Assembly: GCA_963819655.1 (NCBI GenBank)
Contig: CAWFXA010000002.1
Location: 1,472,001-1,536,000 of the forward strand
Length of the DNA stretch: 64,000 bases
Direction: 5' to 3'
DNA from: an uncultured Chloroflexia bacterium
GTDB lineage: Bacteria; Chloroflexota; Limnocylindria; Limnocylindrales; CSP1-4
Shown: positions 1 through 64,000 of the stretch, piece after piece
How positions within the stretch are numbered: the stretch's first letter is position 1
Layout: each line of letters opens with the position of its first letter
Made by a program: the position numbers and the translations under genes
Notes under the pieces: generated by a model
Databases searched by the model: none
Told to the model about the DNA's origin: nothing
What the model saw: only the letters and a program-made list of their open reading frames with translations

Positions 1-2
1 TC

Positions 3-119
3 GGGGCGGGCGAGCGCAAGGTCGGTCCGATCCTGGGCGCACTCCGCTCCGGGACCGTGAAGACGCTTGTGACCGATGTCGCAACCGCGGAGGCCGTGGT
101 CGCGAGGGACGCGCCGTGA
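3..119 (+). CDS. C-terminal fragment of SorC/DeoR-family sugar-binding transcriptional regulator (partial at window edge)
   Basis: Frame 3 reads GAGERKVGPILGALRSGTVKTLVTDVATAEAV, matching the K..I..AL......LVTD..TA end of the sugar-binding domain; the stop overlaps the next GTG (GTGA). Confidence 0.7.
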   Translation, partial: GAGERKVGPILGALRSGTVKTLVTDVATAEAVVARDAP

Positions 120-1555
120 CGACGCCGGCGACCGCGATCCTCGGCATCGACCTCGGGACCACCGAGGTGAAGGCCGGTCTGGTCGGCCTGGACGGCCGGC
201 TGCTCGCCATAGCACGTGCGGGCTACGGACTCGATGTCGGCCACGGGCCGGGCTGGGCGGAACAGGATCCGGCGGGCTGGTGGTCCGCGGTGGTCGTCGC
301 GGTCCGCGCGCTGCGACCGCCTGAGCCTGTCGATGTCGTCGCGATCGGCGTGGACGGGCACGGTCCGACGTTGGCCGCGGTCGACGATGGCGGCGAGGCC
401 ACGCGACCGGCGATCACCTTCCTTGATACGCGCGCGACGGCCGAGGCCGACGAGCTCGCCGCGGCCACGGGCATCCGCGGCTGGGCGCTCGGTCCGCTGC
501 CGGCCGCCCTGTGGCTGGAGCGCCACGAGCCCCATGTCGCGGCGAGGACCCGCTGGTACCTCACGACCTGGGAGTGGCTGGCCTTCCGGTTGACCGGCGC
601 GGCCGCCGCGCCGATCGTGCCGGGCCAGGCCATCCCCGACCCGCTCATCGTGGCCGAGGCGACCGGCCTGCGGACCGGTCGCCGCCCGCCCGAGGTCGCG
701 ATCGGGTCGATCGTCGGCGAGCTGAGCGGCGTCGCCGCGGAGGCGCTCGACCTGCGTGCCGGCATCCCCGTCGCCGGCGGGACCAACGATGCCTTCGCGA
801 GCTACCTCGGCGCCGGTCTCACCCAGGCCGGCGACGCCTACGACCCGGGCGGTTCGGCGGGGGGTTTCGGCGTGTACTGGCACGAGCCCGTCGAGGTTTC
901 CGGCGCGTTCGTGACACCTGCGCCGCTCGCGGGCCTGTTCAGCGTCGGCGCCGCCATGGCGGCCACCGGCCGGGCGCTCGACTGGTTCCGCGACAGCGTC
1001 GTCGGCGGTGGCGTGACGACAGAGCGGCTGCTCGAGGAGGCCGGGACCACCCCACCCGGCGCCGACGGCGTCGTCTTCCTGCCCTACCTCGCCGGCGAGC
1101 GCTCGCCCATCTGGGACCCGACCGCGACCGGGGCATTCGTCGGATTGACGCTGGGCCACGGGCGCGCCCACCTCGGTCGCTCGATCCTCGAGGCGAGCGC
1201 GCTCGCCATCCGGCATGTGGCCGAACCGATGCTCGCGGCCGGCGTCACGGTGACCGCGATGCGTGCCTGCGGGGGACCTGCCCGCAGCGAGACCTGGAAC
1301 CAGATCAAGGCCGACGTCACCGGTTTCCCGGTTCTCGTGCCTGGGGTCCTCGAGACGGCGGTGCTCGGGTCGGCGATCCTGGGGGCCGTGGGGATCGGGG
1401 CCTGCGCCGACGTGCCTACAGGCGTCCGCGCGATGACCCGCATCGAACGACGGCTCGATCCGCGCCCGGAGCACCAGGCGACATACGACCGGGCGTATGC
1501 CGTGTACCGGGGCCTGTACCCGGCCCTGGCGCCACTCCTGCGGACCCCGTCATGA
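116..1555 (+). CDS. FGGY-family carbohydrate kinase (xylulokinase-like)
   Basis: GIDLGTT, GWAEQDP, FLPYLAGERSP and GGPARS..WNQIKAD motifs. Confidence 0.9.
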   Translation: MTTPATAILGIDLGTTEVKAGLVGLDGRLLAIARAGYGLDVGHGPGWAEQDPAGWWSAVVVAVRALRPPEPVDVVAIGVDGHGPTLAAVDDGGEATRPAITFLDTRATAEADELAAATGIRGWALGPLPAALWLERHEPHVAARTRWYLTTWEWLAFRLTGAAAAPIVPGQAIPDPLIVAEATGLRTGRRPPEVAIGSIVGELSGVAAEALDLRAGIPVAGGTNDAFASYLGAGLTQAGDAYDPGGSAGGFGVYWHEPVEVSGAFVTPAPLAGLFSVGAAMAATGRALDWFRDSVVGGGVTTERLLEEAGTTPPGADGVVFLPYLAGERSPIWDPTATGAFVGLTLGHGRAHLGRSILEASALAIRHVAEPMLAAGVTVTAMRACGGPARSETWNQIKADVTGFPVLVPGVLETAVLGSAILGAVGIGACADVPTGVRAMTRIERRLDPRPEHQATYDRAYAVYRGLYPALAPLLRTPS

Positions 1556-2331
1556 GCGGATCGGGCGCGATCAGGGTGACCGCCGTGGAGTTCGCCTTTC
1601 CGATCCGCGGCGGCGGCCGATTGCCGGTCCTCGACGGGATCGACTTCGATGTCGCCAGCGGCCAGGTCGTGGCCCTCATCGGGCCGAACGGCTCGGGCAA
1701 GTCGACGTTGCTGCGCGTGATCGCCGGCCTGCTGGCCCCCGAGCGGGGAACTGTCACGCTCGATGGCGACGCCATAACCCAACCCGATCCGCGGATCGGG
1801 TTGGTCTTTCAGGAGCCGCGCCTGCTGCCGTGGCGCTCGGCCGCGGACAACATCATGTATCCGCTCGAGCTTGCCGGCTGGTCAGGGGCACCCCGCGAGG
1901 AACGGCTGGCCGCACTCGCCGACCTCGTCGCACTCGACCCGAGCGTGATGGGCAATCGCCCGTCCGAGCTGTCGGGCGGCCAGCAGCAACGCGTGGCATT
2001 GGCTCGAGCCCTGGCGCTCGAGCCCGGCGTCCTGCTGCTCGACGAGCCGTTCAGCGCCCTCGACGCGCTGAGTCGCGAACGGTTCGACCTCGAACTCCTG
2101 CGACTCTGGGAACGCGCGTCCCCGACGATCGTGCTGGTCACCCACAGCATCGCCGAGGCCATCCTCGTCGCGGACCGCGTCGTCGTCCTGTCGTCCCGGC
2201 CCGGGCGCGTGGTCGCGGATCTCTCCGTGGAGCTGCCACGGCCGCGATCGATCGCCGACCTCGACGCCGCGATCGTCACGCAGACGGCCCGCGAGATCCG
2301 GCGCCATCTCGGCGAGGAGGTGGCCGCGTGA
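1552..2331 (+). CDS. ABC transporter ATP-binding protein (NitT/TauT/SsuB type)
   Basis: Walker A GPNGSGKST, signature LSGGQQQR, LLLDEPF, VTH. The ATG at 1552 overlaps the kinase stop; the 511 start in the ORF track is spurious. Confidence 0.93.
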   Translation: MSGSGAIRVTAVEFAFPIRGGGRLPVLDGIDFDVASGQVVALIGPNGSGKSTLLRVIAGLLAPERGTVTLDGDAITQPDPRIGLVFQEPRLLPWRSAADNIMYPLELAGWSGAPREERLAALADLVALDPSVMGNRPSELSGGQQQRVALARALALEPGVLLLDEPFSALDALSRERFDLELLRLWERASPTIVLVTHSIAEAILVADRVVVLSSRPGRVVADLSVELPRPRSIADLDAAIVTQTAREIRRHLGEEVAA

Positions 2332-3077
2332 ACCGCGTCGCGGTCGTATCGGTTCTGGGGGCGCTGGCCGTCTTCCTCGTCGTGTGGCAGCTGGTCGTGA
2401 TCGTCAGCGGCTTCCCGCCGTTCATCCTGCCGACGCCCGCCATGGTCGTCACCCGCTGGATCTCGGCGTGGTCGGCAGGCACGATCCAGCCCCATCTCCT
2501 CGCGACGCTCCAGGAGGTCGTGCTCGGTTTCGCCGTCGGTGCCGGGTCCGCGCTCGTCGCCGGCTACGCGCTGGCCCGGAGCACCGTCGTCGAGCGGCTC
2601 CTGTCCCCGTACCTCGTCGCGGCCCAGGCGACACCGATCCTCGCCCTCGCGCCGCTGATCGCCCTGTGGTTCGGGCCGGGGCTCGCAGGCAAGGTCCTGA
2701 TCTGCGCGCTGATCGTGTTCTTCCCCGTCGCGGTTGCGACGATGGTCGGCATCCGGTCGGTCGATGCCCGACTGCTCGAGCTCGGTCGGTCGCTCCGGGC
2801 GACACGCCGACAGATCCTCACGACCCTGGAGATCCCGGCCGCGCTGCCGAGCATCCTCGGGGGAATGCGGGTCGGTGTGACGCTGGCGGTCGTCGGCGCG
2901 ATCGTCGGGGAGTGGGCCGGGGCCGACCAGGGTCTCGGCGTGCTCATCAACCTCGCCCGCGGGTCGATGTTCGACATCCCGCTGATGTTCGCCACGCTCC
3001 TGACGATCGCCCTCGTCGGGATCGCGCTCTATCTCGTCGTCGTCCTCGTCGAGCGCCGATTCGTCGGCGCACGCTGA
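2328..3077 (+). CDS. ABC transporter permease (NitT/TauT type, RibX-like)
   Basis: Multiple TM helices, ILPTP motif, EAA-like loop (LLELGRSLRATRRQ), GAIVGEW; GTGA overlap. Confidence 0.9.
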   Translation: MNRVAVVSVLGALAVFLVVWQLVVIVSGFPPFILPTPAMVVTRWISAWSAGTIQPHLLATLQEVVLGFAVGAGSALVAGYALARSTVVERLLSPYLVAAQATPILALAPLIALWFGPGLAGKVLICALIVFFPVAVATMVGIRSVDARLLELGRSLRATRRQILTTLEIPAALPSILGGMRVGVTLAVVGAIVGEWAGADQGLGVLINLARGSMFDIPLMFATLLTIALVGIALYLVVVLVERRFVGAR

Positions 3078-3108
3078 GCCGCTACCGTTGTCCACGCCAG
3101 GAGGTCTC

Positions 3109-4170
3109 GTGTCGTCCAAGCGTTTCGGGTTTGCATCGATCCTCGGTCTGAGTCTCGCCATCGTCGGTTGCAACGCGCAGCCCGGGTCGCCCCCGCCGTC
3201 CGTGGCGCCGTCCGTCGCACCGTCCACGGAGCCGTCATCCGAGCCGTCGGCCACGCCGACACCGTTGACGGTCGGCCTCGGTTTCATCCCGAGCGTCCAG
3301 TTCGCGCAGTTCTACCGAGCCGAGCAGGCGGGCTACTACGAGGAGGCCGGGCTCGACGTCACCTTCCGCCACGGAACCGACTACGACGTCGTCGCGCTTG
3401 TCGGCCAGGGTGAACTGGACCTCGGTCTGGCCGACGGGACCAGCGTCATTCCCGCGGTGAGTAACGGCATCCCGATCAAGTACGTCACGACGATCTACGG
3501 TCGATTCCCCTCGGTCGTGTTCGCGAAGGCGTCGTCGGGCATCGAGGGGGCAGGGGACCTCGCCGGCAAGAAGCTCGGGATCCCCGGTCGCTACGGGTCG
3601 AGCTGGATCATGCTGCAGGCGTTGCTCACGTCTGCCGGCCTGACACCCGACGACCTCGAGATCGTCGCGTATCCGGACTTCGGTCAGGGCGCGGCGGTCA
3701 CCCAGGGTGCGGTCGACGCGGCGACGGGGTTCACGAACAACGAGCCCGTCCAGTTGCGGCTGACCGGCGAGGCGGTCAACGTGCTGCGTGTGGACGAGAT
3801 CACGCCCCTGCCGGGCAATGGTCTGATCGCCGGCACCGCCGCCATCGATTCGAAGGCCGATGCCATCCGGGCGTTCGTCGCCGCGACCCTCCAATCGATG
3901 CAGGAGATCACAGACTCGCCCGAGGTGGGTCTCGAGGCGGCTCTGGTGGCGGTGCCTGACCTCGCGGCCTCCCGCGACACACAGGCCGCGATCCTCGACG
4001 CGACCATCGAGGTGTGGCGCGGACCCGTCCAGCAGGAGAAGGGCCTCGGCGCCATCGAGCCTACCGACTGGGCGGCGTCGGTCGACTTCCTGACCGAGCT
4101 CGGGCTCGTGCCCAACCCGGTCACGGTCGACGACCTCATCGACACCGGTCTGCTGCCGGGCTCGGGCTGA
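3109..4170 (+). CDS. ABC substrate-binding lipoprotein, NMT1/THI5 family (RibY-like)
   Basis: SD AGGAGG before GTG 3109; lipobox IVGC; Pro/Ser linker; GFIPSVQFAQFY.A...GYY...GLDV motif. Confidence 0.85.
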   Translation: MSSKRFGFASILGLSLAIVGCNAQPGSPPPSVAPSVAPSTEPSSEPSATPTPLTVGLGFIPSVQFAQFYRAEQAGYYEEAGLDVTFRHGTDYDVVALVGQGELDLGLADGTSVIPAVSNGIPIKYVTTIYGRFPSVVFAKASSGIEGAGDLAGKKLGIPGRYGSSWIMLQALLTSAGLTPDDLEIVAYPDFGQGAAVTQGAVDAATGFTNNEPVQLRLTGEAVNVLRVDEITPLPGNGLIAGTAAIDSKADAIRAFVAATLQSMQEITDSPEVGLEAALVAVPDLAASRDTQAAILDATIEVWRGPVQQEKGLGAIEPTDWAASVDFLTELGLVPNPVTVDDLIDTGLLPGSG

Positions 4171-4175
4171 CCGAC

Positions 4176-5705
4176 ATGCTGGGTGGCGTCCGACCGAGCG
4201 GCACGCGGCGGTCGTGGTGGCTGCGCGAGGCGCTCTCCGCGGAGGCGGCTGCCGCACGTCACCTGTCCGCGGCCGCGCCCCCGTTGCGTGGCACGACCAC
4301 CGCCGATGTGGTCATCGTCGGCGGCGGCTACACCGGGCTGTGGACGGCGCTCCGCATCACGGAGCTCGAGCCAGGCGCCCGCGTGGTGATCCTCGAGGCG
4401 GACATCTGCGGCGGGGGACCGTCGGGGCGGAACGGGGGGTTCGTCACGAACTGGTGGGACGAGTTCCCGACCCTGCTCGAGCGATACGGCGACCGCGGCG
4501 CCCGAACCATGGGCGAGGCCATGGAGGCGGCAGTCGACGAGGTCGGCACGTTCTGCGCCGCCCACGGGATCGACGCGTGGTACACGAAGGCAGGGTCCCT
4601 GTCCGTGAGTGCGGCAGCGGCCCAGGACGGCGCATGGGACGAGGCGGTCCAGGCTCTCCGCGGGCACGGGTTGGCGGATCGGTACGTGCCGGTATCCGCG
4701 GAGGAGGTCGCGGCGCGCGTTCGCTCCCCGGTGTTCCGCGATGGGGCGTTCATGCCGGGCGCCGCGACGGTCCAACCAGCGACTCTGGCCCGGGGGCTGC
4801 GGCGGGTCCTGCTGGAGCGCGGGGTCGTGATCGCCGAGGGCACGGAGGCGGTCGAGATCGACGGCGTCCGACCCGGGCCGCTGGGCCGCCTCGGGGCTGG
4901 GGCTCGACGTGCTCCATCTCGGCGCGGCAACGGCCGCGGCTTCCGGCCCGTTCGCGTCCGGACCAGGTCCGCGGACGGTGACGGGGAGGTCCTCGCGGCC
5001 TCGGCGGTCGTGGCGATCAACGCGTGGGCCGCAGGCTGGCCGTGGTTCGCCCAGCGCCTCGTGACGTGGTCGTCATACATCGTGCTCACGGCACCCATCC
5101 CGGACCGACTGGCCGATATCGGCTGGACCGGTGGCGAAGGCGTCGCCGACGCGCGGTTCACGCTGCATTACCTGCGGACGACGCCGGACGGTCGGATCGC
5201 GATCGGCGGCGGGGGCGGTCGACCCGGGTTCGGCGGCATCGGCGATGTCTATACCGACGACGCTCGTGCCGCGGGACGCGCGGCAGCCGGGCTGCGGCGC
5301 CTGTTCCCGTCGATCGCCGACGTCCCCATCGAGGACGCGTGGGGCGGCCCGATCGACATCAGCGCCGACCACCTGCCGTGGGTCGGTTCGGTCCATGGCC
5401 GCCCGATCCACTACGGGTTCGGGTACAGCGGCAATGGCGTCGGCCCGTCGCTGGTCGGCGGCCGCATCCTCGCGGCGATGGCGACAGAACGCGCGGACGA
5501 TCCGGCGCTTGCCTTGCCCCTGGCGAACGGCCGCGCTCCTCGGCCATTCCCCCCGGAACCGGCTCGGTACGTCGGTGCCCGACTGGTGCGCGAGGCCGCC
5601 GCCCGTCGCGAGTCGATGGAGGAACGTGGCGAGGACCCGGGTGTGCTCCTGCGGGAGCTCAGCCGGCTCCCGCGTCGGATCGGCTACCACCTCGGGCCCG
5701 ACTGA
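4176..5705 (+). CDS. FAD-dependent oxidoreductase (DAO/PuuB family)
   Basis: DVVIVGGGYTGLW Rossmann motif, GPSGRNGG, WGGPID, GYSGNGVG. Confidence 0.88.
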   Translation: MLGGVRPSGTRRSWWLREALSAEAAAARHLSAAAPPLRGTTTADVVIVGGGYTGLWTALRITELEPGARVVILEADICGGGPSGRNGGFVTNWWDEFPTLLERYGDRGARTMGEAMEAAVDEVGTFCAAHGIDAWYTKAGSLSVSAAAAQDGAWDEAVQALRGHGLADRYVPVSAEEVAARVRSPVFRDGAFMPGAATVQPATLARGLRRVLLERGVVIAEGTEAVEIDGVRPGPLGRLGAGARRAPSRRGNGRGFRPVRVRTRSADGDGEVLAASAVVAINAWAAGWPWFAQRLVTWSSYIVLTAPIPDRLADIGWTGGEGVADARFTLHYLRTTPDGRIAIGGGGGRPGFGGIGDVYTDDARAAGRAAAGLRRLFPSIADVPIEDAWGGPIDISADHLPWVGSVHGRPIHYGFGYSGNGVGPSLVGGRILAAMATERADDPALALPLANGRAPRPFPPEPARYVGARLVREAAARRESMEERGEDPGVLLRELSRLPRRIGYHLGPD

Positions 5706-5821
5706 CCCGCGGGACCCTCTCGAGCGCGACCGCGCTCCCGGCAGGGATCGGCCGGAACCGGTACAATGTGGGTCCCCCGTTCACCCACGGACGCCGTCCG
5801 TTCACGCGCAAGAGGTCCCCC

Positions 5822-6010
5822 TTGAACAGCCGTCCCCCCGTCAAGCCCGTCCTTGCCAACGAGCCGTTCAAGCACGTGATCGACGAGTACAAGCACCAGG
5901 CTCAGACGATCACCTGCACCTGTGGCTGGCATGGCAGCTCGGCGACGATCGACCGCGGGGGCTCGGAGTGGACTGCGCACCTGTTCGAGGTCCGCGGCAA
6001 GAAGCGATGA
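5822..6010 (+). CDS. Small hypothetical protein, possible zinc-binding (H..CxCGW..H)
   Basis: TACAAT -10 at 5762, SD AGAGG at 5811, TTG start; 62 aa with ITCTCGWHG and W..HL. Confidence 0.6.
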   Translation: MNSRPPVKPVLANEPFKHVIDEYKHQAQTITCTCGWHGSSATIDRGGSEWTAHLFEVRGKKR

Positions 6011-6132
6011 GCGGCGGCCGCTGGGTCGCACTGGCCGGCGTTGCCGGCTGCGCGTGCTCGCTCACGCACGTACAAGTGCGCTCGCTCACATGCTCGCCGG
6101 CGCCTTGGCCAGCACGCCCCAGAAGCCGCCGC
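6011..6132. repeat. Long imperfect hairpin (REP/MITE-like or structured RNA)
   Basis: Nested complementary blocks GCGGCGGC/GCCGCCGC, CTGGG/CCCAG, CTGGCC/GGCCAG, GCCGGC/GCCGGC and CGCAC/GTGCG close a GTACAA loop. Confidence 0.55.
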
Positions 6133-6173
6133 TGAGCGACGACCGCTGAGCGGCCGCCGCTGAGCGACGACCA

Positions 6174-6202
6174 GACCCGGATCGAACGATCCGGGTCGTT
6201 TC
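6174..6202 (+). terminator. Putative intrinsic terminator hairpin
   Basis: GACCCGGATCG-AA-CGATCCGGGTC followed by GTTTC. Confidence 0.5.
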
Positions 6203-7576
6203 ATGTCCGGTAGCCTGTCCGGCGTGGAGCTCCCCACCACGCCCCCGTTCACGGTCCGCGGCCGGCTGCTCACGCCACTGACCAGGGGCGGCACGCGCTT
6301 CGAGTCGGACGGCCTCGTCGAGGTCGATGGCGCGGGACGGATCGCTTTCGCCGGCGCCTTCGCCCGCGCATTCACCGATCGGGAGCCTTCCGACCAGGAC
6401 CCCACAGCCCCGGAGATCATCGACCTGCGGCCGTGGGTCCTGATGCCCGGCATGGTCGACCTCCACGCGCACCTGCCGCAGCTGCCCAACGCCGGGCTCG
6501 GTGCGGGCATGGACCTCCTCGCCTGGCTCGAGCGGTACATCTTCCCGCTGGAGCGGAGCTTCGACGTCCCGACCGCCGAACGTGTCGCGCCCGCTGCGTG
6601 GCGCGCATTCGCAGCCGCGGGCACGACGACCGCGCTCGTGTACGGCGCGGTCTACGAGGCGAGCCTCGACACCACGTTCCGGGCTGCCGAGGCGCACGGC
6701 ATCCGAGCGACCGTCGGCAAGGTGATGATGGATCGGATCACCTACGACCCGACGATCGAGCCCTCCACGATCCTCGACAGGACCCTGGCGGAAAGCGCGC
6801 GGCTGATCGAGAAGTGGCACGGCGCCGACGACGGCCGACTCCGCTACGCGGTCACGCCGCGGTTCGCCGTGTCATGCACGGCCGAGCTGCTGCGCGAATC
6901 GGCGGCCCTGGCGGCATCGACCGGCGCGTACTGGCAGACGCATGTGTCGGAGGACCCGGGCGAGATCGCCGAGGTCGCGCGGCTCTTTCCGGAAGCGCTC
7001 GACTACGTCGACGTCTACGACCGCGCCGGCGGTCTGGGTGAGCGCACGGTCCTGGCGCACGCGGTCCACCTCTCGGACCGCGAGCTCGGGCGGCTCGTCG
7101 AGACTGGCACGCGGGTCGCGCATTGCCCGATCTCGAACCTGTTCCTGGCGTCGGGCGTGATGCCGCTCGGCCGCTATCTGGACGCCGGACTGAAGCTCGG
7201 GCTGGGATCGGATGTCGCGGGCGGCCCGGATCTGTCGATCTTCAGCGTCATGCGGGTCGGGTTCTACGCGCAGAACGCCCGGCGGGTGGCGGGCCTCGAG
7301 CACGGCGCGGTCCTCGGGCCGCTCGACTGGCTGCGGCTGGGCTCGCTCGGCGGCGCAGAGGTGCTGGGCATAGGCTCCGTCACCGGGTCGCTCGAGGCGG
7401 GCAAGGAGGCCGACCTGATCGCCGTCGATCCGGCCTATGCGGCGCCGATCCCGGGCATCGCGGACGACGAGGCGGAGGACCTCGCCAGCCGGCTCATCTT
7501 CCGCGCCCATCCCGACATGGTCCGCGCGGCGTGGGTCCGCGGCCGCCGCCTGGAGGGTCCGGGCGCCCGGGGCTGA
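6203..7576 (+). CDS. guaD: Guanine deaminase
   Basis: PGMVDLHAHLPQ, LLAWLERYIFPLE, VTPRFA, QTHVSE, LAHAVHL, HCPISN, GSDVAGG; purine-cluster context. Confidence 0.9.
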   Translation: MSGSLSGVELPTTPPFTVRGRLLTPLTRGGTRFESDGLVEVDGAGRIAFAGAFARAFTDREPSDQDPTAPEIIDLRPWVLMPGMVDLHAHLPQLPNAGLGAGMDLLAWLERYIFPLERSFDVPTAERVAPAAWRAFAAAGTTTALVYGAVYEASLDTTFRAAEAHGIRATVGKVMMDRITYDPTIEPSTILDRTLAESARLIEKWHGADDGRLRYAVTPRFAVSCTAELLRESAALAASTGAYWQTHVSEDPGEIAEVARLFPEALDYVDVYDRAGGLGERTVLAHAVHLSDRELGRLVETGTRVAHCPISNLFLASGVMPLGRYLDAGLKLGLGSDVAGGPDLSIFSVMRVGFYAQNARRVAGLEHGAVLGPLDWLRLGSLGGAEVLGIGSVTGSLEAGKEADLIAVDPAYAAPIPGIADDEAEDLASRLIFRAHPDMVRAAWVRGRRLEGPGARG

Positions 7577-7616
7577 AGGGCTACCTGGACCCCGAGGGCA
7601 ACCTGCCGCAGGCATC

Positions 7617-8288
7617 TCAGATGAAGATCAGGCTCGATCCGCCAGGGTATCGGCCGGCAGCGAGTGCAGCCAGGGCCTTGCGAGCCGAGATCGGGAACAT
7701 CCCTGCCAGCACGTGCCAGGCAGCCGCGACAGCCCGTCGATTGGTTGGCGTATCGGCGACCACAAGCAGTACATGCTCGACCTCGGCGTCACGCATCTTG
7801 AGCGTGAGTCGCCGCATCTGTGCCTGCGCATCGCCGATGCGGGTCTCGACCTCGACCGGCATGGTGCGAGGTCGGTCGAATTCATTGACGAGATCCGCAA
7901 GCCACGCGTCCCACGCTCGCCGATCGCCGATCATCGGCAGGGGCACCTCGAGCCGAATCGAGACGCTGGCGTGCACCCGGGGGCGCAGTCGTTCGATGAC
8001 CCGGACCTGTCCGGCGTCACGGAGGGCGTCGGCGCCCGGATACGTCCGGACCCGAACGTCCAAACCCACCACGGCCCCGATCCGTGCGAGCTGCACGATG
8101 CTCGCGGTTGCCACAAGACCACGTTCGATTCGGCTGATCTGGGCTCCAGAGATACCCGCGGCAGCGGCTACGACCCGGATCGATAGTCCCCCATCGACTC
8201 GAGCTTGACGAAGGTCGGAGCCCACGCGGTTCACGTCGGCCCGGGCCGTGCGGCTACCACGATCGGCTGGTCGGTCGCGCGTCGGCAT
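7617..8288 (-). CDS. XRE-family HTH protein with C-terminal PD-(D/E)XK-like domain
   Basis: HTH (LRQAR..GLS...VA..AGIS..QISRIERG), then LEVP..WD..VEVET..K; alignable by eye with 56755-57531. Confidence 0.75.
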   Translation of the reverse strand: MPTRDRPADRGSRTARADVNRVGSDLRQARVDGGLSIRVVAAAAGISGAQISRIERGLVATASIVQLARIGAVVGLDVRVRTYPGADALRDAGQVRVIERLRPRVHASVSIRLEVPLPMIGDRRAWDAWLADLVNEFDRPRTMPVEVETRIGDAQAQMRRLTLKMRDAEVEHVLLVVADTPTNRRAVAAAWHVLAGMFPISARKALAALAAGRYPGGSSLIFI

Positions 8289-8330
8289 ACGCGCAGGATG
8301 CTCGGCGACCCTCTACACGGACTTACCAGC

Positions 8331-8469
8331 GTTGCGTCCCATGCACGAGCCGTCGAACGAACGAAGCCGGCACCCATCCCAGTCGAAGGATGATGCGCGA
8401 GATGCACGAATCCTCGATCGACGCCGCGTACGAGGTCGCTTGATCGACGGTTCGTTCATCGGGTGCAAC
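8331..8469. repeat. Three ~28-bp related repeats (two direct, one inverted) upstream of the HTH gene
   Basis: GTTGCGTCCCATGCACGAGCCGTCGAAC (8331), GATGCGCGAGATGCACGAATCCTCGATC (8392), and an inverted copy at 8442-8469 (reverse complement GTTGCACCCGATGAACGAACCGTCGATC). Confidence 0.6.
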
Positions 8470-8498
8470 AGGCACCTGGACCACGCTATGGTCGGCGC

Positions 8499-10097
8499 AT
8501 GCCCGATAGCGTCGACATCCTCATCACCGGCGGCACCATCGTCGATGGGACCGGTGCGCCGCCACGACTCGGGACGGTGGTCGTCGAAGGCGACCGGATG
8601 CGTGTGCTGGAACCGGCTTCTGGCGGCGAGACCCCGCAGCACGCCGGCGCGGCAATCGACGCGACCGGACGAGTCGTCGCGCCCGGCTTCATCGATCTCC
8701 ACAGCCACGGCGGCCTCGTCATCCTCGCCGAGCCGCTGCACGAACCCAAGGTCCGTCAGGGTGTCACCACCGAGATCGTCGGCGTCGACGGCAACGGCTT
8801 CGCGCCGTTCCGTCGGCAGGAGGATCTCGACGCGTTCGTGCACCTCGACTCCGGGCTCGATGGCCGTCCGGACATCGACTACGACTGGCGCTCCGTGGCC
8901 GACTACCTGGCACGGTATGACGGCACCGTCAGCCTCAACGTCGGCACGCTCGTCGGCAACAGCCAGCTCCGGATCGACGCGCTCGGCTGGGACGACGTCC
9001 CCGCCGACGACCGGGCCGTCGACCACATGCGCGGCGTTCTACGCGACGCGATGGCCGACGGCGCGGTCGGGCTGTCGTCGGGCCTCGACTATCCGCCGGG
9101 CAGCTTCGCCACCACCGACGAGCTGGCGGCACTGACGCACACGGCCGGCAAGCTCGGCGGCTTCTACCACACGCATGTGCGGTACACCCTCGGCGACCGC
9201 TATCTCGACCCGATCAGGGAGGCCATCGAGATCGGCCGGCGCGCCGGGGCTCCGAGCCACGTCACCCACTTCTACCACCGACAGACACATCCGGGCGGTC
9301 CGGATCGGCTGATCGCCCTCGTCGACGACGCCCGTGCCGAGGGCCTCGACATCACGTTCGACACGTACCCGTACGAGTGGGCGAGCACCAGGCTGCTGAT
9401 CCAGCTCCCGCAATGGATCCAGGCGGGCGGCCCGGGACCCCTCAAGGAACGCCTCGCCGATGCGAGCACGCGTGATCGACTCCGACGCGAGATGGGCCCG
9501 GCCTACACGAGCGCCGCCGGCTGGTCGGACCTTCGCCTCGGCAACTTCAAGCGGCCCGACCTGCTGCGCTGGGAATCACGGAGCCTCGCCGACGTGATGC
9601 ACGAGTCGGGGAGCGACGCCGTCGACACGATCTGCGACCTGCTCCTGGCGGAGGACCTCGGCATCAACCAGGTGACGAGCGGGCCGTGGACCGAATCGCT
9701 GCGAGAGTTCGTGACGCATCCGGTCGGGATGGTCGGCACGGACTCGACGTTCATCGCCGCGAAACCGAGCCCGCGGACCTACGGTTCGTACCCGCGGATC
9801 CTCGGTCAGTTCGTTCGGGACGAGCAGCTCCTCAGCCTGGAGCTGGCGATCCACAAGATGACGGGCGCGGCCGCTGCGCGACTCGGGCTGAAGCAGCGCG
9901 GGACCATCCGTGACGGAGCGCTTGCCGATCTCGTCGTCTTCGATCCGGCGACCGTCCGGAGCAACGCGACCTACGAGGAGCCGCGTCAGTACCCGACAGG
10001 CATCGACCACGTCATCGTCAACGGGACGCCGGTCGTCAGGGACGGCGAGCACACCGGGGCGACGCCGGGTCGAGCGATCCGGCTCGGAGTCGACTGA
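8499..10097 (+). CDS. N-acyl-D-amino-acid deacylase-family amidohydrolase
   Basis: GGTIVDGTG, VAPGFIDLHSH, SSGLDYPPG, PRTYGSYPRILG, IHKMTG; TATGGT -10 lies 6 nt before the ATG. Confidence 0.88.
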   Translation: MPDSVDILITGGTIVDGTGAPPRLGTVVVEGDRMRVLEPASGGETPQHAGAAIDATGRVVAPGFIDLHSHGGLVILAEPLHEPKVRQGVTTEIVGVDGNGFAPFRRQEDLDAFVHLDSGLDGRPDIDYDWRSVADYLARYDGTVSLNVGTLVGNSQLRIDALGWDDVPADDRAVDHMRGVLRDAMADGAVGLSSGLDYPPGSFATTDELAALTHTAGKLGGFYHTHVRYTLGDRYLDPIREAIEIGRRAGAPSHVTHFYHRQTHPGGPDRLIALVDDARAEGLDITFDTYPYEWASTRLLIQLPQWIQAGGPGPLKERLADASTRDRLRREMGPAYTSAAGWSDLRLGNFKRPDLLRWESRSLADVMHESGSDAVDTICDLLLAEDLGINQVTSGPWTESLREFVTHPVGMVGTDSTFIAAKPSPRTYGSYPRILGQFVRDEQLLSLELAIHKMTGAAAARLGLKQRGTIRDGALADLVVFDPATVRSNATYEEPRQYPTGIDHVIVNGTPVVRDGEHTGATPGRAIRLGVD

Positions 10098-10201
10098 CCG
10101 TCAGAGCCCGACGGCGTCGTCCGCGAAGTTGCCCTCGTCCCCGGCTTCGGCCGCGAGCAGCGGTCCAGCGTGGTCCGGGACCGATGGTATCGTCTGTGCG
10201 C

Positions 10202-12541
10202 ATGACGACCCGGACGAACGTGCCCGATGCGCTCGTCGTCCCGCCCGCCACGACAGTCCGCGGTCGCGCCCGCCCCGCCCTGCCGCTGCGGCGCGAGGGC
10301 CCGGAGAAGCTCACCGGGCTGGCCCTCTACACCGATGACATCGTGGTCCCGGGTGCGTGGTACGGCACCACGGTCCGCTCGAGCGACGCGCACGCGACAT
10401 TCGATGCGCTCGACTTCGATCCCGACTTCGACTGGTCGAAGGTCGTGGTCGTCACCGCCGACGACATCCCGGGCGACAACATCGTCAGCTCGATCAAGAG
10501 CGACCAGCCGATCCTCGTCCCGATCGGCGCTGAGATCCAGCACCACGCTGAGCCCCTGGCGCTCATCGCCGCGCCGGACAAGGCGACGCTCCGCGAGGCG
10601 CGCCGCAGGGCCGTGCCACGGACCACGAAGCTGCCCGCCGTGTTCGACCCCGACGCGTCCGACCACGTGTTCGCGAGCTACGCGATCGACCGCGGCGATC
10701 CCGACGCCGCGTTCCTGGCAGCCGACCTCATCCTCGAGGGCGAGTATCGGGTCGGCCACCAGGAGCAGCTCTACATCGAGAACAACGCGATGATCGCGGT
10801 CCCGACCGATGGCGGCGGCGTCACGGTGACCGGGTCGCTCCAATGCCCGTACTACCTGCATGCGGCACTCAAACGCGGTCTCGGGCTCGACGACCAGGCG
10901 GCACGGGTGGTCCAGGCCGAGACCGGTGGCGGGTTCGGCGGCAAGGAAGAGTTCCCGTCGGTGATCGGGCTTCACGCGGCCCTCCTCGCGCTCAAGGCTC
11001 AGAAACCGGTCCGCATGATCTACGACCGCCACGAGGACATCGCGGCCACGACCAAGCGCCACCCGGCGATCGTCCGACACCGCACCGGTGTGACCCACGA
11101 CGGCACGCTCATCGCGCAGGACATCGAGGTCGTCATGGATGGCGGCGCGTATTGCACGCTGACGCCCGTGGTCCTTTCGCGCGGGGCGATCCACTCCGGC
11201 GGCCCGTACCGCTGCCCGAACGTGCGGATCCGGGCCAAGGCGACCCGCACGAACACGCCTCCCAACGGCGCGTTCCGCGGGTTCGGTGCGCCGCAGACCG
11301 AGTTCGCGGCCGAGACCCACCTCAACCGGATCGCCGAGGGGCTCGGGATCTCGCCGCTCGACATCCGGCGGCGGAACGTCTACACGCCCGGCGACACGAC
11401 CCCGACCGGGCAACTGCTGCGGGACAGCGTGGCAGGCGAAGAGGTGCTGGAGCGAGCGGCCGAAGCCGCGGAGTTCAGCCACATGCGGGCACGGACCGGT
11501 GCCGCGCGGCGGGCGCGCGCCGGCTCGGGATCGATCCCGGGCTCGGCGCTTCGCACCGAGCGCGACCGGACGGCGTCGGGCATCGGCCTGGCGCTCGCCT
11601 GGCACGGCGCGGGATTCACCGGCTCGGGCGAGGTCCACCTCGCATCGGTCGCCTCGCTCGAGCTGACGGCCGAAGGCCGCGTGCGGATCCTTACCGCCTC
11701 GACCGAGATGGGCCAGGGCACCAAGACGATCTTCCCGCAGCTCGTCGGCGATGCCCTCGGGATCCCGGAGACCGACGTCGAGATCGCACCACAGGACACG
11801 GCATACGTCCCGGATTCCGGCCCGACCGTCGCGTCCCGCACGGCGATGGTCGTCGGCGGCCTCCTCATCAAGGCGGCCCAGCGATTGCGCGTCGACGTCG
11901 AGACCGCGACCGGCGGGCCGTTCGCCACGACCGCCGCGGGCTATGCGAGGGATCACGGCGCGACCCGCGTCGACCAGCAGTTCGAGCCGTACCCGGGCGG
12001 GACCCCGTTCGACGACGCGACGTACACCGGCGATGCGTACCCGGCGTTCGGCTGGGCCGCGTGCGTCGCGCGGGTCGACGTCGACCTCGACACCGGCGAG
12101 GTCCACGTCCGTGACGTCGTGGCGGCCGACGACATCGGGCGCGTCATCCACCCGGTCCTGGCCGAGGGCCAGGTCGAGGGCGGCACGTTGCAGGCCGTCG
12201 GGTACGCCACCATCGAGGAGATCAAGCTGCGCGACGGGCGCTACCTGAACGACCGGCTCGCGACCTACATCATCCCGACCGCACTCGACGCCCCGCGGAT
12301 CTCGACGATCCTGGTCGAGGCCCCATTCGGGGGCGCGCCACACGGCGCCAAGGGGGTCGGGGAGCTGCCGATGGACGTCGGGGCGCCGGCGGTCGTCGCC
12401 GCCATCGCCGACGCGACCGGAGCCTGGGTCACCGACCTGCCGGCCAGCCCGGAGCGGATCCTGGCGGCCCTCGCCGATCGCCCGGCCGTGGCCGGGCCGC
12501 GTCCCGCCGAGTCGGAACCGGCCCGGGAACTCGCCTCGTGA
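10202..12541 (+). CDS. pucD: Xanthine dehydrogenase-family molybdopterin-binding subunit (PucD-like)
   Basis: GGGFGGKE, AFRGFGAPQ, EMGQG, VASR, GQVEGG, GAKGVGE. Confidence 0.9.
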   Translation: MTTRTNVPDALVVPPATTVRGRARPALPLRREGPEKLTGLALYTDDIVVPGAWYGTTVRSSDAHATFDALDFDPDFDWSKVVVVTADDIPGDNIVSSIKSDQPILVPIGAEIQHHAEPLALIAAPDKATLREARRRAVPRTTKLPAVFDPDASDHVFASYAIDRGDPDAAFLAADLILEGEYRVGHQEQLYIENNAMIAVPTDGGGVTVTGSLQCPYYLHAALKRGLGLDDQAARVVQAETGGGFGGKEEFPSVIGLHAALLALKAQKPVRMIYDRHEDIAATTKRHPAIVRHRTGVTHDGTLIAQDIEVVMDGGAYCTLTPVVLSRGAIHSGGPYRCPNVRIRAKATRTNTPPNGAFRGFGAPQTEFAAETHLNRIAEGLGISPLDIRRRNVYTPGDTTPTGQLLRDSVAGEEVLERAAEAAEFSHMRARTGAARRARAGSGSIPGSALRTERDRTASGIGLALAWHGAGFTGSGEVHLASVASLELTAEGRVRILTASTEMGQGTKTIFPQLVGDALGIPETDVEIAPQDTAYVPDSGPTVASRTAMVVGGLLIKAAQRLRVDVETATGGPFATTAAGYARDHGATRVDQQFEPYPGGTPFDDATYTGDAYPAFGWAACVARVDVDLDTGEVHVRDVVAADDIGRVIHPVLAEGQVEGGTLQAVGYATIEEIKLRDGRYLNDRLATYIIPTALDAPRISTILVEAPFGGAPHGAKGVGELPMDVGAPAVVAAIADATGAWVTDLPASPERILAALADRPAVAGPRPAESEPARELAS

Positions 12542-13047
12542 CGAGTTACAGCTTTGTCGTCAACGGGACGACGGCCGAGGTCGACGTGCCCGGGATGCGC
12601 CGGCTGCTCGACGTCCTGCGCGAGGATCTCAGCCTCACCGGAACGAAGGAGGGCTGCGGGGAAGGGGAGTGTGGCGCGTGCACGGTCCTCGTCGACGGAG
12701 CACCGGTCGATTCGTGCCTCGTGCCGATCTGCCAGGTGGCCGGCACGGAGATCCGGACGGTCGAGGGCCTGGCCCCGACGTCCCAGGTCGCGAGCCAGGT
12801 CGGCGCCCCGACCTCGACCGCGCACCTCGACGCCCTGCAACACGCATTCCTCGTGACGGGCGGCGCCCAGTGCGGCATCTGCACGCCCGGCATGCTCATG
12901 GCGGCTCGCGCATACCTCGACGCCGGCGGGGGCCCGGACGAGGACGCTATCCGCGAATCGATCGCCGGCAATCTCTGCCGGTGTACTGGCTACACGAAGA
13001 TCGTCGAGGCCATCGCCCTCGTCGCGAACGGAGGGGCTAGATCGTGA
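12538..13047 (+). CDS. pucE: Xanthine dehydrogenase (2Fe-2S) subunit
   Basis: GCGEGECGACTV, QCGICTPG, GNLCRCTGY. Confidence 0.93.
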   Translation: MTSYSFVVNGTTAEVDVPGMRRLLDVLREDLSLTGTKEGCGEGECGACTVLVDGAPVDSCLVPICQVAGTEIRTVEGLAPTSQVASQVGAPTSTAHLDALQHAFLVTGGAQCGICTPGMLMAARAYLDAGGGPDEDAIRESIAGNLCRCTGYTKIVEAIALVANGGARS

Positions 13048-13310
13048 GTCCATCAGGTGATCGGGTGGCGGTGCCGACGAATGGCCACCACCCCGCGCTG
13101 TCCGAGCATGAGATCGACGCCGTCGGCGCCGATCCCGACGTCGATGCGACCGCCGCGACCGACCCGGGTGTCGGCCCGCCCGTCGTCGAGGACCGCGGGG
13201 CTCGCTCGCCCGTGCCGGTCGTCACGCCGGGCCAGCTCGCGGCCGGGTTCGGCATCATCGCGGCGTTGATCCTGCTGGTCGTGGGCCGTCGCCGCGGCCG
13301 ACGCGGCTGA
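13044..13310 (+). CDS. Small protein with acidic N-terminus, one C-terminal TM helix and Arg-rich tail
   Basis: GTGA overlap with pucE, upstream GGAGG SD; QLAAGFGIIAALILLVVGRRRGRRG. Confidence 0.6.
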   Translation: MSPSGDRVAVPTNGHHPALSEHEIDAVGADPDVDATAATDPGVGPPVVEDRGARSPVPVVTPGQLAAGFGIIAALILLVVGRRRGRRG

Positions 13311-13333
13311 GGGACGCGCCGGACACAGTCCCG

Positions 13334-14195
13334 ATGTCGATCGAGCCGCCCGTCACCAGCCCGCGCGATCTCGAGGGCGCGTACGCAGCGTTGTCGTCGG
13401 GGAGTGCCGAGAACCCGGTGCGGCCGGTCGCCGGCGGCACCGACCTGATGGTCGCGCTGACCGGCGAGCTCGGCCCGCGGCCCGCCAACGTCGTCGACAT
13501 CTGGGCGATCGACGCCCTGCGCGGCATCGCGATCGATGGCGACCTTCTGACCCTCGGCGCGCTCACGACGTACACCGATATCCGCCGCTCGGCGCTGTGC
13601 CGCGAGCACGTCCCGGCGCTGGTCGAGGCGGCCGCGACGATCGGCGCGGCGCAGATCCAGAACCGTGGCACGCTCGGGGGCAACATCGCGAACGCCTCGC
13701 CCGCGGGGGACACGCTGCCGGTGCTCCTGGCGGCGGATGCCGTGTTCATCATCGGCTCGGAACGGGGTGAGCGTGAGGTACCGGCCGACCGGTTCTGGAC
13801 GGGTTATCGAGCCACCGCACTCGCTCACGACGAGCTGATCCTGCGCATCCGCATCCCGCTCACCGCGCGCCCGCGAGATGCGCTTTCGCAAGGTCGGCAC
13901 GCGCCGCGCTCAGTCGATCAGCAAGGTCGTGATGGCCGTCGCGTGGCACGGCGACGGGACGTGGACGAAGGTCCGTGTCGCCCTCGGGTCCGTGGCGGCC
14001 ACCCCGATCCGTGCCGCCGCGGCTGAGGCCGCGCTCGAGGGTCGATCCCCGACGCCGGAGACCGCGGACCGGGCGGCAGAGGTGCTCGCCGGCGAGCTGG
14101 CACCGATCGACGACGTCCGGTCGACCGCAGAGTACCGCCGCCTCGTCGCGGCGCGGATCCTGCACCGCATCATCCGTGACGCGGCCGGGTGGTGA
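13334..14195 (+). CDS. pucC: Xanthine dehydrogenase FAD-binding subunit (frameshift near 13870)
   Basis: AGGTDL, QIQNRGTLGGN..NASPAGD in the first frame; RKVGTRRAQSISK..PIDDVRSTAEYR in a second frame. Confidence 0.87.
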
Positions 14196-14675
14196 ACGCG
14201 GATCGGGACACGCTCGCGGATCGCGACACCCTGGCCGCGCTGTTCGAAGGCGCGCCACGTTTCCTCGATCGCCTGATCGCCGCCGGGCCGTTCGAGAGCT
14301 CCGACGCCCTGTTCGCCGCCGCGCGGGACGATCGCCCATGAGATGCCCGAGGAAGAGCAGGTCGAGCTGATCGACGCCCACCCGCGGCTCGGGGCAGCAC
14401 CCGGGTCCGTGTCGGCGATGAGCTACGTGGAGCAGGGGTACGACCGGGGAGCCGGCACGCCCGTCGACGTCGCTGCGGAACTCGAGCACCTCAACGACGA
14501 GTACGAGGCGCGCCACGGGTTCCGCTACTGCGTCTTCGTCGCAGGCCGGCCCCGGGAGGCACTGCTCCCCGGGTTCGCCGCCGCGCTCGACGCGGATCGG
14601 TCGACCGAGCTCCACCGAGCCCTCGACGCCGTCGTCGACATCGCCATCGACCGGCATGCGAAGCTGTCAGCGTGA
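14192..14675 (+). CDS. uraD: OHCU decarboxylase (frameshift near 14325)
   Basis: LFEGAP..GPF, then AHPRLG, S..EQG, LNDEYEARHGF, IAIDR; one extra G in GCGCGGGACGATC joins the two frames. Confidence 0.82.
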
Positions 14676-15521
14676 TCGAGCTCGGTGCCAATCGGTACGG
14701 CAAGGCCGCGATCCGGGTCGTGCGGGTCGGTCGCGACACGAGCCCGCACAGCCTCCATGACCTGACCGTGGCTGTCGCCCTCGAGGGCGACTTCACGACC
14801 GCCCACACCGACGGCGACAACTCCCTCGTCGTGGCGACCGACACGATGAAGAACACCGCCTACGCGTTCGCGATGGACCACCTCGACGGCGCGATCGAGT
14901 CGTACGGGCAGGCCCTGGCGGAGCATTTCCTCGAGTTCGACCAGGTCGAGACCGCGACGGTCAACATCCGCGGCCACCAGTGGCGCCCGATCGATGTCGC
15001 GGGCAGCCCGGCGCCCGATGCCTTCGTCCGCGGACGGCGAGGGCACGCGCGTCGCGACCGTCGCCGCGTCCAGGGCCGGCACGACGGTCGAGGCCGGCGT
15101 CGAGGATCTCGTCGTCATGAAGACGACCCGCTCGGCGTTCGCGGGCTTCCCGCGTGACCAGTTCACGACGTTGCCCGAGACCGACGACAGGCTCATGGCC
15201 ACCAAGATCACCGCGATCTGGCGCTATGGCTCGCCCGACCTCGACTTCGACCGCGTCTTCCTCGATGCCCGGACGACCCTGCTCGAGGTGTTCGCCGACC
15301 ACGACAGCCCGAGCGTGCAGACCAGCATCTGGATCATGGCCAAGGCGATGCTGGAACGGCACGAGGAGCTCGACGAGGTGCGGATGGTGCTCCCGAACCT
15401 GCACCATTGGCCCGTCGATCTGTCGGGGTTGGGCATGACGAACGACAGGACCGTGTACGTGGCGACGACCGAACCGCACGGGCTCATCGAGGCCACGATC
15501 CGCCGTTCGGAGGTGTCGTGA
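14672..15521 (+). CDS. pucL: Urate oxidase (frameshift near 15030)
   Basis: YGK..IR, GDNS.VVATDTMKNT, MKTTRSAF.GF.RD.FTTLPET.DR, SPSVQ, PNLH, PHGLIEA. Confidence 0.9.
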
Positions 15522-17084
15522 TGGCACCGCCCGGCGTGGTCGTCACGGGTCCGCCGGTCGAGGGCGCCGAGCGCGTCCTGACCGACGACGCCCTCGCCTT
15601 CATCGCCGACCTCCAGCGGCGCTTCGGCCAGGTTCGCCTCGACCTCCTCCACCGGCGGCATGAACGGCAGGCCGAGCTCGATGCCGGCGGACGACTGGAC
15701 TTCCCGGCCGGCACCCGCGAGATCCGCGACGCCGACTGGACCGTCGCCCCGGCGCCGGCCGACTTCGACGACCGGCGGGTCGAGATCACCGGGCCGGCCG
15801 AGCCAAAGATGATGATCAACGCGCTGAACTCAGGCGCCCGGGTCTTCATGGCCGACCTCGAGGATGCGCTCTCACCGACGTGGGGCAACGTCGTCGGCGG
15901 GCAGGCGGCGCTCATCGAGGCGGTCCGCGGCACGCTGGCCTTCGACTCGCCGGAGGGCAAGTCGTATCGACTCGGCCGACCGCGTCGCGCAGCTGGTCGT
16001 CCGCCCGCGCGGCTGGCACCTGGTCGAGTCGCACGTGCTGGTCGATGGCGTGCCGGTGTCGGCGTCCCTGTTCGATGCGGGGCTGTACCTGTTCCACAAC
16101 GCCGCCGAGCGGGTCGCTCGAGGGTCCGGGCCGTATCTCTACCTGCCCAAGCTCGAGTCGCACCACGAGGCGCGCCTGTGGAACGAGGTGTTCGTGCACG
16201 CGCAGGCGAGCCTCGGGGTCCCGCGCGGGTCGATCCGGGCGACCGTGCTCATCGAGACGATCACCGCGGCGTTCGAGATGGACGAGATCCTGTTCGAGTT
16301 GCGCGAACACGCGGCCGGCCTGAATGCCGGCCGATGGGACTACCTGTTCAGCGTGATCAAGCGGTTCCGCCGCGATCCCGAGCTCTCGTCGCCCGATCGA
16401 TCGCAGCTCACGATGACGGTCCCGTTCATGCGGTCGTACACCCAGTTGCTCGTGCGGACGTGCCACCGGCGCGGCGCGCATGCGATCGGCGGCATGGCGG
16501 CGTTCATCCCGAACCGACGCGATCTCGAGGTCACGGAACGGGCGCTCGCCAAGGTCCGCGAGGACAAGGAGCGCGAATCGCGCGACGGCTTCGATGGGAC
16601 GTGGGTCGCTCACCCGGACCTCGTCCCGGTGGCGATGGAGATCTTCGATGCGGTGCTCGGTTCCAAGCCGAACCAGAAGGATCGGTCCCCGGACGACGAC
16701 GGCGCAACCGCCCCAAGCGCAGCCGATCTGAGCGACTTCCGCATCGGGGGCGGCGCCGTCACGGACGACGGCATCCGCGCCAACGTCCGTGTCGCGCTGG
16801 CGTACCTCGACGCGTGGCTGCGCGGAACCGGCGCTGCGGCGATCGACAACCTGATGGAGGACGCCGCGACGGCCGAGATCGCCCGATCCCAGCTGTGGCT
16901 GTGGCGGACGCGCGGCCTGCTATCGGTCGAGCGCTACGCCGCGTTCCGGGACGAGGAGCTCGGCCGCCTCGGCGGAGTGGCCGAGGGCCGGCTCAAGGAC
17001 GCCTGGGAGATCCTCGACCACCTCGTGCTCGACGACGAATTCGCCGAGTTCCTGACCCTTCGGGCCTACGCCGTCCTGGAATAG
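15521..17084 (+). CDS. aceB: Malate synthase A (frameshift near 15970)
   Basis: [55 protein letters not shown]. Confidence 0.92.
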
Positions 17085-17100
17085 CGGGTATCCCGCTGTC

Positions 17101-17200
17101 CCGGCAGCCGCAGCCCGGCAGCCGCAGCCCATCGCCCGCGCAGCCGCAGCCGCCCCCGCGCAGCCCGCGCGCAGCCCGGCAGCCGCTGCCCCGCCCCGCC
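17101..17200. repeat. Low-complexity GCAGCC(C)-based tandem repeats
   Basis: About eight GCAGCC units interspersed with CCG/CGC directly after the aceB stop. Confidence 0.6.
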
Positions 17201-17204
17201 GCGG

Positions 17205-17857
17205 TGATGCATATTTCCTGCCGTCCGGCCGACCATGGTCAACTGATGCGCATGGGCCGCATCAGCGACGCCGAGGTGAGGACGGGTAGAAGGCAACGTG
17301 GATCTGGGTGGTGACTGCCCACCGCTACGCTCGCCAGATGGCTTGGACGGAGGAAGACCGCGAGCGTCGGTTTCCCGAGGTGCAGCGCGGTTGGGAGCTG
17401 ATCGGTGCGGCGGTCAAGCGTCGTCGATTCGCGATCCGCTGGTCGCAGCGCGACCTCGGGCGCGCCAGCGGTATCGATCAGAGCGTGATCTCGCGCCTCG
17501 AGAATGGTCGGCTCTCTGGGCTGCGCTTCTCCCGCTTCGCCCGGATCGTTGCCGCGATGAATGGCCTCGACCCTGAGGCGCCGCATCCGCCCCTGCGTCC
17601 GTGGCATCACCTGAACTGAGAAGACTCGGCCACGATGCGGGCCGTGTGCATCAGTCCGAACAGTGACGGCGGCGCGTCTCCCTCAACCCTTCGGGTGATG
17701 CGGCGCATGCGCATCGAGCGCGCGACTGAGTACGATCGCGCGCCTCAGTCCGGCTGGGTAATGGCGGCGCGCCCCCCTCCGCCTTCGGGTGATGCGGTGA
17801 TGCGGGCCATGCGCATCAGCGGGGAAAGGGCGAGCGTCGGGCGGAATTTATGCATCA
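17205..17857. mobile_element. Candidate ~650-bp cassette bounded by 61-bp imperfect inverted repeats, carrying an XRE-HTH gene
   Basis: 17205-17265 and the reverse complement of 17797-17857 both read TGATGCATA...CTGATGCGCATGGSCCGCATCA with identical spacing. Internal 19-bp GATGCGGSSCRTGYGCATC copies lie at 17634 and 17697. Confidence 0.55.
17338..17619 (+). CDS. Small XRE-family HTH protein
   Basis: IGAAVKRRR...WSQRDLGRASGIDQSVISRLENG. Confidence 0.8.
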   Translation: MAWTEEDRERRFPEVQRGWELIGAAVKRRRFAIRWSQRDLGRASGIDQSVISRLENGRLSGLRFSRFARIVAAMNGLDPEAPHPPLRPWHHLN

Positions 17858-19273
17858 ACTTGTCTCCGGGCCGCTTGTTACAGGGCCGCGCTCCAGGTGC
17901 TGCCCGAAGCCGCGGCTGCCAACGAACGAGCCGTCGCGGATCACCTCGGCACCGCGCACGAAGACATCCCGGACAGCGCCGCTGACTTCAAGCCCCTCAT
18001 ACGGCGTGTAGTCGCTCGTGTGGTGCAGCTCGGCGGCAAGGAGGGTCCGGCGCGCGGAAGGGTCGAAGATGACGATGTCCGCGTCGCGGCCGACCTGGAG
18101 CGCGCCTTTGCTCGGCATGCCAAAACGTGCCGCGGGCGCCGTGGATACCAGTTCCACCATCCGCTCCACGGTGATCCGGCCGCGCGCGACGCCTTCGCTG
18201 TAGACGAGCGCGAGCAGCGTCTCGATGCCCGGCGCTCCATTGCTGATGCGGTCGAACGACACGCCGGAACCTGCTTCCGCCTTCTCGACCGCCACGCGAT
18301 CCGGGACGTGGTCGGTCGCGACGAGATCGAGCGAACCGTCGGCCAGTCCCGCCCAGAGGGCATCGCGGTCGGCAACTGACCGCAGCGGCGGCGAGATGAC
18401 GAAGCATGCGCACCGGACGGGGTCGGGCTCGTCGTACGCCTCTTCGGTCAGCACCAAGTAGTGCGGGCACGTCTCCGCCGACACCCGGACACCCGCCGCC
18501 TTGGCGCGGCGAACCTCATCGAGGGCGGCAGCGGATGACAGGTGGACGACGTGGACGGGGGAGTCGGTCGCGCGCGCGAAGGCGAGCGCCCGGGCAGTGG
18601 CGACGGCCTCGACATACGGCGGCCGCGACGTCGCGTGGTAGCGCGGTAGCGTGTCACCACGCTGAAGCGCGGCCGCGACTCCCGCGTCGAGCAGCACCGG
18701 ATCCTCGCAGTGGACCTGCAGCATCCCGCCGCGCGCACCCATGACGCGCATCGCATCGAACAGCGCCTGATCGCCAAGCCGGAAGTCGAAGACCATGAAG
18801 GCCTTCGAGGTCGCGACGCCCGCATCGATCGTGGCTGGCAGCTCGGTGAGTGGGTCGTCGGCGTGACCGGAGATCGCGAGCGAGAGGCCGTAGTCGATCG
18901 CACTGTCGGATTCCGTGGCGGTTCGCCATTCTGCGAGCCCGGTCTGAAGCGATCGCTCGGCCTGCGGCGACGACCCCGTTCCGGGGTTGTTGAACGACAG
19001 GAACGACGTCGTGCCACCGAACGCGGCGGCGACCGAATCCTGGAAGAACCGGTCCGGCTCCTCAGCGCTCGCCACGCGGGTATGTGTGTGGACATCGACG
19101 ACTCCGGGGAGAAGCAGCATCCCGGTCGCCTCGATCAGGCGGTCGGCGCTTGCCGCGAGCCCGTCGAGTGAGGGCTCGATCGCCGTGATCCGGCCGCCGT
19201 CGGCCGCCAGGTCAGCGCGCCGCGAGCCGCCCGCCGTGACGATGGTGCCGCCGCGGATGACGAGGTCCGTCAG
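17855..19273 (-). CDS. Cyclic amidohydrolase (dihydropyrimidinase/hydantoinase; candidate allantoinase)
   Basis: LPGVVDVHTH, AAAFGGTT, VHCED, VHLS, ETCPHYL, SPPLR, ATDH, NGAPGIE. The N-terminus TDLVIRGGTIVT extends to a CTG at 19273. Confidence 0.85.
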   Translation of the reverse strand: MTDLVIRGGTIVTAGGSRRADLAADGGRITAIEPSLDGLAASADRLIEATGMLLLPGVVDVHTHTRVASAEEPDRFFQDSVAAAFGGTTSFLSFNNPGTGSSPQAERSLQTGLAEWRTATESDSAIDYGLSLAISGHADDPLTELPATIDAGVATSKAFMVFDFRLGDQALFDAMRVMGARGGMLQVHCEDPVLLDAGVAAALQRGDTLPRYHATSRPPYVEAVATARALAFARATDSPVHVVHLSSAAALDEVRRAKAAGVRVSAETCPHYLVLTEEAYDEPDPVRCACFVISPPLRSVADRDALWAGLADGSLDLVATDHVPDRVAVEKAEAGSGVSFDRISNGAPGIETLLALVYSEGVARGRITVERMVELVSTAPAARFGMPSKGALQVGRDADIVIFDPSARRTLLAAELHHTSDYTPYEGLEVSGAVRDVFVRGAEVIRDGSFVGSRGFGQHLERGPVTSGPETS

Positions 19274-19695
19274 TCTTCGACCTCACTGATGCGGATGGCC
19301 TGCGCGCCCTCCCACAGGGCGCGACGACCGACCTCGCGCAGTCGATCCTGCCAGCCGTCATCCGGCACGATCGAGGCGAAGTGGTTCGCCGCCAACTGCC
19401 CGACCTTCGAGGACGTGGTGCATGCCCCGTACGGGAAGAAGATCTCGCACTCGCTGATGCCACCCGGGTACATCGCCAGCATCCCGGGCGCTGGGTGCGA
19501 GGTGTGGTTCTCGTAGTCGATGCCCGGGCGGAAGTCGCCGTACGGGATCCAGGTCGACTCGCCCGACCAGCGGCAATGGATGAGCTTCGAATCGATCGGC
19601 AGCATCCGGCGGATGGCCTCGATCGTCTGGGGCGCGGCGGGCTCCCAGCGGGCGCTAAAGTGCAGGTCACCGACCTCGATCCGCAGACGACCCAT
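19270..19695 (-). CDS. DUF3830-family protein (cyclophilin-like fold)
   Basis: AP.T......LP....IH.RWSGE..W, ENHTSHPAPG...YPGGISE.EI..PYG, GQLAANHF. Confidence 0.8.
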   Translation of the reverse strand: MGRLRIEVGDLHFSARWEPAAPQTIEAIRRMLPIDSKLIHCRWSGESTWIPYGDFRPGIDYENHTSHPAPGMLAMYPGGISECEIFFPYGACTTSSKVGQLAANHFASIVPDDGWQDRLREVGRRALWEGAQAIRISEVED

Positions 19696-19709
19696 GCGCG
19701 GAGGATAGC

Positions 19710-20060
19710 GTGGCCGCCGACCCCGGACACCCGCAGCCGACCATCAGCACCCATGTTCTCGACACGGAACGTGGAGTGCCGGCGGCCGCGGTCCACGTCA
19801 CGCTCTATCGACTCGATGTCGGCGATGGCAAACCGGTCCGCATGACCCAGGCACTGACCGATGCCGACGGGCGGGTCCGCGACCTCCTCGAGCGACCGTT
19901 ACAGGCCGGCGACTATCGCCTCGAGTTCGATGTCGCGCATGAGGACGGGTCGTTCTTCACGAAGATCGCGGTCGACCTGCGGATCACCGACGTCGAGCGC
20001 AGCTACCACGTGCCACTGCTGCTGGCGTCGTATTCGATGACGACGTATCGGGGGTCCTGA
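19710..20060 (+). CDS. uraH: 5-hydroxyisourate hydrolase
   Basis: ISTHVLDT..G.PA, TDADGR, YHVPLLL and the C-terminal YRGS signature. Confidence 0.95.
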   Translation: MAADPGHPQPTISTHVLDTERGVPAAAVHVTLYRLDVGDGKPVRMTQALTDADGRVRDLLERPLQAGDYRLEFDVAHEDGSFFTKIAVDLRITDVERSYHVPLLLASYSMTTYRGS

Positions 20061-20080
20061 GTCAGTTCCCCGTTCCGTGC

Positions 20081-22072
20081 CTAGCGCAGTACCCCGAACC
20101 CATCGATGTCGACGCGCGGTCGCCCGACCGTCCCCGAGACGAACAGCTTCACCGTGTGGACGCCCGGCGTCGACCAGGCGCGGCTGAACAGGACGACCCG
20201 CGAGCGCGACGTTGATCGATACAGGTCGATCGTCGCGGCATAGACGCCATCGACATAGACCTTGGCCTTGCCGCTCGTCGGGCCCTGCCGGCCGACGATC
20301 GCGATCGACTTCGCATCCCGCTTGAATTCGACCCACGCGCCGGCCTGTGTCGACGTGCGCAGGTTGCTGTGACTGGCCGTGCTGGACGTGGTGTTGGTCC
20401 AGCGGCCCGAATACCGGGCGAGGCTCGTCCGCTCTTGGTACAGCGTTGCCGTGACGGCCGGGGACACCGCCTGGACTCCGACGTTTGCCGCACCGTCGCG
20501 GCCCGAAACGGCGAACTGGGTCGGCGTGCCGAAGGACATCGACACGTTGTAGGAGCGGCTCGTGACCGTGCCCGCAAGCACGGTCCAGGCACCACTGCCG
20601 ATGCGCCGTCGGACGACGTAGCTCGGGACGCCCGAGTGGTCGTCCGTCGCCGCTGGCCAGGACAGGGTCGTGCCGACTGTCGAGCCGATGATGGTGCCGG
20701 CGGTGATCCTATGGCTCGAGATAGCCTGTGCAGTCGGTCCCGCCATGTCGGCGGCTCGCCACGCGTTGACAAGGCGGCCGGTGACGGTCTTCCCGACGGT
20801 CGGCGCGAGAGTGTTCGCGCGGGTGAGGACCAACGATTTGAGGAGGCTCGGCGTGACGGGGTCCGTCACGGTGCCCGCATAGAGGGCCGCGACCCCGGTC
20901 ACGTGGGGTGCCGCCATGGACGTGCCCGCCGACCATGCCCAGCAGGGCGAGCAGCCCGGTTCAGCTGGCCAGGCGGACAGGATGTTCGTGCCCGGGGCCG
21001 AGACGTCGACCGTGGTCGCTCCGTAGTTCGAGAAGCTCGCCAGGCTGCCGCGCTGATCGATCGCCGCGACGCTGAGGATGTTCGCGAGCGGGAATTCGGC
21101 CGGGTAGAAGTTGTAGGAGGAGCTGTCGATGTTGCGCCCCGCGTTCCCGGCGGCTGCGACGAACAGGGCATTCGACTCGTTGATGGTGTTCTCCAGCGGG
21201 TTGCTGTCCAGGGACCCTCCCCACGAGGCGTTGATGATCGGGACGTCGAACGACGCGGCGTAGTCGATCGCCTGCATCGCCATCGCGTCGGTGCCGCAGT
21301 CCTCGCTGTCATCGATGAACTTGACGGCCATGATCTGGACCGCCGGGGCCACGCCGACCACGCCTGACCCGTTCAGCGACGCGCCGATCGTGCCGGCCAC
21401 GTGCGTCCCGTGCGCGTCCTGTCCGGCGTCGTGGACGGACGGGTTGTCGTTGCAGAAATCCCAGCCATGGATGTCGTCAGCGAAGCCGTTCAGGTCGTCG
21501 TCGACGCCGTTCCCCGCGATCTCGCCGGGGTTGGTCCATGCCGCTCCCGCGAGGTCCGGGTGGTTGAAATCGACACCGTCGTCGATGACCGCGACGACGA
21601 TCGAGGGATCGCCCTGCGTGATCCGCAGCGCCTCGAGGCCGTCGATGTCGATGTCGGCGATGCCCTTTTGTAGCTGCGTGCCGTCGAGGGTCTGCCCTGT
21701 GTTGTGGAGACCCCACTCGCTCGGGAAACCCGGCTCGGACGTGGGTTCGGCAACGAGCTCGCGGCGGTGGTTCGGGGCGACGGCGAGGACGCGCGGGTCT
21801 GCGTCGAGGTGGCGCCGGACGGTGGCGGTCGACAGGCCGGGGCCGACGACGACCTGGGTTCGCCCGTTCTCGCTGGTCGACACGACCTCCAGGCCGAGAT
21901 CGCGTGTCACGGCGCGCCGTTGAGCGGACGTAACGTCCGCTGGGTAGCGGATCACGACTTCATCAGCCGACGAGGGCGGTGCCGTTGGGTCAGCGGCGGT
22001 CACGCCGGTCGGGCTGATCACGCTGGCGGCGAGGGCGACCGAGAGCAGGATCGAGTGACGGGATGCGCGCAT
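20081..22072 (-). CDS. Secreted S8 subtilisin-like serine peptidase with C-terminal beta-sandwich domains
   Basis: Signal peptide; VAVIDDG, HGTHVAGTI, AAAGN, GTSMAAPHV catalytic motifs. Confidence 0.92.
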   Translation of the reverse strand: MRASRHSILLSVALAASVISPTGVTAADPTAPPSSADEVVIRYPADVTSAQRRAVTRDLGLEVVSTSENGRTQVVVGPGLSTATVRRHLDADPRVLAVAPNHRRELVAEPTSEPGFPSEWGLHNTGQTLDGTQLQKGIADIDIDGLEALRITQGDPSIVVAVIDDGVDFNHPDLAGAAWTNPGEIAGNGVDDDLNGFADDIHGWDFCNDNPSVHDAGQDAHGTHVAGTIGASLNGSGVVGVAPAVQIMAVKFIDDSEDCGTDAMAMQAIDYAASFDVPIINASWGGSLDSNPLENTINESNALFVAAAGNAGRNIDSSSYNFYPAEFPLANILSVAAIDQRGSLASFSNYGATTVDVSAPGTNILSAWPAEPGCSPCWAWSAGTSMAAPHVTGVAALYAGTVTDPVTPSLLKSLVLTRANTLAPTVGKTVTGRLVNAWRAADMAGPTAQAISSHRITAGTIIGSTVGTTLSWPAATDDHSGVPSYVVRRRIGSGAWTVLAGTVTSRSYNVSMSFGTPTQFAVSGRDGAANVGVQAVSPAVTATLYQERTSLARYSGRWTNTTSSTASHSNLRTSTQAGAWVEFKRDAKSIAIVGRQGPTSGKAKVYVDGVYAATIDLYRSTSRSRVVLFSRAWSTPGVHTVKLFVSGTVGRPRVDIDGFGVLR

Positions 22073-22148
22073 CGGCGACCATCGTACGCCGGTCGGTCGT
22101 GCGGGCGTGACAGCCTAGATGTCACGGGTGGGTCCTAGTGTCCGGGGC

Positions 22149-23399
22149 ATGGAAGCGCACGTCATCCCGCTGCACCAGGCCGTCCGGCTCGAGGGCGACC
22201 GGATCGTCGTCGAGCGCCTGTCCCTGTCGGACCCGACCCTCGCCGCGTTCCTGGGGGAGCGCCCGGCGGGGGATCGGGGTCCGATCGTCGAGCGTGCGCT
22301 GCGCATCGGCCTCATCGCCCTGCAGGACGCGGGCGTGACCGTGAACGTCGACGCGGTGCGCACGGAGTTCGAGCGGCTCGTCCGTCAGGCCGAGCAGGTG
22401 AACGAGCGAGCCGCCGCTGCGCTCGAGCAGACGCTGCGCGCGAACTTCGCGGACGGTGACGGCCGCCTGCCACGGACTCTGGAGAAGTTCCTCGGCGATC
22501 GCGGCGCGCTGCGCTCGATGGTCGACGAGCTGTTCGACGAGAAGAAGCGTGACAGCGCCATCGGGCGGATCGGCTCGATGCTCGAGCGGTACTTCGACGG
22601 CGATGCCTCGAAGCTCGCGCTGCTCCTCGACCCGACGCGCCTCAACTCGCCGATGCACCAGTTCCGCCAGGAGATCGCGGCAGGGTTCAAGAGCCTCGAG
22701 GAGCGTCTCGTGGCGATCGAGGCCGCGGCCGCGGCCCGGGGTGCCGAGAGGGCCCGGTCCGCGGCGAAGGGCGCCGATTTCGAGGATCTCCTCGCCGAGA
22801 TGCTCGGCGACATCGCACGCGGCGCGGGCGACCTCCTGGACCGGACGACCCTCGAGGCAGGCGCCGTGATGAAGTCGAAGAAGGGCGATTTCGTGCTGAC
22901 CGTGGACTCGTCGGTCGCGCGGGGCTGCGACCTGCGCGTCGTGATCGAGGCCAAGGACCGGCCGATGTCGATGCGGGCCATGCGCGACGAGCTGCGAGAG
23001 GCGCGGGAGAACCGCGGTGCGGCGGTCGCGGTCGCGGTGTTCACGCCGGCTCATGCCCCGACAGGGGTCGCGCCGTTCAGCCTGGTCGGTGGCGATGTCT
23101 ACTGCGTCATCGATCCGGATGCGCCCGAGCCTGCCACGCTCGAGGCTGCAGTGCGCCTCGCTCGCCTCCTGGCGCTTGCGTCACTTGCCGAGCGCGAGGT
23201 CGCCGTCGATGCGGCGGCCATCGGGTCGGCCCTCACGGCCATCCGGGAGCAGCTCGAGGTGGTGCGTCAGCTCAAGTCGCAGCTGACCTCGATCTCGAAT
23301 GCGACGAAGGCCGTGTGGTCGGGACTCGACACGATGCGTTCGAGCATCCTCGCCCGGGTCAGCGAGGCGGAATCCGAGATCCGGACGGCGGTGAACTGA
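22149..23399 (+). CDS. Coiled-coil protein with PD-(D/E)XK nuclease-like domain (RmuC/DUF2130-like)
   Basis: Long helical region, then KGADFE...KGDFV...VVIEAKD, then a C-terminal coiled coil. Confidence 0.65.
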   Translation: MEAHVIPLHQAVRLEGDRIVVERLSLSDPTLAAFLGERPAGDRGPIVERALRIGLIALQDAGVTVNVDAVRTEFERLVRQAEQVNERAAAALEQTLRANFADGDGRLPRTLEKFLGDRGALRSMVDELFDEKKRDSAIGRIGSMLERYFDGDASKLALLLDPTRLNSPMHQFRQEIAAGFKSLEERLVAIEAAAAARGAERARSAAKGADFEDLLAEMLGDIARGAGDLLDRTTLEAGAVMKSKKGDFVLTVDSSVARGCDLRVVIEAKDRPMSMRAMRDELREARENRGAAVAVAVFTPAHAPTGVAPFSLVGGDVYCVIDPDAPEPATLEAAVRLARLLALASLAEREVAVDAAAIGSALTAIREQLEVVRQLKSQLTSISNATKAVWSGLDTMRSSILARVSEAESEIRTAVN

Positions 23400-23407
23400 C
23401 GGGTCCC

Positions 23408-23450
23408 GGTCCGGTGCGGTTAGGAACGTTGCCTAACCGCGACCCGGACC
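23408..23450. terminator. Strong hairpin after the 22149-23399 gene
   Basis: GGTCCGG-T-GCGGTTAGG-aacgttg-CCTAACCGC-GAC-CCGGACC; no U-tract. Confidence 0.45.
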
Positions 23451-23556
23451 AAGGGGCTGCTGCGCGCGGCTAGGCAGGTGGGGGATGATGTGCGTGAGTC
23501 AGCGCACGTCGAACGAGCGATCGGCTCCTCCGCGGACCCGATGAGCCGGAGAATCG

Positions 23557-26064
23557 ATGCGCCGCATCGCAGCCCTCGCCCTTGCCGCCGTGGTCGCGCT
23601 CCCGATGGTCTCGCCCGTTGCGGCGGCCGATCCGCTGGCGCCTGCCGAACCGTCGCCACCGACCGAGCCGACCCCGTCGGCTGAGCCGATCGCGCCCCCG
23701 GAGCCGACACCGACGGCCGACCCCGAGCCCACGCCCGCGTCCGAGCCGACACCGGGCCCGATCAGCGACCCGTCACCGACCGCCGAGCCGACGCCAGCCG
23801 CCGATCCCGGACCGGTTGTCGTCCCGTCCGAATCGGCAGCGCCGAAGGCCACGGGCAAGAGCGCACCGGAGGCCCTCGTCGACGCGGAGGGCCGGCCGAT
23901 CGCGACCGGTCGCTACATCGTCGTCCTCGCAGGATCGGCCGACACCAGCAAGGTCCTGACCCGACATCGGCAGCGAGAAGGCACGAAGGCGGAGCGCGCC
24001 TTCAAGCACGCATTCCGCGGCTTCACAGCCAGGTTGGACACCGCTCAACGCCGAGCCCTCCTCGCCGACCCGAGCGTCAAGGCGGTCGTCCCCGACGAGG
24101 TCATCTCGATCGCCGCCCAGACGACCCCGACCGGGGTCGCGCGGGTCGGCACCCTGCAGTCGAGCCTCTCGAACGTCGACGGTGTCGACGACCGGGTCGA
24201 CGCAGACGTGGCCATCGTCGATACCGGCATCGCCGCGCATCCGGACCTCGTCGTGGCCGGCGGCTATAACTGCTCGAGCGCCGACCGGACGCGCTGGGCG
24301 GACGAGCACGGCCACGGGACCCACGTCGCCGGAACCGTCGGCGCCCGCGATAACACGATCGGCGTCGTGGGCGTCGCCCCGGGCGTCCGGCTGTGGTCGG
24401 TGCGGATCCTCAACTCGAGCGGCAGCGGGCTGCTGTCGTGGTACGTCTGCGGGCTGGACTGGATCCTCGCCCAGCGCGACCCGGAGGACTCCTCGCGGCC
24501 GCTGATCGAGGCGGTCAACATGAGCGTCGCCAAGACGGGTTCGGACGACGCGAACTGCGGGTTCTCGAACAGGGACGTCCTTCACCAGGCCATCTGCCGG
24601 CTCTACGCTCGCGGCATCACCGTCGTCGCCGCGGCAGCAAACGAGCGGCGCAGCGCGGCAGGCTACGTCCCGGCGGCCTACAACCAGGTCATCACGGTTT
24701 CGGCCCTGGCCGACACGGACGGCAGAGCCGGCGGCCTGGGCGGCAGCCGCTGTTACTCGTGGGGCGGCTACGACCGCGACGACACGTTCGCCGACTTCAG
24801 CAACTACGGATCGGACGTCGACCTGATCGCGCCGGGCAAGTGCATCTGGTCGACCAAGCCCGGTCCGACATACGGCTACTCGTCCGGGACGTCGATGGCG
24901 GCTCCCGCGGTCACCGGCGCCGTCGCGCTCTACAAGTCGACCCGCCCACTGGCGACCCCGGCCGAGGTTCGCGAGTCCCTGCGCTACCTCGGCAACCAGG
25001 GCTGGTACACGTCCACGGACCCGGATCCCTATCACGAGCCCCTGCTCGGCGTGTCGCGCATCGGGACGCTCGGCACGTTCTCGCTGTCGGCGCCGACCGC
25101 CGGCATGATCACCTCGAAGGGCGGCTCGGTGTTCGTCCCGGTGTCGGTCACACGGACGTCGACCTTCTTCGAGCGCGTCCGGTTCACGGTCACCGGTGTG
25201 CCGTCCGGCTGGGCCGTGGCGCTCACCGCCCCGAGCGTCTTCGGCTGGACCGCGAAGTCGACGTCGGTGCGGGTCACGGTCCCCTCGACGGCCAAACCGG
25301 GCACCTATCACATGCAGGTCAACGGCACCAACTGGGGTCGCACGAAATCGACCACGCTGACGGTGCAGGTCGCGGCTGACCTGCCGACCGCGAAGGCGCC
25401 GGTCGTGTCGGTCCTGTCCGCGTCAAGCCTCGGTCGGTCGTCGACCGGCGCGAACTCCGTGACGCTGCGCGCCAGCTGGTCGGCCGCCACGGATCCGTCG
25501 GACCGGATCGTGCGCTACGAGATCGAGCGCAACGCCAACGGCGGCGCCTGGGGCTGGACGAAGGCGACGTCGGCATCGGTGCGATCGACGTCGTTCTCCG
25601 GACTTGCCTTCGGGACTACCTACCGGTTTCGCGTGAGGGCGCAGGACAGCGACGGTGATTGGAGCCCGTGGGCCATCTCCGGCGTCGCGCTGACGCCCGC
25701 CCTGGTGAGCGACCGGTCGACCCTTGTCACCTACCGCGGTGCCTGGACCCGCGCCGCCAGCACATACGCCACGAATGGCGGGATCACCACCTCGACGCAG
25801 GCGGGCGCGGCCGCCCGGTACCGGTTCACCGGCCGGACCGTCGCGGTCGTTGCTCCCACGAGCTCGCTGCGCGGTCGAGCGACCATCTACATCGACGGCG
25901 TCTACAAGGCGACCATCGAATTGCGCACGTCGTCATACATCTATCGGCGCGTCGTCTACGTCGGCAACTGGAGCGCCGTCGGCACGCACACGATCGAGAT
26001 GCGCGTGGTTGGCACCTCCGGGCGTCCGACCGTCTCGCTCGACGGGTTCGTCGTCCTCCAGTAG
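23557..26064 (+). CDS. Secreted S8 serine peptidase with Pro-rich linker, I9 propeptide, FN3-like and C-terminal beta-sandwich domains
   Basis: Signal peptide, PEPT repeats, YIVVL..GF.A.L, VAIVDTG, HGTHVAGTV, SGTSMAAPAV, Y.FRVRA.D. Confidence 0.92.
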   Translation: MRRIAALALAAVVALPMVSPVAAADPLAPAEPSPPTEPTPSAEPIAPPEPTPTADPEPTPASEPTPGPISDPSPTAEPTPAADPGPVVVPSESAAPKATGKSAPEALVDAEGRPIATGRYIVVLAGSADTSKVLTRHRQREGTKAERAFKHAFRGFTARLDTAQRRALLADPSVKAVVPDEVISIAAQTTPTGVARVGTLQSSLSNVDGVDDRVDADVAIVDTGIAAHPDLVVAGGYNCSSADRTRWADEHGHGTHVAGTVGARDNTIGVVGVAPGVRLWSVRILNSSGSGLLSWYVCGLDWILAQRDPEDSSRPLIEAVNMSVAKTGSDDANCGFSNRDVLHQAICRLYARGITVVAAAANERRSAAGYVPAAYNQVITVSALADTDGRAGGLGGSRCYSWGGYDRDDTFADFSNYGSDVDLIAPGKCIWSTKPGPTYGYSSGTSMAAPAVTGAVALYKSTRPLATPAEVRESLRYLGNQGWYTSTDPDPYHEPLLGVSRIGTLGTFSLSAPTAGMITSKGGSVFVPVSVTRTSTFFERVRFTVTGVPSGWAVALTAPSVFGWTAKSTSVRVTVPSTAKPGTYHMQVNGTNWGRTKSTTLTVQVAADLPTAKAPVVSVLSASSLGRSSTGANSVTLRASWSAATDPSDRIVRYEIERNANGGAWGWTKATSASVRSTSFSGLAFGTTYRFRVRAQDSDGDWSPWAISGVALTPALVSDRSTLVTYRGAWTRAASTYATNGGITTSTQAGAAARYRFTGRTVAVVAPTSSLRGRATIYIDGVYKATIELRTSSYIYRRVVYVGNWSAVGTHTIEMRVVGTSGRPTVSLDGFVVLQ

Positions 26065-26195
26065 CGGCGCGGTCATCCGCCCGCCGCACGCCATCGAGGG
26101 GCGCCGTTAACGGCCCAGCTTGCCCGTGTGCGCTATCGTGACCGTCCGACGAACCGGGCCGGGTACCCGGGGCGCATGCACGAGGTGGAAGAGCC

Positions 26196-27128
26196 GTGGC
26201 GAGAGCGATGTGGAAGGGGGCCATCCAGTTCGGCCTGGTCACCATCCCGATCAAGCTCTATCTCGCGACCGAGTCCAAGGGCATCAGCTTCAACATGCTC
26301 CACAAGAAGGACCTCTCGCGGATCCAGATGAAGATCTTCTGCCCGATCGAGGACGAGGTGATCTCGCGCAGCGACACCGTGAAGGGGTACGAGTACTCGT
26401 CCGGCGAGTACGTCGTCGTCACGGACGAGGACCTAGAGAAGGTGCCGCTCAAGACGGTCCGCTCCATCGAGATCGAGCAGTTCACGAAGGCGGAGCGTGA
26501 CGACAACGCAGTGCGCTTCGTGAAGTCCGCGTACTACGTCGAGCCCGACAAGATCGGCCGCAAGGCGTTCTACCTGCTGAAGTCGGTCCTCGAGGACGAG
26601 GGCCTCACCGCGATCTGCAAGGTCGTGATCAAGGACCGCGAGGCGCTCGCGGCACTGGATCCCTTCGCCGAGACGCTGCTGCTGACCACGCTCCACTGGC
26701 CGGACGAGATCCGCTCGATCAAGGAGCTGGACCTGCCCGAGGAGGAGTTCGACTTCAAGCCGGCCGAGCTCACGATGGCCAAGCAGCTCGTGTCGGCGAT
26801 GACCGGGACGTTCGACCCGTCCCAGTACAAGGACGAGTACCGCGAGGCGCTCGAGCAGATCATCGAGGCCAAGGTCGAAGGCCGCGAGACGGTCGAGATC
26901 GAGGAGCCCGAAGAGAGCGGCAAGCTCATCGACCTGATGGCGGCACTCGAGGCATCGGTCTCGCAGGCCAAGGCGGCGCGCGAGGCCGGCGCCGAGAAGC
27001 CGGTCTCCGTGGCCGAGGCCCGCGAGAAGAAGACGGCGGGGACCCGCAAGGCGGCCGCCAGCACGGCCACTGCGGACGAGGCCGAGGAGGCCAAGGCCAA
27101 GCCAGCCCGCAAGCGCAAGACCGCCTGA
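26196..27128 (+). CDS. ku: NHEJ Ku protein
   Basis: RAMWKGAIQFGLVTIPIKLY, VKGYEY, Y.DEYRE.L, IDLMAALEASV, basic tail. Confidence 0.96.
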   Translation: MARAMWKGAIQFGLVTIPIKLYLATESKGISFNMLHKKDLSRIQMKIFCPIEDEVISRSDTVKGYEYSSGEYVVVTDEDLEKVPLKTVRSIEIEQFTKAERDDNAVRFVKSAYYVEPDKIGRKAFYLLKSVLEDEGLTAICKVVIKDREALAALDPFAETLLLTTLHWPDEIRSIKELDLPEEEFDFKPAELTMAKQLVSAMTGTFDPSQYKDEYREALEQIIEAKVEGRETVEIEEPEESGKLIDLMAALEASVSQAKAAREAGAEKPVSVAEAREKKTAGTRKAAASTATADEAEEAKAKPARKRKTA

Positions 27129-27163
27129 CCCACCCGAGCCCGGGATCACGCGGGCGAACGTCT

Positions 27164-27427
27164 ATGCCCGAGCGACGCGACGAGCCGATGCGGATCCGGC
27201 TCGACCCGGAACGCCGAACGATGCTTCTCGACGCGATCAAGCGCTTCTACAGGGATGAGTTCGACGAGCTGCTGAGCGAGTTCCGGGCCGCGACACTGCT
27301 CGACTTCTTCGTGCGCGAGCTCGGACCGCCGGTCTACAACCAGGGCGTCCGCGATGCTGCCGGCTACGTCCAGGAAAAGCTGATGGACATCGAGGGCGAG
27401 GTCTACGAGCGGGAGCCGGAGCGTTGA
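27164..27427 (+). CDS. DUF2164-family protein
   Basis: IKRFY..EFDE.L.EF.A..LLDFF..ELGP.VYNQGV.DA. Confidence 0.8.
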   Translation: MPERRDEPMRIRLDPERRTMLLDAIKRFYRDEFDELLSEFRAATLLDFFVRELGPPVYNQGVRDAAGYVQEKLMDIEGEVYEREPER

Positions 27428-27452
27428 CCGTGGGAGTCGGATCTCCGGCGCA

Positions 27453-27866
27453 TTCCCCGCCAAATACTCGCCGCCGGAGTCTTAGGCGCTGATCCGGCCC
27501 GTTTGAGGGCCCGGTGGCTGTTCCAACGCCCGATCCAAGCACGAAAACGGCGTGACTTGCCTCGTCGGGCCGGCGCACCGCCCGAATTCGGCGCCCAAGG
27601 CTCCCCGGGCGAGTATCTGGCGGCCTAACCGGGTTGCGCCGCCCTCGCGTCGCCAACCGTCGCCGTTCCCCGCCAAATACTCGCCGCGGGAGTCTTAGGC
27701 GCTGATCCGCCCCGTTGAGGGGCCTGGCGGCTGTTCCGCCGCACGATCCACGCACGAAAGCGGCGTGACTTGCCTCGCCGGGCCGGCGCACCGCCCGAAT
27801 TCGGCGCCCAAGACTCCCCGGTCGAGTATCTGGCGGCCTAACCGGGTGGCGCCGCCCCGCGTCGCC
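27453..27866. repeat. Tandem pair of ~213-bp units, each bounded by 33-bp imperfect inverted repeats (REPIN/BIME/MITE-like)
   Basis: Units start at 27453 and 27666. Arms CCGCCAAATACTCGCCG..GGAGTCTTAGGCGC lie at 27457 and 27670, with inverted arms at 27591 and 27804. Confidence 0.85.
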
Positions 27867-27897
27867 ACGCCCGACCCTGCTGCGGCACACTCCACGG

Positions 27898-30574
27898 GTG
27901 CCCCTCGAGGAATACCGCCGCAAGCGCGACTTCAAGCAGACCCCTGAGCCCGCCCCGGTCACCCAGACGGCGGCCAGCGGCACGAGCGGGCGGTTCGTCG
28001 TCCAGCGCCACCGAGCCACGCGACTCCACTACGACTTCCGGCTCGAGATCGATGGCGTCCTCGTCTCGTGGGCCGTTCCCAAGGGCCCGACCCTCGACTC
28101 CAAGATCAGACGCATGGCCGTCCACGTCGAGGACCACCCGATCGAGTACTTCGACTTCGAAGGGCGTCATCCCGGCCAAGCAGTACGGCGCCGGCGACGT
28201 CATCGTCTGGGACTGGGGGACGTGGGAGCCTGAGGCGCCGACCCTCGACGGACGAAAGAGCGTCGATGACGGCGAGCTCAAGTTCCGCCTCAACGGCCAG
28301 AAGCTCAAGGGCCGGTTCACGATCGTGCGAACGAGCCGCCGCCCCGGGCAGGAACCCACCCGGCCTTCGAGGGCGACCAGGGCGAGCAATGGCTGCTCAT
28401 CCACAAGGCCGACGAGCATGCCAAGGCCGGCTGGGACGCCGAGGATCATCCCGCAGAGCGTCAAGACAGGTCGGACGAACGACGAGGTCAAGGAGAACCG
28501 GGACGCGGTCTGGATCAGCCAGGCGCCGGCCGAGACGGCCGAGATCGATCTCGCGGGGGCGAAGGTCGCGCCGCTGCCCCAGAAGATCGAGCCGATGCTG
28601 GCGACCCTGGCCACCAAACCGTTCGACGATGAGGACTGGCTCTTCGAGATCAAGTGGGACGGGTTCAGGGTCCAGGCGGTCGTCGACGACGGCAAGGTCC
28701 GGATCCTGACGCGGAACCTCAACGACGCGGCGACGTACTTCCCGCGCCTGCTTGGTGCACCCGGCCGCTGGCTCGAGGCGAGCCAGGCCATCATCGATGG
28801 CGAGGTCGTGGCGATCGACGAGGCCGGCAGGCCCGACTTCAGCCTGCTGCAGACCAAGCTCGGGGACAAGGAGGCGAGCGGGCTCCTGTACCAGGCGTTC
28901 GACCTGCTGTACCTCGATGGTCGCTCGTTGCTGGACGTGCCTCTCGAGGATCGAAAGCGGCTGCTGCGGAGCGTGCTGAAGGACCATCCCCGGGTCCGCT
29001 TCGCGTCGCATGTCGTACGCGACGGGAAGGCGTTCTTCGAGGCCGCCGGCGCGATGGGTGTCGAGGGCATGGTCGCCAAGCTCCGCCGGTCGCGGTACGA
29101 GCCGGGCAGGCGCAGCGCTTCCTGGCTCAAGATCAAGATCCGACCGGAGCAGGAGCTGGTGGTCGGTGGCTGGACCCCGGGGAGCGGCAACGCCCGCGAC
29201 CTCGGTGCGATGGCGGTCGGGGTGTTCGAAGACGGCAAGCTGCGGTTCGCCGGCAAGGTCGGCAGTGGCTTCACCGGCGCCATCCGCGCGGACCTGCTCA
29301 AACGCCTCAAGCCGCTGGTCCAGGACGACGCGCCGTTCGACCCCGCGCCGCCCAAGGATTACCGTGGCCGGTGGGGCGGCGATCTCAAGGACATCACCTG
29401 GGTCCGGCCCGAGATCGTGATCCGCGCCGAGATCGGCGGCTGGACACGCGACGGTCAGGTCCGCCAGACGGCCTACAAGGGCATCGAAGCGGACCGTGAC
29501 CCGACGACCGTCGTTCGCGAGACCGCGGTCGCGACGACCACTGCGGTCCGTGCCGCCGAAGCCGCTGAGCCACCGCCACCCGAGGAGGAGCCGATGCCAT
29601 CGAGGTCCGCGACCCCGACCTTCGCCGCCGCCACGCCCGACGAGCTGGAAGCGCTCGATGCCCTCCCCAAGGAAGGCGTCTGGCACATCGGCGGGCGCGA
29701 GCTGAAGCTGACGAATCTGGACAAGCCGCTGTTCGAGGCGGACCCGCCGGTGACCAAGCGCGAGCTCGTCCGCTACTTCGCGACGATCGCGCCGACGATG
29801 CTGCCGCACGTGATCGACCGTCCGTTGAACCTGCAGCGCTTCCCGAACGGCGCCGGGGCGCCCGGGTTCTGGCAGAAGGACATCCCCGAGACGGCGCCGA
29901 AGTGGCTGACGCGCTGGCACGAGACCGGCGTCGACGGCCGCACCGATCGCGATGCCAACGACCACCTGCTCGCGATCGATGCGGCCAGCCTGGCCTGGCT
30001 CGGCAACCAGGCGAGCTTCGAGATCCACGCCTGGACCGGCAAGTTGCCCGAGCCGTGGCAGCCGACGTTCGCGTACATCGACATCGACCCCGGCGAGAAG
30101 ACGACCTGGGAGGAGACACTGACGCTGGCGCGGCTGTACCGGACCGCGCTCGAGCATCTCGGCGTGCGCGGCTACCCGAAGACGACCGGCAAGCGCGGCA
30201 TCCAGATCTGGATCCCGATCGTCCAGGGCAAATACGACTTCGGCGACACGAGCGGCTGGGTCGAGCGCGTCTCGAAGGCGGTCGGCTCGACCGTCCCGGA
30301 TCTCATCTCCTGGGAGTGGTCGAAGGGGGCGCGCAAGGGCCGCGCCCGGCTCGACTACACCCAGAACGCGTCGATCAAGACGCTGGTGGCGCCGTATTCC
30401 GTCCGGCCGGCGCCCGGCGCTCCCGTCAGCACACCGATCTCATGGGACGAGCTCGACGACCCCGAGCTTCGTCCGGACCGTTGGACGATCCGGACCCTGC
30501 CCGAGCGTGTGGCGAAGGTCGGCGACCTGTTCGCCGCCGCGCAGACCGACGCGCAGGAGCTGCCGCCGGTCTGA
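27898..30574 (+). CDS. ligD: DNA ligase D (phosphoesterase-ligase-polymerase); frameshifts near 28160 and ~28360/28450
   Basis: [72 protein letters not shown]; adjacent to ku. Confidence 0.93.
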
Positions 30575-30588
30575 GCGCGGCCAGTGGG

Positions 30589-31048
30589 TCAGCTGACGTC
30601 GAAGTCGGCGCGCATGCCCTGCGCGTAGTGCGTTTCGATGTTGCACAGCAGGACGTAATGACCCGCGTCCAGGTCGACCGCCAGCGTCGGCGTCGCAGCG
30701 AGGGCGATGTTCTCGATCTCGTCGACCGGGGTCAGTGTCGTTTCGTCGATCTTGTGGTCGACGACCGGCAGGGCGTCGGCCTTCAGGTCGGTCTTGACGA
30801 CGACGAACTCGTGCAGCTGGGTCCCCGCGTTCTTGACCGCGAAGGTGACCGGACCAGCCGACCCGGTCGCGGGCGACGGCACGACCTTCCACTCGCTGAG
30901 CTCGACAGCGACCTGGCCGCCGGCCGCGGCGGAGGCCGACGCGGCGGCTCGACGGCGAGGCCGCCGTCCCGCCGCAGCCCGCCGCGACCAATCCGACTGT
31001 GAGCGTCACCACGAGCACAAGCGACGACGATCTGGGCATTCGAGGCAT
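30589..31048 (-). CDS. Cupredoxin (type-1 copper) lipoprotein (frameshift near 30950)
   Basis: Lipobox VAAGC; VELSEWKV, N.G...HEFVV and CNIETHYAQGM give the H/C/H/M ligand set. Confidence 0.8.
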
Positions 31049-31118
31049 GCCTCACCTACATGGTCAATTGGTGGCCCTGGGGGCGGGATTCTACTGCTGG
31101 CCACCACGCCACGAGTAC

Positions 31119-32096
31119 TCAGACCAGGCTGACCTCGTCGACCCACTTGACCCAGTCGAGGCCGCGGTGGTCCGGGACGACGAGTCGGCACGGAGCGCCG
31201 TTTTCGACCGGAAGCGGCTGGCCGGCCACCGCGGTCGCCAGCAACGCGGATGCCGCCTCGTCCGCGCTGAGGATCGTCGACCACCCGGTGATCGAGCGGA
31301 CCCGGATGCTGCCGCGCGCGGGGATCGTCAGCAGTCTCGCGAGGGGCACGCCTCGCCAGATCGTCTCGAGCACCCAACCCGAGGTGCAGTCGAGGACGGC
31401 CGTCATGTCCACCTCGCCGAGCGCCTGCAGCTCGTCGAGTGCCAGCGATCGACTCTGACCACCGTTTCCGATCACGGTCAAGCGCCACGCCCCGTGGTCG
31501 ATGGACGGTGCTCCTTCGCCGAAGAACGTGGTCGATGGCGGGATCCCGCCAGATGGCAGCCAGCGAGATCCCGTGAACCGTCGCGTCCCGCCTCGAAGCC
31601 GATCGGCGAGGGAAGTCACGCCGAACGCCGCGACGCCCGCGATCGCGAGCCCGCCAGTCGCGAGCAACGTCCGCCGCGATATCCCGTTCCGTGGCGGGAT
31701 GGTGATGACTCGCCACCGGCGCGGCAGCAGGTGGAATGCGACCAGCGGCACCAGGACCAGGCCCAGCCAGGCGTGGAGCGTCAGCACCGTCCACGACCCG
31801 ACCGTCAGCGGCTCGCCGGCCGCGACCCACAGGAAGCCGCCCGTCAACGCACCGACGGCGAGCAGCGTGACGCCGAGCGCCAGGCCGAGGCGCCCCCACC
31901 GTTTCGCGACCACCGCCCGCGGCACCGATCGCCTCAGCTTCCAGGCCGTCGCCGCGAGCAACGCACCGCCGAGCAGGCCGTGCAGCGTGAAGACCCAGCC
32001 CGCATCCGGGCCGCCGGCCTTGAGCGACAGCAGCCCGGTCGTCGCGATGCCGAGGACAAGGAGCGCAAGCACTCGGTCGAGCGTCGCCAGACTCAT
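31119..32096 (-). CDS. Sulfite-oxidase-family molybdopterin oxidoreductase with N-terminal His-containing membrane domain
   Basis: TM helices with LHG/LHA/FHL; LDCTSGW, WRGVPL, G.PL..ENGAPCRLVVP..RG..WVKW. Confidence 0.85.
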   Translation of the reverse strand: MSLATLDRVLALLVLGIATTGLLSLKAGGPDAGWVFTLHGLLGGALLAATAWKLRRSVPRAVVAKRWGRLGLALGVTLLAVGALTGGFLWVAAGEPLTVGSWTVLTLHAWLGLVLVPLVAFHLLPRRWRVITIPPRNGISRRTLLATGGLAIAGVAAFGVTSLADRLRGGTRRFTGSRWLPSGGIPPSTTFFGEGAPSIDHGAWRLTVIGNGGQSRSLALDELQALGEVDMTAVLDCTSGWVLETIWRGVPLARLLTIPARGSIRVRSITGWSTILSADEAASALLATAVAGQPLPVENGAPCRLVVPDHRGLDWVKWVDEVSLV

Positions 32097-32159
32097 GACG
32101 TGACCCAGTCTGCGCCTCGCGTCTGCGACAGGTCGATGACACGTGGCACGATTCACGGC

Positions 32160-33398
32160 ATGACCAACGAGATCACGTTGCGCAGCCCGCGGCCCGACGA
32201 GCTGCACGAGTTCTGGCGACCGCTCGCGGACGCGTTCGCCGAGAGTCTGACCAAGGAGGAGATCGAGGCGGAGCGTCCGCTGCTCGACTTCGACCGATTG
32301 ATCGGCGCATTCGACGGAGAGATACGAGTCGGGACAGCGGGTGCCTACACCTTCCGGCTGACCGTTCCGGGCGGCGAGGTCGGCGCCGGGGGCATCACCG
32401 GGGTCGCCGTGCGGCCCGACTACCGGCGCCGCGGGATCCTGCGCCAGATGATGGACTGGCTGCTGGAGGACGCCCGGACGCGCGGCGAGCCGGTCGCGGT
32501 CCTGACAGCCTCCGAGGCGGCCATCTACCAGCGGTTCGGGTTCGGCCAGGCATCGACTGCGTCGTCGTTCACGCTCGACGCGGCGCTAGCGGAGTTCGGC
32601 GAGCCCGTGGATCTCGGTGACGGGGCGCAGATCCGCATGGTCGACACGGACGAGGCGACGGAGCTATTCGCCGCGGTCTACGACCGCGTCCGGCCGGGGA
32701 TCCCGGGAGCGCTCGATCGGATCGAGCCGAAATGGCGGCTGTCACTCGTCGCCGACGCCGAGTGGATGCGACGCGGCGGCCAGGGCATCAAGTACCAGGC
32801 GGTGATCGAGATCGATGGCGAGCCGCGCGGCTACGCGATCTATCGCATCGAGCACAGCTGGGGGCCGACCGGCCCGGCGTCGACGATGAACGTCCTCGAG
32901 GTCACCGGCGTCGACCCGGCCGCGGAACAAGCGCTCTGGCAGTGGCTGTTGTCGATGGATCTCGTGCGCACGGTCGTCGGCCGCCGTGGGCCAGTGCCGC
33001 ATCCGCTCCAGCACTGGCTCCTCGAGCCGCGGCGGTTGAGCTTGACGATCACCGACGGGCTGTGGCTGCGAATCCTGGATCTGCCCGAAGCGCTCTCGGC
33101 GCGACGGTACATGGGCTCCGGCTCGCTCGTGCTCGACGTCGCTGACGACATGTTCGACTCGAACGCGGGCCGCTGGCAGCTGAACATCAACGACGGTCGA
33201 GCCGAGGTCGCGCGGACGAAGTCGGCGCCCGACCTGGAGCTCGACATCGGAACGCTGGCGGCGGCCTACCTGGGCGGCTTCCGGTTCGTCGACCTGGGAG
33301 TGGCGGGCCGCGTTCGCGAGTGCCAGCCCGGCGTCCTCCAGGCCGCGGACGCGCTGTTCACACCACCGCGAGCCCCCTGGAATTCGACGCCGTTCTGA
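32160..33398 (+). CDS. eis: Eis-family GNAT acetyltransferase
   Basis: GVAVRPDYRRRGIL, LTASEAAIYQRFGFG, LWLRILD, SCP2-like C-terminus ending in F. Confidence 0.88.
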   Translation: MTNEITLRSPRPDELHEFWRPLADAFAESLTKEEIEAERPLLDFDRLIGAFDGEIRVGTAGAYTFRLTVPGGEVGAGGITGVAVRPDYRRRGILRQMMDWLLEDARTRGEPVAVLTASEAAIYQRFGFGQASTASSFTLDAALAEFGEPVDLGDGAQIRMVDTDEATELFAAVYDRVRPGIPGALDRIEPKWRLSLVADAEWMRRGGQGIKYQAVIEIDGEPRGYAIYRIEHSWGPTGPASTMNVLEVTGVDPAAEQALWQWLLSMDLVRTVVGRRGPVPHPLQHWLLEPRRLSLTITDGLWLRILDLPEALSARRYMGSGSLVLDVADDMFDSNAGRWQLNINDGRAEVARTKSAPDLELDIGTLAAAYLGGFRFVDLGVAGRVRECQPGVLQAADALFTPPRAPWNSTPF

Positions 33399-33411
33399 TA
33401 GGAATTGCTGC

Positions 33412-34066
33412 ATGAACTACCAGTACTACGACTTCCGGAATGCGTTGGTAATCCTCCGGTCTCGCGCGAGCTTCGGAGAATTGGAAAGTGCGCTTCATTC
33501 GATCGAAGCCGAGCATGTCCTGGGAGCCTATTCAGCGATGTCGGAAGCGCGGGCAGGACGTAGGTCACGGCCGCCGGCAGGGGGCCAGGGCGCCCTGAAC
33601 CGAGTGATCGATGACCTTCTCTCGCGTGCCGGGTGGGAGTCGCAGCCGCCATTGTTTCGTGACCGGACCCTCGAGAAGTGGAAGATGGACTTTCGGAAGG
33701 AAGGCATCGGCGTCGAGGTGTCGTTCAACCACGCGGAGGCTATTCCGTGGCAATTCACGCGGCTCAACATCGCTGGCGAGTCTGATCGTGTCCTTGAGGA
33801 CAATCGGATTGACGTCTGGCGTTGTCGTGTGTGCCGCTCCGAGCCTCAAAGCATGGGCGCGGATGGACAGTGCCGTAGGTACCTTCGACCAATTCAAGGC
33901 GTGGCTCCGCGAGATGCGGCCGATCCTGCCGGTTCCGCTTCTACTTATCGGCCTCGAAACGGATGGTTGGCCGGCTGGGACGTTCCGAGGAACTGATACG
34001 GGGTCTCGGACCCGGATCGAGGCGACTGGTTTCGCCGCTGAATCTGGCCACCTGCTTCGACGATGA
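33412..34066 (+). CDS. BglII/BstYI-like restriction endonuclease (frameshift near 33815)
   Basis: Q..LN..I...L...GW, MDFRKEGIGVEVSF, then GVVV...VPLLLIGL in a second frame; visibly lower GC; next to vsr and the MTase. Confidence 0.65.
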
Positions 34067-34460
34067 CGGAGACGTCAGCGACTAGCTCGTGCTCCCATGC
34101 TTCCAGAACTACCCAGCCGCTTGCCTCGAGGCGACCCCTCTTTCGCGCATCCCGCTCGCGATTGAGCTCGAACTTACGAGCCCAGAAGTCGGGGTTCGAC
34201 TTCGGCAGGATCGGGTAGCAGCGCGGGCAGTGGTGCCAGAAGCAGCCATGGACGAAGATCGCGACCTTGCGGCCGGGATAGGCGATGTCTGGCCGGCCCG
34301 GCGCCTTGCGCCAGTTGAGTCGATAGCCACCTAGCCCAGCTGCGCGTAGCGCCTCCCGAAGGCGCCGCTCAGGGCCCGTGTCCCGCGCCCGATTGGCGCG
34401 CATCACGTTTCGGACCGCCGGGCTCGTCGGCGGTGGATTCGGAAGCTGGAGGCCAGCCAT
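33945..34460 (-). CDS. vsr: Very-short-patch repair endonuclease (3' end uncertain)
   Basis: MRANRARDTGPE, PGRPDI, FVHGCFWHHCP, PKSN..FW..K..N.ERD, GW.V...WE. Confidence 0.93.
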   Translation of the reverse strand: MAGLQLPNPPPTSPAVRNVMRANRARDTGPERRLREALRAAGLGGYRLNWRKAPGRPDIAYPGRKVAIFVHGCFWHHCPRCYPILPKSNPDFWARKFELNRERDARKRGRLEASGWVVLEAWEHELVADVSVIVEAGGQIQRRNQSPRSGSETPYQFLGTSQPANHPFRGR

Positions 34461-34462
34461 CG

Positions 34463-35887
34463 CTAGGAGGCAGCCGCCCGCTCCGTCTCGGAGACGGGCA
34501 CGGCCATCTCCATGATCAGCTCGTCGGCGATGCGCTCGACCAGGCCGACGACCAGGGCGTTGCCCATCATGAAGGCCCGCTTACCGTCAGACATCCCGGT
34601 CGTCCAGTCGCCGGGGAAACCGTCCAGCCGCTCCAGCTCGCGCGGCGTCAGGCGTCGATACCGGCCGTCCTCGGTCTGGATCAGGTGCTTGAAGCGCGAT
34701 GGTGTCGCGCCGCCCTCGCCGGTGAGGATCGTCCGCGACGGGCCGTCGATGTGGTCGGGGAAGGGGATCGAGCCCTCGTCGTACGTGTACTCATGCCCGT
34801 CGCGCGGCTGATCCTCGTCAGGCTCTTGGCGCCCTTGAGGAACCGCCACTTCTCGAGGTCCTCGCCCTCGACGAAGAACTGTGCCGGGACGTCCTCGGCG
34901 GGTTCGAGGATGTCGGCAAGGAGCGTCCGCTCGCCGACCCAAGCTGGACGGACGTCGTCGTCCAGACCGCCGCCCCACGACCGCCGAGCTGATTCGCATG
35001 ACACCGGCGTTGCCGAATGGCGTTCGCTTCGGCCCGACGTTGAAGGTGTCGCTGACGACCTTGACGTCACGGTCGAGCGAGACGGGCGTCCAGTCGAATG
35101 GCTCCTTGGCTCGCGAAGCGGCAAGGCCCGTGCGAGGACCCCGGACTGAGTCAGCTGGTCGTACGGACTGCCTTCGGCTCGCCCGAGCCGACCGATGATG
35201 AAGACTCGCCGCCGCTTCTGCGGGAAGCCGTAGTCGGCGGCGTTGACGACCCGCCACTCGACCTCGTAGCCGAGGTCCGCGAGCGACGCGAGCATCACGG
35301 CGAAGTCTCGACCGCGCTGGCCGCTCGGCGACTTGATCAGTCGGTCGACGTTCTCGAGGAACAGGTACTTGACCGGACGGCCCGCGGCGAGCTTCAGCCG
35401 AAGCAGTCGGTGGATCTCCCACCAGAGCACACCCTTCTTGCCGACGAGACCGTGCGCCTGTCGGAGGGTCTCTGGCGACCGAGTAGTCCTGGCAAGGGAA
35501 GCCGCCGACCACGAGGTCGACATCCGGGATGGTCTGGAAGGCGGCCCGTCGACCGACCGCGTTGACCTCTGACTCGTACTGGTCGAGGACCGTCGGCGAT
35601 GTCCTCGTTGACCGCCTCGTGCTCGGCCAGACCGAGGTCGGTCGACCTGGTGCGCGACGTCCGCGCAGCCCCCGACCGTGCGTCTGGAAGTCGCCGTCGC
35701 GGACATGTCGGACGTAGCAGTCGAAGGCGTGCTGGGCCCTCGTCGCTGGCTCCCACTGATTGCTCCAGACGACGTCAAAACCGGCGCGATCGAGTGCGAG
35801 ATGGAAGCCCCCGACCCCGGCGAATAGCTCGGCGACGGTCGGTCGGCGACCGGTCTCACCACCGGTCTCGAGGTCGGTATTGGTCAT
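34463..35887 (-). pseudogene. C5-cytosine DNA methyltransferase, M.Sau3AI-like; many frameshifts
   Basis: ELFAGVGGF, NQWEP....QHAFDCY, GGFPCQDYSVA, KKGVLWWEI, LENVDRL.KSP..QRGRDF, PQKRRRVFI, SRTILTGEGG, RRLTP.ELERL.GFP, MGNALVV, spread over alternating frames. Pseudogene versus assembly error is unresolved. Confidence 0.8.
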
Positions 35888-35985
35888 GCGGAGCCCTTCG
35901 TAGTCGGGGGGCGGGATGTCTGGAGTGTAGCCGATCCAGTTCATGGGATCAAGTTCGGACCCGTTTGCGACAGGTCCGATGTCGC

Positions 35986-36610
35986 TCACGTCAGCGCGAT
36001 CAACCCGTAGAGCTGCTCGCCCGTCGACTGCAGGAAGCCGCCGTTGAGCAGCGTGACAGACACGTCGTCGCGGTTCGGCCAGTTCGGGTCGTACAGGCGG
36101 ATCGTGGTCGGGCCGTCGGGGCCGGCTGTGTCGTAGCCGAACGCCAGCACCTGGTGATCCTTCGTCAGGTGGAACGGGTTCCAGCCGTGGTGCCGCACGA
36201 GGCCGACCATCGGCAGCCGGCCGGCGTCGATCGCGGCCCGGATCCTGCGGCCACTCGACGTGGAGCGTCCGGCGCCGCAGCCGTTCCGGCGAGGTGCCGG
36301 CCGACAGCCAGAACCGCAGCGGCCCGCGCATCCAGTCGAGGGACATGACCTGCCGGCGCACGATCGCCCGGAACAGCGGCGAGCCGTTGTCGGGCGCCGA
36401 CGTATCGGCCGGCATGGGGAGCCCGGTCTCGAAGCGTTCCCGCACGAACCAGCTCATCCCGCCGCACAGCCCCGCCTCGGCGTCGCCGACCCCGACCCAG
36501 CGCGGATCGATGAAGCCGAGGCGCACGGTCGGCCCCGGCGGGAAGCGGTTCGAGAAGTGCAGGCCATGGACCGACGGCAGGAAGCCCGGGACGGCCTTCG
36601 AATTCGGCAT
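35986..36610 (-). CDS. Hypothetical protein with papain-like Cys/His/Asp motifs (frameshift near 36245)
   Basis: HGLHFSNRF, GLCGGM, then HQVLAFGY and LYDPN in a second frame. Confidence 0.6.
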
Positions 36611-36630
36611 GTCGTCGCGCATCCTACGCC

Positions 36631-36666
36631 TTGACCGACCATCACAGTCGATTATGATGATCGACT
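36631..36666 (+). promoter_or_regulatory. Sigma70-type promoter and palindromic operator of the TA operon
   Basis: TTGACC (36631)-16 bp-TATGAT (36653); inverted repeat AGTCGAT-N7-ATCGACT (36646-36666) straddles the -10. Confidence 0.65.
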
Positions 36667-37002
36667 ATGAGAATCGTGACGGCGATGGACCTGCGAAAGC
36701 GGCTCGGCGAGATCCTGGATGCGGCCTCCGCTGGCGAGCGCATCCTCATCGAGCGTGACCGCAAGCCGCTGGCTTACCTGGTTTCGGTCGAGGATGCCGA
36801 GCGCCTCGAGCCCGACAGGGGTGAGGTGACGCGCCGCCGACTGGAGGCGCTCGACCGACTCGTCGCGTTCGGCAAGGAGATGCGCGCGAAGTACCCGGAG
36901 CCGGACGACGGGCTGACCTATACGGAATGGCGGCGCCGGGACCTTGAACGACGAACGGATCAGATCATTCGCGCGTCGAAGAGCGGCAGATCCGGTACGT
37001 GA
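36667..37002 (+). CDS. Phd/YefM-family antitoxin
   Basis: VTAMDLRKRLGEILD....GERILIER..KP.AYLV. Confidence 0.88.
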   Translation: MRIVTAMDLRKRLGEILDAASAGERILIERDRKPLAYLVSVEDAERLEPDRGEVTRRRLEALDRLVAFGKEMRAKYPEPDDGLTYTEWRRRDLERRTDQIIRASKSGRSGT

Positions 37003-37532
37003 CGACGATGCCACCGCTCGTCGTCGATACCTCGGCGGCTATCGCGATCATCCGGGAGGAGCCGGCGGGCGCCGCTGCCGCGCGGATCACCAGGACCGCG
37101 GAGACCGCCGGCACGCGCGTGGTCGTGCCATCGCACTTCTGGCTCGAACTGATGAACCCGCTGCTGACGCGCTACCGATTCGGAGGCGTGGACGTGATCC
37201 AGGCGATCCACGAACTCGACCGACTTGGTTTGGAGACGATTGAGATCGACCGATCCTTGGTGTTCTCGACGCTGGACCTGGCCGAGCGTCATGGCCTGAC
37301 GGCGTACGACGCCATGTACCTTGCCCTCGCGATCTCCCTCGACGGTCGCCTGCTCACCTTCGATGAGCAGCTGTACTTGGCATCCGGCGCACGAGCCATC
37401 GCGATCGACGATGGACACCGCAGCGGCGAAACCACTGCAACGTACGAGCACGAGGTGACCTGGCCGAACTACAAGGAAGCATCGGCGTATCTCGCGCGGT
37501 TACGAGCGGATGCCCTCGAAGGCCGCGGCTGA
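36999..37532 (+). CDS. vapC: PIN-domain (VapC) toxin
   Basis: VVDTSA, E, LTAYDAMYLALA, LLTFDEQL; GTGA overlap with the antitoxin. Confidence 0.9.
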   Translation: MTTMPPLVVDTSAAIAIIREEPAGAAAARITRTAETAGTRVVVPSHFWLELMNPLLTRYRFGGVDVIQAIHELDRLGLETIEIDRSLVFSTLDLAERHGLTAYDAMYLALAISLDGRLLTFDEQLYLASGARAIAIDDGHRSGETTATYEHEVTWPNYKEASAYLARLRADALEGRG

Positions 37533-37538
37533 TCCGGT

Positions 37539-39305
37539 CTAGGAGCCCTGGCCGACGGCTTGCGTTTGGGTCGACGTCTCGGGCTCCGCAGGCTCGGCGA
37601 CGGGGACCGCGACGTGAACGCGGACGATGGTCGGGTCGACGCCCTGGGCGGCAAGTGAGCCGATCTCAGGCGTCACGATGTCGACGACGAGCAGATAGTC
37701 GCCGGGTGCACTCGGCGCGAAGATCACGACCTCGGTCTTGGTGACGGCTCGAGGAGCGAAACCGGGTGGGAGTGCGGCCGCCCTCACGGATGCGGCGGCC
37801 GCTGCCTCGGTCTGGACCGGATCGTCGCCGCCGCCGAGCGACACCCACGTCCCGACGAGACGGGCATGGGTCGCCTTGGCGGAGCCGGTCGGGTTACGTG
37901 AGTTGTCGGCGGTCTTCGCGCCCGGGACGGCCTTCTGGCCCCATTCCTGGTGGCCGAGGTTCGTGACCCACAGCGTGAGCTCGTGGGCCGCGCCCGGGGC
38001 GATCTCGAGCACCTGGGGGCCGACGACGCCCGCGTCGTGCGGACCGGTCAGGCGCACGATCAGCGACGGCAGCATGGCCTGGCTCGTGGCGTCATAGGCG
38101 ACCCCCTCCTTGTCGTGGAGGCTCACCGACAGCCGATAGCGACCCGGCGCCGCCGGCGCGGTCACCCGGATGGACAGGTTCTTCCTGTCGATCCGAAGCG
38201 CGCTCGGCGCGACCACGTCGCCGATCCGTTCCGGGGTGACGAGGCCGAAATCGGGTGCGACCTCGGGGTCGGCCGCCGCTGACGCTGCGGGGTCGAGGGG
38301 ATCCCAGCGGACGCTCGCCTGGATGTCATCGGGCAGCTGGTCGCGGGACCGGATGGCGTACGGGATGCGGTACCACAGCGTCCCGCCCGCGACGGTCGAC
38401 CGGAGGGTCGGCATCTTGATCGTCAGGCCCGTCCCAGCGAGGCTCGGGACGAGCGACGCGGGATCGACGGTCGGGCGGCTGCCGGCGGCTCGACCGCGGG
38501 CGTGGCTGAGGACGTCCTTCGAGGCAAGGCCGCGCTTGAGGACGATCGAGCGCGTGAAGCCCGAGTCGCCGTGCTCCGGGTCCATCTCGGCGACGTACCC
38601 GTCGCTTCGAACGCTCTCGAAGCCGAACGTGTTGCCGTTCGCGCTCGGCGCATGGCGCCACGCGGATTCGATCCCGCCACGCCCCGCCAGTACGGACCGG
38701 ACCATGTGATTCGGGCTGGTGTACGCCTCGGCGACGACCGCCGCGGCGCCGGATCGGATGAACCCCGCGGCGAAGTTGTCGACGCGCTGCTTGGCCATCT
38801 TCAGCGTGCCCTCGGGCAGGCCCGGCTCGGAGTTCCCCGAGGCGTAGCAGAGATGGTTCAGCAGCACGACCGCATTGGGCGCCAGCCGGATGCTCTCGGC
38901 GATCCTGGACTCACCGAAGTACTGGTGGGTGCTGTCGCCGCTGCCGGCCGATGGGTTCAGGCCGAAGCCGTTCTGGCTGGGCGGGTAGAGCTCGTCCCGG
39001 TACCTGCTCGGCCAGCCGTTGCCGTGGCCCATGTAGATGACGAGGCTCGCTCCCTGGAGCGCCTGCTCCACGGCCGGCCAGGTCGCGTTCGGGGAGTAGA
39101 TCTCTGTGACGTCGGGCGTGTACCTGCGGGCCAGCGCGGCGGCCTTGCGCGCCTCGGCTCGGTAGCGGTCTGTTGCGCCGCCCGACGGTCCGACGACGAG
39201 GACGACCTTCGGGACACCGGTGGTCGACGGCGCGGCGAGAACGCCAGGCGCGACCAGACCTGCGCCTAGCAGAGCGGCGAGGAGTCCGACGATCAGCCGT
39301 CTCAC
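37539..39305 (-). CDS. Secreted protein with possible caspase/gingipain-like (clan CD) N-terminal domain and Ig-like C-terminal domains
   Basis: Signal peptide from GTG 39305; LVIYMGHG and VLLNHLCYASG; two AP..PG.Y.L...D motifs. Confidence 0.65.
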   Translation of the reverse strand: MRRLIVGLLAALLGAGLVAPGVLAAPSTTGVPKVVLVVGPSGGATDRYRAEARKAAALARRYTPDVTEIYSPNATWPAVEQALQGASLVIYMGHGNGWPSRYRDELYPPSQNGFGLNPSAGSGDSTHQYFGESRIAESIRLAPNAVVLLNHLCYASGNSEPGLPEGTLKMAKQRVDNFAAGFIRSGAAAVVAEAYTSPNHMVRSVLAGRGGIESAWRHAPSANGNTFGFESVRSDGYVAEMDPEHGDSGFTRSIVLKRGLASKDVLSHARGRAAGSRPTVDPASLVPSLAGTGLTIKMPTLRSTVAGGTLWYRIPYAIRSRDQLPDDIQASVRWDPLDPAASAAADPEVAPDFGLVTPERIGDVVAPSALRIDRKNLSIRVTAPAAPGRYRLSVSLHDKEGVAYDATSQAMLPSLIVRLTGPHDAGVVGPQVLEIAPGAAHELTLWVTNLGHQEWGQKAVPGAKTADNSRNPTGSAKATHARLVGTWVSLGGGDDPVQTEAAAAASVRAAALPPGFAPRAVTKTEVVIFAPSAPGDYLLVVDIVTPEIGSLAAQGVDPTIVRVHVAVPVAEPAEPETSTQTQAVGQGS

Positions 39306-39505
39306 GACGGGCCGTGCTCCACGACAGGCACCCCCCAACGACCGGCGGTCACTCAAGACTCCGCCAGGCGATGAGCCTAGTCCAATCGGAGTCGACGACA
39401 CCATACTCATAGGGCGTTATCTGGCCCTTATCAGTTCGAAATCGAACACTAACGGTGCGCCCTGGCACCAAAGAGTCCACGCAGAGTCCGGCGTACCATC
39501 GGGCC

Positions 39506-41571
<2,066 letters not shown>

Positions 41572-41575
<4 letters not shown>

Positions 41576-42504
41576 CCCTGCGTCGAGCCGCCGGCCAAAG
41601 CTCCGGCGATCCCCGCCGCGAATCGATTCAACGCCGCGCCCATGGAGTCCGCGTGGTCGGGGTTGATCTCGGTGATAACCAGTCCACCGAACCGGGAGCT
41701 GCCCGCGAACACGGCGAGGCATTTCATCGCCTCATCGAGCAGCAGCCCTCGATCCTCCGGCTGGTCGGCGAGCGGGCAGTCCAGGAAGTCGAGCACGTCG
41801 ACATCGAAATGCACGAGGAACGGCCCGCCCTCGCGCTCGATCGCGACGCGAGCCTCGGTGGCAGCTTCGACAGGGCGACCGGCGACGACCTCGAGCGGGT
41901 AGCTGCGGAAGTCGTGCCTAGCGAACACGACCCCCTCGACATCCCGGGGATCCTCCGACGGCCGCACCGACACCGCGCTCTGACCGAAGAACATGACCTT
42001 GCCCGTCTCGAGCATCGGTGTGGTGGGGCCGAGGCCGGCGAGCTCGCGAGCGGCACCCGGCTCGTCCAGGAGGTGCGCCACGCCCATCGAGTCCATGTGG
42101 CCGGCGGGTTGCGTCTCGGGCACGTAGAGATCGACACCGCCGTCGACGTAGAGCAGGCTCGGATCGAGTCCGGCTCGCAGCATCCCAGCGACCACGCCGA
42201 CGGTGATCGTGCAGTCACCACCGACGACGAGCGGGATCTCGCCGGCCCGGACCACCGCGGCGATCGACCCGGCCACTTCCGAGGCGACAGACACGACCGC
42301 CGCAAGGTTCTGCGGGGTGCGCGTGGCGTGATCGGGACGCCAGCGAAACAGCGGCAGATCACCATGGTCACGCACCTCCAGGCGGTTCGCGTCGAGAAGC
42401 TCGAGCAGACCGGCGGCGCGCAGGGCGGCGGGGCCTTTCTCCTGCCCTGGAGTCCGGGCACCGGCACTCGATGGAACGCCAAGGAGCCCGAATGTCCGCG
42501 CCAT
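41572..42504 (-). CDS. Arginase/ureohydrolase-family protein with divergent metal ligands
   Basis: G.E.GP.ALR, GGDCTI, YVDGGVD, HFDVDVLD, ITEINPD. Confidence 0.82.
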
Positions 42505-42521
42505 GCTCCTAGGATGGCGAT

Positions 42522-43787
42522 GTGTCGACGCCCCTGCCTGCCGCGACCGTCGTCTTGCTCCGACCCGGTTCGGCCGGCCTGGAGGTGCTGCTGACGCGTC
42601 GGCCGGTGTCGATGGCCTTCGCGCCGGACATGCATGTGTTCCCGGGCGGACGGGTCGACGCCGCCGACGCGGACCCGCGGCTGCTCGCGCGATCCGTCGT
42701 CACCGGTGAGGAGGCCGCGGCGGCGCTCGGCGGGGACCTGTCGCCGACCGAGGCGTTGGCCGCGTACGTGGCGGCCATCCGTGAGGCGTTCGAGGAGGTC
42801 GGCGTGCTGCTGGCGGACTGCCCGGCAGGCGTGGACCTCGCGGCGCCGCGCCGTCGATTGCTGGCGTCTGCAGACATCTTCCCCGCGATCGCCGAGGAGT
42901 TCGACCTGCGCTTGCGCACGGATCGACTCGTGCCACTGTCGCGCTGGGTGACGCCGCCGATCATGGAGCGCCGATTCGACGCGCGGTTCTTTGCGGCAGA
43001 CCTGCCCGAGGCCGCGGAGGCGACGCTGGTCGGCGAGGAGGTCGTCGAGCACGGCTGGCATCGACCGGTCGACGCGCTGGAGTCGATGGCGCGAGGCGAG
43101 CTCGGCATGTGGCTGCCGACGTCGACGACGCTGACGCAACTGCTCCACGTCTCGTCGATCGACGAGATCCGGTCGCGCCTGGCGCCGGGGCGGTTGGGGG
43201 AGGTCAGTGTCGAGCAGATCGGGGAGGACATCGTTCGCATCGAGATGCCCGCCGGTGGCGGCGTCGCCGGTCAGCCGGTCAACGCATACCTCGCCGGTCG
43301 CGAACGTTTCCTCTTGATCGACCCGGGAGACCCGACCGGACCCGGCCTGGACCGGGCGCTCGAGGAGGCCGCACGTCGCGGGGGCCGGATCGCGGCGATC
43401 GCGCTGACACATGCCGATCCGGATCACGCCGGTGGCGCCGAGGGGCTTCGGGAGCAGCTCGGCATCGAGGTCCTCGTCGGTTCGGGTGGCGGTCGGCACC
43501 TGCCGTACCCCGTCGTGGAGGTCGTTGACGGGACCTACATCCCGGCCGGCGACGTGCCGCTGCAGGTTGTGGCGACGCCGGGGTTGTCCCCGGATCACCT
43601 CGCGTTCGTCGTCGGGGAGCGCCAGTTTGCCATCACGGGCGATCTGGACGGCACGCGTGGCGCCCGCATGATCCCTGGCCCGATCGACCACGAGGCGTGG
43701 CGTGCGTCGGTGGCACGCCTCTACGCGTCCGCGCCGGCAGCGCGATGGCTTGGTGGACACCCGCGACCTGTGGACGCCCCGCACTAG
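42522..43787 (+). CDS. NUDIX hydrolase-metallo-beta-lactamase fold fusion
   Basis: AATVVLLR, VFPGGRVD, AAIREAFEEVGV, WVTP..RRFDARFF; then IDPG, THADPDH, TPG.SPDH, TGD, GGH. Confidence 0.82.
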   Translation: MSTPLPAATVVLLRPGSAGLEVLLTRRPVSMAFAPDMHVFPGGRVDAADADPRLLARSVVTGEEAAAALGGDLSPTEALAAYVAAIREAFEEVGVLLADCPAGVDLAAPRRRLLASADIFPAIAEEFDLRLRTDRLVPLSRWVTPPIMERRFDARFFAADLPEAAEATLVGEEVVEHGWHRPVDALESMARGELGMWLPTSTTLTQLLHVSSIDEIRSRLAPGRLGEVSVEQIGEDIVRIEMPAGGGVAGQPVNAYLAGRERFLLIDPGDPTGPGLDRALEEAARRGGRIAAIALTHADPDHAGGAEGLREQLGIEVLVGSGGGRHLPYPVVEVVDGTYIPAGDVPLQVVATPGLSPDHLAFVVGERQFAITGDLDGTRGARMIPGPIDHEAWRASVARLYASAPAARWLGGHPRPVDAPH

Positions 43788-43797
43788 ACTGGCCCGC

Positions 43798-44766
43798 ATG
43801 AACGACGGCGTGACTGATTCGCCGATCCCGGAAGCACGCGGTCCGCACCTGCCCGACGTGCTGACTCGGCAGTCCATCTGGGTGTTCGTGTTCGGTCTCG
43901 CCGCGGTGTTCATCCTGTGGAGCGTCTGGCGACGGTGGACGGCGGAGTACACGATCGTGGACCTGAACGCCGTGTCGGCACTCCTGTTCGGACTCATCCC
44001 GGGCGTGGTGGCGCCGCTCTTCGGGGTCGCGCTCTTCGCCCGCCATCCGGATGCGCGACGGACCATGCCGTTGCTCGTCTTCGGCCTCGTCCTCTTTGCG
44101 TTCGCCGAGCTCCTGGAGACATTCGACCGCGCCATCTTCGAGGCGCTTGTCGCCTTCACGCCGGAGGACACCGGCCCGGTCACGCCGGCGGTCGTCGCGT
44201 TCGGCGTGTTCACGGCGCTGCTCGGGATGTTCGCCGCGCTCTACACGGGAGCGGGCTTGTCGAGCGCGCGCCGCCTTGAGCGCAGCGCCGCGGAGCGCCC
44301 GCTGATGATCTGGCTCGTTGCCCTCGGGGTCGTCAGCGCGGTCGTGTCGATCGCGTCCATCGTGCCGTTGCTGAGTGGAACACCCGCTCCGGGAGATCTC
44401 CTCCAGCTCGCCGTCAGCTTGGTCGTGAGCTTGCTCGTGACGCTGGCGTGGGCCTATCTCGTGACGGTCACGGTCGGCGGCTGGCTGTCGGGCGACGTGC
44501 CTCGACGGGCCTGGGCTCTGGCCGCAGTCGCCACCACCGTGCTGTTCGCGGTGCGGCTGACGATCGGGGCCGTACTCGGGACCGGGGAGCCGTGGATCAC
44601 GATCGTGATCGTCGCGGGCTACGCATCGCTGGTCGCATGGGTGCTGCTGCTGGTCGCGTTCTGGCTCGGTCTGCCGTCGCCGCGCGATCCTGTCGCGGAA
44701 CCGTCCGCGGACGAGCCTACGGTCGATCCACAGGAAGCGACGCTGCCAGGTTCCGCAGCAGGTTGA
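43798..44766 (+). CDS. Multi-pass membrane protein of unknown function
   Basis: About 8 hydrophobic segments; TAGACT -10 lies 7 nt before the ATG. Confidence 0.7.
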   Translation: MNDGVTDSPIPEARGPHLPDVLTRQSIWVFVFGLAAVFILWSVWRRWTAEYTIVDLNAVSALLFGLIPGVVAPLFGVALFARHPDARRTMPLLVFGLVLFAFAELLETFDRAIFEALVAFTPEDTGPVTPAVVAFGVFTALLGMFAALYTGAGLSSARRLERSAAERPLMIWLVALGVVSAVVSIASIVPLLSGTPAPGDLLQLAVSLVVSLLVTLAWAYLVTVTVGGWLSGDVPRRAWALAAVATTVLFAVRLTIGAVLGTGEPWITIVIVAGYASLVAWVLLLVAFWLGLPSPRDPVAEPSADEPTVDPQEATLPGSAAG

Positions 44767-45319
44767 GGCCTTCGTCGACCTGCTCGGTCGTCGCGTACGG
44801 ACCGGGCATGAGGAAGCACGGCCGACCGGCCAGCGCGACGCCCTTCAGCTGACCCCACGGCTCGTCCAGCTCGCGGCCAGCGGCGGTCTGGGCCACACGC
44901 TTGTAGATGAACACGACCGCGCCCGGTCGCCAGAGCGCGATCTTCTGCCAGAGCGGGCCCACGCCTTCACGCAGCTGTTCGTCCGTGGCCTCGTCTCGTG
45001 CCGTCGGGCGCTTGATCAGGTCGGTGATCCCGTGGCCGGCCAAGACGAGGGCGTCGTCCGCCGCGGTGACGTCGGTGCGGAGCGGGATGATGCCCGTATG
45101 CATCAGCCGCTGCCAGAATTGCTGCCCGAGACGCCCTTGGTGGTAATGGCCGGCCGCGACGCTGACCGGCGATGGGTTCAGGCCGACGAACAGCAGGCCG
45201 TCACGTCTGGGTGGCAGGTCGGCGAGCGTCTCGGTCGGGACGCCGTCGATCTCGATCGTCGTTCGATGCGGACCCGGGTCGGGTCGCCGGATGAGAGCCT
45301 CGAGTTCGTCCGGGGTCAC
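44717..45319 (-). CDS. mug: Mismatch-specific uracil-DNA glycosylase (Mug/TDG family)
   Basis: LFVGLNPS..S...GHY......FW, GITDLIKRPT. Confidence 0.8.
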   Translation of the reverse strand: MTPDELEALIRRPDPGPHRTTIEIDGVPTETLADLPPRRDGLLFVGLNPSPVSVAAGHYHQGRLGQQFWQRLMHTGIIPLRTDVTAADDALVLAGHGITDLIKRPTARDEATDEQLREGVGPLWQKIALWRPGAVVFIYKRVAQTAAGRELDEPWGQLKGVALAGRPCFLMPGPYATTEQVDEGLNLLRNLAASLPVDRP

Positions 45320-45609
45320 GCCGTGTCGGGCGGCCTGCGGTCGGCCGGTGGGGTGTCCGTCTCCGCGTCCGCCGGGGTCTCCGCCGGCGCGTCTGCCGGT
45401 CCGTCAGCCGGTGCTCGGTCCGTCTCGCCGGTGGACGTCGACTCGTCCGACGCGCGCGCCTGGATCTCGGCCTGCGCCTTCGATGCCTCATCGCGCGCTT
45501 CGCGCACACCCCGCCCGAGCGCCTGCCCCAGCTTGGGCAGCGTCTTTGGCCCGCGCCACAGCAGCACGAGCGCGAGGATCACGATGAGCACGAGACCGAT
45601 GTCCTGCAT
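45316..45609 (-). CDS. tatA: TatA/TatB-family twin-arginine translocase subunit
   Basis: N-terminal TM, then GPKTLPKLGQALGRGVRE amphipathic helix and acidic tail. Confidence 0.75.
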   Translation of the reverse strand: MQDIGLVLIVILALVLLWRGPKTLPKLGQALGRGVREARDEASKAQAEIQARASDESTSTGETDRAPADGPADAPAETPADAETDTPPADRRPPDTA

Positions 45610-45650
45610 CCGCGGATGGTAGCGCGGCGGCACCCGCTATCGTGCCGGTC

Positions 45651-47342
45651 ATGCTGCTCGTCTTCGGGCCACGCTCCACCGACTACGATTTCGGGGCCGA
45701 CCATCCCCTGACGCCTCGCCGTTTCGGGCCTGGGATCGATCTCCTCCGCTCGGTCGGGGCCGAGCCGGGTCTGGCGCCCGAGCCGGCGCCCGACGCCGAC
45801 CTGTTGCTGTGCCACGCGGCCGAGTACCTCGAGGTCGTGAAGCGGTTCTCCGTGGATCCGTTCGGGTTCCCAGAGGCAGGGATCGGCATCTCCGACAACC
45901 CGCCGTTCCCGGGCATGCACGACGCCGCCGCAGCGGTGGCCGGTGGCTCGTTGCGCGCGATGGAGGCGATCCTCGACGGCGATGTCGAGCATGCCTTCCA
46001 CCCGGGTGGCGGCCTGCACCACGCGATGCGCGCGCGGGCGTCCGGTTTCTGCATCTTCAACGACCCGGCACTGGCGATCGCGCGTGCGCGCCGGGACGGG
46101 TTGCGGGTGCTGTACATCGACCTCGACGTCCATCACGGCGACGGTGTCCAGGCGCTGTTCTGGGACGACCCGGGCGTGCTGACGTTCTCGATCCACGAGA
46201 GTGGTCATTACCTGTTTCCGGGCACAGGCGATGTCGCGGAGGTGGGGGAAGGCGTCGCCGCGGGGACCGCTGTCAACGTCCCGCTCCTGCCAGGGACCGG
46301 GGATCGGGCCTGGGTGGCCATCCTGGAGATGCTGCTCCCCGAATTGGCCGCCGCGTTCGGGCCGGACCTGATCGTGTCGCAGCACGGGGCAGACTCGCAT
46401 GCATGGGATCCGCTCGCGCATCTCGACGTCACGACGACGGGCCACGGACGGGCGGCGCGGCTGGTCGACCAGCTGGCGCATCGATTCGGGCGTGGTCGAT
46501 GGCTCGCGACAGGCGGCGGCGGGTACGACGCATATCGGGTGGTGCCCCGGACCTGGTCCCTGACCTGGCTGGCCGGGGCGCATCTCGAGGTGCCGGCTTC
46601 GATGCCGGGGGAGTGGCGCGAACGGTGGACGGCCGAGGCGACACGGTACGGGCAGGTGCCGCTCCCCGCGACGTTCGACGACGGCGTGATCGCCGACGAC
46701 GACCTTGACCCGGAACAGGCCGCTCTCTACCTCGCGGCGCTCGAGGTGGCCGGCCTCGCCCGCTGGGCCACGATCCCGCGGCTCGTCAGCGAGGCCGTGG
46801 ACCGTGGGTGGTGGAACCCGATGGTGCCCGCATCCGGGTTGATGCCCGCGACAGCGGACGAGATGGCGGGAACCCCGACCATCGTCCGGTCGGTGGACGC
46901 CACCACCTGGGCGCGGCTCACGTTGCAGCCTGGCGTCGTCGCGCCGGCCGATCCCGCCAGCGCGCATGACCTGATCGCGGCGGGCCTCTTGTCGGCTGAT
47001 CCGGCTCGCGTCTCTGCGGCGGTCGTCGGGTCCAGCGTTGTCGGACTCGTCGTGTCGGCGCCGGCGGATCCGCGGGACGGGGAGATGGAGATGCTGGGGC
47101 TTGGCGTCGCCCCCGCGTTTCGTCGGCTGGGTCTCGCCGGCCGGTTGCTCGCGGAGCACGCCGAGTCAGGCACGCTCGCGAGCGTGACGCTGGCCGAGCG
47201 AGACGTCGTCGAACCGCTCGATCGCGGACTTCGAGCGTCGATCGCGCGTCGCCTTCTCGAAGGCGCCGGGTTCGAACTGAAGGCCGCCGACGGAGCCATC
47301 CGTGGCGTCGACCCGCTGGCGTTCACCGCTTGGCTGCCCTGA
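45651..47342 (+). CDS. acuC: AcuC-type (HDAC family) deacetylase fused to a C-terminal GNAT domain
   Basis: HPL.P.R, GGLHHA, SGFCIFND, DLDVHHGDG, GADSH..DPL, GGGGY; C-terminal LGVAPAFRRLGLAGRLL...GF. Confidence 0.88.
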   Translation: MLLVFGPRSTDYDFGADHPLTPRRFGPGIDLLRSVGAEPGLAPEPAPDADLLLCHAAEYLEVVKRFSVDPFGFPEAGIGISDNPPFPGMHDAAAAVAGGSLRAMEAILDGDVEHAFHPGGGLHHAMRARASGFCIFNDPALAIARARRDGLRVLYIDLDVHHGDGVQALFWDDPGVLTFSIHESGHYLFPGTGDVAEVGEGVAAGTAVNVPLLPGTGDRAWVAILEMLLPELAAAFGPDLIVSQHGADSHAWDPLAHLDVTTTGHGRAARLVDQLAHRFGRGRWLATGGGGYDAYRVVPRTWSLTWLAGAHLEVPASMPGEWRERWTAEATRYGQVPLPATFDDGVIADDDLDPEQAALYLAALEVAGLARWATIPRLVSEAVDRGWWNPMVPASGLMPATADEMAGTPTIVRSVDATTWARLTLQPGVVAPADPASAHDLIAAGLLSADPARVSAAVVGSSVVGLVVSAPADPRDGEMEMLGLGVAPAFRRLGLAGRLLAEHAESGTLASVTLAERDVVEPLDRGLRASIARRLLEGAGFELKAADGAIRGVDPLAFTAWLP

Positions 47343-47723
47343 CCCAGGCTGTGCCGGGTCGGCTCGGAGATCGAACGTCCCGAGCCAGGTCGGGCCGCCC
47401 GACGCGATCACCGGCTCGTCGCCGGCCGGCATATGCCCGATGACGTAGCGCTCCAGGCCCGCCGCATCATCGAAGAACGTCACGATCACGCGAGCGTGCG
47501 GTCGCGCCCGGCGGAGCTCCTGCGCGATGGCCGGCAGCCGTCGGCGGTCGGTGCCGGCCGCGACGACCACGTTGAGCGCGAGGACCGATCCGTCGTCGGC
47601 CACCCACCGCGCCGTGACAGCGACCTCCGCAGCCGGCGCAGGCGGCTGGGTCGATGGCGGCGGGGCCGCGCAGGCCAACGCCGCCATGACGACCAAGCCG
47701 ACGACGGCCGTCCTCAGCACCAC
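47166..47723 (-). CDS. Putative lipoprotein (3' end uncertain, probably near 47340)
   Basis: Lipobox-like ALAC followed by a Pro-rich linker. The start overlaps the end of the upstream gene; the long overlap with acuC suggests a 3' indel. Confidence 0.5.
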   Translation of the reverse strand: MVLRTAVVGLVVMAALACAAPPPSTQPPAPAAEVAVTARWVADDGSVLALNVVVAAGTDRRRLPAIAQELRRARPHARVIVTFFDDAAGLERYVIGHMPAGDEPVIASGGPTWLGTFDLRADPAQPGSGQPSGERQRVDATDGSVGGLQFEPGAFEKATRDRRSKSAIERFDDVSLGQRHARERA

Positions 47724-48301
47724 TTCGTCAGGCGGAACTCGATGCCCTGGAAGTTACGCGCGGTGCCGATCCCGATCTTCCTGTCCGAACCGATGAACGG
47801 CTCCTGCCAGACCTCGAAGCTGTACTCGAAGAAGACGTTGTAGGCGCGGATCGTCCAGCACGCGCCATTCGGCACAGTGGTGCTGGAGCGATATGCCACG
47901 GATTCGGATCGCTCCACGTTGAAGCCGACGCCGGCGGTCACGACCTCGGCGCTCACGCTGACGTTCGCCGAGAAGCTGTTCTTGACGGTCCGCGTGATAT
48001 CGATGCCGATCGTGGTCGGGCCGTTGCCCTGGACCATCGTCACGAACGGCTTGATCGTTCGCACGTACCGCCGGTTCTTGACATAGATGCAGTCCCAGAC
48101 GCACAGGGCCTGGGTCCCGGCCGTGCTGCTACCCGTCGCGGGCACGATGAGGCCCTTCGCGATCAGCTCGGCGCGGCTCACGAAGGTGACGACTTCCTTC
48201 CGGGAGCTTTCAGGGCTTCCGGCCGCGGCCGAGGCCGGAGCGACGAGCCCGACGGCGACCACGATGGCCAGGACGAGCGGGAACTTGAGCGAGCGACGCA
48301 T
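47714..48301 (-). CDS. Secreted beta-rich protein, aerolysin/ETX-MTX2-like pattern
   Basis: Signal peptide; SFSANVSVSAEVVTAGVGFNV amphipathic hairpin followed by S/T-rich strands and TVP; SD GAGGT. Confidence 0.65.
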   Translation of the reverse strand: MRRSLKFPLVLAIVVAVGLVAPASAAAGSPESSRKEVVTFVSRAELIAKGLIVPATGSSTAGTQALCVWDCIYVKNRRYVRTIKPFVTMVQGNGPTTIGIDITRTVKNSFSANVSVSAEVVTAGVGFNVERSESVAYRSSTTVPNGACWTIRAYNVFFEYSFEVWQEPFIGSDRKIGIGTARNFQGIEFRLTKWC

Positions 48302-48452
48302 GCCACCTACCTCATGTGGCGGGCTACCTCACGTGGCGGGCGACGGCTGTCCGGCGTCGGGAGCACCCTAGCGGGCCGCGCTCACCTCTCGCGTATCTGC
48401 CGCTCTACTGGCGCGTAGCTGTGCCGAACGTGGCCGACTTCGTCTCGCCGTA

Positions 48453-49163
48453 TCAGCCGGGTGCAGCGTTAGTCGCTCGCGGACCGACCAGGCGGTAGCC
48501 CAAGCCGTACTCCGTCGCGATCATCGACTCGCCGGGCGCCACCGCGTCCAGCTTGAGGCGCAGGTTGCGAACCGTCATGCGCAGCAGGTGCACGTCCCGG
48601 TCGTACCCGGCGCCCCAGACTCCGCCGAGCATCTGGCGATGGGTCACCAGCTGACCGCCGTGCTCGACGAGGAAGGCGAGCAGGCGGAATTCGGTCGGCG
48701 TGAGGCCGATCTCCACGCCTCGCAGGTGCGCACGATGCTCGTCGAGGTCGACCGCGAGCTCGCCGTGTCGGAGCCGTCGCGGTCGCTCCGGCGAGCTGGT
48801 CCCCGCCCGTCGCAACGCGGCCTCCACGCGGGCGAGGAGCTCCGGGAAGGACACCGGCTTCGTGATGTAGTCGTCCGCCCCGAGCTTCAGGCCACGGATC
48901 TTCTCCGCCTCCGAGCCGCGGGCGGTGACCATAAGGATCGGCACGCGGCTGAACTCGCGAAGGCGCTCGAGCAATTGCCAGCCGTCCAGGCCGGGCAGCG
49001 CGACGTCGAGGACGACGAGGTCGGGGCGTTCATCGTGGAAGCGGCGCAGGGCGTCGGGTCCGGTACGTGCCGTGACGGTTCGGTAGCCGGCCTGCCCGAC
49101 CCACAGTTCGACGAGCGCTGCGAACTCGGGCTCGTCCTCGACGATCAGCACGGTCTCAGCCAT
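48453..49163 (-). CDS. OmpR/PhoB-family response regulator
   Basis: LIVEDE, LDVALPGLDG, VTAR, GADDYITKP, LTPTEFRLL, T.YG.GYR. Confidence 0.95.
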   Translation of the reverse strand: MAETVLIVEDEPEFAALVELWVGQAGYRTVTARTGPDALRRFHDERPDLVVLDVALPGLDGWQLLERLREFSRVPILMVTARGSEAEKIRGLKLGADDYITKPVSFPELLARVEAALRRAGTSSPERPRRLRHGELAVDLDEHRAHLRGVEIGLTPTEFRLLAFLVEHGGQLVTHRQMLGGVWGAGYDRDVHLLRMTVRNLRLKLDAVAPGESMIATEYGLGYRLVGPRATNAAPG

Positions 49164-50757
49164 CGGCGTCCCCTGATCGCGCAAGTGGGAGCGTGATCCG
49201 GACCCTCGTTCCGGATCGGCCGTCGGCTCGATCGCCGACAGTCAGCTCCCCGCCATGCGCCTCGACCAGGCGCCGGCAGATGAAGAGCCCCAGGCCGGTC
49301 CCCGGGATTCGCGATTCGCGCACGTTCCAGGCGCGATGGAACGGCTCGGTAACGAGCACGCGGTCCGCCTCGGGGATGCCAATGCCTTCGTCGTCGACGG
49401 TGATAACAAGCCATGGCCTGGCGACCATCGCCCCAACGACCACAGGACTGCCGTCGGGCGCGTATTTGAGGGCGTTGCCGACCAGGTTTGCGAGGATCTG
49501 GCCCACCCGCGCGATGTCGACCTCGATCGTGGGCAGGTCATCGGCGGCGTCGACGACGAGACGCTCCTCCTGGCGCGTCATCGTGAGGTCTCCGCGCAGA
49601 CGGGCGACCAGCGCATCGAAAGTCGTGGCCCGGCGCTCGAGGATGAGCGGATCGGCTTGCAGGTGGGTCACGTCGAGGACCTGGTCGACGAGGGCGGCCA
49701 GCCGGGTTGTCGCGTCGTCGATCCGCTCGACGTAGGCGCGCTGTTGCTCGGGCTCGAGCGGTAGGTGGAGTAGCGTCTCCGCGTAGCCGCGGATGAGGGC
49801 GAGCGGCGTCCGCAGCTCATGGCTGACGGTCGCCACGAACCCTTCCCGGAGCTCCTCGAGGGCCTGCACGGCGCTCATGTCGCGAAGGATCGCGGTGGCC
49901 CGCGTGTCGCCCCCGTCGCTCGCGCCGGAGACCGTGACGGCATAGCTGCCCGCCACCCGGACGGGCGAGCCGGCCTGACCACGGACGGCGGATTCACGGT
50001 AGGCGATGGGGTCGCCACCGCGGCGCACCTCGGCAAGCGGGCAGTCGGCAAGCGTGTGCCCACCGGCGATCTCGCAGCCGAGGACGTCCCCGCAGCTCCG
50101 CCCGATGGCCGCCTCGGTTGTGGTGCCGAGCAGCCGCTCGCCGGCCGGGTTGAGTCGCACGACGCAGCCCTCCGCGTCGACCTGCAGGATGAGATCGGTG
50201 GCCCCTTCGACGATGGCGCCGAGCTCGTGGCGTTCGCGTTCGAGCGCCTGTCGCAACCGGGCGCCCTCGAACGCCACCACCAATTCGTGCCGGGCGAGGA
50301 GGGCGATCCGGAGGCCGTCCTCGTCGAGCTGCCGCCCAGCCGTTGGCCAGACAGCGAATGCCGCGCGCAGTGCCCCATCGCCGAGCGTGACGCCTCGCGC
50401 GCCCGGCCACGTGGCAGTCCAGGCCTGCAGCGCGTCGACGTCCGGGAAATCCGTCGGGACCGGGTTGCCGTTCGGAGCCCCCGTCACGGACACCAGGGTG
50501 ACGGAGCGCTCATCGGGGCCGCCGATCCACAACGCTCCGCCTGCGGCGTCCGCGAGCCGGATGAGCTCGAGCAGGACCGAACCGGAAAGCTCCCCGAGCG
50601 TCCCGCCGGTCGCGATCAGCTGGCTCAGCTGGTATTGCGCGAAGAGGGCGTCCGCCTCCCGCTGGGCGTCATCGAAGGCGCGTCGTCGGTCGCGCTCGAG
50701 TGCATCGATGCGGGCCAGGAGTCCGGCCGCGCCCGGCCGGGCCGTCGGGTCACCCAT
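49156..50757 (-). CDS. Soluble sensor histidine kinase (coiled coil, GAF-like, PAS, HisKA, HATPase)
   Basis: VSHELRTPL, NLVGNALKY, DEGIGI, GTGLGL; PAS (NPAGERLLG) with a C...C...H...CP motif; no TM segment. Confidence 0.92.
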   Translation of the reverse strand: MGDPTARPGAAGLLARIDALERDRRRAFDDAQREADALFAQYQLSQLIATGGTLGELSGSVLLELIRLADAAGGALWIGGPDERSVTLVSVTGAPNGNPVPTDFPDVDALQAWTATWPGARGVTLGDGALRAAFAVWPTAGRQLDEDGLRIALLARHELVVAFEGARLRQALERERHELGAIVEGATDLILQVDAEGCVVRLNPAGERLLGTTTEAAIGRSCGDVLGCEIAGGHTLADCPLAEVRRGGDPIAYRESAVRGQAGSPVRVAGSYAVTVSGASDGGDTRATAILRDMSAVQALEELREGFVATVSHELRTPLALIRGYAETLLHLPLEPEQQRAYVERIDDATTRLAALVDQVLDVTHLQADPLILERRATTFDALVARLRGDLTMTRQEERLVVDAADDLPTIEVDIARVGQILANLVGNALKYAPDGSPVVVGAMVARPWLVITVDDEGIGIPEADRVLVTEPFHRAWNVRESRIPGTGLGLFICRRLVEAHGGELTVGDRADGRSGTRVRITLPLARSGDADG

Positions 50758-51406
50758 CGGCGATCGCCCGCAGGAGAAGCGCACATGAGACGGCGCCGGG
50801 GTCGAGATGACCGATCGACCGATCGCCGAGGCGGAGCGCCAGACCGCGCCGGGCGACGAGTGACCGCGTGGATCTCATCCCCCTCGCTGCCGACCACACG
50901 GCGGCGGCCGTGGCGTGACCCGGGGATTCGCCGCGTGACGTCGCATCGACAAACGTGTCCGCTGCCGGCCGCAGCGCGTCGAGGATCGTCTTGTCGCCCA
51001 CCGTGCAGCGTCCACGGCGCGCCAGGCCCTCGGCGGCCGCCACGAGCATCGGCCCGAGCGCGGCCGGGTCGAGCGAAGGTGCATCGCCGGCGGTGACGCC
51101 CGCCTCGAGGAACGCGGTGCCATACAGCGGCCCGGACGCTCCGCCGACGGCCGCCACCAGTCGATGGCCGACGGCCCGGAGCAGCTCGCCGGGCGGCGTC
51201 TCTAGCGGCATGTCGTCGAGCATCGCCTCGACGGCCCGGAACCCGATGACGAGGTTGTCGCCGTGGTCGCCATCGCCCAGCACCGTGTCGAGCCGCGTCA
51301 GGTAGTCGGCGTGGCGTTCGACGACGACCCGGCATCGTCGGAGGGCCGCCCGGACAGCAGCCGCATCGATCACGTCGCGGGGCGTGGCGGATGGCGATGC
51401 GGACAC
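50750..51406 (-). CDS. dhaL: DhaL paralog (DAK2 domain) with altered GRASYLG loop
   Basis: LD..LGDGDHG.N, GGASGPLYG, GDKTILDAL, GHLDPGA; the loop reads RRGLALRLG. Confidence 0.87.
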   Translation of the reverse strand: MSASPSATPRDVIDAAAVRAALRRCRVVVERHADYLTRLDTVLGDGDHGDNLVIGFRAVEAMLDDMPLETPPGELLRAVGHRLVAAVGGASGPLYGTAFLEAGVTAGDAPSLDPAALGPMLVAAAEGLARRGRCTVGDKTILDALRPAADTFVDATSRGESPGHATAAAVWSAARGMRSTRSLVARRGLALRLGDRSIGHLDPGAVSCALLLRAIADG

Positions 51407-51501
51407 GGTCGGCCGACGATAGTCGGTCCGCTGGGCTCGGGCAACGCGACCACCGGGCCACACCAGCCTGCCCGCGCTCGCGTGGCGCCGTTCTGCGGAC
51501 C

Positions 51502-51531
51502 TCTTGATGCCATCTTGCTTTCTTCTTGATG
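51502..51531. promoter_or_regulatory. Three direct repeats at 11-bp period (putative OmpR-family binding site)
   Basis: TCTTGATG (51502), TCTTGCTT (51513) and TCTTGATG (51524) in the divergent intergenic region. Confidence 0.65.
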
Positions 51532-51602
51532 ACCTCCGGCAGAGCATCGCCTCCAACCAGCAACCCGGGTGCAACCCACCCAGCAGATGAAAGGAGGCGC
51601 GC

Positions 51603-52007
51603 TTGGTGGGCCTGATCCTCGTCTCCCACAGCGGCATGCTCGTCGACGGTCTGCGCGACATGGTCGCCCAGGTGGCCGGCGCCGACGTCCCCGTGGCGAC
51701 CGCCGGTGGGACCGAGGATGGACGCCTCGGCACCAGCGCTCCACGTATCGCCGAGGCCGTCCGCTTCGTCCTCGACCGCGCCGACGATGCAGTGGTGCTG
51801 CTCGACCTGGGCAGCGCCGCCTTGAGCCTCGAGCTTGCGCTCGAGGACCTGACCAGCACCGATCGACAACGGATCCGCGTCACTGAGGCGCCGCTCGTCG
51901 AGGGCGCGGTCCTCGCCGCGGTCCAGGCCAGCGTCGGCGCCACGATCGACGAAGTCGTTGCGGCGGCCGAGTCGGCCGCGACGATGCCCAAGCTGCCACG
52001 GACGTGA
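51603..52007 (+). CDS. dhaM: Dihydroxyacetone kinase phosphotransfer subunit DhaM (EIIA-Man-like)
   Basis: GLILVSHS, AGGT.DG.LGTS, LLDLGSA, APLVEGA; SD AGGAGG. Confidence 0.92.
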   Translation: MVGLILVSHSGMLVDGLRDMVAQVAGADVPVATAGGTEDGRLGTSAPRIAEAVRFVLDRADDAVVLLDLGSAALSLELALEDLTSTDRQRIRVTEAPLVEGAVLAAVQASVGATIDEVVAAAESAATMPKLPRT

Positions 52008-52279
52008 CGATGTCGGAGATCCGCCTCGTCGTCATCGACCCCGCCGGGCTCCACGCCCGGCCTGCCGCGCGGTTCGTCCAGGCGGCGACGCGTTTCACGA
52101 GTCGGATCGTCCTCCGTCAGGACGGTCGGGAAGCCGACGCGAAGAGCCTCATCGCCCTACTCGGGCTGACGATCCGACCGTCGTCCGAGATCACCCTCAC
52201 GGCCGATGGCCCTGATGCCGACGCCGCCCTGGCCGCCCTGCAGGCGGAGCTCGCCCCGTACGTCAGCCAGGCCGGCTGA
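52004..52279 (+). CDS. ptsH: HPr phosphocarrier protein
   Basis: GLHARPAA, ADAKSL, ADGPD. Confidence 0.93.
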   Translation: MTMSEIRLVVIDPAGLHARPAARFVQAATRFTSRIVLRQDGREADAKSLIALLGLTIRPSSEITLTADGPDADAALAALQAELAPYVSQAG

Positions 52280-52308
52280 CCCACCAGACTCCGAGGAGGT
52301 AGCACCGG

Positions 52309-53085
52309 ATGTCCCCGACCCTGCCCCAGAAGTTGACCGCCGAAGCCATCGGCACTGCGATCCTCGTCTTCATCGGCGCGGGCTCCGTGCCGCTCACCGT
52401 ATTCCTGACCGCTGGCGCCGGCGGCACCGGCATCGATGGCACCGCTGGTCTGTCGACCATCTCGTTCGCGTTCGCGTTCGCCATCTTCGCCGCGATCTAC
52501 TCGGTCGGCCACATCAGCGGATGCCACATCAACCCGGCCGTCACGATCGCGCTGCTGGCGACACGCAAGATCGACGCCGCGACCGCGGCCTCGTACATCG
52601 CTGCTCAGCTCGTCGGCGCGTTCATCGGTGCAGGGCTGACGTTCATCATCCTGACCGGCAACGACCCGCAGACCCTTGGGCTCGGCGCGGTCGGCGTCAA
52701 TGTGAATGCGGGCCTGCTCGTGGGATTCGCGGCCGAGGTCATCGGCACGGCGATCCTCGTGTTCACGGTCTTCGGGGCCGCAGTCAGCGGCAAGGCGCCG
52801 TCCGGTTTCGCCGGCCTCGCCATCGGGTTCATCGTGTACGGGATCATCATCCTCGTCGGCCCGATCACCGGTGCGGCGCTCAACCCGGCCCGCCAGATCG
52901 GACCCGACATCCTCGAGATGCTCATCGGCGGCGCAGCCCCGGCGTGGGATGCGCTGGCCCTCGTGTATATCGCCGGGCCGATCGTCGGCGGTCTTGTCGG
53001 CGGCTTCCTGTACGAGTTCATCGGACGCGAAGTGACCGCACCCGCTCGCTCGACGACCGTCGCTGAGGCCCGTGCCGAGGGGTAG
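52309..53085 (+). CDS. glpF: MIP-family channel (glycerol/DHA facilitator)
   Basis: [10 protein letters not shown] and LNPAR NPA motifs, six TM helices, dha-operon context. Confidence 0.85.
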
Positions 53086-53144
53086 CCCCGACGCCCTGCC
53101 GATCGTTCGCGACTCCACAAACTGACCCGAGGAGGATCCATCCG

Positions 53145-54167
53145 ATGGCGACCAACACACCCACCCGGGTGAAGAAGCTCTTCAACGCGATCGAGGACAT
53201 CGTCCCTGAGAGCCTCCGTGGCCTCGAGGCGGCGCATCCCGACCTGGTCAAGGTGGACCTGAGCCAGAACCTCGTCCTCCGCGCCGGAGGGCCGAAGCAA
53301 GGCAAGGTCGCCCTGATCTCGGGCGGTGGGTCCGGTCACGAACCGATGCATGGCGGCTTCGTCGGCCTGGGCATGCTGGACGCGGCCGCAGCCGGCAATG
53401 TCTTCACGTCGCCCGTGCCGGACCAGATGGAGGCTGCGACCCGCGCCGTCGACGGCGGCGCTGGCGTGCTGCACATCGTCAAGAACTACACCGGCGACGT
53501 CCTGAACTTCCAGCTCGCGGCCGAGCTCGTCGGCGGCGACATCGAGGTGGCGACCGTCGTCACCAACGATGACGTCGCCGTCCAGGACTCGCTGTACACG
53601 GCCGGACGCCGTGGCGTCGGGGTCACGGTCCTCCTCGAGAAGATCGCCGGCGCCCATGCCGAGGCCGGCGGGTCGCTCGCCGACGTGGCGGCGACGGCCA
53701 CCAAGGTCAACGACCAGGGCAAGTCGATGGGTCTCGCGCTGACATCGTGCGTCGTCCCCGCCGCGGGCACGCCGACGTTCGACCTGCCCGACGACGAGGT
53801 CGAGGTCGGTATCGGCATCCACGGCGAGCCGGGCCGCCGCCGCGAGAAGCTGGCGCCCGTCGATGACATGGCCGAGTGGCTGGTCGCGCCGATCGTCTCC
53901 GATCTTGGACTCAGCCGCGGCGATACGGTGCTTGCATTCGTCAACGGCATGGGCGGCACGCCGCTCATCGAGCTCTACGTGGCGTTCAACAGCGTCGCGA
54001 AGATCCTCGGCGGGCAGGGCATCTCGATCGGGCGCTCGCTCGTCGGGAACTACATCACCAGCCTCGAGATGGCCGGGTTCTCGGTGACCCTGCTGCGGCT
54101 CGACGATGAGCTCACCCGATGGTGGGATGCCCCGGTGCACACACCGGCCCTACGCTGGAAGGTCTGA
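53145..54167 (+). CDS. dhaK: Dihydroxyacetone kinase substrate-binding subunit
   Basis: [43 protein letters not shown]. Confidence 0.96.
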
Positions 54168-54185
54168 CAGACCCGCTCGACGCGA

Positions 54186-54224
54186 GCGGCCGCCGCACCG
54201 TCCTCCCTCAGGTGCGGCGGCCGC
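54186..54224 (+). terminator. 14-bp GC stem-loop between dhaK and dhaL
   Basis: GCGGCCGCCGCACC-N11-GGTGCGGCGGCCGC; no U-tract; a TAGACT -10-like hexamer follows at 54265. Confidence 0.45.
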
Positions 54225-54303
54225 CGCCAAACCCGCATACCTTTCACGCGTTCGCGCCGCCTTCTAGACTCGGGCGCGACCGCCGCCGTCAAGGGATCCA
54301 TCC

Positions 54304-54954
54304 ATGATCGACGTCATCGATGCCTGGCTCCGCCTGGCCGCCACTCGCCTGCACGATCAGGCAGCGATCCTGACCAAGCTCGATCAGGCCATCGGCGATG
54401 GGGACCACGGCACCAACATGGACCGCGGGTTTAGCGCGATCGTCACGATGCTCGACAGCGAACCGCCTGCGGGCGACGGCCAACTGGCCGTCGGCGGCGC
54501 ACGTCTGCGGACTGCCGGGCGGACGCTGATCAGCACCGTCGGCGGCGCCGCCGGACCGCTCTATGGCACCGCGTTCATGCGCGCCGGCGGGGCCATCGCC
54601 GCCTTGCCCGAAAAAACGCCCGGCAGCGTGGCCCTGGTCGCCGGTCTCGATGCGGCGATCGGCGGGGTCCAGTCGCTCGGCAAGGGCGTGGCCGGCGAGA
54701 AGACCATGCTCGATGCATTGCTGCCCGCCCTCGCTGCCGGACGCGAGGCGTCCGACGCGGGCGACGACCCAGGCGCCCTGGTCCATTCCATGGCGGATGC
54801 CGCCGAAGCCGGGGCGGCCGCCACGATCCCGATGCTCGCCACCAAGGGTCGCGCGTCCTACCTGGGCGAGCGTTCGATCGGGCATCAGGACCCGGGAGCC
54901 ACCTCTGCCGCGCTCCTGTTGCGGGCGTTGGCCGATGTCGCCGGGGGCGAGTGA
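54304..54954 (+). CDS. dhaL: Dihydroxyacetone kinase ADP-binding subunit
   Basis: LDQAIGDGDHGTNM.RGF, GPLYG, GEKTMLDAL, canonical ATKGRASYLGERS.GHQDPGA. Confidence 0.95.
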   Translation: MIDVIDAWLRLAATRLHDQAAILTKLDQAIGDGDHGTNMDRGFSAIVTMLDSEPPAGDGQLAVGGARLRTAGRTLISTVGGAAGPLYGTAFMRAGGAIAALPEKTPGSVALVAGLDAAIGGVQSLGKGVAGEKTMLDALLPALAAGREASDAGDDPGALVHSMADAAEAGAAATIPMLATKGRASYLGERSIGHQDPGATSAALLLRALADVAGGE

Positions 54955-54958
54955 TCCG

Positions 54959-56758
54959 ATGGAGCGAACGGTGGCGCGGACCGTGGCCCGAGCCCGAGCC
55001 CGAGCCGCGACCGGGGCCTGGACGCCTGGCCCGGTGCTCGTCGGTCGGCCCGGTGCGCCGGGTGTCGGGGTCGGGCGTGCCCTGGTCGTCGAGCCGCCTG
55101 GTGGCGGGGGCTCAGGCGCGGCCGGGGTGGGCGCGAGCCCGATCGGCGCGGACGCCGTGGGCGTGCCCGCCGTGGGCGTGCCCGCCGATCCCGCAGCGGA
55201 GGCCGACCGACTCCGGGCGGCGCTCGAGAGGGCCGCCACAGAGCTGACGGACCTCGCCGATGAGACGACGACGCGTGCCGGTGAGGACGTCGGGGCGATC
55301 TTCGTGGCGCAAGCCCTGTTCGCGCGTGATCCGGGAATCGTGGATCCGACGCTCGACGAGATCTCGGCCGGCATCCCGGCCGCGGACGCGATCATCAGCG
55401 TGACGGCCCGGCATGCCGACAGCCTGGCCGGTGTCGACGACGACTACTTTCGGGAGCGCGCCGCCGACGTGCGCGACATCGGCCGACGGGTCGCCGCGCT
55501 CCTTCGCGGTGAACGACGTCCGGACCTGTGGCACGCGGACGGTCATCCGGCAGTGCTGATCGCCGCCGACCTCGATCCATCGGTGGTCGCGTCCCTGCGT
55601 CGAGAGCTTGTCGCAGGCATCGCGACGGCGGGTGGGACATCGACCGGCCATGCGGCGATCGTCGCGCGTGCACTCGGCATCCCGCTCGTCCTCGGGCTCG
55701 GCGAAGGGATCTCGGCCGTGTCGAATGGCATCGAAGTGGCGGTCGAAGGATCGACCGGCCGACTTCTCGTTGATCCCGGGCCGGAAACCCTGGCAGCGCT
55801 CCGATCGGCTGCGACCTCAGCGCCGGTGGCCGGCGCAGACCGCGCGTCCACGCACGGCGTGGCGGTCATGGCCAACGTCTCGTCGCCCCTCGAGGCGGCG
55901 GCCGCCGGCCAGGCCGAGGCAGACGGCATCGGACTCGTCCGGACAGAGCTCCTGTTCCTGGGTCGACACACGCCCCCGACCGTCGATGAACAGCGAGCGA
56001 CCTACGCGCACATCCGAGCCAAGTTCGGCGATCGGCCGATCGTGTTCCGAACGCTTGACGTCGGTGGCGACAAGCCGGCGTCGTGGCAGCACGGGCCTGC
56101 CGAGACGAATCCCGCCCTGGGAGTGCGAGGCGTCCGACTCGGTCAGCGTCAGCCCGACCTGCTCGACGATCAGCTCCGCGCGCTCGTCGAGGCGGCGAGC
56201 GAGGACGAGCTGCGGGTCATGGTCCCGATGGTCGCGACTCGCGAGGAGCTCGACGATGTGAGATCGCGGCTCGACGCGGTCGTCACAACCGTTTCCGCCT
56301 CGACCGGCGTCCGTCCGCGGGCGATACGGCTCGGGGTCATGATCGAGGTGCCTGCCGCGGCGGTCATGGCTGACGTGTTCGCGGAAGCGGCGGACTTTCT
56401 GTCGATCGGGACCAACGACCTTGTCCAGTACGTGCTCGCGGCCGACCGGACAAATCCCGACCTCGGTGATCTCGCTTCACCCCTGCAACCGGCGATCTTG
56501 CGGCTGATCGACAGCGTGGTCCAGGCGGCGCGCCTCCACGGACGACACGTCGCCGTCTGCGGGGAGGCGGCTGGGGATCCCGCGGTCGTGCCGCTGCTCC
56601 TTGGGCTGGGCGTGGAGGAGCTGAGCGTTACCCCTGCGGCGATCGCATCTGTTCGCAGCACGCTTGCCGGGCTAGACCCATCCGTTTGCGAGGCCCTCGC
56701 CAAGCGTGCCCTGAGCGCCCGGTCGCTGGCCGAGGTGCGGGCGCTGCTCGAGGGCTAG
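54959..56758 (+). CDS. ptsI: PEP-protein phosphotransferase (PTS enzyme I)
   Basis: ERAADVRD, GHAAIVARALGIP, GIGLVRTE, RTLDVGGDK, MIEVPAA, SIGTNDL.QY, VCGE. Confidence 0.93.
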   Translation: MERTVARTVARARARAATGAWTPGPVLVGRPGAPGVGVGRALVVEPPGGGGSGAAGVGASPIGADAVGVPAVGVPADPAAEADRLRAALERAATELTDLADETTTRAGEDVGAIFVAQALFARDPGIVDPTLDEISAGIPAADAIISVTARHADSLAGVDDDYFRERAADVRDIGRRVAALLRGERRPDLWHADGHPAVLIAADLDPSVVASLRRELVAGIATAGGTSTGHAAIVARALGIPLVLGLGEGISAVSNGIEVAVEGSTGRLLVDPGPETLAALRSAATSAPVAGADRASTHGVAVMANVSSPLEAAAAGQAEADGIGLVRTELLFLGRHTPPTVDEQRATYAHIRAKFGDRPIVFRTLDVGGDKPASWQHGPAETNPALGVRGVRLGQRQPDLLDDQLRALVEAASEDELRVMVPMVATREELDDVRSRLDAVVTTVSASTGVRPRAIRLGVMIEVPAAAVMADVFAEAADFLSIGTNDLVQYVLAADRTNPDLGDLASPLQPAILRLIDSVVQAARLHGRHVAVCGEAAGDPAVVPLLLGLGVEELSVTPAAIASVRSTLAGLDPSVCEALAKRALSARSLAEVRALLEG

Positions 56759-57531
56759 CGTCCGACCGTTACGCCCCGTGGCGGTCGATCGAGGATCGTG
56801 GCGAGGTCGCCGCGGACATCGGCCCAAAGGATTCCGTCGCCGGGCCAGGGCCGATCAGCCTCGGTGATCGCCCGGAAGACGGCGCGGGCGGGTGCCGGAT
56901 AGGCGGCAGCGAGGGTCGCACCAAACCTCGTTGCGATCTCGCGGTTCGAACGGGTCGAGCGGACGACCAGCAGGCGATCGATGCTCGGCGTATCGCCCAT
57001 CCGATCCCAGAACGGCGCTGACGGGAGCGCGAGCGCCTTTTCGTTCGCCCATCGGATGAGCTGTTCGAGCCGTCGCAGCTCCGACTGGATCTCGGTGCAG
57101 ATCGCGACCGTCGGGGGTCGATCGAGCAGCACCAGATCGATGAATCCGCGGGCCGGTCGAACGACGGGAACTTCGAGCATTCGATCCCAGCGTGGGTTCA
57201 GGATGCGTAGCAATGCTTCCCCGATCCGCGCCTGGATCGGATCTCGAAGGCGCGGGCCGGCGCCCGGAAACAGGCGAATGCTGGCGTCAGCTCCGAGCGC
57301 GGTCGCGATTGCCGTCAGTGCAGTGATGCTTGGCTCTCGCAGGCCGCGCTCGATCAGTGAAAGGAAGCCGTGGTCGATACCCGCTGCGACCGACAACTCG
57401 CGCTGTGTGGCGCCCGAGTCTTCGCGCATCTGTCGGATGTCCGCACCGATCCGGATGCGGAGGTCCCTTGCCCGCCGGCCCACAAGCGTCTGCGATGTGC
57501 GGCGCGGTCGAACGATCCGTGGCGTCGACAT
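56755..57531 (-). CDS. XRE-family HTH protein with C-terminal PD-(D/E)XK-like domain
   Basis: HTH (TQRELS.AAGI....LS.IERG..EPS), then LRD..Q, LEVP..GFIDLVL..TEIQS..K, LLVV..T..NR; homologous to 7617-8288. Confidence 0.78.
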   Translation of the reverse strand: MSTPRIVRPRRTSQTLVGRRARDLRIRIGADIRQMREDSGATQRELSVAAGIDHGFLSLIERGLREPSITALTAIATALGADASIRLFPGAGPRLRDPIQARIGEALLRILNPRWDRMLEVPVVRPARGFIDLVLLDRPPTVAICTEIQSELRRLEQLIRWANEKALALPSAPFWDRMGDTPSIDRLLVVRSTRSNREIATRFGATLAAAYPAPARAVFRAITEADRPWPGDGILWADVRGDLATILDRPPRGVTVGR

Positions 57532-57620
57532 GAGCCTGATTTGATCAGGTGGCGCTCAACGGCGGCTTATCTGACGCGACGAATAGCGCCACGCGGGCTT
57601 GCGGCTGCTGACATTCGGCT

Positions 57621-57938
57621 GCTGACCGTCGGTCAACGTTTCCGGCGTGGAGCGGGTCTTTACGGTGCGAGGTCGCATGTTTGTTGACCGTCAGACACCA
57701 TCGAGCCAGCGACCACCTGCTGTGCTGACCGTCGGTCAACGCGTGAGCGGGGTGAGGCGAGTCGGGCGTCGGGTGCGCACCCACGCGCCGCAAAACGTTG
57801 ACCGTCGGTCAGCAGGGCCGGGAGTAGAGGGCGCTCCTCAGGCCAGACGACGCCAAATCGTTGACCGTCGGTCAGCAGGGTCGGGGCGTAGCACGCGATC
57901 TCGGGGCTGGACGACTCAACCGTTGACCGTCGGTCAAC
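57621..57938. repeat. Array of six 17-bp palindromes GYTGACCGTCGGTCARC with unique spacers
   Basis: Copies at 57621, 57683 (degenerate), 57724, 57797, 57860 and 57922; start-to-start distances 62, 41, 73, 63, 62. Confidence 0.9.
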
Positions 57939-58037
57939 AGCGCGGCGCAAATGGACTGGTGGCCCTGCGTGCGGCCCCGCCACCGCGGTACCGAACGGAT
58001 GGTCTAAATAGGGCTCACGGCCTATACTCGCTTGTCC

Positions 58038-61000
58038 GTGGCAAGCTCCGTCGTCGCCGATCCGCTCGCACCCTTCTCGCCCGCCGTTCGGGCCTGGTTC
58101 GAAGCGAGCTTCGAGGCCCCGACCGAAGCCCAGTCCCGCGGCTGGGCGGCAATCGCCCGCGGCGACCACACCCTGATCCACGCCCCGACCGGCAGCGGCA
58201 AGACCCTCGCCGCCTTCCTGTACGCGCTGGACCGCCTCGCCCGCGACCCGAGCCCGCCGGCAACACGAGAGAACCCGGGCCACGTCCGGGTCCTCTACAT
58301 CTCCCCGTTGAAGGCCCTGACATACGACGTGGAACGCAACCTGAGGGCGCCACTCACCGGCATCGGCCTTGCCGCGCAAAAGCTCGGCGACGAGCCGCCG
58401 CGGATCACCGTTGCGAGCCGGACCGGCGACACCCCCAGTGAGGACCGTCGCGAGATCGCCCGCCGACCGCCCGACATCCTCATCACCACCCCCGAGAGCC
58501 TGTACCTGCTGCTCACGAGCCAGGCACGCGAGATCCTGCGCAACGTCGAACACGTGATCGTCGACGAGGTCCACGCGATCGCCGGCACGAAACGCGGCGC
58601 GCACCTCGCGCTGACCCTGGAACGTCTGGAGCACCTGCGCGACCCGGACCGGACGAAGCCGCCCCAGCGCATCGGCTTGTCAGCCACCCAACGGCCGCTC
58701 GACACGATCGCGCGCTTCCTGGGCGGCATCGGCCCGGACCGAGACGTCTCGATCGTGGACGCCGGCTCGCGGAAGCCGCTCGAGCTCGAGGTCGTCGTCC
58801 CGGTCGACGATATGGCGGCCATCGGCGAGGTGCTCCCGCAGGAGCAGCAGCCCGGTGGCCCGGCGATCAGCCCGGACTTGCGGACGAGCATCTGGCCGTC
58901 GATCCACCCGCGGATCCTCGAACTGATCCGCAGCCACAAGAGCACGATCGTCTTCACGAACAGCCGCCGCCTCAGCGAGCGCCTCGCGCAACGCCTCAAC
59001 GAGCTGGCCGGCGAGGATCTGGTCCGCGCCCACCACGGGAGCATCGCCCGCGAACAGCGCCTCGAGATCGAGGAGGAGCTCAAGGCCGGTCGACTCCCGG
59101 CGTTGGTCGCCACCAGCAGCCTCGAGCTCGGCATCGACATGGGCGCGGTGGACCTCGTCATCCAGGTCGAGAGCCCGACGTCGGTCGCCCGTGGGCTGCA
59201 GCGCGTCGGCCGTGCGGGCCACCAGGTCGGGGCCCCGAGCAAGGGCGTGATCTTCCCGAAGTACCGCGGCGACCTCCTCGAAGTCGCGGTCGTCACCCGG
59301 CGGATGCACGAGGGCCAGATCGAGCAGACCAGGATCCCGCGCAACCCGCTCGATGTCCTCGCCCAACAGATCGTGGCGATGACGGTGATGGACACGTGGA
59401 CCGGCGACGACCTGTTCCGGACAGTGACCAAAGCCTCTCCGTACGAGACCCTCACGCGCGACGTCATGGACGGCGTCCTCGGCATGCTCGCCGGCGCCTA
59501 CCCGTCCGACGAGTTCGCCGAGCTCAAGCCGCGCGTCGTATGGGACCGCGTCACCGACACGATCGAGGGTCGTCGCGACGCGCGCGTCGTTGCGGTGACG
59601 AGCGGCGGCACCATCCCGGACCGCGGCCTGTTCGGCGTCTTCATGGAGGGCGAGGCGGGGACCCCGGGCCGGCGCGTCGGCGAGCTCGACGAGGAGATGG
59701 TCTACGAGCTCCGAGCCGGGATGCACGGCGACGTCATCATCCTCGGGGCGAGCTCGTGGCGGGTCCTGGACATCGGGCACGATCGTGTCACGGTCTCGCC
59801 CGCACCCGGCGTCCCGGGCAAGCTGCCGTTCTGGAAGGGCGACGCCGTCGGTCGCCCGATCGAGCTCGGCCGCGCGCTCGGCGCGTTCATCGGGGAGCTC
59901 GAGGGCGATCTGCACCGTGGACCCAAGGGACGGGAGGCCGCCGCCCAGCGGCTCAAGGACCACCACGACCTCGACGACCGCGCCGCCGAGAACCTGCTCT
60001 CGTATCTCGAGGACGAGCGCGACGCGACCGGCGCCCTGCCGACCGACAAGCGCATCGTGGTCGAGCGGTTCCGCGACGAGCTCGGCGACTGGCGTCTGAC
60101 GCTCCTGTCGCCGTTCGGTGGCGCGGGTCCACGCGCCGTGGTCGCTCGCGATCGAGGCGCGGCTGCGCGACCGCCTCGGCATCGAGGTCCAGACGATCTG
60201 GTCGGACGACGGGATCGCGATCCGGCTGCCCGAAGGGGAGGGGAGCCTCGACGGCATCGAGGAGCTGCTCTTCCCGGCGTCCGAGGACGTCGAGGACCTG
60301 GTCGTCGGCCAGGTCGCCAACTCGGCGCTGTTCGCGAGCAGATTCCGCGAGAACGCCGCGCGGGCCCTGCTTCTGCCGCGCCGTCGGCCTGGGACACGGA
60401 CGCCGCTGTGGCAGCAGCGCCAGCGTGCGGCGGACCTGCTCGCGGTCGCGAGTCGCTACGGCAGCTTCCCGATCCTCGTCGAGACGTACCGCGAATGCCT
60501 GTCCGACGTTTTCGACCTCGACGCGCTGCGCGACATCCTTGGCGGCGTCGCCAGTCGCGAGATCGCGATCCATGGCGTCGAAACGCCGAAGGCCAGCCCG
60601 TTCGCGAGCAGCCTTCTGTTCGACTACGTGGCCGCGTACATGTACGAGGGCGACGCGCCGCTCGCCGAGCGCCGCGCCGGTGCGCTCACGCTCGATCGCG
60701 ACCTGCTGCGCGAGCTGCTCGGCCAGGAGGAGCTGCGCGAGCTGCTCGATCCGGAGGCGCTGGCCGACCTCGAGCTGTCGCTCCAGGCACTGACCGACGA
60801 TCGGCAGGCAACGACTGTCGACCAGGTCCACGACCTCCTTCGCCGGCTGGGCGATCTCTCGACGGATGAGGTGGCTGCGCGCGTCGCGGGCGGTGCGACG
60901 GCCGCCGCGTCCTGGCTCGACGAGCTGGCCGGCGCTCGCAGGGCGGTCAAAGTCCGGATCGCCCGCGACGAGCGCTGGATCGCGATCGAGGACGTCGCCC

Positions 61001-62620
61001 GGTACCGGGATGGCGTCGGTGTGACCGCCCCGGTCGGCGTGCCCGAGGCGTTCCTGGCACCGGCGGTCGCCGCCCTCGACGGCCTGCTTGCCCGCTTCGC
61101 GCGGACCCACGGGCCGTTCCTGACGCCCGAGCCGGCAGCCCGGTGGGGCCTGCCACTCGGCATCGTCGAGGACGCCCTCGAGCGGCTGCTCGCCGCCGGC
61201 ACGATCCTGCGCGGCGAGTTCCGGCCGGGCGGCGCGGAGCGCGAATGGTGCGATCCGGACGTCCTCCGGCTCCTGCGCCGACGCTCGCTGGCGCGTCTGC
61301 GACGAGAAGTGGAGCCGGTCGACCCAGCCGCGCTCGCACGGTTCCTGCCGGCGTGGCATGGGATCGCGCCGGTCGCGGGTCCCGGTGCGGAGCCGTCGCC
61401 CTTCCGCGGTTCGGCCGCCCTGGAGCGGCTGGCCGAGGTCGTCGACCAGCTCGCCGGCGTCGCCATCCCCGCGTCCGTGCTCGAGCGAGACGTGCTCCCG
61501 GCGCGCGTCCCGGGCTACACCGCCCGCCTGCTCGACGAGCTCGGCGCGATGGGCGAGGTGGCATGGGTCGGACGTGGGAGCCTCGGCCGAGACGACGGCC
61601 GCATCGCGCTCTACCGGCCCGGCCGCGACGCCCTGCGTCCGCCCGGCACCCTCGACGCGCAACGACGATCCGACCGCCCGACCCAGCGGCGAGCGCCACG
61701 AGCGGATCAGGCAACACCTTGCCGCGCGCGGTGCCAGCTTCTATCGAGCCATCCACGCCGCGGCCGGCGGCGGCTCGGACCGGGAGATGCTCGACGCGCT
61801 GTGGGACCTGGTCTGGGCGGGCGAGGTCACGAACGACACGTTCGCGCCGCTCCGAGCGCTGCGTTGGAAGCGACCATCCGGATCCGGACCGGGCGCCCGG
61901 CGCGGCCGGCCGGGACGGCTGACCGCTCTTGGCCCGCCAGAGGCAGCGGGCCGCTGGTCGCTGGTCGAACCGGTCGAGGACGTCGCACCGACGGAGCGCC
62001 TCCACGCACAGGCCCTCGCCCTGCTGGAGCGGCACGGGGTGCTGACGCGCGAGGCGGTCGCTGCGGAAGGCGTCGACGGCGGTTTTGCCGGGGTCTACCC
62101 GATCCTTCGGGCGCTCGAGGAGGGAGGCCGGATCAGGCGCGGCTATTTCGTCGATGGGTTGGGCGCCGCGCAGTTCGCGCTGGCCGGCGCTCTGGATCGA
62201 CTGCGCGCCGTGCGCGATGGCGACGAGGGATCGTCCGCACCGACCGTCCACGTTCTGGCCGCGGCCGATCCCGCCAACCCGTACGGGGCGGCTCTGCCAT
62301 GGCCGCGCCGCGGCGACGAGGATCGGCGCCCGTTCCAGCGCGCGGCGGGCGCGTATGTCGTCCTCGTCGACGGGATCGCGGCCCTCTACCTGGAACGCGG
62401 CGCCTCGACGATCCAGACGCTTCCGGCCGCCGACGATCCGGACGTCGCCCTGTCCGCGCTCCGTGGCCTGACTTCCCTGGTCCGCGGCGGACGGATCCGC
62501 GAGCTGGTCATCCGCAAGGTCGACGGCGCAGCCATCGGCGAGTCGCCATGGCGACCGGCCCTGCTTGAAGCCGGCTTCGCCGCCGGCTACCGCGGGCTCA
62601 CCCTGCGCGAGCCGCGCTGA
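58038..62620 (+). CDS. lhr: Lhr ATP-dependent helicase, long form (frameshifts near 60125 and 61655)
   Basis: APTGSGKT, ITTPESL, DEVH, SAT, HHGS, TSSLELGID, QRVGRAGH, PLWQQRQRA, RRGYFVDGLGAAQFA, DPANPYG. Confidence 0.93.
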
Positions 62621-62641
62621 CCACGGTCGTGCGTCACACCG

Positions 62642-63427
62642 ATGCCTGAGGGCGACACGCTCTTCCGGACCGCGGCCGGTCTCCGGCCGTACCTGGTCGG
62701 TCGTGACGTGCTCGCGGCCCGCGCCCAGGGACCCGGTGCGGTCCCGCAGATCCACCGCGTCATCGGCAAGCGCGTCGATGCCGTCGAAGCACACGGCAAG
62801 AACCTCCTGATCCGGTTCGACGGCGGCCTGGAGCTCCGGACGCACCTCCGCATGAACGGGTCGTGGCACCGCTACCGACCGGGTGAACGCTGGCGTCGGC
62901 CGCCGGGTCGCGCCCGGCTCGTGCTCGAGGTCGACGGCGCCGTGGCCGTCTGTTTCGATGCGCCGGTGGTCGAACTGTTCGAGACCCGCGCCGAGCGCGT
63001 CCACGCGTCCCTGTCGCGGTTGGGTCCGGACCTCCTGTCGCCCGACTTCGATGCCGCCGAGGCTCATCGACGACTGCGTTCGCCCGAACGACGATCGATG
63101 GCGATCGGTGGCGCACTGCTCGACCAGCGAGCGCTCGCGGGTCTCGGCAACATCTGGCGCAACGAGACGCTCTTCGCGGAGCGCGTCGACCCGTTCGCGC
63201 CCGTCGAGGACGTCGAAGATGCCGCCCTCGATCGGCTGATCACGACCGGCCGGCGACTGCTGATGGAAAGCGCGCAGGTCGCACCGGGTCGGGGCGCCAC
63301 CCGCGTCTACCGCCGGACCGGGCGTCCGTGCCCGCGCTGCGGGACCCTGATCCGCTCGGCACCGCTGACTGGGGACGTGCCGCGGACGACGTACTGGTGC
63401 CCCACCTGCCAGGGAGGGACTGCATGA
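62642..63427 (+). CDS. nei: Fpg/Nei-family DNA glycosylase
   Basis: MPEGD, GKNLL, HLRMNGSW, LGPDLL, LLDQR..AGLGN, C-terminal CPRC..CPTCQ zinc finger; follows lhr. Confidence 0.93.
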   Translation: MPEGDTLFRTAAGLRPYLVGRDVLAARAQGPGAVPQIHRVIGKRVDAVEAHGKNLLIRFDGGLELRTHLRMNGSWHRYRPGERWRRPPGRARLVLEVDGAVAVCFDAPVVELFETRAERVHASLSRLGPDLLSPDFDAAEAHRRLRSPERRSMAIGGALLDQRALAGLGNIWRNETLFAERVDPFAPVEDVEDAALDRLITTGRRLLMESAQVAPGRGATRVYRRTGRPCPRCGTLIRSAPLTGDVPRTTYWCPTCQGGTA

Positions 63428-63717
63428 GCGACATCGATGCCCGCTGCCAGCCGGCGCCCGACGGCTGGCGCTGTGCCGTGACCATTCGCGACGACCGCGG
63501 ATCAAGCAGTCACGACGTCACGGTCAGTTCGGCCGATGCCGACGCGCTCGCGGCAGCGAGCGCCGCCGAGGACGTCGAGCGCCTCGTCTACGAGACGTTC
63601 GACTTCCTGCTCGAGCGCGAGCCGAGGGAGTCGATCCTGCGCTCGTTCGACTTGTCGGTCGTCGGGCAGTACTTCCCCGAGTTCGAGCACGAGATCCGGA
63701 GCCGGCTGGCGCCGTAG
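63424..63717 (+). CDS. Conserved hypothetical protein
   Basis: SD GGAGG, ATGA overlap; H.VTV, F.FLLEREP.ESIL..FDL..V..YFPEFE. Confidence 0.75.
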   Translation: MSDIDARCQPAPDGWRCAVTIRDDRGSSSHDVTVSSADADALAAASAAEDVERLVYETFDFLLEREPRESILRSFDLSVVGQYFPEFEHEIRSRLAP

Positions 63718-63739
63718 GCGGCGCGTATCATCGGCGCCC

Positions 63740-64000
63740 ATGTGCGAGCACTACATCGCGCGGGCCGCCGAGCCGTTCCGGCTCGACGAGCTGTGGCCGT
63801 TCACCGAGCGCCTCGAGCGTTTCGGGCTGGCCGGGTTCGGCTGGGGTGCGGCATGGCTCGGGGCCGACGGCCGGCTGGCCATTCATCGCGATGTCCGATC
63901 CTTCTGCGACGATCCCGCCGGAGCTGCGCGGGTCGGTGCGCACGAGACGACCGCGGCGCTGGTCCATCTTCGGCGGCCCTCGCGCCTCTCGACTCTTCAG
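63740..64000 (+). CDS. Class II glutamine amidotransferase-like protein (partial, runs off window)
   Basis: N-terminal MCE (Cys2 nucleophile), GFGWG.AW, LVHLRRPS; TATCAT -10 lies 8 nt before the ATG. Confidence 0.7.
   Translation, partial: MCEHYIARAAEPFRLDELWPFTERLERFGLAGFGWGAAWLGADGRLAIHRDVRSFCDDPAGAARVGAHETTAALVHLRRPSRLSTLQ

Follow-up and report, generated by a model that had tools for sequence, protein, structure and literature searches.

A diverged DhaL paralogue paired with a soluble histidine kinase as a probable two-component counterpart of DhaR/DhaL in an uncultured member of the Limnocylindria

The window analysed here, a stretch of DNA of 64,000 nucleotides from an uncultured member of the Limnocylindria (Chloroflexota), carries a diverged second dhaL gene, designated dhaL', together with genes for a soluble sensor histidine kinase and an OmpR-type response regulator. 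We consider it probable that this locus is a two-component counterpart of the E. coli DhaR/DhaL pair, with DhaL' informing the kinase about the state of the PTS or of dihydroxyacetone. The gene arrangement and an altered loop in DhaL' exceed chance, both recurring at every related locus examined, and structure prediction supports the binding of DhaL' to the N-terminus of the kinase. No description of a DhaL'-histidine kinase-regulator system was found in the literature searched.

In order along the minus strand lie dhaL' (50750..51406), a DhaL-family (Dak2) paralogue of 218 aa with a GTG start and matches to PF02734 and TIGR02365; the kinase gene (49156..50757), whose 533-aa product consists of an N-terminal helix, a GAF domain, a linker helix and PAS, HisKA and HATPase_c domains; and the OmpR/PhoB-type regulator gene (48453..49163; 236 aa, Response_reg and Trans_reg_C domains). 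The plus strand carries, in the opposite direction, dhaM (51603..52007), encoding a 134-aa protein with one EIIA-Man-type domain (TIGR02364, 128.2 bits; cut-off 98.25), followed by genes for an HPr paralogue (52004..52279; PF00381, 6e-26) and a glpF-like MIP-family channel (52309..53085; PF00230, 5.4e-48), dhaK (53145..54167; TIGR02363, 452.8 bits), a canonical dhaL whose translation has the KGRASYLG loop intact (54304..54954; TIGR02365, 204.8 bits) and ptsI, encoding an Enzyme I paralogue (54959..56758; TIGR01417, 418.5 bits). The ptsI start is most likely the ATG at 54959, in frame with ptsI and five bases past the dhaL stop, rather than position 54951. The sequence thus contains what an earlier note on this DNA had described, namely a second dhaL heading an operon with a soluble histidine kinase and an OmpR regulator, divergent from the dha genes, with 8-nt start/stop overlaps at both junctions; these read ATGGGTGA between dhaL' and the kinase gene (50757-50750) and ATGGCTGA between the kinase and regulator genes (49163-49156). 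A second HPr gene is located elsewhere in the genome. The Dak2 genes of the genome comprise two of the DhaL type and one FakA-like gene, as against a single dhaK, which is also the only Dak1 match genome-wide.

The dhaL-kinase-regulator synteny, which the earlier note had proposed as a check, proved to be conserved. In all 58 loci retrieved with the kinase sensor, dhaL' lies directly upstream of the kinase gene and the dhaL'-kinase-regulator order is kept. Both hold for 15/15 further divergent genomes, which belong to three families and whose kinases are as little as 38% identical. Within the genus, 8 other species likewise have the three genes adjacent and on one strand. The 8-nt overlap between dhaL' and the kinase gene occurs in two of seven related loci checked, the other five having a stop without an overlapping ATG; despite this variability, the two genes are always neighbours on the same strand. 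Every dhaL' in the Limnocylindria loci has PTS-type dha genes linked to it. The metagenome contig L109 carries a DhaL' variant beside a 35%-identical kinase, with a zinc-finger gene and no dha operon upstream.

The kinase matches PF00512 (2.4e-17) and PF02518 (3.3e-25) and has SHELRTPL in its translation, features of a class I histidine kinase. Pfam places its PAS domain at residues 181-295, HisKA at 304-368 and HATPase_c at 414-526. Since the highest 19-residue Kyte-Doolittle mean over the whole protein is only 1.48, no membrane segment is evident. The previous label of a PAS kinase was correct as regards the PAS domain and incomplete as regards the rest of the sensor: residues 1-175 (50233..50757, minus strand) comprise a long helix (residues 10-50) and a GAF domain, recognised from alignment, fold and complex prediction, and this is the part predicted to hold DhaL'. 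A 42-sequence kinase alignment revealed an invariant motif in the N-terminal helix (F28, Q32, A35, D36, F39, A40, Y42, Q43 and Q46). The predicted fold of residues 1-300 (pLDDT 87.5) shows GAF followed by PAS with a long helix between them, the GAF domain giving Z 12.5 to 3cit_B (rmsd 3.2, 139 residues aligned) and the PAS domain (residues about 186-300; 49858..50202, minus strand) Z of about 13 to LOV/PAS domains. In the PAS domain, C222, C228 and C239 are invariant and H234 is near-invariant; with this conserved Cys/His cluster of its own, the domain may give the kinase an additional or a different input.

By profile search, DhaL' matches PF02734 Dak2 at 3.4e-46 and E. coli DhaL (3pnl_B) at 1.2e-30, and it shares 42% identity with the neighbouring DhaL encoded at 54304. 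Its TIGR02365 score of 181.8 bits (cut-off 138.3) passes it as an equivalog DhaL by HMM. The motifs GDGDHG, GGASGPLYG, GDKT and DPGA are all retained, and neither the Mg-binding aspartates (DGDHG) nor the nucleotide loops (GGxSGPLYG, GDKT, DPGA) vary in a 42-sequence alignment or in 47 DhaL' copies. The KGRASY(L)G loop that precedes the nucleotide cap, a hallmark of catalytic DhaLs, is absent. In the translations, RRGLALRLG stands in place of the TKGRASYLG of the 54304 copy, so that both the retention of GDGDHG and DPGA and the loop replacement reported from the first inspection are as described; the altered loop RGLALRLG covers residues 187-194 (50825..50848, minus strand). According to PMC9136124, a ten-residue segment of DhaL covers the nucleotide and enters DhaK and DhaM.

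The loop substitution accompanies the synteny in every case. All DhaL' copies examined carry RGLA[LMV]RLG or CGLAMQYG, as opposed to KGRASYLG in catalytic DhaLs, and the differences R178L, S180L and Y181R (E. coli numbering) are each kept in at least 90% of 47 DhaL' copies, at positions where the canonical residues are invariant in 46/46 neighbouring DhaLs and in E. coli. Altogether, 15 class-specific positions are fixed differently in DhaL' and DhaL. Among the best 150 library representatives, 65 contain the exact GRASYL and 10 contain GLA[LM], the latter including the eight best-scoring hits with a readable loop. In a phylogenetic tree, DhaL' sequences form a separate clade (26/26 tips together, support 0.994) within which there is no canonical-loop sequence. 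DhaL' is constrained as strongly as the catalytic copy, the median identity at the same loci being 70.8% and 69.6%, respectively. DhaL' seems to have lost catalysis in favour of signalling, and the names under which its genes currently stand in databases ("dihydroxyacetone kinase subunit DhaL" or "dihydroxyacetone kinase-like protein") probably misstate their role.

A multimer prediction of DhaL' with the kinase N-terminus, another check suggested beforehand, gave a score of 0.87 (0.87, 0.88 and 0.87 in three runs; 0.17 for the best of 3 controls). In the calibration, 116 of the 157 solved complexes and 2 of the 215 mismatched pairs attained this mark; the calibration is only rough here, because our own alignments were used and ADP was included, and close cousins of a true partner may also pass. 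In addition, since a DhaR(N)-DhaL complex has been solved (4LRZ), the high score may partly reflect a likeness remembered by the model. Contact agreement among the runs was at least 100%, and the pLDDT of the partners at least 91. The invariant N-terminal helix of the kinase is predicted to dock on the nucleotide-phosphate face of DhaL', the interface comprising residues 28-70 of the kinase and 17 residues of DhaL', residues 186-189, 191-192 and 194 among them. Eight of the 15 class-specific differences of DhaL' fall in the predicted interface, as do 11 of the 15 positions that never vary within the N-terminal 175 kinase residues; these are still invariant in L109 and at another related locus, L095.

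Such a complex would also be expected if DhaL' were a constitutive structural subunit or an inhibitor of the kinase, a role for which the accessory proteins Sda and KipI offer a comparison; its nucleotide would then have no part in signalling, and the input would be a GAF or PAS ligand. The prediction favours binding and is silent on state dependence. We nevertheless find this reading unlikely: the nucleotide and Mg motifs, needless for a mere scaffold, are all invariant over wide divergence, the predicted docking site rings the phosphate end of the nucleotide pocket, and the gene keeps its constant link to PTS-type dha genes in Limnocylindria loci.

The HMM score of DhaL' above the NCBIfam DhaL equivalog cut-off and its intact Mg and nucleotide motifs would also suit a second catalytic isozyme, merely co-transcribed with a kinase that senses some other input, such as redox or metal through the Cys and His residues of its PAS domain, without signalling by DhaL'. 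Other families of the class have two canonical dhaL genes, which indicates that DhaL multiplicity is common here. The loop speaks against an isozyme, KGRASY being invariant in all 46 neighbouring DhaLs and in E. coli and replaced in every DhaL', as do the presence of only one dhaK in the genome, the persistence of the kinase pairing in L109 without an upstream dha operon, and a predicted interface that employs exactly the class-specific residues. Taken together, we judge an isozyme role to be quite unlikely.

That DhaL' is instead an exchangeable ATP/ADP sensor, its altered cap loop letting nucleotide swap with the cytoplasmic pool so that the kinase reads energy charge and not PTS or dihydroxyacetone status, is very improbable: the substitutions do affect the beginning of the segment with which canonical DhaL buries ADP and slows its exchange (half-life of 100 min, PMC9136124), the cap having been assigned to the altered loop from our reading of a FakA-like alignment, but the rest of the cap (ERS.GH.DPGA) is kept in DhaL', and the strict association of dhaL' with dhaM and the dha operon favours a PTS input.

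The regulator matches PF00072 Response_reg (5.2e-29) and PF00486 Trans_reg_C (2.8e-18), the domain pair of the OmpR/PhoB family. The divergent promoter region contains a triple direct repeat, CAAGA-N6-CAAGA-N6-CAAGA, with an 11-bp period (51502..51528, minus strand), which is the sole match at one mismatch or fewer in the 3.49-Mb genome (control matches, 0). With up to four mismatches, the repeat is present in 57 of 58 orthologous intergenic regions, compared with 14 of 1160 shuffles; it is degenerate, with 3-4 mismatches, in 20 of the 58 loci, and it is absent in L095. This triple repeat is likely the operator to which the regulator would bind. Closer to dhaL', a promoter-like TTGCCC ... TATCGT (51416..51444, minus strand), kept in the intergenic alignment, lies about 10 nt upstream of the GTG, a position that suggests a near-leaderless dhaL' transcript; a consensus scanner returned no sigma-70 site in this region.

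Taking DhaL' as a reporter of PTS or dihydroxyacetone status, the locus would operate as a two-component switch with a protein as its input instead of a free small molecule. DhaL' would be a paralogue, specialised for regulation, of the subunit that binds ADP in the PTS-dependent dihydroxyacetone kinase. It retains the residues that hold Mg-ADP or Mg-ATP, and its face near the nucleotide phosphates, with the beginning of the capping loop, is remodelled; the soluble kinase is predicted to bind this face with its invariant N-terminal helix and its first GAF helix. Like canonical DhaL, DhaL' would have its bound nucleotide phosphorylated by DhaM~P, and it would be discharged once dihydroxyacetone drains phosphoryl flux through DhaK and DhaL, so that its ADP/ATP state would mirror substrate availability. 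One of the two states would engage the kinase and shift its autophosphorylation or phosphatase balance. The phosphorylated regulator would then bind between the divergent promoters, at the three CAAGA repeats of 11-bp period, and turn on dhaM-HPr-glpF-dhaK-dhaL-ptsI, and probably its own operon too. More tentatively, a non-catalytic DhaL' might link the two major phosphotransfer systems of bacteria: its firmly bound ADP would be reversibly phosphorylated by DhaM~P and the presence or absence of the gamma-phosphate read by the kinase N-helix at the open end of the barrel, the protein-bound nucleotide being the message from PTS to kinase and the remodelled loop trading DhaK binding for kinase binding. 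The interpretation put forward in the earlier note is supported overall, its three computational checks (synteny, co-occurrence of the loop substitution and complex modelling) having all turned out favourably; within it, the non-catalytic character of DhaL', the readout of its nucleotide or phosphorylation state by the kinase and the control of the dha promoter by the regulator are points that we infer.

To our knowledge, every known case of trigger-enzyme control by subunits of dihydroxyacetone kinase involves a one-component regulator (DhaR in E. coli, DhaS/DhaQ in Lactococcus); the present locus would join this logic to a histidine kinase through the DhaL' paralogue. If true, this would add protein co-sensors of a new class to two-component signalling and would connect the PTS directly with a histidine kinase, in a phylum whose regulation has been little studied. 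The pair would also be small and open to testing, consisting of a 218-aa protein and a 175-aa kinase fragment for which a specific interface is predicted.

Several known systems resemble parts of this arrangement. PdtaS of M. tuberculosis (2YKF) is a soluble GAF-PAS histidine kinase with the same sensor architecture (2ykf, Foldseek rank 5, E 3.8e-8); its likeness to the present kinase is one of fold only, and we know of no DhaL-type partner for it. Histidine kinases are also governed by accessory or PTS proteins, as in EIIA-Ntr with KdpD and PhoR, PII with NtrB and PhoU with PhoR, where a cytoplasmic protein whose modification state tracks metabolism binds the kinase and sets its activity. None of these, as far as we know, uses a protein of the Dak2/DhaL fold or a protein-bound nucleotide as the signal. 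In Lactococcus lactis, the TetR-type regulator DhaS works with DhaQ, a DhaK paralogue (NCBIfam TIGR02362 is named "DhaKLM operon coactivator DhaQ"). There too a duplicated dihydroxyacetone kinase subunit is devoted to regulation of the dha operon; unlike here, it is a paralogue of the substrate-binding DhaK acting with a one-component regulator, rather than a DhaL paralogue acting with a two-component system.

A close parallel in logic is E. coli, where, according to PMC10084136, DhaR is activated by DhaL and repressed by DhaK depending on the nucleotide load of DhaL, in agreement with the coactivation by DhaL given in the earlier note. There a DhaL-family protein carries the signal, as it would in our locus, to the GAF-then-PAS sensing module of a transcription-control protein, and in both cases the dha operon and the genes for its regulators point away from each other. 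In a Foldseek search with the kinase sensor, DhaR(N) chains ranked 4, 7 and 21 (E 3.6e-8 over 285 columns for 4lrx_C) and the complexes 4LRX, 4LRY and 4LRZ were among the top matches, phytochromes, PdtaS, FixL and PpsR scoring as well as DhaR. For the GAF domain alone, DhaR was not among the best 50 fold matches listed. A profile search of PDB sequences with the kinase sensor returned no DhaR match, and hhalign detected no sequence homology between the sensor and DhaR(N) (probability 1.9%, just 53 PAS columns aligned). The two systems differ in that DhaR is an AAA+ enhancer-binding-type protein informed by a catalytic DhaL, whereas the Limnocylindria locus encodes a histidine kinase with an OmpR-type regulator and a dedicated paralogue with a remodelled loop, predicted to dock through the N-terminal helix of the kinase.

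The dhaL' gene, which encodes a diverged DhaL paralogue (positions 50750–51406, minus strand), begins with a GTG codon, and its product contains a full Dak2 domain (3.4e-46) and scores 181.8 bits (cut-off 138.3) against the NCBIfam equivalog for DhaL. It is followed by the genes for a histidine kinase of 533 residues with PAS, HisKA and HATPase_c domains (49156–50757, minus strand) and for a response regulator assigned to the OmpR type by its domain matches (48453–49163, minus strand). The kinase lacks an evident hydrophobic segment, its 19-residue hydropathy peaking at 1.48. The overlapping gene junctions reported in the earlier note were confirmed, their sequences being ATGGGTGA and ATGGCTGA, and profile matches bore out the divergent gene order dhaM-ptsH-glpF-dhaK-dhaL-ptsI, with dhaM, an HPr gene, a MIP channel gene, dhaK, the canonical dhaL (54304–54954) and ptsI (most likely starting at the ATG at 54959) on the plus strand. 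In this window of 70% G+C, the genes bordering the locus are unrelated to it: one flank holds a deacetylase-family gene, the other an XRE-type regulator and an Lhr helicase. At 45642–47342 (plus strand), a 566-aa protein combines a histone-deacetylase-family domain (3e-78) with a weak GNAT acetyltransferase match (3.5e-4). The genome contains a single Dak1 gene and three Dak2 domains, belonging to DhaL', DhaL and a FakA-like protein; the third forms the N-terminal part of a FakA/YloV-like protein of 569 aa, on contig C3 of the same genome, G000 (719450–719941, minus strand). A second PTS cluster, located outside the window on contig C1 (approximately 44373–49400), encodes an EIIC together with a further HPr and a further Enzyme I, and the HPr and Enzyme I of the dha operon are thus dedicated paralogues.

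DhaL' shares 42% identity with the DhaL of the same locus. A comparison of 47 DhaL' and 46 DhaL sequences from the same loci revealed that both sets share the motifs DGDHG, GGASGPLYG, G(D/E)KT and DPGA, the presence of DGDHG and DPGA throughout the DhaL' set agreeing with the earlier claim that the paralogue keeps its nucleotide and Mg motifs. Fifteen positions are fixed differently, among them (E. coli numbering) T71R, S74A, R90E, K122R, M130I, K176R, R178L, S180L, Y181R and T195V; the reported replacement of KGRASYLG by RGLALRLG is therefore real and constant. Conservation of the two proteins is equal, with median identities to the copies in the window of 70.8% (DhaL') and 69.6% (DhaL). When 1.84 billion cluster representatives were searched with a profile, the loop was readable in 118 of the best 150 matches; GLA[LM] occurred in 10 and exactly GRASYL in 65, and the eight top-scoring representatives with a readable loop all carried GLA[LM]. 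In a tree of 137 sequences, built from one in three of the Limnocylindria sequences and from representatives of 190–275 aa with a readable loop, all 26 DhaL'-type tips formed one clade (support 0.994) with no canonical sequence inside, and its sister comprised three sequences with GRASRL loops. This separate clade and its GRASRL sister group rule out a recent tandem duplication of the adjacent dhaL. Together with the fixed differences, the clade identifies DhaL' as an old, separate subfamily.

The predicted fold of kinase residues 1–300 (pLDDT 87.5) comprises a long helix (residues 10–50), a small alpha/beta domain (54–155), a linker helix (156–185) and a PAS domain (186–300). Residues 1–175, folded alone (pLDDT 90.1), match GAF domains, the match to 3cit_B reaching a Z of 12.5 with an rmsd of 3.2 over 139 aligned residues; essentially all top-ranking structural matches were GAF (Foldseek E about 3e-4). 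The PAS domain matches LOV/PAS domains with a Z of about 13, and a structural second look at the 300-residue model (VIA) reported the PAS domain alone. When the sensor tandem was searched with Foldseek, the chains of the sensing part of E. coli DhaR, DhaR(N), in its solved complexes 4LRX, 4LRY and 4LRZ ranked 4, 7 and 21, and phytochromes, PdtaS, FixL and PpsR scored similarly. DhaR was absent among the 50 matches listed for the GAF domain alone (Foldseek, VIA-align wide), although the two may still be related, and no sequence homology between the kinase sensor and DhaR was found. Since the fold is shared without sequence homology, the models indicate the same architecture as that of DhaR, and we do not claim common descent. 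Within the PAS domain (49858–50202, minus strand), C222, C228 and C239 are invariant and H234 is near-invariant, following the pattern C-x5-C-x5-H-x4-C (residues 222–239); a distant homologue on metagenome contig L109 has Cys at the position of His234. The cluster resembles a metal-binding or redox site and could provide a second input to the kinase.

To evaluate the multimer model proposed in the earlier note, kinase residues 1–300 (43-row alignment), DhaL' (42-row alignment) and ADP were modelled together. Three runs scored 0.87, 0.88 and 0.87, with 0.17 for the best of three controls, among which canonical DhaL was not included; contact agreement was at least 100% and partner pLDDT at least 91. 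In the calibration of this score, 116 of 157 solved complexes reached the mark, as did 2 of 215 mismatched pairs; these figures apply only approximately here. A like complex (4LRZ) is already solved, and conservation reaches the model through the alignment. By the verdict of the tool, the model supports binding of DhaL' to the kinase sensor but stops short of showing it. On the kinase side, the predicted interface comprises residues 28, 32, 35–36, 39–40, 42–43, 46–47, 50–52, 56, 60, 63–64, 67–68 and 70, including 11 of 15 invariant positions; the invariant helix motif (F28, Q32, A35, D36, F39, A40, Y42, Q43 and Q46) is unchanged even in the related loci L109 and L095. On the DhaL' side (residues 84, 89–90, 93, 97, 104, 130–133, 186–189, 191–192 and 194), the interface takes in the GGASGPL loop, the RRGR residues that precede GDKT, and RRGLALRLG, the altered loop; together they would form a ring around the nucleotide-phosphate end of the pocket. 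These 17 residues include 8 of the 15 class-specific differences (hypergeometric p about 1e-6, overstated because neighbouring positions are not independent). In DhaL, a ten-residue segment that caps the nucleotide, inserts into both DhaK and DhaM and is missing in FakA has been described (PMC9136124). The FakA/YloV-like protein of G000 has no stretch matching this cap, and its alignment suggests that the cap directly follows the altered loop residues. An alternative for the same complex, to which we assign a low probability, is that DhaL' serves as a constitutive kinase subunit or inhibitor while the signal enters by the GAF or PAS domain.

The synteny suggested earlier proved to be conserved. 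Of 24 other genomes of the genus, 8 have the complete arrangement, two of these 8 with frame breaks that are possibly assembly errors. A scan of all GTDB species genomes with the kinase sensor yielded 61 loci, 58 with the full sensor; the other three matched in the PAS region only, at 29% identity, with none of the genes of the dhaL'-kinase system. In all 58 full-sensor loci, dhaL' lies directly upstream of the kinase gene on the same strand, and the divergent dha genes are present wherever the contig allows; the regulator gene lies downstream in 56, the contigs of L081 and L082 breaking off inside the kinase gene or shortly past it. In a sample of the class (401 genomes, counting one unpublished genome, G273), the sensor domain occurs in 55 genomes, in 39 of 178 high-quality genomes, and in three families and 15 of 65 genera. 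In each of 15 of the more divergent members (kinase identity 38–56%), the kinase gene is immediately preceded by one for a DhaL' with RGLA[LMV]RLG and has the regulator gene downstream, so that the altered loop and the kinase co-occur. A ptsI gene comes after dhaL in 49 of the 58 full-sensor loci and in 7 of 11 genus stretches; two of the 15 divergent stretches also contain one, at a different position. In other families of the class (L118–L121, L123–L126, L129, L130, L132), HPr and ptsI are missing within the stretches covered, and several loci have two canonical dhaL genes plus dhaL', for example arranged as dhaM-dhaL-glpF-dhaK-dhaL or with an additional dhaL that converges on the regulator gene, sometimes with a second dhaM a few kb off. 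Several apparent frameshifts affect all locus genes in L032, L037, L053, L080, L084, L085, L087–L089, L091–L093, L096 and L097; in these long-contig MAGs, long-read assembly errors are more likely than real pseudogenes. A metagenome scan for CGLAMQYG-type DhaL' gave nine loci. On L109, such a variant lies 133 nt upstream of a gene whose product, a 35%-identical kinase, shares the helix motif, and has a zinc-finger gene instead of dhaM on its other side; L111, whose contig is too short for neighbours to be seen, has a second copy of the GLAM-loop type, the match on L117 covers no more than 52 residues at the end of its contig, and the other six are canonical or distant DhaLs. Since the pairing is kept in the surveyed loci and in L109 without dhaM, the constant unit is DhaL' plus kinase. 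The reading of DhaL' as an ordinary isozyme that merely neighbours a sensor unrelated to it is slightly less probable still than that of a constitutive subunit or inhibitor.

The 196-bp intergenic region between dhaL' and dhaM contains an AT-rich block, CAAGAAGAAAGCAAGATGGCATCAAGA (51502–51528, minus strand), with three CAAGA cores at a period of 11 bp. With up to one mismatch allowed, this triple repeat occurs nowhere else in the genome. In the orthologous intergenic regions, it is present with at most two core mismatches in 37 of 58 and with at most four mismatches in 57 of 58, versus 14 of 1160 shuffles; L095 lacks it. OmpR/PhoB regulators bind direct repeats spaced at the helical period, and by analogy the repeat is a candidate binding site of the regulator. 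No site matching the sigma-70 consensus was picked up by a promoter scanner over 48300–52100. Conserved TTGCCC and TATCGT elements (51404–51444, minus strand) stand at so short a distance from the dhaL' GTG that a leaderless or near-leaderless transcript would be expected, and this codon has no evident Shine-Dalgarno sequence.

Taking the observed gene order, motifs, clade and folds together with the predicted DhaL'-kinase interface, we consider it probable that the locus follows the logic of DhaR with a two-component output. DhaM~P would phosphorylate ADP on DhaL', dihydroxyacetone would drain phosphoryl groups via DhaK/DhaL, one nucleotide state of DhaL' would engage the kinase, and the regulator would then activate both divergent operons. 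That DhaL' is instead an exchangeable energy-charge sensor is quite improbable, the least so favoured of the readings.

Literature searches revealed no paper linking DhaL or any Dak2 protein with a histidine kinase, consistent with the remark of the earlier note that this mode is not known to be described; a term search of the main text of a genomic-context survey (PMC4777399) gave no match to 'two-component', 'histidine kinase' or 'response regulator'. The proposed mode joins two already known kinds of regulation: dha genes controlled by trigger enzymes, and a histidine kinase controlled by an accessory protein. The model takes over the control logic of E. coli DhaR (PMC10084136), with a two-component system as its proposed output.

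Follow-up and report, generated by a model that had tools for sequence, protein, structure and literature searches.

The REP/RAYT system is the textbook case of a single chromosomal gene that maintains dispersed palindromes, and it does so via an HUH single-strand transposase. In the plasmid centromere arrays ParR-parC and SopB-sopC, phased short sites are cooperatively bound by an adjacently encoded small protein. The C-boxes of R-M controller systems form a close pair, and MIRU units are alike over their full length. Regulators joined to nuclease folds have also been described. According to the available part of PMC3850674, CR.NsoJS138I is a natural, dually active C::REase fusion in which an N-terminal regulator is joined to a restriction-endonuclease-type fold. 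The accessible portion of PMC3424549 predicts HTH-PD-(D/E)XK fusions (COG1395, COG5482, Replic_Relax) to be regulators, classes XisH (PF08814) within the PD-(D/E)XK superfamily, and describes no dispersed cognate site arrays for any of these four families. We found no description of arrays such as those reported below, or of the protein family associated with them, in the open-access full-text literature.

The window analysed here is the whole stretch of 64,000 nucleotides from an uncultured Chloroflexia bacterium, whose genome is designated G000 in the comparisons. An ORF on its minus strand (56755..57531, stop codon included) encodes a 258-aa protein with an XRE-HTH and a nuclease-like domain, and the 3' end of the gene overlaps the convergent ptsI ORF by 4 bp. 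The product in the deposited record has 224 aa and starts at Met35; the Arg-rich N-terminal extension is kept in 28 aligned orthologs. The divergent neighbour on the plus strand is lhr, encoding a large DNA-repair helicase (58032..62620), which reads as three overlapping ORFs. An array of palindromes (57621..57938) occupies the gap separating lhr from the XRE-HTH gene. Between the array and lhr, the alignment with G092, G021, and G121 revealed a conserved block, ACCGAACGGATGGTCTAAA ... CCTATACT (57990..58029, plus strand), which is a candidate lhr promoter region; a simple scan of 57450-58100 for the sigma-70 consensus gave no match.

Exact copies of the 17-mer GYTGACCGTCGGTCARC start at 57621, 57724, 57797, 57860, and 57922. 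The search for GYTGACCGTCGGTCARC on both strands with up to two mismatches yielded 10 matches against a shuffle expectation of 0.14, and none of 100 shuffles reached 10. The preliminary description had counted six palindromes at this locus. Five of them are perfect; the remaining one, copy 2 (57683..57699, core TGACCGTCAGACA), is degenerate with two core mismatches, and the same decay is present in the aligned G092, G021, and G121. The core-to-core distances between the six copies, 62, 41, 73, 63, and 62 bp, were reproduced. Copy 1 (57621..57637, GCTGACCGTCGGTCAAC) has an extended flank, ACGTTT, at its right, towards the array centre, and the exact copy 3 (57724..57740) is likewise flanked at the right (ACGTTT/ACGCGT for the two), whereas copies 4 (57797..57813), 5 (57860..57876, an exact 17-mer), and 6 (57922..57938, GTTGACCGTCGGTCAAC, fully symmetric) bear the left-hand flanks AAACGT/AATCGT/AACCGT, that of copy 4 being directed towards the array centre. 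Thus, the flanks do face opposite ways, as described earlier, and the central T is indeed kept on one strand, the plus strand, in 6/6 copies. In the alignment, copy 6 is an additional unit compared with G092 and G121. The spacers are each unique within the genome, in agreement with the preliminary description.

The 13-mer core is not confined to this locus. The genome-wide count showed that it forms 7 arrays in G000, all of them intergenic, and the repeat polarity reverses inside each of them. All 29 spacings in these arrays are 41-42, 51-52, 61-63, or 73 bp, with a best-fitting helical period of 10.35 bp. The mean cos(2*pi*d/10.35) was 0.945 for the 24 non-duplicate spacings of G000, 0.955 for palindromes of the same TGAC half-site class in other genomes (n = 18 spacings), and 0.824 for the non-TGAC classes (n = 22 spacings), and 0/5000 uniform-spacing draws reached the observed value in each case. 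The phasing of the palindromes exceeds chance, and the non-random spacing first noticed at a single locus is maintained over loci and palindrome classes.

The identity of the XRE-type HTH domain (residues 28-84; 57280..57450, minus strand), proposed from the sequence alone, was confirmed by Pfam (HTH_31, E 6.1e-11; HTH_3). The model places helices at residues 43-50 and 54-61, the latter (HGFLSLIE) being the recognition helix. The genome also encodes some 12 HTH paralogs of weaker similarity (26-38% identity). They were rejected as partners of the arrays, as they adjoin none of the other arrays and have no repeated private palindromes.

The C-terminal domain (residues 95-258; 56758..57249, minus strand) was delimited by the model and by invariant columns and is predicted to be PD-(D/E)XK-like. 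The full-length model has an alpha-beta-beta-beta-alpha-beta core (helix 98-110, strands 115-123, 129-137, and 142-149, helix 155-171, strand 183-191), and residues E105, E120, D132, E147-x-Q149, R154, E156, Q157, R160, W161, and K165 are invariant in 28 sequences. The putative motif E147-x-Q149 has Q where the PD-(D/E)XK name has K, and Q at this position is found in some solved PD-(D/E)XK enzymes. The best structural matches of the domain within the full model were XisH (2okf_B, Z 9.1, rmsd 3.3, 119 aligned) and NucS (2vld_B, Z 8.7, 104 aligned). When the domain was folded alone, the third strand was lost (pLDDT 55-69 there) and the best Z was 5.2, though the matches listed were mostly PD-(D/E)XK members; Foldseek with the isolated domain returned nothing at E<=0.001. 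At the sequence level, the C-terminal domain had no match in Pfam, NCBIfam, PDB sequences, PADLOC, or PHROGs, where only the HTH was matched, and the ESM Atlas matches were unnamed Chloroflexota clusters only. In its architecture the protein resembles both CR.NsoJS138I and the COG1395, COG5482, and Replic_Relax regulators, but it differs from the latter three and from XisH in lacking a Pfam or NCBIfam match for the C-terminal domain. On the evidence of the model, we assign this domain with moderate confidence to the restriction-endonuclease-like fold; the model topology, the XisH and NucS matches, and the invariant acidic residues are compatible with the preliminary suggestion of a PD-(D/E)XK-like domain.

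In G092, G021, G121, G006, G126, G001, G008, and G135, whose proteins show 57-87% identity, the ortholog has a TGACC-N3-GGTCA array 60-400 bp upstream. A decayed array phased 62/62/62/61 precedes the ortholog in G083, which brings the TGAC-class orthologs with an upstream array to 9. The positional orthologs, mostly beside lhr, are preceded by 2-5 palindromes in the single register T-N-N-C-N5-G-N-N-A, and at least two 17-mers of the form g-w-T-N-N-C-N5-G-N-N-A-w-c are present in the gene-lhr gap at 21/30 loci (G000 counted). The half-sites other than TGAC are TGGC, TGCC, TTGC, TCGC, and TCAC, and the half-site varies with residue 59 of the recognition helix: TGAC occurs with Leu59, TGGC with Gln, TGCC with Arg, and TCAC with Gly. 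When covariation was scored on residue 59 plus residues 52-55 of the recognition helix, TGAC was accompanied by Ser-Leu in 9/9 cases, TGGC by Ser-Gln in 8/8, TGCC by Ser-Arg in 2/2, TCAC by Ser/Cys-Gly in 2/2, and TCGC/TTGC by Val-Ser...Ser-Gln in 3/3, counts that are not independent events because the half-site classes are clades. Homologs with a private upstream palindrome tracking the recognition helix, as anticipated in the preliminary description, were found among the positional orthologs.

The dispersed arrays differ from the gene-adjacent one in their persistence: the latter is the sole array retained throughout the relatives, and empty sites are present in relatives for dispersed arrays. 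Array A6 is absent from all 120 other genomes compared, and more than 20 relatives have a short empty site in its place; a gap of 6-57 bp separates its two flanks in more than 15 of the genomes, G092 and G121 among them (91-94% flank identity). Array A1 is absent in the closest relative, G092 (12-bp gap, flanks 96% identical), as well as in G021, G106, and G135, and A4 is absent in G006 and G135. Array A7 is missing in closer relatives, yet G122, which is more distant, has a homologous array in the orthologous position (71% identity over 3 units); the interpretation of A7 as a clean recent gain was withdrawn for this reason, and precise loss or transfer must occur besides gain. The A6 junction showed no target-site duplication, and for A1 and A7 the local alignments were too ambiguous for a judgement. 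No donor copy of the arrays was found, the spacers having no other match in the genome. Spacers are not shared between arrays within the genome, and the only repeated ones are tandem duplicates inside A6 (a 52-bp unit in five identical copies) and A7 (a 62-bp unit in two). Phased palindrome pairs number 85 in G008, 23 in G001, 8 in G000, and 0 in most genomes.

Judging from these sequence patterns, we consider it probable, at roughly 60%, that the array represents cooperative operator sites of the adjacent protein which also act as a dispersed family of the REP/RAYT type. Each 13-17-bp palindrome would be read at its two TGAC(C) half-sites by a dimer of the XRE-HTH protein. With centre-to-centre distances of 4, 5, 6, or 7 helical turns (at 10.35 bp per turn), the dimers would share one face of the DNA and could contact one another, presumably via the C-terminal domain. 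The multi-dimer complex so formed would occupy the control region common to lhr and the divergent gene of the protein itself, which would lead to autoregulation and possibly to control of lhr. The protein and its site would form a fast-diversifying pair, the half-site and the recognition helix changing in step. In some lineages, the cognate array is also present at new intergenic places, as inserts of ~300-450 bp that subsequently expand by tandem duplication. In what is the weakest step of the proposal, the arrays might be seeded or moved by DNA breaks that the conserved nuclease-like centre makes.

Several features are shared with REP/REPIN-RAYT: short palindromes are scattered through intergenic DNA, a single-copy gene adjoins the repeats cognate to it (in G051 they flank it on either side), the repeat class follows the protein class, and the copy number is very uneven among related genomes. 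The analogy to RAYT drawn in the preliminary description holds as regards this coupling of protein and repeat class. The protein itself is not a RAYT: it combines an XRE-HTH with a PD-(D/E)XK-like fold in place of an HUH/Y1 transposase, Pfam gives HTH families alone, and a search of the genome, which is 91% complete, did not find Y1_Tnp (PF01797). Unlike REP sequences, the palindromes conserve two half-sites of 4-5 bp around a free centre, which is characteristic of dimers bound to double-stranded DNA and not of a single-strand hairpin. They also form helically phased arrays in which the spacers are unique and the two arms have opposite polarity. Recognition of the duplex is suggested by these invariant half-sites with a free centre together with the helical phasing. 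Several short sites at a fixed helical phase next to the gene of a protein are also seen in ParR-parC, SopB-sopC, and phased multi-operator regions, but plasmid centromeres are single plasmid loci with near-identical units, whereas here 7 chromosomal loci with unique spacers lie beside housekeeping genes. The 52- and 62-bp tandem units in intergenic DNA, whose copy number changes between strains, recall MIRU and minisatellites, yet in contrast to MIRU the units at different loci are alike only in the palindrome and ~6 flanking bases.

More tentatively, and with considerable doubt, the HTH protein may carry an active PD-(D/E)XK centre that cuts or nicks its own palindromes and thereby seeds, amplifies, and excises phased arrays, the specificity cassette being swapped from strain to strain at a constant position beside lhr. 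If this were true, the chromosome of each strain would bear a private, protein-readable address pattern, with possible uses in chromosome organisation, strain incompatibility, or the recruitment of Lhr-dependent repair. Such a gene-plus-repeat system that cuts its own palindromes might, with similar doubt, be of an undescribed kind.

An ordinary transcription factor with a multi-site regulon would explain part of the data. The protein would then repress or activate its own gene and lhr locally, its nuclease-like domain would only oligomerise or sense a ligand or DNA damage and have no role in spreading, and the other arrays would be additional sites of the regulon, produced by ordinary duplication, recombination, or horizontal exchange. 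This agrees with the divergent gene pair with palindromes between (lhr is divergently upstream of the HTH ortholog at 22/29 relatives' loci), with an HTH nearest to autoregulating controller proteins, ClgR, and DdrO, with the predicted regulatory role of HTH-PD-(D/E)XK fusions in the available part of PMC3424549, and with the TTGC class, which has operators at its own gene only and no dispersal, G106 holding only 2 perfect copies. However, the 7 arrays occupy divergent, tandem, and convergent gaps beside functionally unrelated genes, and two of them, A6 and A7, lie where convergent genes end, a position at which a promoter would not be expected. Moreover, whole multi-unit inserts appear in gaps of 6-21 bp without a pre-existing site, and 28/28 sequences share the same acidic residues where catalytic ones would be expected. 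We regard this explanation as rather unlikely.

It is less probable still that the palindromes are generic intergenic repeats of the REP/BIME or MIRU kind, accidentally adjacent to the gene and bound or propagated by another factor. Six of the 7 arrays have no family member nearby, and TGACC arrays occur without a detected TGAC-class gene in G122, G059, G050, and G009; these are draft genomes (60-87% complete), and as the gene of G008 is on a 1.6-kb contig, it may simply be unassembled in them. Nonetheless, these four genomes, like the undispersed TTGC class, count against a strict coupling of gene and dispersed arrays. Against accidental adjacency, the array stays next to the ortholog over the above range of protein identity, even in G001, G008, and G135, where the gene is not beside lhr, and the orthologs of other classes have different palindromes in the same register and phasing. 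In addition, GATGCC-N5-GGCATC, with 15 copies in G051 and 7 in G080, is enriched solely in the only two genomes encoding the TGCC class (at most 3 copies in the other 119/121), and in G051 four TGCC-class sites lie on either side of the gene.

A remnant or orphan of an R-M system, in which a controller-protein::restriction-endonuclease fusion recognises the palindromes as C-boxes and R-M mobility swaps the cassette, is very improbable. The HTH is of the same structural type as R-M controllers: among solved structures it is nearest in fold to R-M controller proteins and ClgR (C.AhdI, Z 12.1, rmsd 1.1, 66 aligned), PADLOC Control_protein matches it (E 5.2e-9), palindromic operators lie upstream of its own gene, and the fusion described for CR.NsoJS138I (PMC3850674, in the part available) sets a precedent. 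The cassette also differs sharply among close relatives, since in G106 the HTH-nuclease-like protein is only 53-54% identical to that of G000, compared with 92.6% for the Lhr N-terminus and 85.6% for the PtsI C-terminus. Nevertheless, no methyltransferase gene adjoins the locus, whose neighbours are ptsI and lhr, and the position beside lhr is conserved. The 2-6 palindromes are spaced 41-177 bp apart and do not form a close C-box pair, the operators extend over 300 bp at integral turns, and cognate sites occur across the host chromosome; an active type II enzyme cutting at its HTH site would kill a host with more than 20 unprotected sites. The family is, besides, narrow and chromosomal (4/201 sampled Chloroflexota genomes). 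A CRISPR-like or processed-RNA array, whose repeats and unique spacers would be transcribed and then processed to small RNAs, is suggested by the ~62 bp period, the unique spacers, and the palindromic repeat core. The preliminary description had already rated a processed RNA array as less likely, and it is hardly credible given the polarity flip within every array, four spacer-length classes one helical turn apart (a property of double-strand DNA), the plain identical tandem units of some arrays, the failure to find Cas1 in the genome or an Rfam family in 57400-58100 at E<=1, and the lack of blastn matches of the spacers in 50,697 phage and 72,556 plasmid records.

Under the preferred reading, that of cooperative operator sites which also form a dispersed family, a gene is coupled to its repeats through a protein type unrelated to RAYT, namely a regulator-like HTH with a nuclease fold, acting on duplex sites at integral turns. 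If this is true, repeat families maintained by the host could arise in a second way, independent of the first. The cassette beside lhr in soil Chloroflexota swaps fast, and its half-site classes, at least 5 in number, would provide a natural specificity series for reading the XRE recognition code. Since filled and empty sites can be compared in genomes that are 92-96% identical, the system would also give a handle on the birth of transcription-factor site arrays at new loci.

The 258-aa open reading frame encoding an XRE-HTH protein with a nuclease-like domain (56755–57531, minus strand; the HTH gene) is divergent from lhr, which starts at 58032 on the plus strand, and its 3' end is convergent with ptsI. 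The 500-bp intergenic gap between the HTH gene and lhr (57532–58031) contains the palindrome array, with exact matches to GYTGACCGTCGGTCARC at 57621, 57724, 57797, 57860 and 57922. On both strands, 10 matches were observed versus 0.14 expected from shuffles, and 10 or more were reached in 0 of 100 shuffles. The preliminary description had counted six copies; five are exact, and the sixth (57683–57699) is decayed, with the core TGACCGTCAGACA. The spacings that it had given, 62, 41, 73, 63 and 62 bp, were confirmed. The array lies nearly in the centre of the gap, 92 bp separating the HTH gene start from the first core and 94 bp the last 17-mer from lhr. In the orthologous arrays, the cores and adjacent flanks are well conserved, the spacers less so, and the copy number varies at the lhr end. 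A single-copy palindrome, CCTGATTTGATCAGG, is also present at 57535–57549, 4–18 bp ahead of the start codon of the HTH gene's long form; it is only partly kept in the congeneric genomes G092, G021 and G121.

The source genome (G000; 3.49 Mb, 3 contigs, 69% G+C, 91% complete) was searched for TGACCGNCGGTCA with at most one mismatch. The 72 matches comprised 43 singles and seven clusters (A1–A7), of which A3 is the array described here; thus, the palindrome is not private to this locus. A1 (contig C1:523465) has 4 copies spaced by 62, 62 and 62 bp; A2 (C2:446168), 4 copies spaced by 73, 41 and 63 bp; A3 (C2:1529623), 6 copies with the spacings already listed; A4 (C3:223268), 5 copies spaced by 42, 62, 73 and 51 bp; A5 (C3:630745), 4 copies spaced by 62, 63 and 62 bp; A6 (C3:822863), 8 copies spaced by 61, 51 and then five times 52 bp; and A7 (C3:928492), 5 copies spaced by 63, 62, 62 and 62 bp. 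Divergent (A2, A3), tandem (A1, A4, A5) and convergent (A6, A7) gaps are all occupied, and the genes beside the arrays are unrelated (TPP enzyme, GGDEF-EAL, MFS, ArsR, AAA_5, ABC ATPase, PfkB, gatB, methyltransferase, YbjQ). Each spacer is unique in the genome except for the identical neighbouring units of A6 (five of 52 bp) and A7 (two of 62 bp). When A2 (C2:446168–446357) is read backwards, its spacing series is 63, 41, 73, as in the first four copies of A3 (57621–57813), its second core is decayed as in A3, and faint similarity is seen beside the decayed core. Judged by these features, A2 could be an old copy of a whole array.

The conserved unit, AAACGT-TGACC-N3-GGTCA with a weaker GCG/GCAG after it, is asymmetric. 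The flanks had been described as facing opposite ways, and this held in seven of seven arrays: copies in the left part have the extended flank on the right and those in the right part on the left, so that the extended half-sites point to the array centre. Throughout an array the central base keeps to the same strand, so neither arm is an inverted copy of the other. The same palindrome family in the congener G008 reads AATCGG-TGACC-NNN-GGTCA-CCGATT, with the flanking base changed symmetrically and a variable centre.

The claim that the spacings follow helical turns was borne out well beyond A3. All 29 spacings of G000 fall into four classes one helical turn apart (41–42, 51–52, 61–63 and 73 bp), and the best-fitting period is 10.35 bp. 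The mean of cos(2*pi*d/10.35) was 0.945 in G000 (24 spacings, with tandem-identical units counted once), 0.955 in the TGAC-class arrays that other genomes carry upstream of their orthologs (n = 18) and 0.824 in the non-TGAC palindrome classes (n = 22, spacings of 49–177 bp). Each of these three sets was compared with 5000 uniform draws and its value was reached in none of them, the spacings being non-independent because the source genomes are related. The non-TGAC set is the most telling, as both its sequences and its distances differ. At 16 loci of G008 and G001, spacings of 62 bp predominate (45 times), followed by 63 (13 times), 61 (6 times), 51/52 (5 times) and 73/74 bp (twice); the few odd values there stem from overlapping degenerate matches.

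Homologs of the window protein (E ≤ 1e-20) were found in 65 of the 121 genomes of the genus. At 60–400 bp upstream of the homolog, a TGACC-N3-GGTCA array is present in G092 (87% identity to the window protein), G021 (85%), G121 (84%), G006 (72%, decayed cores), G126 (66%), G001 (61%; five copies at 62-bp spacing throughout), G008 (58%; gene on a 1.6-kb contig) and G135 (57%). The decayed array of G083 still keeps the phasing 62/62/62/61. Upstream of more distant homologs the TGACC core is absent and other palindromes stand in its place, in 2–5 copies each, all classes sharing the register g-w-T-N-N-C-N5-G-N-N-A-w-c. A proposed covariation of the upstream palindrome with the recognition helix of the HTH (residues 54–61 of the structure model) was seen: the half-site class follows residues 58–59. 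These are Ser-Leu in 9/9 proteins with TGAC half-sites (G000, G092, G021, G006, G126, G001, G008, G135, G083), Ser-Gln in 8/8 with TGGC (G117, G020, G133, G130, G090, G078, G120, G122), Ser-Arg in 2/2 with TGCC (G080, G051) and Ser/Cys-Gly in 2/2 with TCAC (G109, G046). In the TCGC (G098, G087) and TTGC (G106) classes they are again Ser-Gln (3/3), preceded by Val-Ser, whereas Ile/Val-Asp precedes in the other classes. As the half-site classes are clades, these counts show a consistent covariation and are not a tally of independent events. A single TTGACC-AG-GGTCAA was found in G060, and no clear operator was seen at the loci of G094, G124, G066 and G123.

Residues 28–84 of the protein form the XRE HTH, whose nearest solved folds are restriction–modification controller proteins, SinR, DdrO and ClgR (C.AhdI: Z 12.1, rmsd 1.1, 66 aligned; ClgR by sequence: E 5e-11). 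The C-terminal 165 residues had no match in Pfam, NCBIfam, PADLOC or PHROGs. The full-length model (pLDDT 78, pTM 0.64) has helices at 98–110 and 155–171 and strands at 115–123, 129–137, 142–149 and 183–191, and residues E105, E120, D132, E147, Q149 (E-x-Q), R154, E156, Q157, R160, W161 and K165 do not vary among 28 sequences. In a comparison with about 48,000 PDB representatives, the C-terminal domain matched XisH (2okf_B; Z 9.1 and rmsd 3.3 over 119 aligned residues) and the NucS nuclease domain (2vld_B; Z 8.7, 104 aligned). When the domain was folded alone, the strand-3 region was less well modelled and the best Z was 5.2, yet these matches were dominated by the same superfamily (SfsA, XisH, YaeQ, NucS, AF1548, PaqCI, SdaI, BstEII, Hjc, Can2, Card1). 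Foldseek gave nothing at E ≤ 0.001. For these reasons a nuclease-like fold is rated as likely. XisH is described as a PD-(D/E)XK family, and HTH-fused PD-(D/E)XK families as predicted regulators (PMC3424549); natural controller::endonuclease fusions are described that both regulate and cut (PMC3850674).

Of 201 Chloroflexota genomes sampled, 4 matched the C-domain profile (in this genus, in another genus of the family and, weakly, once in the class), and by this sampling the protein family is narrow. At least 800 homologs occur among metagenome proteins, where those with a source name bear no more specific label than XRE-family regulator or HTH protein. The record's own product (224 aa) and many database homologs start at Met35 (codon at 57429). 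The preceding 34 residues, rich in Arg, show protein-level conservation among orthologs, so the longer, 258-aa form is probably real. A distant paralog (35% identity) is encoded at 7626–8255 on the minus strand; its upstream region showed no repeated palindrome.

Among 29 loci from relatives, 22 have lhr upstream of the homolog and divergent from it, and three contigs were too short to place it. It lies on the other side of the homolog in G066, and in G001, G008 and G135 the TGAC-class gene is at another place, with the array still beside it. The gene is a swapping cassette at this position beside lhr, and different half-site classes can occur in close relatives. In G021, the Lhr N-terminus is 92.6% identical and the window protein 85%; G106 equals G021 in Lhr identity and reaches 85.6% in PtsI, but only 53–54% in the window protein, with TTGC operators; in G122, Lhr is 90.9% and the window protein 51% identical, with TGGC operators. 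The region C5:121968–132044 of G021 carries two family members 9 kb apart, one of the TGAC class beside lhr and the other with a GATTGC...GCAATC palindrome 229 bp upstream.

It should be noted that lhr (58032–62620) is read as three overlapping open reading frames (58032–60869, 60118–62568 and 61358–62620), which implies two frameshifts; split tblastn matches to lhr are also found in several relatives whose assemblies consist of few, long contigs. For these frameshifts, a pseudogene and indel errors from long-read assembly are equally likely. On the other side of the HTH gene, an upstream unit at 53145–56758 consists of dhaK-like and dhaL-like genes and a long open reading frame ending in ptsI (731 aa), the first ~200 residues of which seem to be fused or in the wrong frame (DhaM-like region).

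Of the 121 genomes, 11 contain phased TGACC pairs (G008 85, G001 23, G000 8, G135 8, G122 7, G059 4, and 1–2 in each of the remaining five), and the reversed-pattern control gave 0 in every one of the 121. As an independent test of the coupling between class and dispersal, GATGCC-N5-GGCATC was counted in the same genomes. The two richest, G051 (15) and G080 (7), are exactly the two TGCC-class genomes, and all others have at most 3. The G051 gene lies between two groups of four sites, the upstream group spaced by 71, 72 and 73 bp and the downstream one by 82, 73 and 71 bp; further site groups are found on contigs C100, C101, C102 and C35. Two observations count against a simple coupling rule: the TTGC palindrome is not dispersed (2 copies in G106, the maximum of any genome), and G122, G059, G050 and G009 (87, 65, 60 and 77% complete) have TGACC arrays while two queries found no TGAC-class gene in them. 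In the short-read assembly of G008, arrays lie at many contig ends (L047, L050, L051, L054–L056, L061); assemblies thus break at members of the family, and draft genomes give too low a count of its copies.

Individual arrays come and go. A6 is absent from all 120 other genomes. In more than 15 of these its flanks are separated by 6–57 bp, among them G092 and G121 (91–94% flank identity), where the distance is 14 bp versus 451 bp in G000. Given these empty sites and its five identical units, A6 is by sequence comparison a young gain; no target-site duplication was seen at its clean junction. A1 is absent from G092 (12-bp gap, flanks 96% identical), G021, G106 and G135. A2 is present in G092 in the same pattern (62/42/72) and absent from G021 and G106, and A5 is found in G092. 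A4 is found in G092 and G021; G006 lacks it, with a 5-bp gap at the site, as does G135, where the two genes overlap each other, and the gap in G001 measures 90 bp. A7 is absent from G092, G021, G006, G001 and G135, and the orthologous site of G122 holds an array that is homologous to it (71% identity across three units, flanks only ~79% identical); to give this distribution, A7 must have been lost precisely more than once, gained repeatedly at one site, or transferred.

The dimer-type palindromes with invariant half-sites and a free centre, the strict face-of-helix spacing in every half-site class and the change of half-sites with the recognition helix point to the adjacent HTH protein as the reader of the palindromes. 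Neighbouring dimers, it is suggested, would cooperate. The position of A3 between the HTH gene and lhr suggests autoregulation of the former and perhaps control of the latter. Beyond an ordinary operator set, the system resembles the REP/RAYT pairing of a gene with dispersed palindromes: enrichment of dispersed arrays is confined to genomes encoding the cognate class, the arrays are inserted in tiny gaps, also between convergent genes, they grow by tandem duplication, and one array is always kept beside the gene. It differs in the type of protein, an XRE-HTH with a nuclease-like domain. As the acidic residues of that domain are invariant, the HTH protein itself would be the first suspect for the activity that inserts, amplifies or removes the arrays.
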